Shown piece by piece: positions 1-64,000 of a stretch of 64,000 nucleotides of DNA. The notes under the pieces are model-generated. The model was not told where the DNA came from and searched no databases. It was given only the letters and a program-made list of their open reading frames with translations. The position numbers were made by a program, and so were the translations under genes. The DNA is taken from positions 31,434,001 through 31,498,000 of the forward strand of contig OZ024750.1 in the NCBI GenBank assembly GCA_964016885.1, in the 5' to 3' direction. Positions within the stretch are counted from its first letter, which is position 1. Each line of letters opens with the position of its first letter. This DNA comes from Eledone cirrhosa (taxonomy: Eukaryota).

Positions 1-999
1 ATTTTGTTTCAGTATGTCGGTCTATTAGCAATACTATGGGAAAAAGCTAAATACAGCCACATGAAAACAAATAGTCGATAAGTAACAAACTGTGAGCCAA
101 ATGTAAAAGAAACATTAAAAATACCATTCAAAACTGATTTTAAAATGTTGAAATTATAAAAGCAAGTTTACATAAGAAAGAGACTTCTTTGGGGTTATAA
201 AATAAGAGAAATGTGTCATCAGCTATGCGTATTTAATAAAACCGTAGTTTGTATAATGTTTAAATTTCCATTCAATTTAGCTTCTGTTTGTATTTAATTA
301 GATATACTTATCTCTGGCAGTTAATAGATTTAAAGGTTAAAAGTTGAAAAGTTTAAGTTAGAATTAATTATTGTGATGAAAAAAAAAAAAAAAAAAAAAA
401 AAAATTATATTTCAAAACACATGAAACGTTGTTTCAGATATTTCTTATCTCATAGGTTTATTTGTTTTTAGATTTAACGCGTTATATATTGATTTGATTC
501 ATTCAAATATGTCAAAACAATTGATGTTGAGAAAATACTGTTTTAATCAAACACTTAATAAAATCAAAGGAAAACAAAATTGGCAACAAAAAATGTAATT
601 GCAACATCTTATTCGATTATGTTGCTTACCTGTAATGTAATTTTACTTCAACATTTTCGAATTATAAACAGACTTTGCTTATAATTTGACATAACGAAAC
701 ATAAAAATCAAACAAATTTTCGACATCTACCAAATATTTGCTAAATAAATTTTATTAGCTACCGTTATCTTTGTATACAAAGAGAAAAAAAAAACCATTA
801 ATATAGTTGTCTGCAAAAAAATTAAAAATTACCTGGTAACAAGAAAATTCTAAATAGTTTCCTTTTTTGCCAGCATAGGCATTGTACTTAATACTGAACA
901 TGCACTTAATGTTGTGTATGTATCTATACTTAATGTGTACTTCACATAGAGTATCTATTTAGAGTACGCACTTAACTTAGACTATGCAAACTACATAGA

Positions 1000-2280
1000 A
1001 TAGTGTACTTAGAGTATGTATTTAGAGCAGTGTGTGTACTTAGAGTATGTATTTAGAGTAGTGTGTGTAGTTAGAGTATGTATTTAGAGTAGTGTGTGTA
1101 GTTAGAGTATGTATTTAGAGTAGTGTGTGTAGTTAGAGTATGTATTTAGAGTAGTGTGTGTAGTTAGAGTATGTATTTAGAGTAGTGTGTGTAGTTAGAG
1201 TATGTATTTAGAGTAGTGTCTGTACTTAGAGTATGTATTTAGAGTACTGTGTATACTTAGAATATGTATTTAGAGTAGTGTGTGAACATAGAGTATGTAT
1301 TTAGAGTAGTGTGTAGTTAGAGTATGTATTTAGAGTAGTGTGTGAACATAGAGTATGTATTTAGAGAAGTGTGTGTACTTAGAGTATGTATTTATAGTAC
1401 TGTGTATACTTAGAGTATGTATTTAGAGTAGTGTGTGTAGTTAGAGTTTGTATTTAGAGTACTGCGTGTACTTAGAGTATGTATTTAGAGTAGTGTGTGT
1501 ACATAGAGTATGTATTTAGAGTAGTGTGTGTAGTTAGAGTATGTATTTAGAGTAGTGTGTGTAGTTAGAGTATGTATTTAGAGCAGTGTGTGTACTTAGA
1601 GTATGTATTTAGAGTAGTGTGTGTACATAGAGTATGTATTTAGAGTAGTGTGTGTAGTTAGAGTATGTATTTAGAGTAGTGTGTGTAGTTAGAGTATGTA
1701 TTTAGAGTACTGTGTGTACTTAGAGTATGTATTTAGAGTAGTGTGTGTACTTATAATATGTATTTAGAGTAGTGTGTGTACTTAGAGTATGTATTTAGAG
1801 AACTGTGTGTACTTAGAGTATGTATTTAGGGTAGTGTGTGTACTTAGAATATGTATTTAGAGTAGTGTGTGTACTTAGAGTATGTATTTAGAGTAGTGTG
1901 TGTAGTTATAGTTTGTATTTAGAGATGTGTGTGTACTTAGAGTATGTATTTATAGTGTGTGTAGTTAGAGTATGTATTTAGAGTAGTGTGTGTACTTAGA
2001 GTATGTATTTATAGTGTGTGTACTTAGAGTATGTATTTAGAGTAGTGTGTGTACTTAGAGTATGTATTGATAGTGTGTGTACTTCGAGTATGTATTTAGA
2101 GTAGTGTGTGTACTTAGAGTATGTATTTAGAGTACTGTGTGTACTTAGAGTATGTATTTAGAGTAGTGTGTGTACTTAGAGTATGTATTTAGAGTACTGT
2201 GTGTACTTAGAGTATGTATTTAGAGCAGTGTATGTACTTAGAGTATGTATTTAGAGTAGTGTATGTACTTAGAGTATGCA
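1000..2280. repeat. 29-bp minisatellite (gtgtgtacttagagtatgtatttagagta)n, roughly 44 copies
   Basis: Directly visible tandem unit built from two ttagagta sub-repeats. Confidence 0.95.
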
Positions 2281-2289
2281 TTTAACATG

Positions 2290-2845
2290 CAATATGTACT
2301 TAACGTTGATTAAATACATAACGTAGACTAACTACTTAACGTAGAATATCTACTTAACGTAAACTATCTACTTAATGTAAACTCCCTACTTAACGTAGAC
2401 TATCTACTTAACGTAGAATATTTAGTGAAGGTAGAATATCTACTTAACGCAGACTATCTACTTAACGTAGAATATTTAGTTAAGGTAGAATATCTACTTA
2501 ACGTAAACTATCTACTTAATGTAAACTCCCTACTTAACGTATACTATCTACTTAACGTAGAATATTTAGTTGTGGATTGGCAGTATCGGTAGAGGGTCGG
2601 ACGCCATGCTTTCCAGCATAGTTGCGTCCCTTTACGATCTGAGTTCAAATCCCGCCGAGGTTGACTTTCCCTTTCATCCTTACGGGGTCGATAAAATAAA
2701 GTACCAGTAATAAACTGGGTATTTGCTGGCCTTGTGCCTAAAGTAGACACAAATATTTAGTTAAGGTAGAATATCTACTTAACGTAAACTATCAACGTAA
2801 ACACTACTTAACGTAAACATTACTTAACGTAAACACTACTTAACG
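2290..2845. repeat. Degenerate ~18-bp tandem repeat (tacttaacgtagaatatc-like), interrupted by a SINE
   Basis: Repeated tacttaacgta core; unit shortens to ~15 bp at the right end. Confidence 0.85.
2571..2750 (+). mobile_element. tRNA-derived Nin-domain SINE, young subfamily A
   Basis: A-box (tggcagtatcggtag), B-box (gagttcaaatcc), central cctttcatccttacggggtcgataaaataaagtaccag; TSD aatatttagtt. Confidence 0.9.
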
Positions 2846-3877
2846 AACCTTGCCTGGGATATATGCCGAAAATCATATCAGGAATGACTAGGTGTGTCAC
2901 AGTTCACTCCACAATAAGTTCGATGATTCGTAGGTGTCAATTTCTGTTAACTGAAGCTACGTTATGTTGTCTTAATTGTAATAATCCCTCCATCATATAT
3001 TACTATATTACCTTCCTCGAAAGTCGTTTTAACTCTCCGTACATTTAAACTATTAAATTCTTTGTTAAATAGGAACCTTAAAGAAATATTGATATCATTT
3101 TTCATGTAATTATATTACCAAAGAACGCCTCCTGTGCTGCTCAGGTGAAATCTGTCTATTGAGCTGGAAATAATAAGCAAAATCGGTCATGATGCGTACT
3201 TACGAATCATACCGATTAATCGCATTGCCATTTAAAGAGGTCATAGACCCAAATATGTAAAGAAGCGTATGTAAATGTAAATTGGATAAATATTTTGATA
3301 GAAGCGAATTCTGAAACATCATTTTCCTATTAAAAAATATCATGAATGTATTTGATAAATGTGCTCTACCATTAATAGCATTTAACATCGAAGTAATAGT
3401 TTCAAATAAAATAGTTTAAATTAAATAAATTATGGGTTGTACATTATGAATTGTAGTACACTAACCTTACTAAATTTGCTACACGGTTTATATATGTAAA
3501 ATAAATTGACATATATAATATATAAAACGTCGAAGTTGAGAATTTGACAGGTACCACAATTGGCAGAGAACAGTTAAAAATATTGTGAGAGTAAAGCCCT
3601 GGCGTCAACTGACCAAACAAAGACGGCAACCAATTTCAAATATTGTAAATACCATTTTATGTTTCTCACTATTAGACACTCCGACTTTAACTGTTGACTG
3701 TAACGTCAATTGCAAATTTTCTTGGTTGGTAGTTAACTTTGTTGTTACCCTTTATGACTATATAGTATACAAGGGTTTTATGGATTTTTGCATTACCGTT
3801 CTGTAGGAGAGGCGATGGTCAGTAAAACTGTCTCAGGGTCAAGTATATGTAATTAAAGTTTTACAAAGTGTGTATAA

Positions 3878-4067
3878 TAATTGTGTCTACTTTAGGCACA
3901 AGGCCAGCAATGACCCAGTACATTACTGGTACTTTATTTTATCGACCCCCGTAAGGATGAAAGGCAAAGTTAACCTCGGCGGGATTTGAACTCAGACTGT
4001 AAAGGGACGTAACTATGCTAGAAAGCATGGCGTCCAACCCTCTACCGATACTGCCAATTCACCGCCC
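3878..4067 (-). mobile_element. Full-length Nin-domain SINE, subfamily A
   Basis: Reverse complement of the same consensus; 13-bp TSD tgtgtataataat. Confidence 0.92.
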
Positions 4068-5539
4068 TGTGTATAATAATATATGGAAGTAAAGGGATAG
4101 AGTTATCGTAAACGCTGCTAATGTTGCCACATTGACGACATACGTATATATTATAGTAAATATCTATATCAGTGAGTGTGTATCGTCCTAACACATTGAG
4201 GCCAGACTCTTTCCATCTACAGCTGGTTTACTTATATTTGATAATGGCTGGAAAGATAAGAGCAAGATCACTTTAAAATCCCAAATGAACATTGTTGGTG
4301 ACAACAGCCATTATGTAACAACATTAAGGAAACACTTTACAGATTTACACGATTTACACGATTCCGACGTTCAACTAAAGTTCGATACATTACAGTTCTC
4401 TATCGTAGACCGCCAGATATGCCTGAAAAATTAGCTACGAATCAACCTCTGTATTTCGTTGTATCTCTGTATACCAACAATGCAAGGCTTTAAGCCTGCA
4501 TGTTACAATATTCAGAGCATTCACTCACTTGATTTGGATGTAAAAGTCATTAGCTTTATGATCACGTTCTCACTTGCAAATGCCTTAACCAACTACCGGT
4601 TATACACCTCTTCCAGCAGGCCAGGGTGCTGTGGTTGTATTGCTGAGGAAAGATCACTGTCGCTAGGAAAAGGGACATTTCAGGATCCGGATGGCAATCT
4701 GGTAGTCTGAGGGTCAGAGACGGGAGTAGTAGCCAACTTGAATTCATTTGGCTGATAGATGTATTTGAACAGACAAGCAAGACAGCCGCATTTATATTTC
4801 CCTAGGCTACTAAAGAGCCTTCTGGGCGTTACTATGCACATCATTTCTACAGGGCGACTAGAAAGCTTAGTTGGATCCAAGAAATACCAGAACAACTTAA
4901 ACCTACTGGAGCTAACTCCCAGATAAATATCTGAAATTAAGTTGTCTATGGTAGACCGCCAGATATACCTGAAAGATTAGCTACGACTCGACCTCTTTTG
5001 TCTAATATCTCTGGTTACACTTTATATTGGTTAATTCATCATGTTGATGTTGATACTCACATATGCCTTCTCTCTGATATTATAATCTCGTTTAAGTTTT
5101 GTAATAAAACTATTTTTGAGGTGGTTTGTCATTCTTTAAAATGTTTGAAATCTTCTACATCTCTGACGTCCGATATTTCTACTTTTCATAATTTCCCTGA
5201 ATGTTTGGTGTAATTCTAGTTATGTATTTGAAGTCGATAGACAGCACATTTTCTAAGGTTTCATTTTTTTATGTTTCCTTACTACTTTTATTCATTTATC
5301 TCGTGCCGGTTCTATCTGATGTAGCATGTTTATTTTTTTTATATACTACTTCTGTTTATTTCTGTTTGGTATTTTATTTCGTTAAATATTTCAAGTAATT
5401 TCTTTACTTCTATATGTTATATAAATTTGGTTTTATATATGGGCTTTGTCAGATTATCTAGTGTCTTGGAAATTTACTTTTTTGTTAAGATTATTCTCCC
5501 TCACTCTCGAACTTACGTAGTTATATTATGCTCAGAATT

Positions 5540-5750
5540 TGAGTGTAGTTTAGCAGAATTGGTAGAGCGTCAGATAAAATACACGTGGTGCATTTGTTTT
5601 GGTTCCTTTTAAGCTGAGGTTAACTTAGCTTTTCGTCCTTCGGGTTTCGATAAAACAGTATTATTATAAAGTATCATTCAAGTACTGGAATCATTTTGTC
5701 AGCATCTTCATCCAGACATCTGGCCTTGTGTTGAAATTAGAAACCAGAAA
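5540..5750 (+). mobile_element. Old diverged Nin-domain SINE
   Basis: Degenerate head, cttttcgtccttcgggtttcgataaaa core, tggccttgtgttgaaattagaaac tail. Confidence 0.7.
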
Positions 5751-6369
5751 TAGTATGCGAAACACCAACTCACAAACTTGTATCCCAGTACATGAAGAGG
5801 CGTAACACCACAAAGTAAAACTCAGTCATAACGAATAACATTGTGTCCTGGGTCATATTCGATTTTGCTAAACAACAAGGAAGTGTAATTCATGAGATTA
5901 ATATTAAAAGCTAAACTGAAGTTGATAACATAGTAAAGAAACAACCTATTATTGAATATACAATATTCTATTATTTTAGAAATTAAAGGTCAGTGGATTG
6001 GCAGTATCTGAAGAGCCTCGGACCCTCTACCGATACCGCCCAATATTTTATAATTTAATGATGGGAAAAAACAGCAGTAATGGTATTTGAGTTAATCATA
6101 AGTTCAACTTCTTAATATGAATATGCAAAAATAAATTGTGTGATGAATGTATGTGTTTACTAACAATAATTTGAGCGTGAATGCCGCAACCCCATTTAAA
6201 TCGCTTGGTACATAATTAAGTTGTTGCTTTTCTGGTTACGCCCTTTCTTGAGTCATATTTACTGTATTCTAATATTTTCCTTCTACTGCGTTTTGTGGCA
6301 TAAGTGACAAAGTTTAATTTAAAAACATCTTACTTTTTTTGAATTGGTGTGGTAAATAAACATATATAC

Positions 6370-6535
6370 TAGGTCCGAACAAAATGGAACCAAACTCCCA
6401 CTATCACTGCCTCCGTTTTTCCCGCTCTCCCCATCTCTCACTATTGTGAGAAAATGTGGGCCTACGTAATGGCCGCCACTGGCCCCGGCGGACAGAATAG
6501 AGAAGGCGTTTCCTCGAAGGATGGTGAGGGAGATG
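6370..6535 (-). mobile_element. 3' end fragment of a CRE-clade non-LTR retrotransposon
   Basis: Minus frame reads SISLTILRGNAFSILSAG, matching the C-terminal helix of CRE-type restriction-like endonucleases; related fragments at 35.2 and 48.3 kb. Confidence 0.65.
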
Positions 6536-6879
6536 CTCTTAATTATAATCAAAGAGAGGAACCTTTGCTTGCTGGGTTTATTAAAGACGTTTTCGCATCT
6601 AACGACTGTAGTCTGCTCGTGGTGCTAAACGAATGGAACAAACACTGCGCTCTGATAGAGAACGTATGGAAGAAACAGAAATCAACATTAACAAGAACTG
6701 TCATGTCTTAACAAAGACGATATCTTATTGATATCTTATCTACTGTAGCAATTATTAGAACATACTGGTACACAAGAACAGAATGAACAACGGAGAAAAC
6801 ATGTCCAGAATGCCTGTGTTGCAGACGACAAGTTTGTCGACGATGAACGGCGCAATGTAATTTTTGAAAAGGTAGCGAT

Positions 6880-6983
6880 AATTGTTTCTACTTTAGGCAC
6901 AAGGCTAGCAATTAACCAGTGCATTACTGGTACTTTATTTTATCGACCCCGTAAGGATGAAAGGCAAAGTCAACCTCGACGGG
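6880..6983 (-). mobile_element. 5'-truncated Nin-domain SINE
   Basis: Consensus 3' half; 16-bp TSD aaaaggtagcgataat. Confidence 0.9.
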
Positions 6984-8117
6984 AACAAAAGGTAGCGATA
7001 ATGTTTATCCGGAATAATAAATATTTTGACTGCACCGGGACTTTTGAAAGCTGTCATATGTTCGAATAAAACAGGACCTTTGAACAACAACAATAGCAAC
7101 AATAGCAAGTGTAATATTTTAACCCTTAAATATAACTTAGATAAAATCAAAGCTATTGACGCCATTGTTACAGCTTAATGTTTATTCGTTCTAAGATAAC
7201 TTAAAGTTTATGATTCCTTTTATTTCTTCAGCGTTTCTCTCTTAGCTGAATCCAAACTATTTATATATTACGTCATTCATTCTGCCAATCCTTTCATAAT
7301 ACACTATATATATCAGAACTTCCATCAATGCATTTCTGATTATTGATAACATTTAACATTTTTAAGGTCACACATTTTATTTGAAAATGCTATACATTTC
7401 TAAACTTAACTCGTGACATACTGCCTGATAGATAATACAGTAAACTGCTTTCTTTCTGTATTTGTTACTAATCATGAGGTTTGCCGTGCTTAGTGAAGCT
7501 TCAACATCTATACGTGAATTTCTAAATGTTGATGGCATTTAAACTTACACGCCTTTAATATATATGTGTATGTGCGGAAGAAATGTGCATCACACGTCCA
7601 ACCATGTATATATAAAATGATGGAACGTGGCCATCAACTAGTAAGCATAAAGCCTAACATTTTCAGAGATTAATGCCCTTTTAAACAGTTATTGGAGTCG
7701 CAAGGAAAAGGTATTCGGTGAAATTTGAAAGCCTACTGCTGGTTAGTCTCCATGGGAGCTTATCCGTTAATATAATACAGGACTCGTTGACAAGTCATAT
7801 TAAACGATTTAATTTCTCACAATTCGATAACCTTTCACTCTACTCCATAGTTCTTTGGTGCATAAATGTTGAATGAAATTGAAAAATAAAAATAATACAA
7901 TTTATGATTGAAAATAACATGTTAACCTTCTCACGAGTTATAATGTCTGCTTTTTAATACCGTCATAATTATTCGGGAGATAATATCTGCTCATTGATTT
8001 ATTGATTTACGATTCCGAGATAGAAGTACAGAAATGTCGCAGACTGTAATATTTTAATATAGGCTTCATAATTGGATTTAGATTAAGTGCATGATTATTC
8101 AATTCGTCTTTCCAACA

Positions 8118-8148
<31 letters not shown>

Positions 8149-8185
8149 GGCCTTGTGCCTAAATTAGAAATCATTATCATTATCA

Positions 8186-8226
<41 letters not shown>

Positions 8227-8819
8227 GTTGCATTTATAAGGGAAGATATATAATAACAACAACAACAACAATAATAATAATGATAATACTACTAATAATA
8301 ATAATAATACTTATCATGATTGAAAGAGTCCGTATGAATTTAGCGTATATGAGTTTAGATTATCTCTGATTTTTGTTTTAATATGTTGGACACTAATAAT
8401 ATTATAGTCTCAATGGTATAATATATGAGAATATTTTGATTCAGTAAGTAGAAGCCAAGTGGTGTGTTGTCAGAGTTGTTAGAACGTCAGATAGATTGTT
8501 TTACGGTATTTGTGTGGTGTCTGTGGTTTCTCTTCGAGATGAGATCTCGCCGAATTCAGTATTGACCTTCATTCTTTGGATGTCCATAAATATGTACCAG
8601 CCCGATACTTGGATAGATTCTTTCTCTGTATCTTGTTCTCGCTTTCTCTCTCCTGCTCGCTCATTTTCGCTGGAAGAAGTCATCTGTGTTCAGACATAGA
8701 TCGAGGTGGGTTCCATTACGATTAAATGCCGAGGACATGTCGTAGGTCACTACGGCGCCCATAGGACACTCTTCGGGGAAAGTTAATTAAAATACTTAAT
8801 TGATAGCGATGAATATGAA

Positions 8820-8970
8820 GTTAGAATATGCAGTTATTTGTGCAAGACTTATAGTTATTTTTTCTACATCCATTAGAATATGTTGTTAATTGTGCCAAAT
8901 TTATGTAGCTACTTTTCCTACATCCATTAAAATATGCAGTTAATTGTGCGAAACTAATATAGTTACTATT
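8820..8970. repeat. ~54-bp tandem repeat, about 3 copies
   Basis: aatatgcagttaattgtgc...ttcctacatccatta repeated. Confidence 0.75.
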
Positions 8971-9472
8971 CAGTTGCAATTGAACGAAAACAATGTTTGA
9001 AGAGCAGGTTTTATCGATGACTATTTTGTGGATTGTGTTGGTAGTTGTGTTGGAGACGATGATTTAGCAACGGATCAATAATTGTGGATTACAATCGTGA
9101 GAGTTTACAGAATTAAAGGCAAAGTTCACTTCGGCGTTACTTCACTTCAGAGTACAGAATACCAAGAGGAATATCGCGAAGCATTCTATTGAACTACAAC
9201 TTCATTCAAAGTAGACAATTCCAGAATGATGAAATATTTCAGTCAAGCATAGACCTAACAAATACTGGAATGTCTTCAATAGTAACAATGGTCGCAATTG
9301 TCATTGGGCTTTAGAATAAAATAGTTATTCTAGTTTGACTGAATAATTAACATCATTTTTCCTTGGAAGGTCATTTATCAAATCCCCTCAGACCATACTC
9401 ACCTATCCAACTGTATTCAATTATTTTTCGCTGATGCACACTACAGCTAGTTCTTTCAGAGTTGTTGGTAAA

Positions 9473-10381
9473 TCTGTATATATATAAAATTAAGTATGTG
9501 TGTGTGTGTCTGTGTGTCTGTGTATTACCTATAGGAGCCTACATCTTACGACCGATTTTCATGAAACTTTACAGGGTCATAGATTACTCATCGGGGAGTG
9601 CTTTCTATATATCAGCGTATCGTTTTTTTTTTATTCTGGTGTCATTCTGCAGATAAAAATCGATAGGAGGGTCACCTCTTTTTAGGTATCGAAAAGTAAG
9701 CTTTTTGGCTTTAGCTCCCACATTTTGCCACTGATTTCATTCAGATTTTAAAGCAAAATAGAATTTATTATTGCACATCCTGTAATGGCTTTATATTTTG
9801 CATTTGTTGTTCAGGGACGGCGTGGCAGTCACTTAAATATTCAAAAATACCACTTTTAGACTCACATTTTCACTTTTTCGGCTCTAACTCCCACATTAAT
9901 CAACCTACTTTGTTCAAAATTTACACTACGCTACATCTGATTATTTCACGTCTTAAAGTCGCTTTACATTGTGGATATTTTGTTCAGGAACGGCGTGGCA
10001 GCCGCTTAAATATTCGAAAATACTACCTTTTCGCTCAAATTTCCGGCTTTCCGGCTCTAGCTCCTACATTTTTCAACCGATTTCGTTCAAATTTGAAACT
10101 TCGGCTCCACCTCACACATAAATCAATTTATTTGGTTTAACTTTTATACTACGATTGAACCTATCATTGCACATCTTATAGTAGCTTTACACTTTGCATT
10201 TTTTGTTCAGGGACGGCGTGGCAGCTGTTTAACTCTTCAAAATACGATTTCACTCAACATTTCGCCATTTGCTACACCTTACGACCGATTTTCAAGAAAC
10301 TCGCAGTCGCTAAGATCAACACATTTTCATCAAAGCAGATATTATTTTACCTACCCAGGCAACGCTGGGTACTGCTGCTAG
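9473..10381 (+). mobile_element. Non-autonomous Helitron
   Basis: 5' TC (tctgtatatatataaaa) after host A, (gt)n tract, accgattttcatgaaactt motif, subterminal hairpin tacccag-gcaacg-ctgggta (10352-10371), 3' CTAG before host T; three internal gttcagggacggcgtggcag repeats. Confidence 0.85.
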
Positions 10382-10967
10382 TATGTAATAAAGTAAATCA
10401 TGGCTGCCAGGATTGCAAAGATTACTTAATCTACTGATTGAACCTGACAAAACACAAATTTATTCTGTACCGCCCAGAAAATAATCTATTTTCGGAGATT
10501 ATTGCTTATCCAGTCTTTAATAGTTACATGAAAGGTGTTGAACAATTGGAACTTTAAATATTTACGGCCTAGCAGCACGTAGGTAGAATATATTATTCCA
10601 CCAACTTATCACAGAATTAATTAGTCTACTCAGCATTATCGAGAAGAGTTCATGGTAAATATAAGAATTAATAATATTTGGTCGGGTGAGGTGCATTCAA
10701 AATTGTATTAGCATCAATTTCCAGGAAGAAAACTGTCCTTTAACTGCATTTACTTGGCATGGAGAAAATTAGAATTTTCATGCGGATCAAAGTGAAGTAG
10801 TTGTCTTTGGGTGATCCATTTAATAATTCCTCGAGAAAGGAAAACAAATATACATCTTACAACGGAAGACGTTAGAAGAGAAATTATTTCAACACATTGC
10901 AAATATATCCATTTGCAAGCAATTCCTTTACTGAAGGTCATTACATTCAAAAGAGTTTAGCTAAGTG

Positions 10968-10980
10968 TATAATAATATTG

Positions 10981-11018
<38 letters not shown>

Positions 11019-13765
11019 TATTTCTTTATTAACCACAAGGGTTTACATAAAGTAGACATTAAGGACAGTGCAGGACAATGCAGGACGGTACAAATGGGCA
11101 TTTCTGCGTGTAAAAAAACAAAAACAGAGGATGTAACAAAAATAACAATGAAAAATTCCCCAATAGGGGGGAGACTTCGGAGGGACATTTGTGGAGAAAG
11201 CCCAGTAAAAAGCCACAATGACCCTGACCACCAAGGCAAGTGCCCTCTCCCAGTTTTCCACCTTTAATTTACAGATATATACTCAGAGTAGGCCCATTCA
11301 CTCGGGCCATTCTTGCTTCTCTCAACCATCTTTCAACAAAATGCTGGGAAGAGAGCACTTCCCTCTCTACTCTGATTTTCCTTTTCAAATGAAATTTGAA
11401 AAAGTCAATCAGAGCATCACCGAAGAGGTAAGTGCTCGTCTTCAGCCCTTTCAAACGTGTCCACCATACTATCTCTTTCGCCATGGCCACCAGACAGATA
11501 AAAACTGCCTGCCCTTCCCGGCTAAAGGAGGAGGGCGGGGCAATCCTCACGATGGACTCAGATGATAGCTGGATCCGTCCTAAACGCGACAGCAGGTGTT
11601 CGACATAAACCCACAAGTCAGCAATTTTCGGACACTGGACGAGTGCGTGCAGGACGGTTTCGTCGCCCTGCGCGCATCTCGGACATGCCCGGCTGACGGC
11701 ACCTCCATGCCTGTAGAGTTTATCCCGAACTGGCAAGGCTCCTCGGTAGCACTGCCAGGCCAGAGATTTCTGGAAGTTGTCCATAGGCCCTGGCCCGAAA
11801 GTTCTTCCGAAGAGATTGGCTAGTTGATTTTCGTCGACGCCTAGAGTTTCCCCAAGTACGTCGTCGCTCTTCCCCTCCACTAATCCTCTATAGAACGCCG
11901 AGGTGGAGTTTCCACCGATCACATTGCCCGCTTGGTCGAGGGCTGTGAGCGCCTGAAGACATTCCAGTCTCCAGGCGCTCCCTCTCGGTCTTCGCTTGAC
12001 CCAGGACTGCAGCTCCGTCAAGGAAACGAGCTGGGGAAAAACGCGTCTAGCAAACGGCGACCACACCTGATCACCGTCAAGGAAGAGGTGGAGATGTCGT
12101 AGCCTGAGCGCGTGCCTGCGCATCATCAGCCACGGCATGCCCAGCCCTCCACGTAGCGGGTGTTGACAACAGATGGACCGCCTGACCATCGGAGCACGTC
12201 CCTTCCACAAAAAGCGAAAGAGCAAACGCTCCAGCGCAGTCAGGCGAGGCTTAGGACAAGGTACGACGGTTAGGCGGTAGCAGATGACAGACGCGATGTA
12301 CGCGTTAGCCACCTCCGCTCGACCTTTCAGGGATAGCTTCCTCTCCGCCCATTTCTGGGTGAGAGAAGCCACCCTGCTCGTCACCTCGTCCCAGTTTTTG
12401 TCCGTCTGGAGGTCCGGACCGAACCAGACCCCTAGCAATTTAACCGGTCCGTCCGTCCAGCGCCCGACGACGCTGTTGGACGGCATGGACCTGCCTCTCC
12501 AGGTGCCGAGCTGCAGGCCCACTGACTTTTCCTGGTTGATCATTGCTCCTGTCACCGCTTCGTATTCTCTTAGTGTAGTGCCGATCGCCTCGATGTGTTT
12601 GGCGTTCGACACCACTACGGTGACATCGTCCGCATATGCTGACACGGATCTTCCGCATCCTAGTTCGCGCGGGACTCCCCTCAACGTCTCCAGTTTGTGC
12701 AGTAATGGCTCGAGAGTCAATACGTACAAGAGGGACGAGAGGGGACATCCTTGGCGGACCGAGCGCATGATGTTGAACGGTTCCGACAGGTGACCGTTCA
12801 CTCTCACCACAGAGCAGATGTCGCTGTGCATGGCAGCGATCCAGCCTCTGAAGACGGGCCCAAAGCCAGCCGCCCTCAGGACTGCCGCTAGGTAACGATG
12901 GTCGACCCTATCGAAAGCTTTCGACTGATCTAAATTGATCAAGGACCCACCCGTGCCAGGTTCCCTAGCTACCCTCTCTACGATGTATCGCATGAGGTGG
13001 AGGTTGTCGTGGATGGATCTGTCGGGAATGGCGCATGTCTGCGCCTCTCCCACCAGACCACCAACGACAAGCGCCAACCTCTTTGCTAGCACCTTGGCCA
13101 AAATCTTAAACTCTGTGTTTAGCAGAGTTATGGGCCGGAAATTTTCTATGTTATCCCCCTTGTTCGGATCCTTTCTCAGCAGTGCCACCGCTCCTCGGCT
13201 CACAGAACTGGGAATTCTCCCGTTCTGTTGCCAGTTGCAGTAGACGTCCGCCAAGAGGCCTCCGAACAAGTCTGGCATCTGTACGTAAAGTTCATAGGGC
13301 AGACCATCCAAACCAGGCGATTTACCCCTTGTGCAGCCAGTCATTGCCTCCCTTACTTCAGCGGCTGTTATCGGCTTTTCGCAACACTTCGCCTCAGTGG
13401 CCGAGAGCCGCGGCAGTCCGTCGAGGTAGACACTAAAGTCCATCCCTCTACCCGGCCCCCCGCTGCCCCCGAACAGCTGAGCGAAGTGTCGCTGAAAAGC
13501 TTCACACATTTGCTCGGGATCGAGTAGCATGCGCCCGTCGTGGTCCACCAAAGACCGGATCGTGGCTTTGTTGCCACGACGCGCCTCCGCCACTCGGGCC
13601 CATTGAACGGCTTTCGTCCCCTCGTGTCTGAGAGCACGCACCCTAGCTCTGACAACGCAGCCTTCGTGCTTTGCATTGAAGAATTGGTCAAGGGCCAATT
13701 TCGCCGCAAGCACGTCGGTCGCAATGCCTTTGCTAAGCGCCTCGTCTAATTTTCTAACTAGTTCT
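10968..13765 (-). mobile_element. 5'-truncated Tx1/L1-clade LINE with 3' UTR and (TTA)n tail
   Basis: GC-rich island; AATAAA (minus strand, 11025-11030) followed by a (TTA)n run; 5' end abuts a (TA)n microsatellite. Confidence 0.9.
11269..13764 (-). CDS. Partial ORF2: reverse transcriptase plus C-terminal zinc finger; endonuclease lost by 5' truncation
   Basis: KSPGLDG, FRPITLLN, DQSKAFDRV, VRQGCPLS, YADD, CPRC..ETVLHALVQC; about 830 codons without a stop. The ORF-track start at 13866 is a microsatellite artefact. Confidence 0.93.
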   Translation of the reverse strand, partial: ELVRKLDEALSKGIATDVLAAKLALDQFFNAKHEGCVVRARVRALRHEGTKAVQWARVAEARRGNKATIRSLVDHDGRMLLDPEQMCEAFQRHFAQLFGGSGGPGRGMDFSVYLDGLPRLSATEAKCCEKPITAAEVREAMTGCTRGKSPGLDGLPYELYVQMPDLFGGLLADVYCNWQQNGRIPSSVSRGAVALLRKDPNKGDNIENFRPITLLNTEFKILAKVLAKRLALVVGGLVGEAQTCAIPDRSIHDNLHLMRYIVERVAREPGTGGSLINLDQSKAFDRVDHRYLAAVLRAAGFGPVFRGWIAAMHSDICSVVRVNGHLSEPFNIMRSVRQGCPLSSLLYVLTLEPLLHKLETLRGVPRELGCGRSVSAYADDVTVVVSNAKHIEAIGTTLREYEAVTGAMINQEKSVGLQLGTWRGRSMPSNSVVGRWTDGPVKLLGVWFGPDLQTDKNWDEVTSRVASLTQKWAERKLSLKGRAEVANAYIASVICYRLTVVPCPKPRLTALERLLFRFLWKGRAPMVRRSICCQHPLRGGLGMPWLMMRRHALRLRHLHLFLDGDQVWSPFARRVFPQLVSLTELQSWVKRRPRGSAWRLECLQALTALDQAGNVIGGNSTSAFYRGLVEGKSDDVLGETLGVDENQLANLFGRTFGPGPMDNFQKSLAWQCYRGALPVRDKLYRHGGAVSRACPRCAQGDETVLHALVQCPKIADLWVYVEHLLSRLGRIQLSSESIVRIAPPSSFSREGQAVFICLVAMAKEIVWWTRLKGLKTSTYLFGDALIDFFKFHLKRKIRVEREVLSSQHFVERWLREARMARVNGPTLSIYL

Positions 13766-14027
13766 GTATATATATATATATGTATGCCAGTATATGTATA
13801 TATGTGCGTTATGTATGTGTATATATGATATGTATATATGATATATATATATACATGCACACACACATATCCCTCTCTCTCTCTGTATATATATATATAT
13901 ATATATATGTGTGTATATATATATTATATATATATATAATATATATATATATATAATATATATAATATATATATATACAATATATAATATATATATATAT
14001 AATATATAATATATATATATATATATA

Positions 14028-14078
<51 letters not shown>
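13766..14078. repeat. Compound (TA)n/(CA)n/(TC)n microsatellite
   Basis: Directly visible. Confidence 0.95.
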
Positions 14079-14084
<6 letters not shown>

Positions 14085-14171
14085 GTCCCAAATTATATTG
14101 CACGTCCTTTAAGACAACATATAAGAAATTGGATGTGTAATTACCACTCAATATTTTATTATCAACTTTTA

Positions 14172-14278
14172 AAATCCCGCCGAGGTTAACTTTGCCTTTC
14201 ATCCTTACGGGGTCGATAAAATAAAGTACCAGTGATGTACTGGGTAATTGCTGGCCTTGTGCCACAAAGTAGAAACAC
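14172..14278 (+). mobile_element. 5'-truncated Nin-domain SINE
   Basis: Matches the consensus from the B-box to the tail. Confidence 0.88.
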
Positions 14279-14534
14279 TATTTTATTATCAACTTAAGAA
14301 ATGCTATTATATCACCCGTAGATTGCTGAAAGTCCTTTTAACAATATTCAAACGAAATATGCCTCTCTACAAACCTAACACCTTTTTATCTTTACTATTT
14401 CTTTTTTGTTTTCCAATATTTATGTTTATTATTTAGCCCCAAGTAAATATTTATCACGCAGAGAGAAGATTAAAGGATTTCAGCTATGACGATCTTCTCT
14501 TTTTAGGAGGTGTTTCCGACAAAATGTTAAAAGA

Positions 14535-14841
14535 TTTGCAGTATCGGTAGAGCGTCGGACACCATGCTTTCCAGCATATAGTTATGGCCCTTTACGTTCT
14601 AATTCAAATCCCGCCGAGGTTAGCTTTGCCTTTCATCCTTATGAAGTCGATAAAATAAAGTACCAGTAATGACTGGTTTGATTTAATCGAATCGCTCACC
14701 TTCGAATTTTTGGCCCTGTGCCTTAAGTAGAAACAATTATTAATATAATTGTTTCTACTTTTGGCACAAGGCCACCAATTATCCCAATGCATTACTGGTA
14801 CTTTATTTTATCGACCCTGTAAGGATGAAAGGCAAAGTTAA

Positions 14842-14844
<3 letters not shown>
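14535..14844. mobile_element. Two Nin-domain SINEs tail-to-tail (+ 14535-14738, - 14745-14844)
   Basis: Palindromic junction aagtagaaacaattat-taat-ataattgtttctactt. Confidence 0.85.
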
Positions 14845-14898
<54 letters not shown>

Positions 14899-15457
14899 AT
14901 ATGAATATATTTAACCGCCAATAGGCTTAATGTGAACAAAAACAAATCTATCTAGAAACTCAAGAAAACACAAATATAGAGCTCCAATTAATCCCACTCA
15001 CCACACACATGCCTCACAAGATATAAACCAACATTCAATCATGTCCTCAACCCCCCCCCCCCCGTAATCCCAGTAAAACAACCACCAACCTGCACTGGTA
15101 TGGAAACGATGGACATCATCAGGCTGCAACGGTCGTATTACTTAGTTTCTCTATTACATTGTATAGAATCAATCATTACAATAGTGTCAGTGGCATTTGA
15201 ATATAAATAAATTAGGAAACAAGTATTATTCAGAAAGTGATATCCTTAAAAGAGAAAAAAAAAAAAAGTAATCTGTAAACGTTCCTTTTTCTAGTTGAAC
15301 CTAATCCAATTGTCTTACATCAAACAGTTAATCTCATTATAAAAGAACTTTCCATTGCTATCTGTCATATATTTTTGACATTTTTTGTCACGCAGAAATC
15401 AATATTTTATGCCAATTCATAGTTAATATATTCACAACTCTATATGAATATTTATTT

Positions 15458-15509
<52 letters not shown>

Positions 15510-15538
<29 letters not shown>

Positions 15539-17022
15539 CGTAGTTTAGAAAGCCACAACAATGCAGATGGGAAATCTCGAGGTAGGAAGTGAATGATAGA
15601 TAGGAGAAATAGGAGAAAGTGAAAATTGAGAGAGACAAAGATGAAAACAAAACAAAGGTAGAAGGGTTACCGTAGTGGAGATTTAATCCCAATATTTCGG
15701 GCTCACGCCCATCAACGGGGGAAAGTTCCAAAAAGGGGGGGAACAGGCTAAGCCGGAGAAAGTTGTGATGTCGTTAAAACAGGAATGCCGTTATGGGGAG
15801 AAAATTTAAATGAGGGGAAAGAATGCGCGTGCGCGTGATAGGCTGTGGCAAAAGCTACTGACCAAATGGGTTAAATCAAGAGGGTGCGCTAGCGTGTGAA
15901 AGTCGTAAAATATGTGTGTGTAAATATATATGTGTGTGTAACTGTGTGTGTATATGTGTAAGTGTGTATATGTGTGAGTGCGTGTGTGTGTGAAAGATAG
16001 TGGGCTGTAGAAGCTGGAAATCAAAGGGTGTGAAAGGTGGTAGGTTGTAAAACATGTGTGCGTGTATAAATATAGATGTGTGTGTGTATGCGTATGGGTA
16101 TGCATATACGTGCGTGTGTGTGAAAATAGCAGGCCGTAAGGGCTGTGAATGGTCACTATGGTTAAATTAGCCATGTCAGCTCATTTCTCTCAGCCCGGTT
16201 GTTAAGTGGGGGTCTGAGGTTCTTAATAACAAGTGCTTCCTTTATCCTTAAGGATCCGATGCTGCGTTCAGTCGCTAGGACTGTGACCAAGGGTCTACCC
16301 TGTGGGTTTCCGCATTTAAGGATGTGTTTACGGAAGGAAGATGCGTTGGTGTTGATATGTTCCTTGATACGAACATGTAGGGGTCGGATGGTGCTACCTA
16401 TGTAAAACTTGTTACATTTATCGCATTGAATCTTATATACGACATAGGTGCGTAGGCAATCTGCCCCCCGTATCGGGCAGTTGCTGAGGGAACACGTCCC
16501 ATCTGACTCGTCGGGTTTGTTGGAAAGGCATCTTCGCAGCGAAGGTCCTGTGTGGGCGAAATGTATGTCAAGTCCCTCCGTCCGTATGGCCCTGCGGATG
16601 GCGTTCGTGGTATATTCACTCAGGTGGGGGATTTTAAAGAAGCACCTGCTTTTATTTAAGTTTCTAGTGGGTGTCTGTTTATTGGATCTGGGGTCTCTAA
16701 TTCCGTTAATCAGTCGCTTGGGATATCCATTAGACTTGAGTAGATTACGGAATTGCGTGGTATGGGTGAGACCACCCATCGGGTCGCTGCATCTGTTAGT
16801 GGTCCGTGTCAGTTCATTTAGGACATAGCCTCTCTTAGCGTTGTTGGGGAGGGCTGAGTTGTAATGTACAAATAAGTCCTTGCACGCTGCTTTGCGGTAG
16901 AAGGTGGTGTTTATGTCTCCTTCTTCCGAGATGTTGATACGGAAGTGGAGGAGGGCGAGTGACCCGTCTTCTCCTGGGTGTTCGATGGTGAAATCGACGT
17001 GATGGTCAGTATCGTGTAATGT
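15510..17022 (-). mobile_element. 5'-truncated Penelope-like element (Neptune/Nematis-type linker) with 3' UTR ending in (TA)n
   Basis: RT thumb and GIY-YIG ORF, (CA)-rich 3' UTR, degenerate HHR at 15687-15722 (gggc-gtga-gccc GAAA ta tt). Confidence 0.88.
16162..17022 (-). CDS. Partial PLE polyprotein: RT C-terminus/thumb, Cys linker and GIY-YIG endonuclease
   Basis: Open frame DFTIEHP..SLALL..TTFYRK..VHYNSALP..LKSNGYP..CSLSNCPI..C..VVYKIQCDKCNKFYIGSTIRPLHVRIKEH..KEALVI..PPLN; extends upstream of the ORF-track Met. Confidence 0.9.
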   Translation of the reverse strand, partial: TLHDTDHHVDFTIEHPGEDGSLALLHFRINISEEGDINTTFYRKAACKDLFVHYNSALPNNAKRGYVLNELTRTTNRCSDPMGGLTHTTQFRNLLKSNGYPKRLINGIRDPRSNKQTPTRNLNKSRCFFKIPHLSEYTTNAIRRAIRTEGLDIHFAHTGPSLRRCLSNKPDESDGTCSLSNCPIRGADCLRTYVVYKIQCDKCNKFYIGSTIRPLHVRIKEHINTNASSFRKHILKCGNPQGRPLVTVLATERSIGSLRIKEALVIKNLRPPLNNRAERNELTWLI

Positions 17023-17198
17023 TCATCGATACAACCCCTACAGGTGGATTAGCTTACAAATTTAGAAGGGCCCTAGATAAACATAAACTCAATATTAAGA
17101 TAGTAGAAAGACCAGGTAACTTCATAAAAACACTTATTAGTAATACATACCCTTTTCAAATACCTCCCTGTATAGGATACAGTGGTCACAGCATTTGA
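17019..17198 (+). pseudogene. Fragment of a second PLE ORF (RT-EN linker)
   Basis: MFIDTTPTGGLAYKFRRALDKHKLNIKIVERPGNFIKTLISNTYPFQIPPC resembles the F..TP...L....KIVERPG..IK.L....PF...C linker seen in PLE proteins. Confidence 0.6.
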
Positions 17199-17475
17199 TA
17201 ATTGTTATAAATTTGATAATAGTTATAAATTTGCACATAGCATAACTAGCCTAACTAACATAACTAGGCTGTATAACCACCGTGGAAACATTTGTAAGCA
17301 CACATAATAAATTATCTTTTTATGATGTCTACCTGTTATTATTCCTTCTTTATCTACACTCCGGAATACAGAAGGATCAGGAACTAAGTTTCTTCAACAA
17401 TTTTTCCATAACTCGTTGAGTAACCTCTCACCGTACGTCAACTCTATCCAGTGTAGTAATTAACCATTACTGCAT

Positions 17476-17508
<33 letters not shown>

Positions 17509-17913
17509 CCAATCAATGGTGTTACATCTAGAATATTTTTGTTATTGTTCAAACAAGATTTCTAAGTCATAATCTACATTTTCATGCTGCTTAGTCACAT
17601 ATTCTGTAGATTGACATTCAACTTATAGTCATTCCTTCATGATTCTATCCTATATACCACTGTGCCTTTCTATTGTATGTGTTTATGTATCACATCCTCT
17701 ACATAGAAGCCTTCTGACCATGGAATTAGTATTCTAATATGTTTTTAGACATCACGGCAAAACCATGTTGGATCAATGGCAGGCATTCACCGGCATACAC
17801 TGCAATTGATCGTGCATCTCAAGAAAAATATTAAATTCATTACAAATTAGAACAAACTAGAACAGCCGGGAGAGTTGCACTTCATAAATTATTACAACTT
17901 TAGATATAATGTA

Positions 17914-17985
<72 letters not shown>

Positions 17986-18122
17986 ACAGACATACACACA
18001 CAAACACATTACCTACCATTGATTGCAGCATTTTATAGTAGAAACTTCGATGTTACTTGACCTCCTACCTCATGTCACTTCGAACATCGTTGTCCCCTCA
18101 TTATTTCTAATTTCTCATTCTT

Positions 18123-18158
18123 TCTTCTGATGTAGGACTAACGTCCGAAACGTTAAGA
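18123..18158 (+). ncRNA. Minimal type I hammerhead, variant or mutated core CUGAUGU
   Basis: UCUU CUGAUGU A GGAC-uaac-GUCC GAAA CG UU AAGA. A related copy lacking the first core segment is at ~33505-33522. Confidence 0.65.
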
Positions 18159-18471
18159 CACTATTCTTACTATTTCAAGCTTTAAACTAATATATTCCAT
18201 CCATATATATCTTATCTGACATTGGTATAAATTAGCTGCTGGGTTTGAAATAGTGAGAAGACTGTCGTTGATAGTCTGGACGCGTAGACACAATTTCCGA
18301 CTTTCTATTTAATAGATTTAATTTCGAATAAACAATAGTTCAAGACTCTAGGAGACAAAGGTTACAGAATGTGTTGGGTGGTTTATAAAAGGGGGGGGGG
18401 TGGCATAGCTATCACGTGCCATTCTAAGGTGTAAGGTTTATTTTTAATTTTTAATGAATGTATATATGTAG

Positions 18472-18642
18472 ATAATTGTTTCTACTTTTGGCACAAGGCC
18501 AGCAATTAACCCAGTGTATTACTGGTACTTTATTTTATCGACCCCGAAAGGATGAAAGGCAAAGTTAACCTCGGCGGGATTTGAACTCAGAATGGCAAGG
18601 ACCGTAACTCTATGCGTCAAAGCATGGCGTCCGACCCTCTAC
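18472..18642 (-). mobile_element. Nin-domain SINE, subfamily B
   Basis: Diagnostic aatggcaagg..cgtaactctatgcgtcaaagc segment. Confidence 0.9.
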
Positions 18643-19231
18643 TGTGAAGTACCGTTACCAAGTTTAAGATTTCTAAAAGTGTGAAGACGCGAGTTATACC
18701 TTGTCTTAAAGCTATTCGAGGTGGAACTAATATAAGTTTTCAAAATTTCATGTGTTTCATTTGTATTACCTTAATGCATACTATCACTGATTTTCTGTGT
18801 AATAAGTTTGATATACTCACTTTTAGTAATACCCTCTTTATAACAGCTTCCTATATTTTGCTATCTTTTCAATGTAATATCATTTTATTACTCTTGTTTT
18901 TCAATATGATGTATCTTAATGAATGTTCTAAAGACTAGCAATGTAATTACTTGTTTAAACATTGTCTATGCAACGATGGTACCAGACAGTTGTCTGGAAG
19001 AAACGATCGTCACCAACAATTAAATACATTAAACACAAATTTGATTGTTTTATATTCTGTATTTCTGCTCTGTAATACATCTAATAATTTACACTGAGTT
19101 AATTTTCTTAGTGGTAATTGGGTAATACACTATATTACCCTTTCCTATTTATAATTGTATATAGATTATATATATATAAGTATAAATCCTATTATTATTA
19201 TTATTATTATTATTAATATATATATATATAT

Positions 19232-19553
19232 ATTTATTAAAATAACAGATTAAAGTTTAAGCAAAGAAACGCTGCTTTCACCCTTAACGGGATCTTCTGA
19301 TTTCCACGAACCAAAGTATCGTCTTCCTGTCTTACTCCGGTTGCAACGTTTTTTGAAATATCCAGTTCTGCGTTTACAGATTGACTTTGTTAGTTTCAGA
19401 AGATCCCGTTAAGGGTGAAAGCAGCGATTCTTTGCTTAAACTTTAATCTGTTATTTTAATAAATATTTGCTTTACGGTTCTTATATATTTGATATATATT
19501 TTCCTTATCGAGCCCTCTTTGGATTTTAGTCTTCAATTTTATTATTATTACTA
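19232..19553 (+). mobile_element. PLE pseudo-LTR family A: inverted 3' arm, direct copy and tail, within (TA)n
   Basis: 19232-19299 is the reverse complement of 19396-19465; same sequence at 26.9, 60.3, 62.0, 62.8 and 63.0 kb. Confidence 0.85.
19392..19442 (+). ncRNA. Type I hammerhead-like RNA with non-canonical core CAGAAGA
   Basis: AGUUU CAGAAGA U CCC-guuaa-GGG U GAAA GCAG-cgauucu-UUGC UU AAACU; stems I, II and III all pair. Confidence 0.7.
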
Positions 19554-20893
19554 TATATATGTATATATATATATATATATATATGTATATTATTATATTA
19601 TATTATATTATATTATATATTGTAATATATTATTATCATTGTTCAATGTTGCCTGTATCGTATGATTCTTGCGCGAATTGATAATTGGAAAGAAATGACA
19701 TATTAGAATGTGACATATCTACATCGGTATTATATTTAGATGCGATTATAATTCTATGAACAGTTTAATGTTTCCAACGATGATGGGTTTAAATAACCGC
19801 TCACAGTTCGGAGGAATACACGTTGGGAATATTTGAAATTTTGATTTATTTCTTCAATGCTTTATTTCTCCAATGAAGCCTTCCAAAATGAAATTCCAGC
19901 TTGCGAGGTTACATCCAGATAAGACAAGCAAAGAAACAAGCATACTAACAAACAAGCAACTTCCATTTTTATAACACGAAATATATCTATCCATTATGTC
20001 ATTTTTCAAGTCACCACCACAAGTTAATTTTGAAGGAAGAATGAAGTCGTATTTCCCATATCATTTATCATAACAAATGCAAGGGAATAGGTGAACTGAG
20101 ATGACAGCTTACAAAGTTTAATTGAATTTCTTTTTATCTCAATTGCGGATGTTTACTGGGTTGTGAATTTTCTGAAAGGTAACAAACTTCAGCTATGTAA
20201 AAATCACCTGTTTTATTTATATGCCTCATGTTTTGAGTGTAATAAAGCGCAGAAAGTATTACAAGAACATATGAGTATAATTCAAATGGGAACACTTTAG
20301 TTAACACACTTGCAGTAAAGTTTGTTTAGGTCACAGGAACTTTCAGTACTACTCAAAATTGTCAACAATAATGTGATGAAAATATGTAATATAGCCACAT
20401 ACACCATTATATAATTGTTGGGAAAATATTAATGAAGATTTTCATTTATTATTATTTTTTTTCCAATCTTAATTACCTGCATTTTCTTTGTTTGGATTTT
20501 TCCGACATTGCCTTTTCGGGAGATTAACTAAAAATGTCACTCGGCTGATTAGCATTGCATTCTCCAAACATTACTGGATTACATAAATGCTTCATGCTAC
20601 TAAGTGCTTTATTGTTACCTACATTCATGCACATCTAACACACCGATCTTGCCAACCATAATGTACCCATTTCCGAGGACCCGCACTAACCACACACATG
20701 TTTCTATTATCCTTTAACGTCTGAATTCATTCTCTGATCATGTGTATCGAGAGCCGTCAGTTCCCAAATATTCATTACCACCATTATCAGCGAAAATATT
20801 TCTGGTTTGGGAGGGACTGGGAAATCCATGCACACAGACCCTTTCTCCTTACCAAAGCAATAACAACTAGATAAAACAGCACAAGCTAATATG

Positions 20894-21110
20894 GTTTCTA
20901 ATTTAGGTACAAGGCCAGTAATTTTCGAGAAGTGGGAAAATCTATAAAATCCACGTTAATATTTGATTGGTACTCTATTTTATCGATCCTGGAAGGGTGA
21001 ACGCCAAAGGTGACCCCGAAGGAATTTGAACGTAGAACGTAAAGATCGCACACAAATAAAACAAAGCAAATTGTTTGCCCCCCTATAGATGCTGCAAATC
21101 CGACAGAATC
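20894..21110 (-). mobile_element. Old Nin-domain SINE
   Basis: gtttctaatttaggtacaaggccag...tattttatcgatcctggaagggtgaa...ggaatttgaac. Confidence 0.7.
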
Positions 21111-22159
21111 TAATATAATAGCCATATGTACATATCTAAAATATAAATGATAGGATCTAACAGATTATTTTAGTTACATTTGAACAGAAATTGCACAAAA
21201 ATAATATCATATTACTGGTAGTTATTGTCTGTGCGATTTGAACTCTGCGGATAGAGATCTGGAACGAATTCTGAAAAACATTATGTTCTAATAAATCTGC
21301 ATATTCATTGTCTATTTACTAAAATTAAGTATATATATATAACGGCCATTGAAAAGTTACACATAGTAATAATATCGTAAACACAAGGAAGAATGAACTT
21401 GTTTTCTTAGAAACTGCTTTTCATACATCCTTATGTTGAATTAAATGTTTCATATCCTCTATCGTGTGTTATCTACCAAGTCTTAAAATATGAAGAGTAT
21501 CCTCGGAATTATCTGAAACGGTATCAAATAATTTTTTTGTTCGTTTAAACGAACATTTTACTATTACATTATAATCACGCAAGCATTAAAACAGTTTTTG
21601 ATACGAACTCAATTCACCGCAGACAATAGACGTGAGGTCTTATTAAATTATTTGTATTAAATAGGTAGAGAATATCATATTAAATTTAACAGTCTCGTCC
21701 CTTGCTCCAACTACACGGAGCTGTATGAATGAACTCAGTATGTTTCTTAATAACGATATAAATTATTTATTTAATTACAATGTCTCATATTTATCTTCCG
21801 TCCGTTTTGACTATAAAATCTTGCACGCATATAACATAGAAAATATATCTCAACGGTTAATGTCTCCTATTCACCTTTACCAATATTGAAAATTGAAGTA
21901 GCAGCGTGTGGTTAATAGCATATCAGTTGTGGTTTTATAATGTAATGGTATCCTACATTTTGGAATAAAGTATAGTCTATTATACTAATCGAAACACGAG
22001 TTGCGTTTATTGTATTGTTCCTAGAAAGATAAAAATGCCATGTAGAATGTGTAGGGTTTGAACCCAGAACTTAGGGGTAGACAACTAAATGTCACATGGA
22101 GGTTTGTTAGTCACTCTAATTATTCTAGTATATTTAATTATTGATTTTATGTCAGATAT

Positions 22160-22650
22160 GGGGAGAGCATATAATCGATTAAATCAACTTCATTACTTGA
22201 CTAGTACATTTTTTATCGACCCACTCAGGAATGTTGGAACACCAACTGCTTCGATTGCGGCAAATTCAGAATGTAACGTAGTCGTGTCCAAATGCTACCA
22301 GGCCATTTGTCTAACAATCGTGGTTATCCACCACCATAGAAGTTATTTCTATAACGATTAATCCGCCGTTGTTTCTGATGTGGAGTGTTCCATTTTATTT
22401 TATCAATGAACGAGCGAGTGATTGAGGATTCCACAGATACGTGTACCACATAACGTAATTCTCAGGAAAGCTCAGCGTGGTACAGTGTATGAAAGGTTCA
22501 GCCTTTTAGATTAAAGGTACAACTCGTTTTTGCCAGATGGATGAACACGAGCAATGGGAAATTAGGAGTGTTGCCAAAGGATACAGCGCACCGTCGAACA
22601 TCGAACTCATGGCCATACGAATGTGAACTGAGCAACCTCAACACCAAACA
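22160..22650 (-). mobile_element. Old Nin SINE (22160-22330) and a second tRNA-SINE family copy (22415-22650)
   Basis: gattgaggattccacaga..cgtaattctc and ttgccaaaggatacagcgc..atcgaactc motifs, shared with 26785-26906 and 33210-33310. Confidence 0.65.
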
Positions 22651-23806
22651 ACCAACACACATTGTTGGAGGTAAAAACTAAGAATATTAGAGAGATATTA
22701 AAAGCTGAGGTTTGAATGCTTTCTTTCTATAAAAAAAAAAGAGTGTATTATATCGAAAGAGGAACTCAGTATATTTTATTCAGAATAGAATAAGACACTT
22801 GAGTTCCACTTGGAATACTTTCAGTTGCATTAGTATTGTACTTAAGAAATGCGTAAATGGGAAACCATCCCATTTTCCACCTGTCTTAATTTTAAACGTT
22901 ATAAATAATTAAGAAACGTAGTGTAAACAGCCATGAGTAGCGTTTAAATTATAATCTCATATTTCCGACAATCATACGCTACGTAATCCTCGGAAATAAG
23001 CAATCTAATTAATTGTGAAAAATTGCGATTTAAAAAAAATTATTTTTCAATTTTATTTTGATGAATAATTTAAACAGAAAACTAAGGCAAATATCACGAT
23101 TAAAGGTTGAAATTCTTCTCACTAGGAATGAATATAAGAAGAGTTTGATAAATTATAATAAACATTATTTTCCTCTTGTAACTCAACAATGCTAAAAGTT
23201 TGCCGAGTGTTACGAGAAAATCTGAACATAATATTTGTTTTGCGTAGAAAGATATAAGTTTACTGAATTTTCTCATTTGCGTATTTCAAGTTTTTATTTT
23301 GTTGTAATTTTTTTTTTTTCATTTTACCAAATTAGAAACGTAACTACGGTCCACTCAATGACATGCAATTAAAACTTTGTCAGCTAATTTTCTACTTTAT
23401 GTGGTAGATAATCGTTTAATGAACATATCTGATCGCTGACAGATGTTCTCATAATTATCACGCTTACTTGAATACAATACGAATCTACTATTTACGTTCA
23501 CACTAGGTCAAAAAGTGAATTGCAGAAATATTTATTAACAATCTCTGTTTTTAATAATACTGTAGCAGCACAGGTGGCAGAATATCCAATTCAATTATGT
23601 GTGTTTATATATATATATATACATGCATACACATATATATATATATATATATATGTATATATTTATGAGTGTCTGTGTGTATATTTATATGTGTATATAT
23701 GTATATGTATGTGTGTATATATACATATATACATATATACATATATATGTATGTGTATATATATATGTATATACAAAGATATATATAAATATATATATAT
23801 ATATAT

Positions 23807-24749
23807 ATTAATAAGGTAATGAATTCTTTTACAATGGAATCAGCTCGAATGAGGAAAAAATATCCCCTGAGCAGTGTATAAATTCATATGTAAGTGATGA
23901 AACACAGATACCAACACATCTGTATATATATTGCAAAATAAACATTTAGCCAAGGAGAGCGGGAGATGATATTCCTACACTCTTTTAACTCGAAACATAT
24001 TTGGATCTTAAAGTCTAAACTTATCTACGGAACAGGTTTGATTTTGAAATTTAAATGGGTCTAAACATCACGGCCTTTTGGCAATACAGTTCGTCTCCGT
24101 TGATTTATTATTTTAAATCGATATGGACAAACTGTAGTATAATAATTAGTATACTTCAATCTGGCTAAATTTTTCTTTTGCAATATATATACAGATGTGT
24201 TGGTATCTGTGTTTCATCACTTACATATTAATTTATACACTGCTCAGGGGATATTTTTTCCTCATTCGAGCTGATTCCATTGTAAAAGAATTCATTACCT
24301 TATTAATTTTAACTGCTCCTAGTTTGAGCTGCAAACCGTCCCATATATACGACTGTTATTTCTAGCAGTACGGTTATGAGACTAGTTAGATACTGTAAAG
24401 CCATGTGCGCCACGCAGCCTTTTAAATTATTTAGAAGTGAAGCATATCAATTTGTCTCTGGATGTTTACTGAGGAGAGCGGGAGATGATATTCCTACACT
24501 TTTTTAACTCGAAACATATTTGGATCTTAAAGTCTAAACTTATCTACGGAACAGGTTTGATTTTGAAATTTAAATGTGTCTAAACATCTCGGCCTTTTGG
24601 CAATAGAGTTCGTCTCCGTTGATTTATTATTTTAAATCGATATGGACAAACTGTAGTATAATAATTAGTATACTTCAATCTGGCTAAATTTTTCTTTTGC
24701 AATATATATACAGATGTGTTGGTATCTGTGTTTCATCACTTACATATTA

Positions 24750-24755
<6 letters not shown>
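23807..24755 (+). mobile_element. Retrozyme-like element: ~1.5 copies of a 519-nt non-coding unit plus an inverted 146-bp arm, within (TA)n
   Basis: 23953-24236 is repeated at 24472-24755 (offset 519); 23807-23952 is the reverse complement of ~24162-24306. Confidence 0.85.
24461..24588 (+). ncRNA. Complete type I hammerhead with a long stem III
   Basis: GAUGUUUA CUGAGGA GAG..CUC GAAA CAUAUUUGGAU...AUUUAAAUGUG UC UAAACAUC; 8-bp stem I; predicted GUC cleavage after 24580. Confidence 0.85.
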
Positions 24756-24796
<41 letters not shown>

Positions 24797-24868
24797 TACC
24801 TCTCTCTCTATATATAAACGTATATATAAACACATACATATATATGTATATATATATATATATGTAGT

Positions 24869-24900
<32 letters not shown>

Positions 24901-24904
<4 letters not shown>

Positions 24905-25060
24905 TTGCAAGGTTTTTAATATGACAGCGTATGTCGAAACAAATATTGTTATACTTGGGGAGGGTCATATTGTTGTGATATTGCTAGAAATAGTAACAGA
25001 ACACACTCACTGTTTGGTTGGTTTCTATTTCTGTATCTTTTATATATCCATAGTTAATTT
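24901..25060 (-). mobile_element. PLE-like terminal fragment, family E
   Basis: Homologous to 28680-28810 and 52870-52972 (gaccctccccaa.tataacaatat). Confidence 0.75.
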
Positions 25061-25085
25061 ATTTGGCAATCGATGTTTATCATAA

Positions 25086-25421
25086 ACCTCGTAAGGATGA
25101 AAGGCAAAGTTAACCTCGGCACAATTTGAACTGAGACCATGAAGGGCCGTAACTCTTTGTTGTAAAGCATGGCGTCCGACCCTCTACCGATACTGCCAAT
25201 CCATCGCCCTATTGCCAGAAATAATAATAATAATTCTTTCTACATTTGGCACAAGGCCAGCAATTACCCAGTACATTACTGGTACTTTATTTTATCGACC
25301 CCGTAAGGATGAAAGGCAAAGTTAACCTCGGCGGGATTTGAACTCAGAATGGCAAGGGCTGTAACTCTAAGCGTCAAAGCATAGCGTCCGACCCTCTACC
25401 GATACTGCCAACCCACCGCCC
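25086..25421 (-). mobile_element. Two tandem Nin SINEs (subfamily B-like)
   Basis: Both heads are followed by tattgccaga(a/t)ataataat, a TSD-like duplication. Confidence 0.88.
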
Positions 25422-25429
25422 TATTGCCA

Positions 25430-25430
25430 G

Positions 25431-25471
<41 letters not shown>

Positions 25472-25485
25472 TATATATATATACG

Positions 25486-25525
<40 letters not shown>

Positions 25526-25533
25526 TATATGTA

Positions 25534-25595
<62 letters not shown>

Positions 25596-25599
25596 GACA

Positions 25600-25694
<95 letters not shown>

Positions 25695-25711
25695 ATATAT
25701 ATATATATATA
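25430..25711. repeat. (AAT)n plus interrupted (TA)n microsatellite
   Basis: Directly visible. Confidence 0.95.
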
Positions 25712-25918
25712 GATGTGAGAAAAACCACAGACCCTCCATCTCAACTCTACTTTTGAAAAGCAGAAGAACTGCGAAACCGGTAAAGGAACCAAATAAATAT
25801 ATTTTTTTTAAAAAAGACTCCAGTTGCATTTTCGATTTCATCTTTTTTTCTTTATACTTGCACTCGTGTAGGACACCTCGGTTATTTTTCATTTTGTAAA
25901 AAGAACCCTCACTTTCTA

Positions 25919-25920
<2 letters not shown>
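25712..25920 (+). mobile_element. ~210-bp pLTR-like unit in (TA)n carrying a U3-A8 hammerhead (25750-25785)
   Basis: CUU UUGAAAA GCAG-aagaa-CUGC GAAA CCGG UA AAG; second copy inverted at 55068-55278. Confidence 0.75.
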
Positions 25921-26000
<80 letters not shown>

Positions 26001-26089
26001 AAGATGAATATAAAATGAAAGTGCTTTTATAAAGGAATTTATTAGGTATTGACATATGTTTCTGTAACAGACGGAATACCTATGTATCG

Positions 26090-26688
<599 letters not shown>

Positions 26689-26784
26689 GAAACGATCGAC
26701 TTTCGTCAAATCGGACCGAGGGAACAATGTTTCCGTTGGTCTTTCCAATTGCTAATACTATCTATCGGTCGCAACTCCAGGTAG

Positions 26785-26906
26785 AAGGAGCAACGTGAAA
26801 TAAAGTGTCTTGCTCAAGGACATAACGCATTACCTGGTCCAGGAATCGAACTCACAACCTTACGATTCCGAATCCAATTCCCTAACCACTCAGCCACACG
26901 CCTTCA
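26785..26906 (-). mobile_element. tRNA-derived SINE family 2, head fragment
   Basis: Minus strand ggcgtgtggctgagtggttagg...gagttcgattcc...tgtccttgagcaagacactttatttcacg. Confidence 0.85.
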
Positions 26907-26917
26907 TATATATATAT

Positions 26918-27153
26918 ATTAGTAATAATAATAAATTTGAAGACTAAAATCCAAAGATGGCTCGATAAGGATAAATTTATATCAAATATATAAGAACCGT
27001 AGAGCAAATATTTATTAAAATAACAGATTAAAGTTTAAGCAAAGAATAGCTGCTTTCACCCTTAACGGGATCTTCTGAACGGAAGTTTCAGAAGATCCCG
27101 CTAAGGGTGAAAGCAGCGATTATTTGCTTAACTTTAATCTGTTATTTTAATAA

Positions 27154-27155
<2 letters not shown>
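26918..27155 (-). mobile_element. Family A pLTR fold-back (near-perfect ~70-bp hairpin plus tail)
   Basis: Arms meet at ctgaac-ggaa-gtttcag (~27075-27091). Confidence 0.85.
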
Positions 27156-27589
<434 letters not shown>

Positions 27590-28825
27590 ATATTGTTATA
27601 TTTGGGGAGGGTCATATTTGCGTAATATTGCCAGAATTAATAACAGAACACACTCACTGTTTGGTTGGTTTTCGCTTCTCGCTGTCTTTTATATATATAT
27701 ATCTGCGATCTAGCTTACTCGGTCCTCAATGTTGCCATTGACTGACCGGCGGTCAAAAATAATACAGATACAATATAGACAAACACATATATATATAGTT
27801 TACATAAATCTTTCGTTGCACATCTGCAACATCGTCAGTGGTGTTATATTCATTGTTCCTCCTGTTGTGTTGTATGTCTACGCCATTTTTTTTGTTCAGT
27901 CTGTCTATATATTTATTTATTTATTTGCTTGTTTGTTTATCTTATTTTATTTTGTCTTCTTTGCGCATGCGTTTGCGTGTGTGTATAGTGTTATGTGTGA
28001 TGTGTGATGTGTGACTAGTGTGTATAGTGTTGTCTGCTGGGTGACTAGTGTGTGTTTATGTGCTTGTGTATGTATTTATTTATCTTATTTTATTTAATTT
28101 AATTTACTTATTTATTTATACTTCTCTTAGGTCAGTGTTGTTTGTTTGGGTGTTGTTGTTGTTCCACTCATTCTAAACAGAAAGAATGAGTGGAACAACA
28201 ACAACACCCAAACAAACAACACTGACCTAAGAGAAGTATAAATAAATAAGTAAATTAAATTAAATAAAATAAGATAAATAAATACATACACAAGCACATA
28301 AACACACACTAGTCACCCAGCAGACAACACTATACACACTAGTCACACATCACACATCACACATAACACTATACACACACGCAAACGCATGCGCAAAGAA
28401 GACAAAATAAAATAAGATAAACAAACAAGCAAATAAATAAATAAATATATAGACAGACTGAACAAAAAAAAATGGCGTAGACATACAACACAACAGGAGG
28501 AACAATGAATATAACACCACTGACGATGTTGCAGATGTGCAACGAAAGATTTATGTAAACTATATATATATGTGTTTGTCTATATTGTATCTGTATTATT
28601 TTTGACCGCCGGTCAGTCAATGGCAACATTGAGGACCGAGTAAGCTAGATCGCAGATATATATATATAAAAGACAGCGAGAAGCGAAAACCAACCAAACA
28701 GTGAGTGTGTTCTGTTATTAATTCTGGCAATATTACGCAAATATGACCCTCCCCAAATATAACAATATCTGTTTCGACACACGATTTCATATAAAAAACC
28801 TCGCAAAACTAATTCATCGCCGCTA
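27590..28825 (+). mobile_element. Family E PLE-like 3' end as a 585/586-bp inverted repeat with an 8-nt spacer, plus tail
   Basis: 27590-28174 vs 28183-28768; HHR core CUGACGA U GUUGCA-gaug-UGCAAC GAAA at 28520-28547, mirrored at 27811-27838. Confidence 0.88.
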
Positions 28826-28890
<65 letters not shown>

Positions 28891-29106
28891 ATATATATAT
28901 ATACAGATAATTAGGCTCAGGAGGAAGCAGTATGGACTTATTGCAAGTCAGACTAGTAGGAACTGAGTAACAGTAAAACAGTTGTCTTGTGTAGGTAGAT
29001 ATAATTAGTCATTGAAATGAAGCACACTCGAACTACTCGTTTTCAACCCCCACCCGTTGTAGAATCTATCGTCTTGAGCACTAGTAATTCGCAAGCATTT
29101 GCGGTG

Positions 29107-29185
<79 letters not shown>

Positions 29186-30158
29186 GAGTGAGACGGGCGA
29201 AAGGGGGAAAAGTAAGTTAAAAGAGATATATATGATTTATATTAATTTATTTACTTCATAGTAGGATAAGTCTTATATTCTAGAAGTGATGAGAAAGACA
29301 TTTAAATCAGATATACTTTATTTTCCTTATTTTCTGACCTTGAAAACTCCTTCAAATAGAAATTGTATGATGTATAGATATCTGAAAACCTCTTCAACAT
29401 CAAGAGTACAGCGTTTGAATATGTTTAACTAACTTCAAACTGAATAAAAGCTGCATGTAAAAGCGAATAGATTCCTGGCTTTGAAGTTTATAGGTGAATG
29501 CTCTCGTCGCCTCTCATCTAAAAGATAGTCCTTTGCTTTGTATCCCATTGCTGATACAATCTTAACCCTTTAAATGGTCTTTTGTACATAGTTTTGAATT
29601 GTTACTTTGGTCATTGCAATGCTATAAGAGGCAAGAGTAGCTTTGATAGATATATGTTGTTTTATCTTTTACGGGAATGTCGATCCTTGGAGAATGCTTC
29701 TTAAGCAATAGATTTAACAAATATTTGAAAAGTTGTGGCAAAGCGGACGGACAATTATCGTAGGTGAAACGCCTTGTCATATATCTGCACAATCAGATCT
29801 GACCGTCAACTGCAGAAGGAAGTGAATGCAGCAGACATTTTGCATTTGAAGCAGATCCCGGCGAATGCCTATAAACGAAAACAAATCTTTCTGGTTTGAA
29901 CATAATACAATTACTTTATGCAGGTTCGTGGTAAGTGAAATTAGTTTACTTCGCCTGTTACTTATGCCATAGCACTACAGCTTCTTCGTCATCATTGCTC
30001 CCTCATTTTAAGACTTCTCTTAGATATATTTATATCGCTTATAAAATATTACATATGCACATACATGTATCTGTATGTATAAGGATATAGATATATATAT
30101 ATCGCCTAGAAAATATTACATACACACATACATATACATATGTTTGTATATATATACA

Positions 30159-30199
<41 letters not shown>

Positions 30200-30203
<4 letters not shown>

Positions 30204-30414
30204 AGGAAATGTGGTAAGGAACCAGATGGACCATAACGCAACAAAGTACTCAATACTTAGGGTAGTAGAGTGGGTAATAGGAACGAGTAGGACCCCGACG
30301 GCTGAGCTCAAGCCGTTTCGAATGCTAATTCTGGACTAAATTAGCCGTCCACAATTAGTCCAGAATTAGCCGTCGAAACCGCTTCAGCTCAGCCGTCGGG
30401 GTCCTACGCGTTCC

Positions 30415-30416
<2 letters not shown>
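30200..30416 (-). mobile_element. Family F fold-back pLTR containing the 3' half of a hammerhead
   Basis: Stem II gacggctaatt/aattagccgtc, GAAA, stem III cggct..agccg, UC; homolog at 35927-36113. Confidence 0.8.
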
Positions 30417-30449
<33 letters not shown>

Positions 30450-30683
30450 TAACACACGCACGCCACATTGTTATATTGCGAGATAGTCATGTTGTCAGTA
30501 GTTCCAATAAAAAGAAAAACACGCACTGTATGATTTTCACTTTTCCACTTTATCTTTATTACTAGTTATTCGTTAGTTCGTCAAAGTTTTTTCGTCACAC
30601 ATCTTGTGACTTCTTCATTGATGATATTTTCTTTTAATATCAGTTTCAACTCATGATTTCACATCAAGAATCTTGAAAAACAA

Positions 30684-30749
<66 letters not shown>

Positions 30750-30920
30750 CAAAAAGCTATCGCTCTACATGGCTGAATACAATAAATGTAATCTGAGTTT
30801 CTCGAATATTAATAATAACATTCGATTCGTCTGCAATTATGCAAACAAGCCTCTTTCTTTTAAGCCATATCAGTAGAATGAGCCCCTCATTCTTGCTCTT
30901 GTGTTGGCATGTAAACAAAT

Positions 30921-30965
30921 CTGCAGACACTAATGTTTCTGGGTGATTACCTTTCATCAGTGCAG
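30921..30965 (-). ncRNA. Type I hammerhead in a pLTR-like unit (30748-30990) ending in (CA)n
   Basis: CUGCA CUGAUGA aa GGU-aauc-ACC ca GAAA CAUUAGUG UC UGCAG; base of stem II is mismatched. Confidence 0.75.
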
Positions 30966-31179
30966 TTTGCTGTTCAACTGCCAACAGTCAGAGCTAATGA
31001 AAATATATGATATTTAATAAAATATACAATGACTGATAAATATTGCTGTTTATCAGATGTATAAAATGCATATACATTATTGCTTTATCTATCTTACCCT
31101 CATTTATAAGTCTATGTCTATATATGTACTTAAATAAGATCAATATTCACCCATAATCATTTAATTACTTATATTTTAA

Positions 31180-31684
31180 ATAACAGTTTCTATTTTAGGA
31201 ACAAGGCCAGCAATTATCCAGTACATTACAGGTACTTTATTTTATCGACCCCGTAAGGATGAAAGGCAAAGTTAACCTCGACCGGATTTGAACTCAGATC
31301 ATAAAGGGACGTAACTATGCTGGAAAGCATGTCCGACTCTCTACCGATACTGCCAATTCACCGCCCTTATCTTTTATTTTAAATAACTGTTTCTACTTTT
31401 GGCACAAGGCCAGCAATTACCCAGAGCATTACTGGTACTTTATTTTATCGACCCCGTAAGGAGGAAAGGCAAAGTTAACCTCGGCGGGATTTGAACTCAG
31501 AATGGCAAGGGCCGTAACTCTATACGTCAAAGCATGGCATCCGACCCTCTACCGATACTGCCAATCCACCGCCCTTTTTATTTTAAATAATTGTTTCTAC
31601 TTTAGGCACAAGGCCAGCAACTACCCAGTGCATTACTGGTACTTTATTTTATCGACCCCGTAAGGATGAAAGGCAAAGTCAACC
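31180..31684 (-). mobile_element. Head-to-tail array of three Nin SINEs (subfamily A, subfamily B, truncated)
   Basis: Each copy is preceded by tattttaaataa. Confidence 0.9.
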
Positions 31685-32258
31685 TATAATGATATATAAT
31701 AATGTCTTATACTACAAATCATTATATTTATAACTACACTCATAATATTAAAATTATGCGAAAAAATATATCCACTCGTATATGTAAATACAGTGTATAT
31801 TTCATTCAAATATATTGTAATTGCTTTAATGAATTAATAGTTTATATTTTAATACAATGCATTATAATTCTCGTCTAAATATTATAAATACTTCCATAGT
31901 CTTAAAATATATATAAAAATAATTAAATAAGTAAATAAGTATTATTATATCATTCCTTCTAAATCCATGTAGCTATCTTTGGGTGTATATATGTATATTT
32001 CTATAAATAATTCTAAAATAACTCTACAATAATATTTTCAAATTTAATAGCAAACCCTTAAAAAAAAAAAATTAAATAAGTATTTAAAATTTATCTAGCG
32101 TCTAAACGTAACGGCTCTTTTCAGTTTTTAACTTTATCCTCATTAGCATATTTCCCTTGAGTTTTGAACATTTGTACATTTCTATCCACTCTCCTCACTG
32201 AACATATAACATTAAGTTCACATGAAGATATGTCACTATGTTAACACCAATTATTATA

Positions 32259-32315
32259 TTTTATCTGACGAAAGCGTACTTAAATATTAGTAAACTTGAA
32301 ATACGTATAATAAAA
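32259..32315 (+). ncRNA. Intact minimal type I hammerhead
   Basis: UUUUAU CUGACGA AAG...CUU GAAA UACGUA UA AUAAAA; palindromic stem III. Confidence 0.8.
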
Positions 32316-32391
32316 GGGAAGAGTGCGGGACAGCGTCCGGCATATATATTTTTATCCCGTTTGTAAAATAAGTTGGATTACTTTGAATAAA

Positions 32392-32810
32392 TAATTGTTT
32401 CTACATTTGGCACAAGGCCAACAATTACCCAGTGCATTACTGGGACTTTATTTTATCGACCCCGTAAGGATGAAAGGCAAAGTTAACCTCAGCGAGATCT
32501 GAACTCAGAATTGCAAGGGCCGTAACTCTATGTGTTAAAGCATGGCGTCCGACCATCTACCGGACTGCCAATCGACCGCCCTTTGAATAAATAATGAATG
32601 AATATTATATAATTTATCTAAGGGCGGTGGATTGGCAGTATCGGTAGAGGGTTGGACGCCATGCTTTCCAGCATAGTTACGTCCCTTTACGATCTGAGTT
32701 CAAATCCCGCCGAGGTTGACTTTGCCTTTCATCCTTACGGGGTCGATAAAATAAAGTACCAGTAATGTACTGGGTAATTGCTGGCCTTGTGCCTAAAGTA
32801 GAAACAATTA
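32392..32810. mobile_element. Two full-length Nin SINEs head-to-head (- 32392-32581 subfamily B; + 32621-32810 subfamily A)
   Basis: TSDs tttgaataaataat and attatataatttatcta. Confidence 0.92.
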
Positions 32811-33798
32811 TATAATTTATCTACTAAATTTCGTTATTCTTGATTAAATATAAATAATTTTGTCGCTTATTTTAAGATTCACTTCACTTCTTTAACATTT
32901 TCAAATGTCAACACTTCCGGTTAGCGATCGTTTAAATAAACAGTCATATATTTCCGTCAATGGATTACATTACTGATTACATAAGACAGTGTAATGCAGT
33001 CTTCGTTCAATTTCTGTGTATATTGTCAATTACGATTTTATTTGATGTATCATATCTATGTATATATAGTTGCGTATAATATCAATATGCACACTACACA
33101 GGCTAGCAGAAAACCACCCTAGGGGTGGTTTTCTGCTAGTTCCAGTAATAATCAGGAGCTGATTATACAGAGCGATTGCCGACTCTTCGAAAACTCCTGA
33201 AATATACGTATACTGATTGAGGATTCCACAGACATATGTACCCTTAACATAATTTTCAAGGAAATTCAAAGTGAGACAGTATGTGATACGGTTGACCTCA
33301 TAAATTTCCGGTAGAGTCCATCTGATGGACGTCTAAACAATTCATACATACTCAGACACACAGACTCCCACGCGCACGCGCACACACGCACACACACACT
33401 CGACACATATTGATATGAGTATATATATATATATGTACCATTTCCTTTCTCAACCTCGCCTATCTTTCTATTTTCCTTCTCTCTCCCATTCTATTTTCCA
33501 GTGAAATCCGAAACGTCAAGACACTTTTCTTGCTATGTCAAACCTTAACCGGCTGTAACTGGCCACTCATATTGATGTTAGGGTATTGTTCTCAAAATAA
33601 ATAATATCAACATCGCATAGGTCGTTATTAAGTGAGATAATTATGTGAGATAAAGTGTTTACTGTGAAAATATATTAGTAAATGTAGGGTAATACAAATA
33701 TAAAGTAATGCAAATACTAATATTTGTTATCATTGTATTGTATTGTTTCCTCGTTTTATATTACCTTGTAAAGTTTTCTCCCGCCGATCTCTTTTTAT

Positions 33799-33851
<53 letters not shown>

Positions 33852-33873
33852 CACACATACGCACGCGCGCGCG

Positions 33874-33907
<34 letters not shown>

Positions 33908-33912
<5 letters not shown>

Positions 33913-34160
33913 GAAAGACGTAAATAAGAAAGTTATGAAAATTGACTTACTTACTAAAATTTCACTCCAACTAATTAGTTTCTGTAAGGGGATAAATATG
34001 GTTACTTATCGTTTCCATAGAGAAGCCTTACGTCATCAAGGAGTCTATACAATGATAACAAATATTAGTCTTTTCATAACTTTCTTATTTACGTCTTTCA
34101 TATAATTGTTCTGCATCCCCGTGCATAGAACCACAAAGTTACTAAGACAAAACATATATT
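33908..34160 (+). mobile_element. Fold-back element in (TA)n with 34-bp perfect arms and a tail
   Basis: 33908-33941 vs 34071-34104. Confidence 0.7.
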
Positions 34161-35069
34161 TGCTGGCATAGGTATGCATCTGTATACATATGTCGGTAGA
34201 TATACTAATTCTTTATATATATGTATATAAACTGGTAGATGGATATATATATAGAAAAAGAGAAATGAAGGGCATTGGAAAGTGGCTTTTGCATATAATT
34301 AGCAGGTTTCTGTACGTTTTCTGAATATGGCGGCAGCCATATAATTTACATATAGCCGATTATTAAACAAACTAAACAACAAACAATACTTCTATTTTAG
34401 ATATTATAATAACCTCATCATACAGATGGTTTAACAAATAGTATTATTACTTATTCAATGGAGGAGGTCACATTTGATTGAACATGTTTTGAATACTATT
34501 GTAACCATGTCATGACTGTATATTGGCTCCCATCTTGGACATGGTAGTTGCTGGTATATTTCTAATGTTCAAGAGGCAGTCGCTATTGGGTAGTTAATTC
34601 GAAAGGGTGAATAAAACTGCTGTTTTTGTAAATGTAATTATTCAATTCATTATATGTCATTTGCATGTGTAATATGGTAATATGTTTAATTAACGCATGG
34701 AGACTGAAAATTTGATAATGATGAAATTTGAATCAATTTCACATTTTCTTGAGAATCTGCCTTGCATCGTAATAAATATCTTAAGAAAAATTGTATCGTT
34801 TATGTTATTCATGTTGTTTTGCGACGAATTTAGAATATTAGAACTTCGGATATAAAGCCTGGTGGCATTCTTACTATGATCCGGTTAAGTTTATCTTTCA
34901 TCTTTTTAAGCTTAGTAAACGATGTACCAGTTCTGTACTGAGGTCGATCCCATTCCCCCTCTCCCTTTCGTACTAGCTTGACTGCAGAGAAATGATTAAC
35001 GACAATAAAAGAGTTACCAAGCAACAATGTAAATACAATAACGATTTTGTAAAATCAGTATTTCATTCA

Positions 35070-35822
35070 GTAAGAAAAAATTAAAAAAAGGCGAAACAAA
35101 AGGAAAGAAAGAAGAAAGAGAACGGGAAAAGGATGAGATGGCAAGAGTTCTGGTGTCGCAGAAGAGAGGGAAGGGGTGAATGGGGGAGGGTGGTTGGGCT
35201 TCGGGCCCAGGGCAAGAGGGCAAAAGTGCTGCGCCCTGATGACAAAACGCCAAAAGCATTCTCCAGGACGATGGTAGTGACATCCGCTGCAACAGCCACC
35301 AAACCTCGCGGCGCTCACTACTAAGATGGGCCACCGTTGCTCCGATCTTGCAGAGGAGCTCGGCAGTATGGGGTACAAGTACACCTGAGGTCTCGACGGC
35401 GATCAGTGCGAAGGGGAAGTGGCGGGACAAACCCCGGTGATTGCTTACTTTACGAGGCGTGCTGCCATTCTGAGGTTTGTGGCCGAAGCGACTAAGCTGC
35501 AGGCGGAGAACATGTCGCAGCAGCTGGCGTCCCAAGTGAAGAATTCACTTCCTTCGAATGGGATGAGGGTGTTTCCGTCGGGGCATTTGCCATCTTCGTG
35601 GTCAAGGCCTGCTGGCTCCAGTTGAAATAGAAAGCCAGCTGCGTCCAGGCTTCTTCTCAATATGTCGTTGAGAGCGGCGTGAAGAAGGGGTCCGGCCTGC
35701 GTTCTGGCGGTAAGATAGAGAGTTCAGGCTGAACTTGTCAACAACCACCCCGCAGCGGTATTCATGTGGCTCACACACGTGGAGGCCAAGGCGTTTCGCT
35801 ATAATGATGCGAGTGCACTCCT
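35070..35822 (-). pseudogene. CRE-clade non-LTR retrotransposon 3' fragment (Zn knuckle and restriction-like endonuclease), frameshifted
   Basis: KRLGLHVCEPHEYRCG..; EPAGLDHEDGKCPDGNTLIPF..TWDASC; IAVETSGVL..WLLQRMSL. The 5' end abuts (TA)n. Confidence 0.85.
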
Positions 35823-35823
35823 C

Positions 35824-35877
<54 letters not shown>

Positions 35878-35926
35878 CAATATATATATATAATATATAT
35901 GTATAATATATATATATATATGTATA

Positions 35927-36113
35927 TAGGAAAAAGTATGACCTCGACGGCAGAGCTCAAGCTGTTTCGATGGCTATTTCCAGAAATAGCCGTCGAAACG
36001 GCTTGAGCTCTGCCGTGGGGGTCATACTTATTCCTATTTTCCACTCTACTACCCTAAGTATTGAGTACTCTGGTGCGTTATGGTTCATCTGGTTCCTTAC
36101 CATAATTCCTTTG
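35927..36113 (+). mobile_element. Family F fold-back pLTR; palindrome centred on the hammerhead stem II loop
   Basis: ..gtttcgatggctattt-ccag-aaatagccgtcgaaac..; tail shared with the 30200 copy. Confidence 0.8.
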
Positions 36114-36230
36114 TTATATATATATATAATATATTTATATATAATATATATGTATAATATATATCTATAATATATATGTATAATATATATATATATATAT
36201 ACACAATATATATATATATTGATATATAAT

Positions 36231-36261
<31 letters not shown>

Positions 36262-36475
36262 GTTATATATATGTATAATATCTATTATATATATATGTAT
36301 ATATATAATATATATATGTATATATATATATATATTATATATTATTTATATATATATATATATAATATATATATAATATATATTTATATATAATATATAT
36401 CTATATATAATATATATATTATATATGTATATATAATATATATCTATATATAATATGTATAATAGTATATATATA
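36113..36475. repeat. Degenerate (TA)n array
   Basis: Directly visible. Confidence 0.9.
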
Positions 36476-36482
36476 TTTTTAA

Positions 36483-36621
36483 AAACTTGTTCGCTCTACA
36501 AGGCTGAATACAATAAATGTAATCTGAATGCCCAATCAGTTTCCTGTATACGAGCGATAAATGGCCGGCTTGCCGGTGAGCTGTACTGATGAAGTGTGAA
36601 ACCCAGAAACATTAGTGTCTG
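36483..36621 (+). mobile_element. Inverted end plus HHR fragment of the 30.8-kb family
   Basis: tcgctctaca.ggctgaatacaataaatgtaatctga shared with 30760-30796; CUGAUGA...GAAACAUUAGUGUC at 36586-36619. Confidence 0.75.
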
Positions 36622-36623
36622 GA

Positions 36624-37680
36624 CTTGAAAAGTCTGGGTACAATGAGAAGATAGCTTACAATGAGCAAACCAGAAGCGCAACGCCGCTACACCCACACAG
36701 ACGCTTAGAAATGCATATAGACGATGACACCCCACCTAGAATAAATACCAGGCAAAGACCATCGTTAGCCGGCATGACTCCCAAGGAGATAAAGCCATAC
36801 CCTCCAACCCCACTAAGGCCTCGGAATCTCGCACATGACTCCGCAGTAATAGAGACCCTAGACTGAACGGCAATAGAATCGCAGGAACTCCAATGACAAA
36901 TACGCCTGACCAAAACGAACTCACACACCCACCAAGCCACAACAACCCCACTAAACACCGTACAGCCCGAAGCCAACCCGTGACATGGTACAACGCCCCG
37001 TACTCTATACACGTTACCAGCAATATACCGGGAAACTTCTTCAGAGCTCTTGACCAATTCTTCCCATCTACACATATAATCCACAAGCTCTTTAATAGGC
37101 ACACTGTCAAATTCTCTTTCTCCACAACACCAAATCTAGCATACACAAATAGGACAAACATACGTAAACACATGGAAGCACCACAACCAACCATTAGTAC
37201 AACCCAAAACAACACCACACTGACAACACACCACATCAAACCAAATACCTGCTAGCTCCATAGAGAATACGAACAACCGGCAACTTAACAGCAAACCCAT
37301 AACCCCCAACTGCAACTGCAAAAAGTGAGTACAATGCCCATTGAACAGGGAGTGCCTCATTAAAAACATTATTTACCAGTGCGATGTCACAGCCGGCCGA
37401 AAAGAGTACTCTTACATAGGGGCAAACTCGACTACATTGAAAGAATGTTGGTATAACCACAAAAGCTCTTTCAACCACAAACCCAAACGCTCCCAAACCA
37501 AACTTGCGGACTTGATCTGGGACCTCAAAGACAAGAACATGGGATACCAGATCAAAGGGTCAGTTAAAAGACGCGTGGCCCAACTCTCTAACGACAGAAA
37601 CCACTGTAGGTTATGCCTGGCCGAGGTGGTCGAGATCATTAGGTTGAAATCGGCCATAAACTCGAGATCAGACATAATAA
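36624..37680 (+). pseudogene. Hydra-clade-like PLE ORF remnant (RT thumb end, CxC linker, GIY-YIG), frameshifted
   Basis: LEKSGYNEK; WYNAPYSIHVTSNIPGNF..LDQFFP..HKLFNRHTVKFSFSTTPNL; CNCKK*VQCPLNRECL..IIYQCDV..YIG..WYNHKSSF..IWDLK..CRLCLAE..INSRSD. Confidence 0.85.
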
Positions 37681-37761
37681 TTGTTTCTACTTTTGGCACA
37701 GGCCAGCAATTATCCCAGTGTATTACTGGTACTTAAACTACAAACACACCAGGAAGAACAC

Positions 37762-38200
37762 CTTCTCCGCACAGACATTCGACCATGAGCCAACGACTAA
37801 CCCTGATTTGAACTCAACATAGAGATAATCACCTTTATCTTACCACACCGTCCCTCAGCTCAGTACCATTGTCTTCTCCAGCATATAACCCATTGTAAGA
37901 TCCAATCTTGTAAATATCATGCCGCACTCATCACCCCCACCACCACCACCAAACACATCGCCATACATCCACAACCATCAGCAGCATCTTCTCTGCCCAG
38001 ACATTCGGCGATGCACCAAGGACAAACCCTAACTCGAACTCAACATAGGTATAATCACCAATACCTTACCACACCATCTGTACCATTGTTTTCTCTGTCA
38101 GTTTTTAACTTGTAACCCATCGTAACATTCGATCCTGTAAATATCATGTCGCACCCATCACCCCCACCACCAAACACATCGCCATACATCTACAACCATC
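37762..38200. repeat. Two ~225-bp direct repeats in the PLE 3' UTR
   Basis: cagacattcg..aactcaacatag..gtaaatatcatg..caaacacatcgccatacatc is duplicated. Confidence 0.8.
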
Positions 38201-38309
38201 AACCTCACCAACACATATCACACCTAACATCCCACATTAAACACCGCATGTGTGTGTGTCTGTGTGTACGTATGTTTGTATACTCGCCCACACCACGTAT
38301 CCTCACTGG

Positions 38310-38345
<36 letters not shown>

Positions 38346-38780
38346 GTGTATGTATTTAATATGTCTGTCTGGCTGCGTGTATATATGTATATATATGCTT
38401 TTACATACACTCTGACCATTAACTTCTTATAACATGAACCCTCTCCACCCTTTAACAATCCACTATAACACCCCGTCCTAAACACCGCAACCTTTCATCC
38501 AGTATCATAACGTGCATCACCACCACACCCACACCACACCACACAAAAATCAGCCACATCTACATGCCAAACTGTCTAGCGACAATCAGCACCCCTACAC
38601 AACCACCCACTTCAACCTACGCCCGGCACCACCAACTTATCACTCCGCACACCATGCACTACAGGAAAAAACATTCCTTTGAATTAACCCACCAATCAAA
38701 ACAAATTTCACTGACCACTATAGGAACATCAGACTTTCTTATATCGCATGAATATTCATTTTTCCATTACCATTGTAAGG

Positions 38781-38865
38781 GGTCTGATGAGCCGCGGTTT
38801 ACAGAGTCGGGCTACATCGATACAGATCGAACCATGAGCTGATCAGTGGCGAAACGCGCGTCACC
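38781..38865 (+). ncRNA. Type I hammerhead in the 3' pLTR of the upstream PLE
   Basis: GGU CUGAUGA GCCGC...GUGGC GAAA CGCGCG UC ACC. Confidence 0.88.
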
Positions 38866-38949
38866 AACCATAAAACGTAATGAAGGAGTAATCAATCGTC
38901 CTTGTTATTTTATTTTACTATATATATTAAATATATATATATATATATA

Positions 38950-39312
38950 ACCAAAAGTTAAACAAGGTTCATTGACTAATCAATGAATAAAGTTTTACAA
39001 TAGATTAGAAGCACTCAACAAAAAGTTTTCTGGAGTTATTAATATTAATTCAAAATATTAATAAATATAGACATTCATGTAATCAAATATATTTGATTAT
39101 ATATATTTCGGAGGTACTGTGCTGTTTCTTCAGTACATCCTCATCCCGACTGCCAAGACTGGTATTGAACCATCAGCACAGTTGAGGTTTGTCATACATC
39201 AATTTTATCTGATGAGGACGTACTGAAGAAACAACACAGTACCTCCGAAATATATATAATAAAATATATTTGATTACATGAATGTCTATATTTATTAATA
39301 TTTTGAATTAAT
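38950..39312. mobile_element. Fold-back pLTR (~100-bp arms) between (TA)n tracts
   Basis: 39045-39145 vs 39211-39312. Confidence 0.85.
39203..39264 (+). ncRNA. Intact type I hammerhead
   Basis: UUUUAU CUGAUGA GGACGUACUG..CAGUACCUCC GAAA UAUAUA UA AUAAAA. Confidence 0.88.
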
Positions 39313-39347
39313 ATATATATATATATTTATATCTATATATCTATATA

Positions 39348-39476
<129 letters not shown>

Positions 39477-39477
39477 A

Positions 39478-39805
39478 GAATTATTATTAAAGGACTTTTA
39501 ACATCTGAAATTACGTGGGCGAAAAACTCAAGAGCACACTCTTTGTCCGTTCCCATGTCGATTCAATTTGGATTGCCTCGGAAACATAATCTTATTATGT
39601 AACAAGCTGTCTGATGATGTCACGGCACTGGGCACACCGAACCGTGTGGCCACTGTTGTCATTGAAATATGTATCACAGTATTATTATTAAAGGACTTTA
39701 ATATCTGAAATTACTTCGCTTTCTTATTCGATATATACCCCGTCATTCCTATGTGGAAAAAATACGTTGAGTGCTTGATTTGATTTGCATCAATATTTAC
39801 CTTAA
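39478..39805 (+). mobile_element. Terminally redundant unit (offset 201 nt) with a hammerhead at 39607-39679 and a tail
   Basis: attattattaaaggacttt..atctgaaattac at 39480 and 39681; CUGU CUGAUGA..long stem II..GAAA UAUGUA UC ACAG. Confidence 0.8.
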
Positions 39806-42800
39806 ATATATATATATATATATATATTATTTTAGCTAGCCGAAAGCTCACTGGTTTAACATCTCTATACTGTGTCCGACATTTCAACTAATCCTCTAAT
39901 TAAACTGACTGATGTTAAAGAAAGCAATGTTTGTTGTTTAATGGAGTAGTATCAGTTAGTTTCGTTTCGGTTGGTTGAATTAAATTATTTATCTCTACTA
40001 ACCTATTGATTATTTATTTTCTGTTCGTTACCAGTGAGGTATATATGAATGGAGCTTGATTAAAACAATGTTTGAGAAAGGATCGTTTAGTTACATCAAT
40101 TAGTATGCTACAATCTCGGTCAAATGTACAGAAAGTAATTTGAAATAATGAGCTGGTACAAGCGGTGTTGCGCTTATGAAATTTATGAAAAGTACTTAGT
40201 CTACTCCGATTCCTTTCTGAATTTTAATACTCCTGGGATTAGATTTTCATTTCATCATAAATGCTGTACAATTCATATTCATGAGTGTTCATTATATTGG
40301 CAGTGTACTAATGAAAGAAATTAATATCTTCTAAAGATTGATTTGTTATTTTCCAAAGAAACCTATAAATGCAGAAATGATACTAATAGCCAACATATGC
40401 TTTACAAGTTATATCCAATAATTGTCCGAACATTTCACCCTATTTATTATAACAAACTCATAGATTAATACAGGCGCCAGCATATAAACATTCACCGAAA
40501 ATGCAAATTATTTTAGAATGGCCACTCAGTAATGCTTCTTGCATATCACACGAGACAGTACGATACTTTAACAGATATCTAGCTAATATCTAAAATATTC
40601 TTGTAAATAGCACTAAAGAGACCTAGCTTCTAAATATCATGTGACAAACGACAATACTTCACTGAAATCAAGAGATTACGAAAATCTAAAATATACACTT
40701 TTATATTCAATGTTCTGAATCTTGTGAGTATCATCACGTTTGAGATTCTGTGAACGGATTCACATTTTGCGGTGAATAACCTTAGTAACGGAAGCTCAGG
40801 GTGGGTCTTGTAAACAATATAGTATATTTAACTATTGTGGTATTTTGAACAATTTTCCATAACCCAGTTTTGGTATTTTGCCGATCATCTTATGTTGACG
40901 TAAATCTTGCTTTAATTAGGTACAGTTCAGTTCAACTAAGACAAAATATACATAATTAATTTCAGCTTTACACCATGGGCATTGTCTTAACGTGCACATC
41001 TAAATGGGTGCCAAGTTTTATTTTCAGATAAAGACAGAAATAATACTAATAGTGTCCATTTTGTTTGAAACTAATTTCACCAAACTCTATGAACCAATTA
41101 ACCACAAAAACACATTTTATTTTACTAAAGGATTGACAGAAAAGATCACGTGCCTGCATATGCGTTAACGCGTGTATTTAGTTTCATGATTTTAAATACT
41201 TAGTTCAATTTGTAACCTGGTCAACTTGTTGATTTATCCCTATAATACGCATCAAGCAATTGTCATGAAAATGCATCCCCCGACAAAAACTGCCCCCCAT
41301 TTGACAATGTAAACAGATTTACTATTCAATCTACTAGAATAGAAAAGTGAAATAATTTAAAAATATTTACTATAGGCATATATACTTTATCGAATTAATA
41401 TTTACGGGTATGTTTGGGATAAAATCTGTGTCTATGAAATATTAAACACGACCGGACAAAACATTTATTCAACCTTTCCAATTACTTTTGAATATATATA
41501 GGATATGGATCGAGGGATATGGATTGAATATATATAGGATATGTATAAGTTAGGTATTTGGAAACAAAAATTTCCCCAATGGGAAACGAAAGAGAAAGAA
41601 AAGACTTAGAGATTGAAAATTGGTTTATAGAAAATAAAACGAATTCATACGAATTTTTATTGGTTTATAGAAAATAAAACGAGTCATACGAATTTTTATC
41701 GAAATTGGAAGGAGGTAATGATTCAAATACGTGCAGAAAAATACAATTTATGTTTCGACTAGATGCTTTCATCCATATATTTAGCTTCCGACCCATCATA
41801 GAGTTATCATGTAATGGCGATTATGTCTTGAATACGAGATTTCATTCCTATAAAAATATCGTAATATATTATAAACAAATAGTACATTAAGGGTGGCCAT
41901 AAAGTGAAATCAGTAACAAAATATATAGATAAACAGTAGCTTTCATATTCAAATTAGTTTATAAACAATTAACATTTCTTAAATGTATACTCAGTGGGTT
42001 CTTATTTACTGCATATTCTTATTAGATAAAAAAAACTATACGTAAATAAGACGGCTGTAGCCTTATGACGTCTGTCATTTTCATACAAACATAGCATGAG
42101 TGTCAGCTGTGCACACATTTCTATTAAATAGTATAGTGAAAGAAAACGCTATCAGCCCGTTCAGTTTCTAATAACAACTCCTACACTAAATAGCTTCAGG
42201 TTGAAGTATAAATGGAAGTATTAAACTGATTTAGAATAGTTATAACGGAAGGGACGCTCAACTACATTGTACAACCGTATCATATGAACACAAAAGGATA
42301 TCATATCACAAACAATATCTAATAATATGGAGTTCACTGTACTTTACAGAGAAGGCGGGTGAGGAAAATATAATAAAACTAATTCGAAGTGTAAAGATTC
42401 GGCTTGAACATCGATATAGTGATTTATATAAACGTTACATCTACAAGTAGATCAATAACTTGGAAGTATTAACATTCATAATAATGATACCCTCTGAAGA
42501 GTTATGCAAATCAATAAGAATTTGTTAAATTTATCAAGTATAGTTTTAAGCAGTCTGGAAACTGTTTAGAATAAAATATAATATAAATAACAAATATAAG
42601 CCGTTGCCTTGCGGAATGGAAATAAATTAAATATCTACATTAACAAAATGGCGAAGGAAAAATACAAATAGCTAATAGACCATGGCAAATATAGAATATA
42701 CAAGATGAGCAGTCGACCCAGAAGAAAATAAATTAATACAGACTCCATAATGCCTTGTGGAGGCAACGAGAAAGAAAGAGTGAAAGGCAGAAAGAGCCAT

Positions 42801-43099
42801 GGAATAATCATAATTATGGCTAAATAGAAAACACGAGAGAAATATATCAACACGCACACACACACACACACGCAATTATGCGCCTAGGCATATATGCATA
42901 TATCAGAGTTAATATACGAGTATATATTTATATATATCTTTTATTTATGTTCATACATAGAACAAAAGCGGTACCTAAGATTTCAAGATTGCAAGAGCGA
43001 TCAAATTTCTGATGTACACACACGCACACAAGCACCCCCCCCCCCCCACATATATATATATATGCGTATTTATTCACTCAGCTGGCTCACAACTTATCC

Positions 43100-43590
43100 T
43101 CTCTCATCGGCGCTGGTTGTAATTTTGGGGAAATGTGGCTGATATTTTTAACACATGGAACGGCCGCAGTGGGTATGCCCCATATGTCCGTAGACATGTG
43201 TAAATATCGTGGCAGACTCGCTTCACTCTCTAATATACCTACATACAACCTCGTTTACCAGACCACCCTACGAAAAGGTAAACCACATACAACTCTCTAA
43301 GCAATGTCCCGGCAAAACCTGGATACATTCGATGGGTGAGAAATTCGAGCAACCACTCTAACGCAAATTTTGGAAGGAGCTCTGAAAGTTCGCTACCAAG
43401 ATCAAAATGCTTCGTCAAGTTTAGGGCGAACCTTTCAAGCTCGGTCACAAGTCTGTTCTAAACGATGAACAACCAGGGCCATTAATAAACCTCAGAACGC
43501 ATTCGGGACCTTCTCCACGAAGAATATCAACAAATAATCTTTTAGTTCCAGGGATCATTTGGGGAGTCTGCCAGGAGATTCTTAAAGAAA
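43100..43590 (-). pseudogene. Possible decayed LINE ORF1 (gag-like Zn knuckle)
   Basis: GC-richer island; a minus frame gives THVYGHMGHTHC, resembling a degenerate CCHC knuckle; many stops. Confidence 0.3.
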
Positions 43591-43837
43591 CCATAGATAT
43601 GCATCTTGTTGTAATGTTTATTATTTGTCACATGTAATTCGATCGAAAACAGCAGTGTTTTGAGTCGTGTCTTCAGCTTCGTAAAATAACTTTAAAAAGA
43701 GACACGTTTTTCAGTCGGTTCATTAAATTCAAATGGAATTGAAATCATCGTTAGACGACCTTCTTTAAGAGGGCTTCAGCAGTACATTTGAAGTGTGGAA
43801 CGCCACTACACCAATGTACACATTCCTCAGAGCATTG

Positions 43838-43949
43838 TTCAAATCCCGCCGAGGTTAACTTTGCCTTTCATCCTTACGGGGTTGATAAAATAAAGTACCA
43901 GCAATGCACTGGATAGTGGTGGCCTTGCGCTAAAAGTAGAAACAATTAT
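43838..43949 (+). mobile_element. 5'-truncated Nin SINE
   Basis: Consensus from the B-box to the tail. Confidence 0.88.
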
Positions 43950-44709
43950 TTCTAAGAGTTTTCTTTTCCAAAATGATATATGAAATACATTATTTATTGG
44001 TGTATTGTTTTACATTTTCTAAGTTCTATTACGGAAAATTTCTAATGAACTTTCTGATAAACTCTCGTACTTGGAATAAAATTGTGTATGATCGCTTTAA
44101 GCACGTTATGTCATATATTATATTTGGTTTCTTAAATTTAGCGTGTTTCATACGTAAGTCACCTGAAAATGTCCTACTATTAATAGTCATTCTTTTGTTT
44201 CTGCTATATTAACCATGTTCTTAAAATAGTTAACAGACAAGTTAATTTGATTGCGTTTGAATGTAGCAAGTAAAATATCTCTCGATTTCTGCAGACAACT
44301 TTAAACGGGAATTATTCAGATGTGTATTCTGTAATAAACAGTGTAAAGTGGCTTGAAGTTGTCTCTGGGTCTAAATAGGTTTAACAAGTGTATTATTGGC
44401 GCGATCATAAAGAATTTGAACACTGCATAAAACGGTGACACTAATCAATATATATTTCACAAAAGAAGCTGTGAAATGTTGCCTCAAGAAGCAAAGTCCT
44501 TGATGAATAACTATAGAAAATAGTGCTAGAATTGAAACAAGTAAAGGAAGAAAATAAAAGAGTTCCTTTAATGACAGGCGGCTCTCTATGTCGAACGTAG
44601 GGAAGAAAATTATAGACAGGCTAAATATTTTATGAGGGTAATGTTTAGAGATATATCTTGACCAAGTGTCCATCATTCTACAGTAAACATCAGCCAAAAG
44701 ATTGAAAGC

Positions 44710-44898
44710 AATAATTGTTTCTACATTTGGCAAAAGGCCAGCAAATACCTAGTGCATTACTGGTACTTTATTTTATCGACCCCGTAAGGATGAAAGGCAA
44801 AGTTAACCTCGGCGGGATTTGAACTCAGAATGGTAAGGGCCGTAACTCAATGTGTCAAAGCATAGCGTCCGACCCTCTACCGATAATGCCAATCCACC
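44710..44898 (-). mobile_element. Nin SINE, subfamily B
   Basis: Near-consensus sequence. Confidence 0.9.
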
Positions 44899-45371
44899 AA
44901 TGCTTTTTTATTTGATGAGTTTGTTGTAGAGAAGTTTTAGACCGGAAACGGACAATACATACAAAAAAAAAAAAAAATGAATTAAGAATGAAGGAAAGTG
45001 GCAATATATAATATTTGTTATCACTGCATAAAAATACATTTATTTGTACGAAAAAAAAAACGAAAACAATCAAACAAAACAAAATAAAACAAAAAACAAG
45101 AAAAACTTAGCGTTGAAGTAGAATATATTCTTTATTTTTACAGTACAGTACTTATGTACTGGAGTCTAGTAACTAGACGAACCGGAGTTTTCTATTATAA
45201 GTATGTTCTATCGGATGTGAGGTATTTCAGTTTGGAATATTCCGATGAGTAAGACATTTCCAACTAAACTGGTCAGAGGTGTTTGACAAAGTTCAAAACA
45301 CAAGGTATTTTTATTTTAGAAAATTAGTTTCAAGTAAAAGCAAAGTACTAGTGTACTGAATATAATGTTGC

Positions 45372-45404
<33 letters not shown>

Positions 45405-45734
45405 GCAGTTTAATATATTTTCAAATGTCACTCTCCTATTTGACAATATTTTACATGCGTGTGCAAGCAAGTAAAGCATATCTGCTTTGTTTGTCTCTTA
45501 TTACCGAATTTTCCGTTTCTTTCTGAGGCGTAAAGACAACCTGTCAAGTTGCCAGCTCACATGTATCACTTACTGGCTGCCAAGAACTACCTTGATATTA
45601 AAAGAAAACACGCACATCTGCTAAAATATATCCAATAAAAAAAGTCATCCATATGTCCTAGCCTGTGGGACGACTGCTCTCGTTTTAACAACGTATTCAA
45701 AATACCCGTTGCGGCTTATCGTTGTACTTCCATT

Positions 45735-45862
45735 AGTTAACTTCGCCTTTTATCCTTACGGGGTCGATAAAATAAAGTACCAGTAATGTACTGGGGTCGA
45801 TTTAATGGAATTTCCCCTCCCCCAGAACATTGTTAGCCTTGTGCCTAAATCTGAAACCATTA
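45735..45862 (+). mobile_element. Older Nin SINE 3' part (longer body variant)
   Basis: Nin core followed by ctggggtcgatttaat..cccctcccc..gccttgtgcctaaa. Confidence 0.75.
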
Positions 45863-46295
45863 TTTTCTCCAATTAATATTATCGTCACCCACAAACCAGG
45901 CATTTCCCCCTTTCTTTAATTTGTTCCATTCTTTGACAAAATGTTTGACTCTCTTTAATGACACGATGAACTAACACCGGGTCGTCCAAGCATTCATATA
46001 TAGACAGGCATAACAACAGACGGATAGGCCGTTGCATAAAAGATATACACTTCTACAAGTAAACGGCTTTATGTAAATAAAATTGTTTTTAATACGTTCG
46101 TCACGTGAGAGATGTATCAATATAAACGGTTTTATTTACATAAATTATCAAACTATCAACAATTGGAATAAAGTAATCAGATTGATTTGGCTGTTATTTA
46201 TAACAAAACACCTTCAGGTGTATGTATGTATATATATATGTGTATATCTGTGCATATATATCAGTGTATATATATATATATATTACAGGTGTGTA

Positions 46296-46359
<64 letters not shown>

Positions 46360-46505
46360 AATTAAAATACTAGAGTACGTTGGAGTAAAACACACTCGTC
46401 GTATTATAGAAATGACAGTATAAGATATAGCTCAATGTAATACAACAGAGCCGAAAAATTATAAAAATAAACAAAAAGCCTTTAATACATCAAAAGTCTT
46501 TATTA

Positions 46506-46546
46506 GCCTACAATGTTTCGTCCCATTAATAAGGACTCATCAGGGC
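46506..46546 (-). ncRNA. Intact minimal type I hammerhead in a ~220-bp unit between (TA)n and (TG)n
   Basis: GCC CUGAUGA GUCC-uuauuaaug-GGAC GAAA C-auu-G UA GGC. Confidence 0.88.
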
Positions 46547-46581
46547 AAGTAAATTGACAAGAAGCATTAACGGCCAGAACA

Positions 46582-46653
<72 letters not shown>

Positions 46654-46657
46654 ATAT

Positions 46658-46740
46658 GTCAGGTCGCTCTCAAGTGCTACTGGTAACATGTAGCCCAGTA
46701 CAACTTGTCACATGGTCGGGTAGTCGGCGGCTAAACCGGC
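46658..46740 (+). ncRNA. HDV-like ribozyme remnant (P1 5' strand missing) at the 5' end of an RTE-like element extending to ~47030
   Basis: P2 gtc(a)ggt/accggc, P3 cgc/gtg with L3 tctcaa, ctact then GG, J4/2 GCUAA, followed by aaccccacc..ggtgagg. Confidence 0.55.
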
Positions 46741-47186
46741 AACCCCACCAAATTTGCTTGGTGAGGATGATATTTGGACACCCAGATGAAATACAAGACC
46801 CGGCAAAGGGTGGACGAACTGAGCAGAGCCAACGACATCCAAATAGTACTTTTTTTTCACCTGGGTGTGAAAGGCCCCCAGTTGTTGTTACAACACATTT
46901 CTAAGAGAGGGGAACTCTGAAAAAAACCCCAAACAACCTGCGACTTCGGAAGCATTCGCTGATGTCGACCAGTTCTCCTTTTCGGGTAGTGTTTTCGATG
47001 CTCAGAGAGTGGGATGTGCTACGTTACACTGAAATATATATTTGAAAAAAAATTCCTTATCTTCATCATCACCGTTTAATGTCCATTTTTCCATGCTAGC
47101 ATGGGTTAGACGAGTTGTCCTGATGTGAGATGTGTCAGATCCTGCGACCATGTCTTGCACATACAGAATTGTAAATATATGTAAAT

Positions 47187-47370
47187 AATTTTTTCTACTT
47201 TTTGGCACAAGGCCAGCAAATACCCAGTACATTACTGGTACTTTATTTTATCGACCCCGTAAGGATGAAAGGCAAAGTTAACCTCGGCGGGATTTGAACT
47301 CAGAATGACAAGGGCCGTAACCCTATGCGTCAAAGCCTGGCGTCCGACCCTCTACCGATACTGCCAATTC
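47187..47370 (-). mobile_element. Nin SINE, subfamily B
   Basis: TSD atgtaaataat. Confidence 0.9.
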
Positions 47371-48235
47371 ATGTAAATAATAGGTATTAGATATGCATAA
47401 ATACCCAACGTGCATGTATGGATTATGTAGGTTTATATTAAGGTATTTTAAATATTTTCTGCGTGATTCTTTATATTTTAGAGATAATGGCAAGTCGTGT
47501 TCATGTGGTTGAAAGAATGCATCCGTAATATTGATATTTGGCTAGACGATCCACATTTTTATCATCATGTAGAAATTGATGAAGTGAAAGGATTCTGGCT
47601 TTCAATACATTTCTGTAAAATATAGAAGATAGTACATGTTTTCTATTTCTATGCCTATGGCAATAACTGTCATTAAATGTACATCTGACCTTCATGTGAG
47701 TTTCGGAACTTAAAACTGTATCCACAACGTCTACGACATTTCGACTTATCCAAACATAATTTCTTTTTCTTTCCTACTGATATCTAAATATAAACTTTCC
47801 ACTTTCCATGAAAACTTATTTGCAGAGAACTTATTTATGTCTGCTTTTAAGGAATGTCCATTCTTCAGATCCCTGATGAAATATCCTGTTACATTGCATT
47901 TGTTTTCAAAGCATTGAGGAAATTTGAAAATACGTTTTGCTTTTTGAGTACAGCCACAGTGCAGTCAAATTAGAGTAGTGAAATATATGTAATAAATTAT
48001 CCCTAGAGACAGGGAATATGAGGAGAATGAGAGGCTGGAACAGGTAAAAGAAATAGAACAAATTAATAAAAATAGAAAATATAGAATTATAATGAACCTT
48101 GGTGCTAACAAATATTGTTCTATCCTTTGCTTAAATTATCTGGATTAATATTATACTTGGATATTTGTGATATTTAAAAAAACACTTTAAAGCAGAAACA
48201 GAGCAGCTACTTAATATTTTGAAATTGCTCTTTAC

Positions 48236-48550
48236 ATACTGCCGAGCTCCTTCGCAAGATCGGAAGGTTGGCGGCCTGTCTTAGGAAAGAAATTCGCGAG
48301 GTAGGGTGGCTGTTGCAGGGGGTGTCGCTGGCCATTGTCCGCGGGAATGCATATAGGGTCCTGTCCACTGGGCTCATCCCTATTACCACCGCACCCTGGG
48401 CCCAGAGCTCAATCCCCCTCCCTCTCCACATCCTTCTGCGACACTAGAGCCCTTGCCTTTCCCTTTCTTTTCCGTTTTTTTTTTATATTTTCTTATTTTA
48501 CATTCCATTCTTTCTTATCAATCTATTTTTTTCTTTTTCTATTAAATTTT
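48236..48550 (+). mobile_element. CRE-clade 3' fragment
   Basis: TAELLRKIGRLAACLRKEIREVGWLLQGVSLAIVRGNAYRVLSTG; 3' UTR (ccctgggccc..ttctgcgacac) shared with the 35.2-kb copy. Confidence 0.8.
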
Positions 48551-49769
48551 ATTTAAAGGTTAAGGAATAAATTAAATTTTCGATTGACAAATTTCCAGAT
48601 AATGTGATCTTTTAAATAATTGTAAACGACCAAATATATCTAGCATTTTACAAACACGACTGCGTTTAAAAATATTGTGCTTCGCTTATCTGATTCTTTT
48701 TGACACCTTCCATATATGAACATAGATGTTGACTTTGATAAGAGAAGTTGATCAAGACGAAATGTCATTTTAAAGAATATTCAACCATGTAACATTATCC
48801 TTTTTATTTCATTTTATCTCTGACGAAATACCGACATGTAGATAAATGTAGGTGGTTGTTTTGTTTGTTAAAGTCAGCTTTCTCTATTTAATGTTCTTTC
48901 ATTTAAATATCATTTCTGTTGTAATGTTTCCTCGTGTATATTTCTTCTATTCCTATCAACATTTTTTGCTGATATCTTCGTTCCTTTTCTAGGTTTCTTC
49001 TTCTAGGCGATATGAACTTTTCATGTATGTAAGTATGCAATATCAACCAGTTGATCCCTGTTACAATATACATATATTATTTTGTTGCTGGATTCGTTTG
49101 AACTAGGTTTCAGCCCCATGTCTCCTTCTTTGTATAGAAAACATTAACCGCTGCTGTATGTGTCGTTCAGCCTATAGAACGATATCTTTTCTCATTTCTT
49201 GATATCTACTTTTCATTTGTATTTAACCTCCATTTGAAATCAATATGGGTACATTATATTACGAGAAAAACAAACAAACAAAAAACGTGTTATATGCCTG
49301 CTTTTCTCTGTCCTGTTCGTTTTTGTTTTGATAAATCCACATTATTTGGGATCTCGTGATACGCAATCTTTGTTCACCCATCCCACGCCTCCCAAGACAG
49401 GTCGCTGGTTCATCGCCAGTTTTTACGGCATGAAATGGAGGATGATATATATTTTTCGCACAGGCTCCTCTATCTAAGGCCTGAACGAGTCCCTTGTTAA
49501 CCAGTGTGAAGGACGATGCGGTATGGTCCATTCTGTTACGTCTCACGATATTGAAGTGTTTGGTGATCTTATTCCCGCCAGTCACCAATATGGTACTTTC
49601 TCAGAGCTGTGATGAGGAATCTATTCCCTTGGTAATATTGATATTATTGTGTATATTGTCATTTGGAATATTGAACTTATGAAGAATATATAAATATATA
49701 TAAATTACAAATATTTCTAATGTACCGTTAGAATCTGATGTTTAATGTTAATCATTATTCTAAGTAATT

Positions 49770-49880
49770 AGGATGAAAGGCCGAGGTTGACTTTGCCTTT
49801 CATCCTTACGGGGTCGATAAAATAAAGTACCAGTAATGAACTGGATATTTGCTGGCCTTGTGCCTAAAGAAGAAACAATT
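49770..49880 (+). mobile_element. 5'-truncated Nin SINE with a short inverted 5' segment
   Basis: 16-bp TSD attattctaagtaatt. Confidence 0.88.
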
Positions 49881-51129
49881 ATTCTAAGTAATTTACCTCA
49901 TCATGTATGTACAATCGCGCATTCGTTGGTGCAAACTGTAATGGGAGGGCTGCACGAAATACTTTGCTGTTGTTCATTTCAACGTGACTCCGTGAGTTTT
50001 ATTAAGTTAGCATATATTTTCATGTCATCCATATAGGGCAAGTAGTATATTTTTACATTCTTTGAAAATGTGTGTATTAAGTAACCTATATGTTAATTAT
50101 CGTCTTTGGAATTATATGACTGTTGTCCATTTTCTTTTGTCATGATGTGTTACGATGGGGATTGCTTTTAAATATAGAGTGTCTTCAATAACTAAGAATG
50201 TGATATGCTATCAATTGCTTTTCATTAATGAATCCGTGCCATGCTAATGCTTGAGTTTCTCTCTTCGCTGACATCTGTAACAGCTCGGTTAAACAGTGGC
50301 TGATTTTTAAAACATAAATTATTTGCTACACAATTAATATGTTATAGCTCTGTCTACAGAAAACCATAATGCTGTCGACGAAGATGTTTTTATTTAATTG
50401 TCGTCGATCATTGTTTTGAGTGTAATCGGTTGTTTTGCTATATTTTCAGTGTGTATTATAATTTTGTAGATTTCAGATATGTGGTCAGATTTATATTTCT
50501 TAATCATATTACATTTCACTCAACCAATTCATACGCTTCTGTTGTATTGCGTGTCTATGTTTGAATTAATATTGATAAGAAATATTAATGTACCACTTCA
50601 ATGCAGTGTTCATTACACTAACGTTCCCTGAAATGTTATTTATATGTTAGAAGAAACTCTTGCGAGACAAAGTGAGACTATTAAGAAGACGCCACTTGTG
50701 AAACACGTGTTAGATTATATTTCCTCTTAAGCACGTATCCAACTCAGCTTCAACTCTTATTATATATCCTGGCACGTCCAGTCATGTTTGTATTGTTGTT
50801 TGATTTATCAATTCACTAGATCGATATTTGAAATTATAATGACTTTATTTTAAGTTCATTTCAGTTTGTTTGCATTGTTTTCTTTGTCCTAAATGTTCAC
50901 GTGTTTCTTATTTCTCTCCTTGTTACTGAAACAATATATATTTTCTCTGTGATAATTACATCTAAGACACAAAGTAAATATCAGTTCTAATTACTACAAT
51001 TGCTTCGTTTCCTTTTGTTTGTATAAAAAAAATTGTTTCACAAGCTTTGCCCTCAATTCTCAATTGTTTCATATTTTACTGAGTGTTGTGTAATATTTAA
51101 ACAATATATTATTTCAATTATAATGATGT

Positions 51130-51620
51130 CGAATTTAGGCATCTGCCGGCCACTTTCTTTTAGTGGGTAGGGGAAAACTCCAAGAAATCGACACCCGAAC
51201 AAGACCAGTACTATATTTGATCGACCCTGGGATTTTGAAAGGCAAGGTTGATCTCGATGGAACTTGAACTCTGAACGTAAATAGTCCGAACAAGGAGTGC
51301 TGAGCATTTGGCTGACAATCTGACGATTTTGACAATCCACTGCTCTATTTCAGTAATGATCAAACATAAGACACACCATCGCTATCTTAATTCCACTGTG
51401 AAACTTAGTTGTCAAATTGGCAACATCGTTAGAACGTCAAATAGAATGCTTTGAGGTATTCGTTCTGACTGTCTGGTCTCTGAGTTCAAATCCCGCCGAG
51501 GTCAACTTTTCATCTTTTCGATGTTGATAAAATAAAGTATCAGTAACGCACTGGGTTCGGTTTAATCGACTGTCCCCACCCTCAGAATTGTTGGCCTTGT
51601 GCCAAAATCAGAAACGATTA
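51130..51620. mobile_element. Two old Nin SINEs head-to-head (- 51130-51345; + 51410-51620)
   Basis: Diverged consensus motifs. Confidence 0.75.
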
Positions 51621-51992
51621 TTGGTTATATTTTAGTTATGTGTCCACGTTCATTGTGTTATACAGCCGAGGTGAATTCTTCTCCGCTTATAACCCTTATC
51701 ATTCTTCCTTTCTCCAAACCATTCTTCTTCTTTTGAAGTTTTGTTTTTAAACTGGTTTAGAATATTTTTCTGCAAACTTCTCTCTTGTTTTCTGACTAAA
51801 TCTACCGTGTTCGTATATACCCAGCTGTCCTCTATCTTGCGGACTAAATAAGTGATTAATTTGTAATTTGATGAAAGAGACTATGGCGGATACAGAAAAA
51901 GTTATCTGCCGTAAAGAACAACAGGCTTATCATAGACTGGAACAGCCAAAATTCAACAAGTTCAAACACAGCAGAAAACAACAACAATCACC

Positions 51993-52510
51993 GGCAGTAT
52001 CGGTAGAGGGTCGGATGCCATGCTTTCCAACATAGTTACGTCCCTTTACGATCTGAGTTCAAATCCCGCCGAGGTTGACTTTGCCTTTCATCCTTACGGG
52101 GTCGATAAAATAAAGTACCAGCAATGAACTGGGTATTTGCTGGCCTTGTGCCTAAAGTGGAAACAATTATTAATAATACTATTACTACTAAAACTACTAC
52201 TACTACTACTACTGATGATGATGGTGATTGCAGGCCATCTCTCTCAAGGCTGCTCTCCGATCTTTCTGGGCCTCCGTGGGTTTTTTGTGACTAGTATTTT
52301 TTCTTTTTCTTTTTTCCTCTTCTTTGGTCTCCTCGTGAATACAACTCAGCGAAAGAATGTGAGCCGTTATGAAGGTATAGACCTGAATAATTGTTTCTAC
52401 TTTTGGCACAAGGCCAACAAATACCACCACTGCATTACTGGTGCTATAATTTAACGACCCCGTAAGGATGAAAGGCAAAGCTAACCTCGGCGGTTGTTGA
52501 ACTCAGAACG
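51993..52510. mobile_element. Nin SINE + (51993-52168) and truncated Nin SINE - (52387-52510)
   Basis: Consensus matches. Confidence 0.85.
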
Positions 52511-52690
52511 TAATATGGGTGTCATGTGACAGTCGAGTATATCTTATCTTATGAGAAATATTAAGGGGAAAACGTGGAGGGCAGGGGAGAGAGAGAGAGA
52601 AAGACAGAGGCAATGCTAGAGGTGGAGTGTAAGAGAGAAATATAGAGAGAAGAAAGAAGAAGGATGATGAGATTTTATCTCTGCACTCAT

Positions 52691-52744
<54 letters not shown>

Positions 52745-52859
52745 CGTGAAACTAATATTAACATTTTGTATTGCCTCTTGTTTTTTGTTTACTGTTTCAA
52801 CTATAATATATCTATCTATCTATCTATCTATCTCTCTATATATGTATATATATATATAT

Positions 52860-53084
52860 AAGCATGTAAAATATACAGAAGCGAAAACCAATCCATACCA
52901 AACAGTGAGCGTGTTTTGTCATTATTCCTGGCAATATTATAACAATATGACCCTCCCCAAATATAACAATATGACCCTCCCCAAATATAACAATATGACC
53001 CTCCTCAAATATAACAATATGACCCTCCTCAAATATAACAATATGACCCTCCTCAAATATAACAATATGACCCTCCTCAAATAT

Positions 53085-53092
<8 letters not shown>
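52860..53092 (+). repeat. Family E terminus ending in six tandem 24-bp repeats gaccctcc(c/t)caaatataacaatat (52949-53092)
   Basis: Directly visible; the unit is single-copy in the other family E ends. Confidence 0.92.
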
Positions 53093-53141
<49 letters not shown>

Positions 53142-54120
53142 CACCCACACAAACACACACAGGAACACACATATTTACACATACACGTACATATATATAT
53201 ATATACATTTACACATACACACACGCACACACACAATTATTTATAAAGATATATGCACACATCTATATGTTTCAAGCGATTTTAAATAAATAAACAAGGA
53301 TTACCGATTTTATATACATAAATTTATTTTTCCTTTTCTTTTCTTTATCTCGTAGTAGATACTATGATTTGAATATTAAATGAATAAATAATTAAATAAA
53401 TAAATAGTATAAATAAGGATTACCAATTTTGAATAAACAAAGAAACAAAGAAAATATAGATTATCTGCTTCGACCTTTCAAAACATTGAAAATAATGTAT
53501 TTTATTCATTTTTTTACTACGCAGTAAAAACGTTAGTATGTTTTTTACGACTATGTTTCGAAATTAAATAATGAATAAATACATATCTAAAGAAATAAGG
53601 GTTGCCGATTTTAAGTAATTAGATAAAGATTTACTATTTTAAGCGCTAAAAATACTGCAAATAACGTTAAAAAAACAATGTTTACTTTGTAGTTAGTAAA
53701 CACTGCCACGTTAGTTCAGACTGTAAGTCGAATAATTAAAAGAGCTTACTTTGTTGGTGAATCGGAATTTCATCATATTCACGTAGGAAAAAAAAAATAT
53801 TTGTGACATACAATATCAAGATGCGAGAAATATACGAGAACCATCAAAATATGCAGATCCCTCTTTTCAAATTAGGCCTTACAAACATTAATAGTTATAT
53901 ACTTTCCTTTCATCGTAGTTTTAACTAGGTTTTTAACAACGGAATTAGAGTTTTAAAGAGGTTTCTTACGATCACCGAAAAAATACGCGTCCAACATGTG
54001 GTACCATACATATGTGCATGTGTATATATATATAAGGGAAAACAAGAAAAAAAAGTAAAAAATGCTAATAGGATTTTCTGATAGAATGACAGAAAAACAT
54101 GAAAAAAAAAAAAAGAAATT

Positions 54121-54167
54121 TATAGTACCGGTTTCAGTCGATAAAAATTTCGACTTTTCATGCTACA
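54121..54167 (-). ncRNA. Hammerhead-like fold with aberrant core CAUGAAA
   Basis: UGUAG CAUGAAA AGUCGA..UCGACU GAAA CCGG UA CUAUA. Confidence 0.55.
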
Positions 54168-54272
54168 AGAAATATGATAAAATGCATATAATAATGTTAA
54201 GGTATATATTAATTATAAGACGATATTAGAGAAGATAGTTTACATATACCGTATATAAAAATTCACATTTTC

Positions 54273-54333
<61 letters not shown>

Positions 54334-54578
54334 CCTCTTCCTTGGTGGTATAGTGGTAGTAGCAGCTTAAATAGCATTTGAGCTGTCCTCTGTTACAGCC
54401 TGACTGACTGTTGACTTCGATGGCAGTAGTAGTAGTAGAGAGAGAAGAAGGAAAAGAAGAAGAAGAATGTTTTTTTGTTATTCTCTGAGAAAATCATATT
54501 AGCAATTTTTCTCCTTTTTTCTTATTTCCCTAATATATATATATACCGCCAGACGAAATTCCAATATATATCTGTATA

Positions 54579-55278
<700 letters not shown>

Positions 55279-56221
55279 ATGTGAGTAAAATACCAATTAC
55301 TAATTTATGTACAGCTGTTTCAGTGTCTAAGAGAAATTCTGCCAATATTGCATAATAGGCATCGTAAAGACAGTATGGTATTACTGCTTCTAAAAATGTA
55401 TTTATTTAATCTTAAATTGGTAGGAAAGGTTTAAGTTTCTAACGCGGTATATCTTTAGCACTCTTGGTGATCTGCGTATTTGTCAGACAATATTATAAAT
55501 ATTTTTATGTATTAATTAAAATATTATGTGTGTGTGTGTATGTGTATGTATACATGTATATTTTATGTGTGTGTATCTTTGTGTGTGCGTCACTATTTGC
55601 TCAGATACGTAATGAACGTTGTCTATCAACATTTTAAATAAAGTTATATAGATAAATATCTACTTATATTATCATGATACGACTTCTCTCATTTCTGTTG
55701 GAGGAATGAGTATATAACGAGAATTCTAATCATGATTGATACCATAAACTGTTCATAAGTGAGATTAAATCAAACAAATAAATTTGTTTTCTTCAGTGTT
55801 GTTGATTGCTTTTATAATTCACCTATTAAGAATAGAAAAAAAACGTACAATCGAAGCTCCAGGCAAGTGATTCTATGACCCATTTCTGTGTAAATGTTTC
55901 ATGGACGTCGATTTATTTAACGATGACATGAAAATAACACGAATAATATTTGAAATTATATAAATTTATAAATTGGAGGCTTTTGGCAAAATAATCATTA
56001 GCCATTCGACCAATTTTCAGCTTCTTATTAAAACGTTCAATAATTATAATCTTCAACTAGCTTCCCATCCTCACCCACACCTAATGAAAATTCGATTTTC
56101 TTCAAGTTTAAATTTACATATCCGACTAATTAAGACACTCAAAGTAGACAATGATTTTAATACAAAAAAATGTCTTTTAACTTCAGATTCAAATTAATTA
56201 CTTTAGATATCAAAATAAAAA

Positions 56222-56253
56222 ATACAAGTGATATATTTTATGTGTTTTATTGG

Positions 56254-56285
<32 letters not shown>

Positions 56286-56318
56286 CCAATAAAACACATA
56301 AAATATATCACTTGTATA

Positions 56319-56375
<57 letters not shown>
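56222..56375. repeat. Perfect inverted duplication centred on (TA)n, followed by a second short one
   Basis: 56222-56254 vs 56285-56317; attctg-(TA)n-cagaat. Confidence 0.9.
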
Positions 56376-57559
56376 TTGTTAGACAACGAGTTTACGAGTT
56401 TACGTAGTCAATAGAAGTGATGTTATAGCTACGATGTGGAATTCAGTTTGTTTCTGGTTGCTCATCAACTGGCGACTAGCAAAGTTACCTGCTATGCCTT
56501 TGCAGTAATCAACTAAAAGTATAAACTTCCAATACTTCTCTTCTTGACAATATATAGTTTTGTCTAATAGGGATCTCCCACACAATAGAAGGACACCACA
56601 CCACCTCAACCCACCACCCTGGCTCGCATCACTGGTGTTTCGATGTTGAGTTGTGCTGTTTCTTGTGAGACACATTACACTGTGTCACTTTGCCTAATCG
56701 TTAGATAAGATTTAAACAATAGTTTCTAATTTAGACACAAGGCCAGCAATATTAATGTGAGAGGAAAATCTATTAAATCGAAACTATTGGTTCACTGCAT
56801 CTAGACGGTGTTGCCACACTTTGTCCACAGTTGCTTATACGACTGGTGCATCATCATATATAGCAAATGTCCTATATGTCAACAGTACATTCATCAATCA
56901 GCCCTAGGGGAGCTCTGGAAATAGAGTCAAATATTAAAAGCTAATACAAACATTATCCTGAAACATGGCTATTGATTTCTTTTTTAAATTGTTAGACAAT
57001 AAAACGATTATTGGGGAGATGAAGCAATTGCTTAGTAAAGAAAACAAGTCAACATAGTGGTCCCGAATAAGTTTACTCACAATGGGAAGAAGGACAATTG
57101 CCGGATATCTTTTCATTGAATAAATGCATCCTATTTTTCCCTTCGTAGCTTGTGTAATATTCGAAACTTCTTAAATAGTTTGATAGTTTTTGTTTCCGAT
57201 AGCATGACGAAGTGAGACTTGGTTGTATTGTTGTTTTGGGATACGTGTATGTGGCTAGCAGCTGACAACAGTCATCTCCAATTGTTTCAGCTTCAGTGTT
57301 ATTACGACGATGTTATCTAATGCAATAAAGTGAAATCGTTTAAAGAAAATGAAAACACAAAACAAGCATTTATAAGAACTTGATATAGATATAACATTAA
57401 TACATAATACAATCCCTATATATTAGGTGTACTTCTTTCCATGCCATACCTGTGCGACGTTAGGAAATAAATAAGGAGAGGACACCAATGCTTGTGTTCT
57501 GACTTATAAATTACAAAGAAAAAAATTGGAAAAAAAAAAAAATTGTCGTATATTCTATT

Positions 57560-57710
57560 GCGGTGAATTAGCAGAGTCGCTAGTGAGAGGGTTAGAGAGC
57601 TACATGGTACTTGCACTGGCTCTCTGTGTTTAAATCCCGCGGATGTCAACTTTGCCTTTCATCGTTTCGGTGTCGATATAGAAGTACTAGTCAAGTACTG
57701 GTGTCAATTC
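57560..57710 (+). mobile_element. Old Nin SINE
   Basis: gcggtgaattagcagagtcg..gtcaactttgcctttcatc. Confidence 0.7.
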
Positions 57711-57905
57711 TACCTCTATATCTCTTTCTTACTTCTATGTTACTTTCGATCCTTTTCTGGTGGAAGAAATCTCCTCTACTCGGTCCTGGAGAAGGATGGG
57801 CTCCGCCAGGCTTAACATTCCGAAGAAAAGTCGTATTCACTGCAATGCCCCTATGACCCCATCAGGGGTTACCTGACATCACCATATTATATTCCTTTAT
57901 AAGTA

Positions 57906-58062
57906 GCGTCGGTGACGTAACGATTAGCATGGTTGCCTTCGAAACAGTCGATCCAGGTTCGACTCTCGGCTGACATACGCGTTAAGCATTTTTTAAATGG
58001 TAGTGCTCCAGCATGGTCTCAGCCAGTCGGCTGGAACACTCGAAAGAGTAAAAGAGTAAATA
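57906..58062 (+). pseudogene. tRNA-Gly(TCC)-derived pseudogene or SINE with a LINE-like 3' tail
   Basis: gcgtcggtgacgtaacgattagcatggttgccttcgaaacagtcgatccaggttcgactctcggctgacata follows tRNA-Gly with broken stems; tail gtgctccagcatgg..aagagtaa also at 62738-62792. Confidence 0.75.
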
Positions 58063-58868
58063 GATTCCGTTGAGAGAATGGTTATATTGAACCATTAACC
58101 AATTATATCATATAAATTTCATTTCATTTCATGTCTAATTTCTCTTTATGCTATACGTGTACTTTCCCAAAAGATAAAATATTGAATTACTTGAAGCACT
58201 TTAATATTTGTTTACATCATTACAACAAATATATAAATAATATAAAATAAAAATGTAAAATTAATTATAATTAACAATTTGCGATTATATGAATGCTAGA
58301 ATATTTAATATAAAATTTTTTTTACTCTAAGCGATAATTGGATAATATTAATATTACTTTGCTAAATATTAATGCCTATTTCATTGGAACTTTTAAAACA
58401 ATATTTTACAGAGCTGTTAAACTATTTAACCCGCAGCATCATCATGTTTTAATGGGTATTTGTTTAATGTACAACCTTCAACATTATTGCATTTAAAAGA
58501 ATGAATAGTGTTTAAGCACATATATATTATTCTCAATCCATTGCATTGATAAATAACTAGAGGAGTGCTTTAGAGTATAATTCGAGAAAACACATAGCAA
58601 CGTATTAGGATTATTGAGACGACGTATTCATTTACAATTATTTGCCTTCAGATAATTTGATTGATATTCCAGTGAATAGATAACACTAGTATCAATACAT
58701 GAAATGGTTTGACAGAACATTTCCGAAAAGTTCATTTTCATACGCATATTCGTATATTTTAAAACAGTGGGCTAATTTTGATTAAAGAAAAAATGTTTAA
58801 AGTATTTTAAAAGATTTTGGTCTTTATAATTATTACTACTATTATTACTATATTTATATTTCTCTCTC

Positions 58869-58977
<109 letters not shown>

Positions 58978-59509
58978 ACAGGATAACAAATTATTGTTAT
59001 AGGTAGTCCACTTAGATGTAGTCCAGTTAGGGTACTCTGAGTAGTGGATAATACTAATGCTTAGCTAAGTTTGACTCAACAAGACGTTTCCATAGTGATG
59101 CTGCGAGTACGCTACATCTAATATAGACCACTTAAATAAGGAATCCACTTTACACCACATAAAAATTACCATCCTCACTACAATGAAAATATTTTATCTG
59201 TCAGATAATAAATAAAACTTATGGTCAGCAAACCTACAGTAAAGTATTTGAGTATTGTTATTTTTGTCCTGATTTAATGCCACTAATATATATAGAAGCC
59301 ATGCCTGTGTATATCCTTCATTCTCGCATGCTCCGATGAATAGACTAGTTATAGCAAAATATTGGTGTTCGATTGACGCAAAAGCAGGCGGGTAGCGATC
59401 TCTGGACCTACCAGTTCAGAGAAACAATTGTCAGCAATGTGAAAAAAGCCCTTATTGTATAGCAAACCATGTCACTCTTCTTTCTTGATTTATTATATAT
59501 ATATATATA

Positions 59510-60065
59510 ATGTATTACAGTGAACTGCGGAATACGCTTAATTCCGATCTTTGTATACTTAACGAGCTCCAGATTGTTGAGCTAATAAATTCGAATGAGA
59601 GCCGTTATTTGATGCAAATAACACGTGATTTCGCCCTACTCTGGGCAGCGTGTGTATTAGCCTTCTCTCTATCCATGAGGTTAGATGTGTCGTGAATAGT
59701 GTTCGCATTTGCTGACTGAGGATCCTGTGACATGTTATACTTCACATATTAGTGGTGAAACGAAGCGAGATTCGTATCAGCAAACCTATAGTTATAAGGT
59801 TGGTAATTTAAAACTCTAACTCAGAGATTTGATTCTGACTTAGGTTTTTTTTCTATCTAATTGCTAAACCTGTAGATATTGTTCTCTATACAGTAACGGT
59901 AAAAATCACATGTAATAATTCTTTACACACATCTCACTGTGTAACACACTTCTCTTTGTGTATTATATTTGCATTTGAGCTCACAAGGAAATGCTCTATT
60001 CTTCTTCGAGCTAATACTATTATTATTATTACAGTGAACTGCGGAATACTCTTAATTCCGATCTT

Positions 60066-60071
<6 letters not shown>
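59510..60071 (+). mobile_element. Retrozyme-like 514-nt unit with 45-nt terminal redundancy, between (TA)n tracts
   Basis: tattacagtgaactgcggaatac.cttaattccgatctttgtata at 59513 and 60027. Confidence 0.85.
59708..59784 (+). ncRNA. Complete type I hammerhead
   Basis: UUUGCUGA CUGAGGA U CC...GG U GAAA CGAA-gcgaga-UUCG UA UCAGCAAA; 8-bp stem I; predicted GUA cleavage after 59776. Confidence 0.88.
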
Positions 60072-60121
<50 letters not shown>

Positions 60122-60215
60122 TATATCATATATATCATATATCTATATACATATATATATATATATATACGATACTTTTGGCTGTATACATTAATATTAT
60201 GAGAAATTACAAATA

Positions 60216-60259
<44 letters not shown>

Positions 60260-60263
<4 letters not shown>

Positions 60264-61375
60264 ATAATAATACATTGGAAAACAAAAATCCAAAGAGGGT
60301 TCGATAAGGATAAATATATATCAACTATATGAGAACCGTATATAAGAGCAAATATTTATTAAAATAACAGATTAAAGTTTAAGTGGAGAATCGCTGCTTC
60401 CACCCTTAACGTGATCTTCTGAAACTAAAAAAAAATCAATCTGTGAACGCAGAAGTAAATATTTCGAAAAACTTTGCAACCGAAGGAAGACAGGAAGACG
60501 ATACTTTGGTTCGTGGAAACGTTGCCTGGCAAAGAACGAAAAAAAAAATGTCTTACTCTACGACTTCTAACCTTGCACATAACATCACTGCTTCAAATAT
60601 AGCTAAATTACCTAGTCGTAAGAACACGTGCAACCCTGTAGCTAGTACTAACTGTAATTTTTTGGAATCGTGTTGACTGCCCCCTATCCGGGAAATGCCT
60701 CTCTAGTAAAATTGTCTACAAATGTAAGGTTCAGACACCCACGTCCTGTAGGGCCTATATAGGGTTAACTGCCAATAGATTCAAGCAGTGTCTTTACATG
60801 AATACCCATTCTTTTCTTAACCCTTTAAGAAGGAATATGACGTCAATTACCACTTCTTAAACAAAAAATCTGAGGCAATTTCGGCTTCTAAACATAAATT
60901 GCACAAAACTTACCTGTATTACAGCTCCACTTTATACCCTAACGGATAGTACGAATTATACGCGGATGATTTACGTCTTGATGTGGTAGCTAAGTATATT
61001 TTATGCTTATATCATTACTTATTTGTATAGGTAAGTATATATTAGCTGTATGTTTTGTGAAGGTACGTATACTTCCTCGTACGTATATTTGGTTGTATTT
61101 GTTATAGGGGTATATATTATATTATATATACTGGTACATGTGTATATGGTTATGTGTATACGTGAGTTTTGCGTTTGTGTGTGTATGCCCGTTTGCACGT
61201 ATGTAGGGTGCGTGTATATGTGTACTTTGTATTTTGGTTGACGTACGTTTAGCGAACATATGTGTATTTACATGTGGGTGTGTGTGTACGCACGTAATAT
61301 ACGTATTTATGTGTGTATATTTGTACACGTTTATATAATTATATGTATACGCGCGCACAGACACACACACATGTA

Positions 61376-61407
<32 letters not shown>

Positions 61408-62062
61408 TATATGTTTTATGTGTATTTAGTGTATACGTTCGTATGTGTGCGGGTACAGGCGTTGCGTGGGTTTTTGTATGTGTGCGCATGGTTTTGTGTA
61501 CGTGCCTCTATTTGCATATCCATGGCGGGTGTTTCCGCGTATGCATCTGTATGTACGTATATGGATGCCTGCATCTATATATTTAATTATTGTTGATTTC
61601 AATAACCTCTGTAATTTATTTGCATTAGTCTTAACTCTGAAACCGAGAATCATTCGGTTTCCTAAATATAATTTTAGTGTACGAATTCAGTTATACCATA
61701 AACGTGGTTTTGTCTTTGCGTGTAATTGTTCTCACCTCTCCACATAATGTCGTATTATCTTCGTTTTTTTCGTTTTTTGCCAGGGAACGTCTCCACGAAC
61801 CACCTAATAGAATATTAGTCTACGACTTCATTTATACGATGGTATTCTCTTTGCGTGTAATTGTTTTCAATGCTCCAAATAATGACGCATTATATTCGTT
61901 TTTTTTCTTTCTTTGCCAGGGAACGTTTCCACGAACCAAAGTATCATCTTCCTGTCTTCCTTCGGTCGCAACGTTTTTCTGCGTTCGCAGATTGATTTTT
62001 TTAGTTTCAGAAGATCCCGTTAAGCAGGATTCTTTGCTTAAACTTTAATCTGTTATTTTAAT
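60260..62062 (+). mobile_element. 5'-truncated Hydra-clade-like PLE of family A with an inverted pLTR at the 5' end
   Basis: 60260-60545 is an inverted copy of the 3' end plus tail; internal ~130-bp tandem duplication; (TA)n on both sides. Confidence 0.8.
60548..60870 (+). pseudogene. Decayed GIY-YIG endonuclease of that PLE
   Basis: SYSTTSNLAHNITASN..NCN / frameshift / CPLSGKCLSSKIVYKCKV..AYIGLTANRFKQ..HSF. Confidence 0.8.
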
Positions 62063-62789
62063 ATATATATATATATATATCATATTTATAATTTCTTATA
62101 ATAATAATGTATACAGCTATAAGAAATCATAAACTCTTGGTGAGTCGCAAATTCAAGTAAGATCCAACGCAGATTGAAACAAAACGTATGAGATTTATGG
62201 ATACAAGTAGATCGATGGGCATATAGCTCTCGAGAATTTCTAAACACCACAAATCTCATAGCTCCATCTACACTCGATGATCTCTAAACTCGTGATATCT
62301 TCTGTTGTTTACTTTTTTAGATACTAAAATAACAACCTGCAATGTATACCAATTGTGATGTCTTCTCTTTCAATATATTTTTCTACTAAAATTAATAAAT
62401 GAGAGTTTAAAAAATAATTTATTTATGGATTCACGTCATGTCGTAGCCGTAATGTAATGTAAGTGGATCTGTGATGATAGGCAGATCAATAGAATTGGAT
62501 TTAGTAATAATGAAATATATATATATATATATACATTTAATATAGACCTTAATTGTTTTAGAAATAACGAAAGAAAAGAAATATATTCAATATTGTTATT
62601 CAGTGCTTGTTCATGTATATTCACATATTTATAAATAGAGGAAATTGTTTTTTTGTAATATATCTAAATGGTGGCGTAGAAAACAATTACTTTTAATCGT
62701 ATTCAGAATTGCTTTTCACATTTCACTTACATATATAAGGGCGGTGCCCCAGCATGGCCTCAGCCGGATGGCTGAAACAGGTAAAAGAG

Positions 62790-62819
<30 letters not shown>

Positions 62820-62822
<3 letters not shown>

Positions 62823-62905
62823 AACCGTAGAGCAAATATTTATTAAATAACTGATTAAAGTTTAAGCAAAGAATCGCTGCTTTCACCCTTAACAGGATCT
62901 TCTGA

Positions 62906-62957
<52 letters not shown>

Positions 62958-63540
62958 TTAGAAGAATATATATATATTTATTAAAATACCAGATTAAAGT
63001 TTAAGCAAAGAATCGCTATTTCACCCTTAACGGGATCTTCGGAAACTAACAAAGTCAATCTGTAAACGCAGAGTGAATAATTAAAAAAACGTTGCAACCG
63101 GAGGAAGACAGGAAGACGATACTTTGGTTCGTGGAAACGTTCCCTGGAAAAGAACGGGAAAAAACGAATATAATACGTCATTATTTGGAGCGGTGAAAAA
63201 TAATTACACGCAAAGACAAAACCACGTTTATGGTATAAAAGAAGTTGTAGACTAATGTTCTCTTAGGTGGTTCATAGAGACGTTCTCTGGCAATGAACGG
63301 AAAAAACGAAGATAATACGTCATATGTGGGGCATGGAGAACAATTGTACGCAAAGACAAAACCACGTAAATGGTATAACTGAAGTCGTAGACTAAAATTC
63401 TAACTAGGAAACCGAATGATTCTCCGCTTCAGAGTTAAGAATAAAGTAAATAAAATACAGGGGTAATTGAAATTAAATAAATACATACACGCAACCAAAT
63501 ACGTACATACACAAGCATACGCGGAAACACTCGCCATAGG
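62820..63540 (-). mobile_element. Two further family A 3' ends (62820-62910; 62975-63540) separated by (TA)n
   Basis: Homologous to 61520-62062. Confidence 0.85.
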
Positions 63541-63596
63541 TATACTATATATATATATATAGAGAGAAGTGGTTACACAACAGTTAGTTCACCATA

Positions 63597-63636
63597 CCGA
63601 GAACAATTGTTTCATCTTAGCGGATCTTCAGCTCGG
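63597..63636 (-). ncRNA. Type I hammerhead in a fold-back unit (63560-63935)
   Basis: CCGAG CUGAAGA uccgcuaagau GAAA CAAUUG UU CUCGG; weak stem II; 22-bp IR at 63565-63586 / 63848-63869. Confidence 0.75.
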
Positions 63637-64000
63637 GACGTGCATGGTTATAGGAACAGGAAGGAGAACCGTACGAACCCGCATGCGCAGAAACTCGGTC
63701 ACTTCACACAGGTAATACTAGACTGCGGGCGAGAGGTGTAAGGGAGATAACTGCGAAAGTCCGAAAGTTTTTAGGTTGAAAATAAAATTAAAATAAAATT
63801 AAAAATAAAATTACAAAGAGTCAGTCCGGAGCCTTGTAGTTATGCAGTAACTGTTGTTTAACCACTTCTACCTAACTCGTCCCTTGGACTGAGTGCTCTA
63901 CCACTACGGATATTACCTTCCAGTGTTCCACCACTATATATATATATATATTATTATGTATTAAACAACATACCAGTGGTTTCCTAAAAGCAAAAGGTTT

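What the first reader, a model, noticed from the sequence alone, without database searches (positions are those of the whole stretch)
59510..60071. Cleanest retrozyme candidate: 514-nt unit with a central well-formed hammerhead and 45-nt terminal redundancy
No meaningful ORF, an HHR with 8-bp stem I and 4-bp stem III that should work as a monomer, and both ends in (TA)n. With the sequence-unrelated 519-nt unit it shares size, the CUGAGGA core and an 8-bp stem I, suggesting a distinct ~0.5-kb class of genome-encoded, viroid-like circular RNAs mobilised by PLE machinery.
Basis: partly seen in the sequence, partly recalled or inferred. Interest (0 to 1): 0.82.

Follow-up and report, generated by a model that had tools for sequence, protein, structure and literature searches.

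The report
Penelope-copied hammerhead retrozyme, damaged copy
This is one deletion-bearing copy of a 549-base non-coding repeat with a self-cutting RNA motif; its many genomic copies end at two fixed sites, each followed by a hairpin also seen in a coding Penelope-type jumping gene, which suggests that enzyme copies a likely circular RNA from both sides of a DNA break.

Summary
The repeat (44/45, period 514) and a type I hammerhead are there, but three first-reader points fail. The family unit is about 549 nt; 514 comes from a 37-nt deletion whose junction occurs once in the genome. The 45-nt redundancy is only this copy's 5' truncation point. The hammerhead has a U·U closing pair and is predicted to misfold. 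Copies are non-coding, sit in (TA)n, are 5'-truncated and end at two fixed sites 95 nt apart. All 82 classifiable head-to-head insertions pair one site with the other. 72 of 75 arms run through the ribozyme cut site. Both sites are followed by a GCUC..GAGC hairpin, as in the unrelated 519-nt family and, at one site clearly, an intact Hydra-clade Penelope-like element. The downstream hairpin lies in the next unit, which favours a circular template, but no RNA data were available and arms stop at 2.3 units. Verdict: a new family of animal non-LTR retrozyme (non-autonomous Penelope-like element), not a distinct 0.5-kb viroid-like class. This single-ribozyme copy cannot release a monomer. The scan found the same architecture before on other DNA of this genome.

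The parts
59513..60067 (+). Single-armed insertion of the 549-nt family: last 41-45 nt of one unit plus one whole unit carrying a 37-nt deletion
59494..59509 (.). (TA)n target at the 5' side; the junction falls in the unit's own (TAT)n run, so no target duplication can be resolved
   Evidence: sequence
59513..59553 (+). 5'-truncated upstream unit (the 'terminal redundancy'), ending at an internal copy of start site B
59564..59583 (+). Hairpin B (GAGCUC..GAGCU stem) just 3' of site B, i.e. at the start of the next unit; predicted RT-positioning element
59595..59597 (+). 3-nt microhomology marking the private 37-nt deletion
59708..59784 (+). Type I hammerhead, U10.1·U11.1 variant, predicted cut after 59776; competing fold predicted
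59799..59875 (+). Intron-like segment (donor-like GT, branch-like CTAAAC, AG); inferred from sequence only; no listed deletion removes it
59960..59971 (+). Start site A (..TTTG): second fixed end of the family, read through in this copy
59977..60012 (+). Hairpin A just 3' of site A; upper stem weakened in this copy (-9.8 against -15.5 kcal/mol for the context in L003)
60056..60067 (+). Start site B (..GATCTTTG), the fixed 3' end of this insertion
60068..60260 (.). (TA)n target at the 3' side

Best explanation
This is one deletion-bearing, single-ribozyme copy of a 549-nt non-coding hammerhead repeat family whose insertions carry the Penelope-like footprint and were likely written into (TA)n DNA by a Hydra-clade Penelope-like RT/endonuclease copying a likely circular monomer RNA. 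Proposed cycle: (1, inferred) the few loci with two hammerheads in tandem are transcribed, cut twice and ligated into a monomer circle, in which the predicted competing fold would protect against re-cutting; (2, inferred) the borrowed protein binds the two GCUC..GAGC hairpins and cuts both strands of a (TA)n target; (3, ends shown, priming inferred) one DNA end starts at site A and the other at site B, 95 nt apart; (4, shown as product) both cDNAs run 5'-ward through the ribozyme junction, stop after about 300 nt on average and are joined head to head, or one arm is missing as here. The window copy is one B-started arm that ran just over one unit; with one hammerhead it cannot release a monomer and is likely a dead end.
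For: Fixed ends: 154 exact B ends and 99 exact A ends followed by TA, reversed controls 0; of 262 arms, 115 end at B, 104 at A, 43 elsewhere. Head-to-head pairs: 82 A+B, 0 A+A, 0 B+B, 30 with an unclassified end, of 112; same result in sets chosen by B (47 AB, 0 BB, 12 other), by A (16 AB, 0 AA, 3 other) and by neither end (20 AB, 18 other). This matches the PLE pattern of partial tandem, inverted 5'-truncated copy and one-sided tail (PMC8557442) and the two internal RT starts, both-strand cutting and need for RNA 3' of the starts shown in vitro (PMC11167929). Non-coding: 30 of 30. Read-through of the cut site: 72 of 75 arms pass, 3 end within 5 nt against 2.8 expected, so cut linear monomers were not the template. 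Partner class: 10 fetched copies with 659-719-aa open frames bearing RWK, DKT and CxCx5C motifs that define Hydra; their ends lie in (TA)n at +33-39 (9) and +111-129 (7) after the cut, 14 of 30 read on. GCUC..GAGC starts 7-12 nt after 5 of 6 start sites in three sequence-unrelated families, imperfect at the sixth; background 0.002 per site. For a circle: hairpin B lies in the next unit, so a linear template for a B arm longer than one unit needs two junctions. Only 2 of 293 arms have two junctions and they could template at most about 690 nt, yet 19 other B arms exceed 700 nt. 8 of 270 arms hold two whole hammerheads, enough to release monomers. Units and arms of one insertion differ by 2.7-2.8% against 4.5-5.0% from other loci; 11 insertion-private variants are shared between arms or consecutive units after dropping 9 rows from duplicated stretches. 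The sister 519-nt family, with the same two-end pattern, has arms of 7-9 units.
Against: No RNA evidence of expression, cutting or circles. Arms fall off after one unit: 1 of 49 junction-selected arms crosses a second junction against 15% for constant drop-off (p 0.003); longest 1237 nt; this fits a finite linear precursor as well as displacement after one lap. The hammerhead is predicted to misfold by 5-14 kcal/mol in all 62 copies tested, against 2.8 for the Hydra element. 5 of the 11 shared private variants hit the hammerhead core or stems, including an A9 change in both arms of L288, which suggests templates with weak ribozymes were copied or arms were homogenised later. In vitro, ribozyme-dead PLE RNA inserts normally and uncut RNA is the main substrate (PMC11167929). 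That hairpin B is required is inferred from conservation only, and the motif was noticed after the fact. No sequence similarity to the Hydra element examined. Two other hammerhead families with two ends lack the GCUC..GAGC stem. Genome DNA searches scored only 40 of about 1100 candidates, so longer source arrays may be missed.
Confidence: 0.6

Rival explanations
1. Same non-autonomous PLE, but the template is an uncut linear read-through transcript of partial tandems (or two such RNAs held by a protein dimer); the hammerhead is weak and not needed for copying.
For: Read-through of the cut site fits equally. Drop-off after one unit. Predicted misfold. Ribozyme-damaging variants shared by both arms. 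Uncut RNA is the dominant substrate in vitro (PMC11167929).
Against: Hammerhead core and stems show no lineage-shared change apart from the 10.1/11.1 positions, so source lineages kept the ribozyme. 19 B arms are longer than the two known two-junction loci could template if hairpin B is needed. Consecutive units share private variants in L154, L301, L302.
Confidence: 0.28
2. The unit is the pLTR or truncated 3' end of a coding PLE, and the copies are ordinary 5'-truncated PLE insertions.
For: Insertion footprint is that of coding PLEs; intron-like segment after the hammerhead, as a donor-like site also follows the Hydra element's hammerhead.
Against: 30 of 30 unit starts follow the unit's own tail; all 82 of 293 arms with more than one segment continue into the same unit; among 95 mapped ends no shared sequence other than known repeats and duplicates abuts the 5' junction; no blastn match to 40 Hydra loci except the one chance neighbour.
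Confidence: 0.05
3. One reading: a distinct 0.5-kb class of viroid-like RNA circles, with this locus producing a 514-nt circle that may replicate as RNA.
For: The unit folds more stably as a circle than shuffles (z -2.8 for 514, -3.0 for 549; 40 shuffles each). Several families of 466-549 nt share the genome.
Against: 514 is a one-off deletion; one hammerhead only; no minus-strand hammerhead found in the unit; ends fixed, not permuted; published sizes run 51-972 bp; no A>G or other strand-biased scar among private variants (A>G 34, T>C 42, equal per exposure; site-capped test p 0.2-0.6).
Confidence: 0.04
4. The mobilising enzyme is another TA-targeting PLE clade (Neptune or Naiad type) rather than Hydra.
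For: Naiads also favour (TA)n (PMC8557442); a Poseidon-type GIY-YIG fragment lies in the window; no sequence link to Hydra.
Against: Long tail (78 nt in Hydra, 74 and 95 nt in the non-coding families) against the usual 30-40 nt, shared hairpin, and a 10.1·11.1-mismatched hammerhead with GUA and a donor-like site in the Hydra element. The paper reports Naiads as lacking canonical hammerheads and present only as remnants in cephalopods.
Confidence: 0.1

Closest known systems
Metazoan non-LTR retrozymes (Cervera and de la Pena 2020, PMC7229834, passages and Discussion read; Li, Clavereau and Pollet 2026, 10.64898/2026.07.22.740005, parts 1-3 of 5 read)
   Same: Non-coding, low GC (36%), type I hammerhead once per unit, head-to-tail junctions, proposed PLE mobilisation and circular intermediate; 549 nt lies inside the reported 51-972 bp.
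   Different: Mostly shorter than one unit and dispersed, at most 2.3 units; two fixed start sites and strict A+B two-armed insertions are not described in the parts read; 4-bp stem III with U·U-closed stem II; hammerhead predicted to be blocked by self-pairing, whereas the 2020 paper predicts a free fold for most metazoan circles.
Hydra-clade EN+ Penelope-like elements (Craig et al. 2021, PMC8557442, passages read)
   Same: (TA)n targeting, hammerhead, partial tandem plus inverted 5'-truncated copy, tail on one end; in this genome also a long tail and the start-site hairpin.
   Different: No ORF; no detectable sequence similarity to the Hydra family examined; tail 95 nt against 78 nt here and 30-40 nt in the paper.
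Poseidon PAc of Anolis (Frangieh et al. 2024, PMC11167929, parts 1-2 of 4 read)
   Same: Two internal RT start sites define the tail; both DNA strands are cut and extended; RNA 3' of the starts is required; RT is indifferent to the ribozyme site.
   Different: Autonomous; that paper saw no difference in start site between the two strands, whereas here the two arms always use different sites (82 of 82).
Non-autonomous Chlamys elements such as MRC1 (PMC8557442, passage read)
   Same: Non-coding PLE derivatives with pLTR-like partial tandems and head-to-tail copies.
   Different: Those resemble their autonomous partner at the 3' end and their clade mostly lacks hammerheads.
U10.1·U11.1 hammerhead variants (Perreault et al. 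2011, PMC3088659, passages read)
   Same: Stem II of two base pairs starting with a U·U mismatch is a known natural variant.
   Different: Here it is shared by several unrelated repeat families of one genome (484 matches).

Membership tests
Metazoan non-LTR retrozyme | Type I hammerhead with conserved core and three stems | tested here: met
   U·U closing variant; 86 of 149 copies pass my intactness filter
Metazoan non-LTR retrozyme | No protein coding, no LTR-type structure | tested here: met
   longest ORF 61 aa; 30 of 30 starts follow own tail
Metazoan non-LTR retrozyme | [quoted passage not shown] 2026): family | tested here: met
   8 of 270 arms hold two whole hammerheads
Metazoan non-LTR retrozyme | Same criterion: this copy | tested here: not met
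   one hammerhead; it is a 'monomer' derivative in that paper's terms
Metazoan non-LTR retrozyme | Self-cleavage | not testable with these tools
   folding predicts a competing structure; no assay
Metazoan non-LTR retrozyme | Expressed as monomeric circular RNA | not testable with these tools
   no RNA holder listed
Penelope-like element (insertion footprint) | Fixed 3' end, 5' truncation, partial tandem, inverted 5'-truncated copy, one-sided tail | tested here: met
Penelope-like element (autonomous) | RT plus GIY-YIG ORF between pLTRs | tested here: not met
Hydra-clade dependence | Shared cis signals with an autonomous Hydra element | tested here: inconclusive
   shared TA target, long tail and hairpin stem; no blastn similarity; one Hydra family examined
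Viroid or viroid-like replicon | RNA-to-RNA replication, usually ribozymes in both polarities | tested here: inconclusive
   no minus-strand hammerhead in the unit by my scan; replication not testable
Plant LTR retrozyme | Type III hammerhead in LTRs, 4-bp target duplication | tested here: not met
   type I; ends in (TA)n

The most novel reading that the evidence does not exclude
Sequence-unrelated hammerhead circles in this genome have kept or converged on a two-hairpin address of the Hydra-clade PLE protein. Each hairpin positions one RT, one per DNA end, so every two-armed insertion uses site A on one strand and site B on the other. Because the second hairpin lies beyond the point where insertions end, only a ribozyme-made circle (or a rare multimer) is a complete template. 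This would be genomic evidence that hammerheads in PLEs serve to restore the start signal by circularisation.
Probability: 0.45. Interest if true: 0.75.

Novelty: new member of a known kind. Interest (0 to 1): 0.5.

Why it matters
Why PLEs carry hammerheads, and whether their RNA is copied as a circle, is open: circles were proposed (PMC4209133, PMC7229834) while the one in vitro study found cleavage unnecessary (PMC11167929). This family offers a small defined test substrate: a 549-nt unit with two mapped start sites, two short hairpins and a candidate intact Hydra protein in the same genome. The strict A+B rule says the two DNA ends are primed asymmetrically. I did not find that rule or the hairpins in the papers returned (supplements unread, subscription journals mostly not searched). 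The locus itself is ordinary: a damaged copy of a known kind of element, and the scan noted the architecture before in other families.

Tried and rejected
Rfam at gathering score over the window and at E<=10 over 59400-60200: no hammerhead family matched. Sequencing runs: no RNA holder listed. Three runs of unknown kind from one sample were laid as contigs; they hold the family and the segment missing here, but say nothing on expression. Autonomous partner by sequence: tblastn of window PLE fragments on 170 loci gave hits that I read as chance neighbours; L190 lies beside a Hydra ORF but is separated by (TA)n and that element's own inverted end; blastn against 40 Hydra loci was blank apart from that neighbour; the hairpin pattern returned mostly the family itself in the first 100 of 966 matches (the 30 loci were not screened for ORFs). 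Pfam gave no hit for the 719-aa protein, so its clade rests on motifs. Recurrent differences between first and second tandem unit, expected of a fixed heterodimer template: at most 3 of 15 pairs, at homopolymer edges. Spliced copies: none of the listed deletions of 15 nt or more matches the intron-like segment (a deletion that split an alignment could be missed). An apparent excess of 5' ends at unit positions 1-25 is partly due to my 22-nt hit filter. Rows dropped: three segmental duplicates (L146-L148) before drop-off and variant counts; four of 99 ends too short to map; nine shared variants from L012/L014, L306/L307 and L279. The idea that the longest arms carry ribozyme-weakening changes rests on two loci (L301, L302) and is not claimed.

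Full report
Observation. The 45-nt direct repeat (44 of 45, period 514) and the type I hammerhead with 8-bp stem I, 4-bp stem III and predicted cut after 59776 are present, the longest ATG frame is 61 aa and both ends lie in (TA)n. Stem II is not canonical: U10.1·U11.1, two C-G pairs, then an internal loop. That variant is known (PMC3088659, passages) and is the majority form in the family (126 of 158). Folding puts the catalytic form 8.7-8.8 kcal/mol above the ensemble in this copy and 12.8-13.0 in L003, median 10.5 over 62 copies, against 6.9 for the 519-nt unit and 2.8 for the coding element. Such models ignore tertiary contacts, so this lowers but does not exclude activity. Rfam does not detect it.

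The family. The window lies in a 3.0-Gb animal genome. A DNA search gave 87 matches from 40 scored of 1126 candidates; a hairpin pattern gave 966 matches against 55 for the control, most of the first 100 from this family, so I estimate several hundred insertions. The unit is 549 nt in L003. The window copy lacks 37 nt at a 3-nt microhomology, and the junction occurs once in the genome. The size shared with the 519-nt unit is therefore partly accidental, and published families span 51-972 bp.

Ends. In unit coordinates ending at the fixed 3' end, the cut is at 260. Copies end at site B (549; 154 exact matches) or site A (454; 99 exact matches); both read TTTG then TA repeats. Of 262 arms in 300 loci, 115 end at B, 104 at A and 43 elsewhere (loci were partly chosen by these ends). 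5' ends are scattered; mean arm 294 nt in 144 arms chosen by end only. Arms longer than one unit always continue into the same unit, so the '45-nt redundancy' is one value of a spread from 33 to 698 nt. Of 112 head-to-head pairs, 82 are A+B, none A+A or B+B, and 30 have an unclassified end; this holds in each selection set. This is the PLE pattern (PMC8557442; PMC3846280, passages), and two internal RT starts as the cause of the tail were shown in vitro (PMC11167929).

Partner. An abundant coding PLE with intact frames up to 719 aa has the RWK, DKT and CxCx5C motifs of the Hydra clade. It has its own type I hammerhead with a 10.1·11.1 mismatch and GUA, a donor-like site behind it, and two ends 78 nt apart in (TA)n; L261 and L263 each show one end of each kind on opposite arms. 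The 519-nt family has two ends 74 nt apart. A GCUC..GAGC stem begins 7-12 nt 3' of both 549 sites, both 519 sites and the first Hydra site, and imperfectly at the second; background 0.002 per position. The stems show no lineage-shared change in the 549 family, but they are near-invariant, so no covariation supports them. I noted this before looking up earlier findings (note); two earlier findings report the same hairpins. No sequence similarity links the unit to this Hydra family, and two other families lack the stem.

Template. 72 of 75 arms pass the cut site and 3 stop there against 2.8 expected: the template was uncut or re-ligated. Arms and units of one insertion are closer to each other than to other loci, and 11 private variants are shared within insertions against 169 found in one segment only, three of them between consecutive units; later gene conversion is not excluded. 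If hairpin B is needed, a linear template for a B arm over one unit must contain two junctions. Only L301 and L302 do (2 of 293 arms) and could give about 690 nt at most, while 19 other B arms exceed 700 nt. A circle needs only two hammerheads, present in 8 of 270 arms. Against: drop-off rises after one unit (1 of 49 cross a second junction, p 0.003), the longest arm is 2.3 units, the ribozyme is predicted to misfold, five shared variants damage it, and in vitro cleavage was dispensable. The sister 519-nt family does reach 7-9 units, some capped by an inverted arm. I put the PLE-dependent, non-coding reading at about 0.9 and the circle within it at about 0.65.

Comparison and verdict. It works like, and at family level meets the tested sequence criteria of, a metazoan non-LTR retrozyme, which a 2026 preprint argues are non-autonomous PLE derivatives; cleavage and circles were not testable. 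The window copy fails the two-hammerhead criterion and cannot release a monomer. The strict two-site rule and the shared hairpins were not found in the papers returned, but the scan reported them on other DNA of this genome; no earlier finding resembles this sequence. New member of a known kind; interest 0.5.

Noticed in passing
window 23807-24756: 519-nt hammerhead family: inverted arm plus 1.5-unit arm, two ends 74 nt apart, long stem III; elsewhere arms of 7-9 units (L309, L310) with array-wide private variants.
   Followed up: partly
L316 and L172-L200: Several unrelated hammerhead families share the U·U plus two C-G stem II start and mostly a GUA cut triplet, many followed by a donor-like AG|GT; one has a 466-nt period; two have ends about 108-110 nt apart.
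   Followed up: partly
L261-L270: Abundant Hydra-clade PLE with intact 712-719-aa frames in 9 of 10 fetched copies, no Pfam hit; a subfamily has C in place of U4 in its hammerhead core.
   Followed up: partly
window 27590-28768: Near-perfect palindrome of about 590-nt arms with an 8-nt spacer, each arm holding a CUGACGA..GAAA core, flanked by TA repeats; looks like a very young head-to-head insertion of another family.
   Followed up: no
window 36839-37736 and 38784-39700: Broken Hydra-like PLE fragments followed by several minimal hammerhead cores (38784, 39209, 39611), one with an inverted partial copy.
   Followed up: no
window 16162-17022 (-): C-terminal PLE fragment with GIY-YIG (PF01541, E 1e-4).
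   Followed up: no
window 11269-13923 (-): 884-aa open frame with RVT_1 and zf-RVT, a 5'-truncated LINE of high GC.
   Followed up: no
window 30960 (-), 32265, 36586, 46543 (-): Further minimal hammerhead-like cores.
   Followed up: no
window, e.g. 25229-25425, 31179-31782, 44710-44906: About 200-nt dispersed repeat in at least 20 copies on both strands; elsewhere it abuts the (TAT)n run of the 549-nt unit in several loci, as if inserted there.
   Followed up: no
window 1003-2284: 31-nt minisatellite, 42 copies, strongly G/T-skewed.
   Followed up: no
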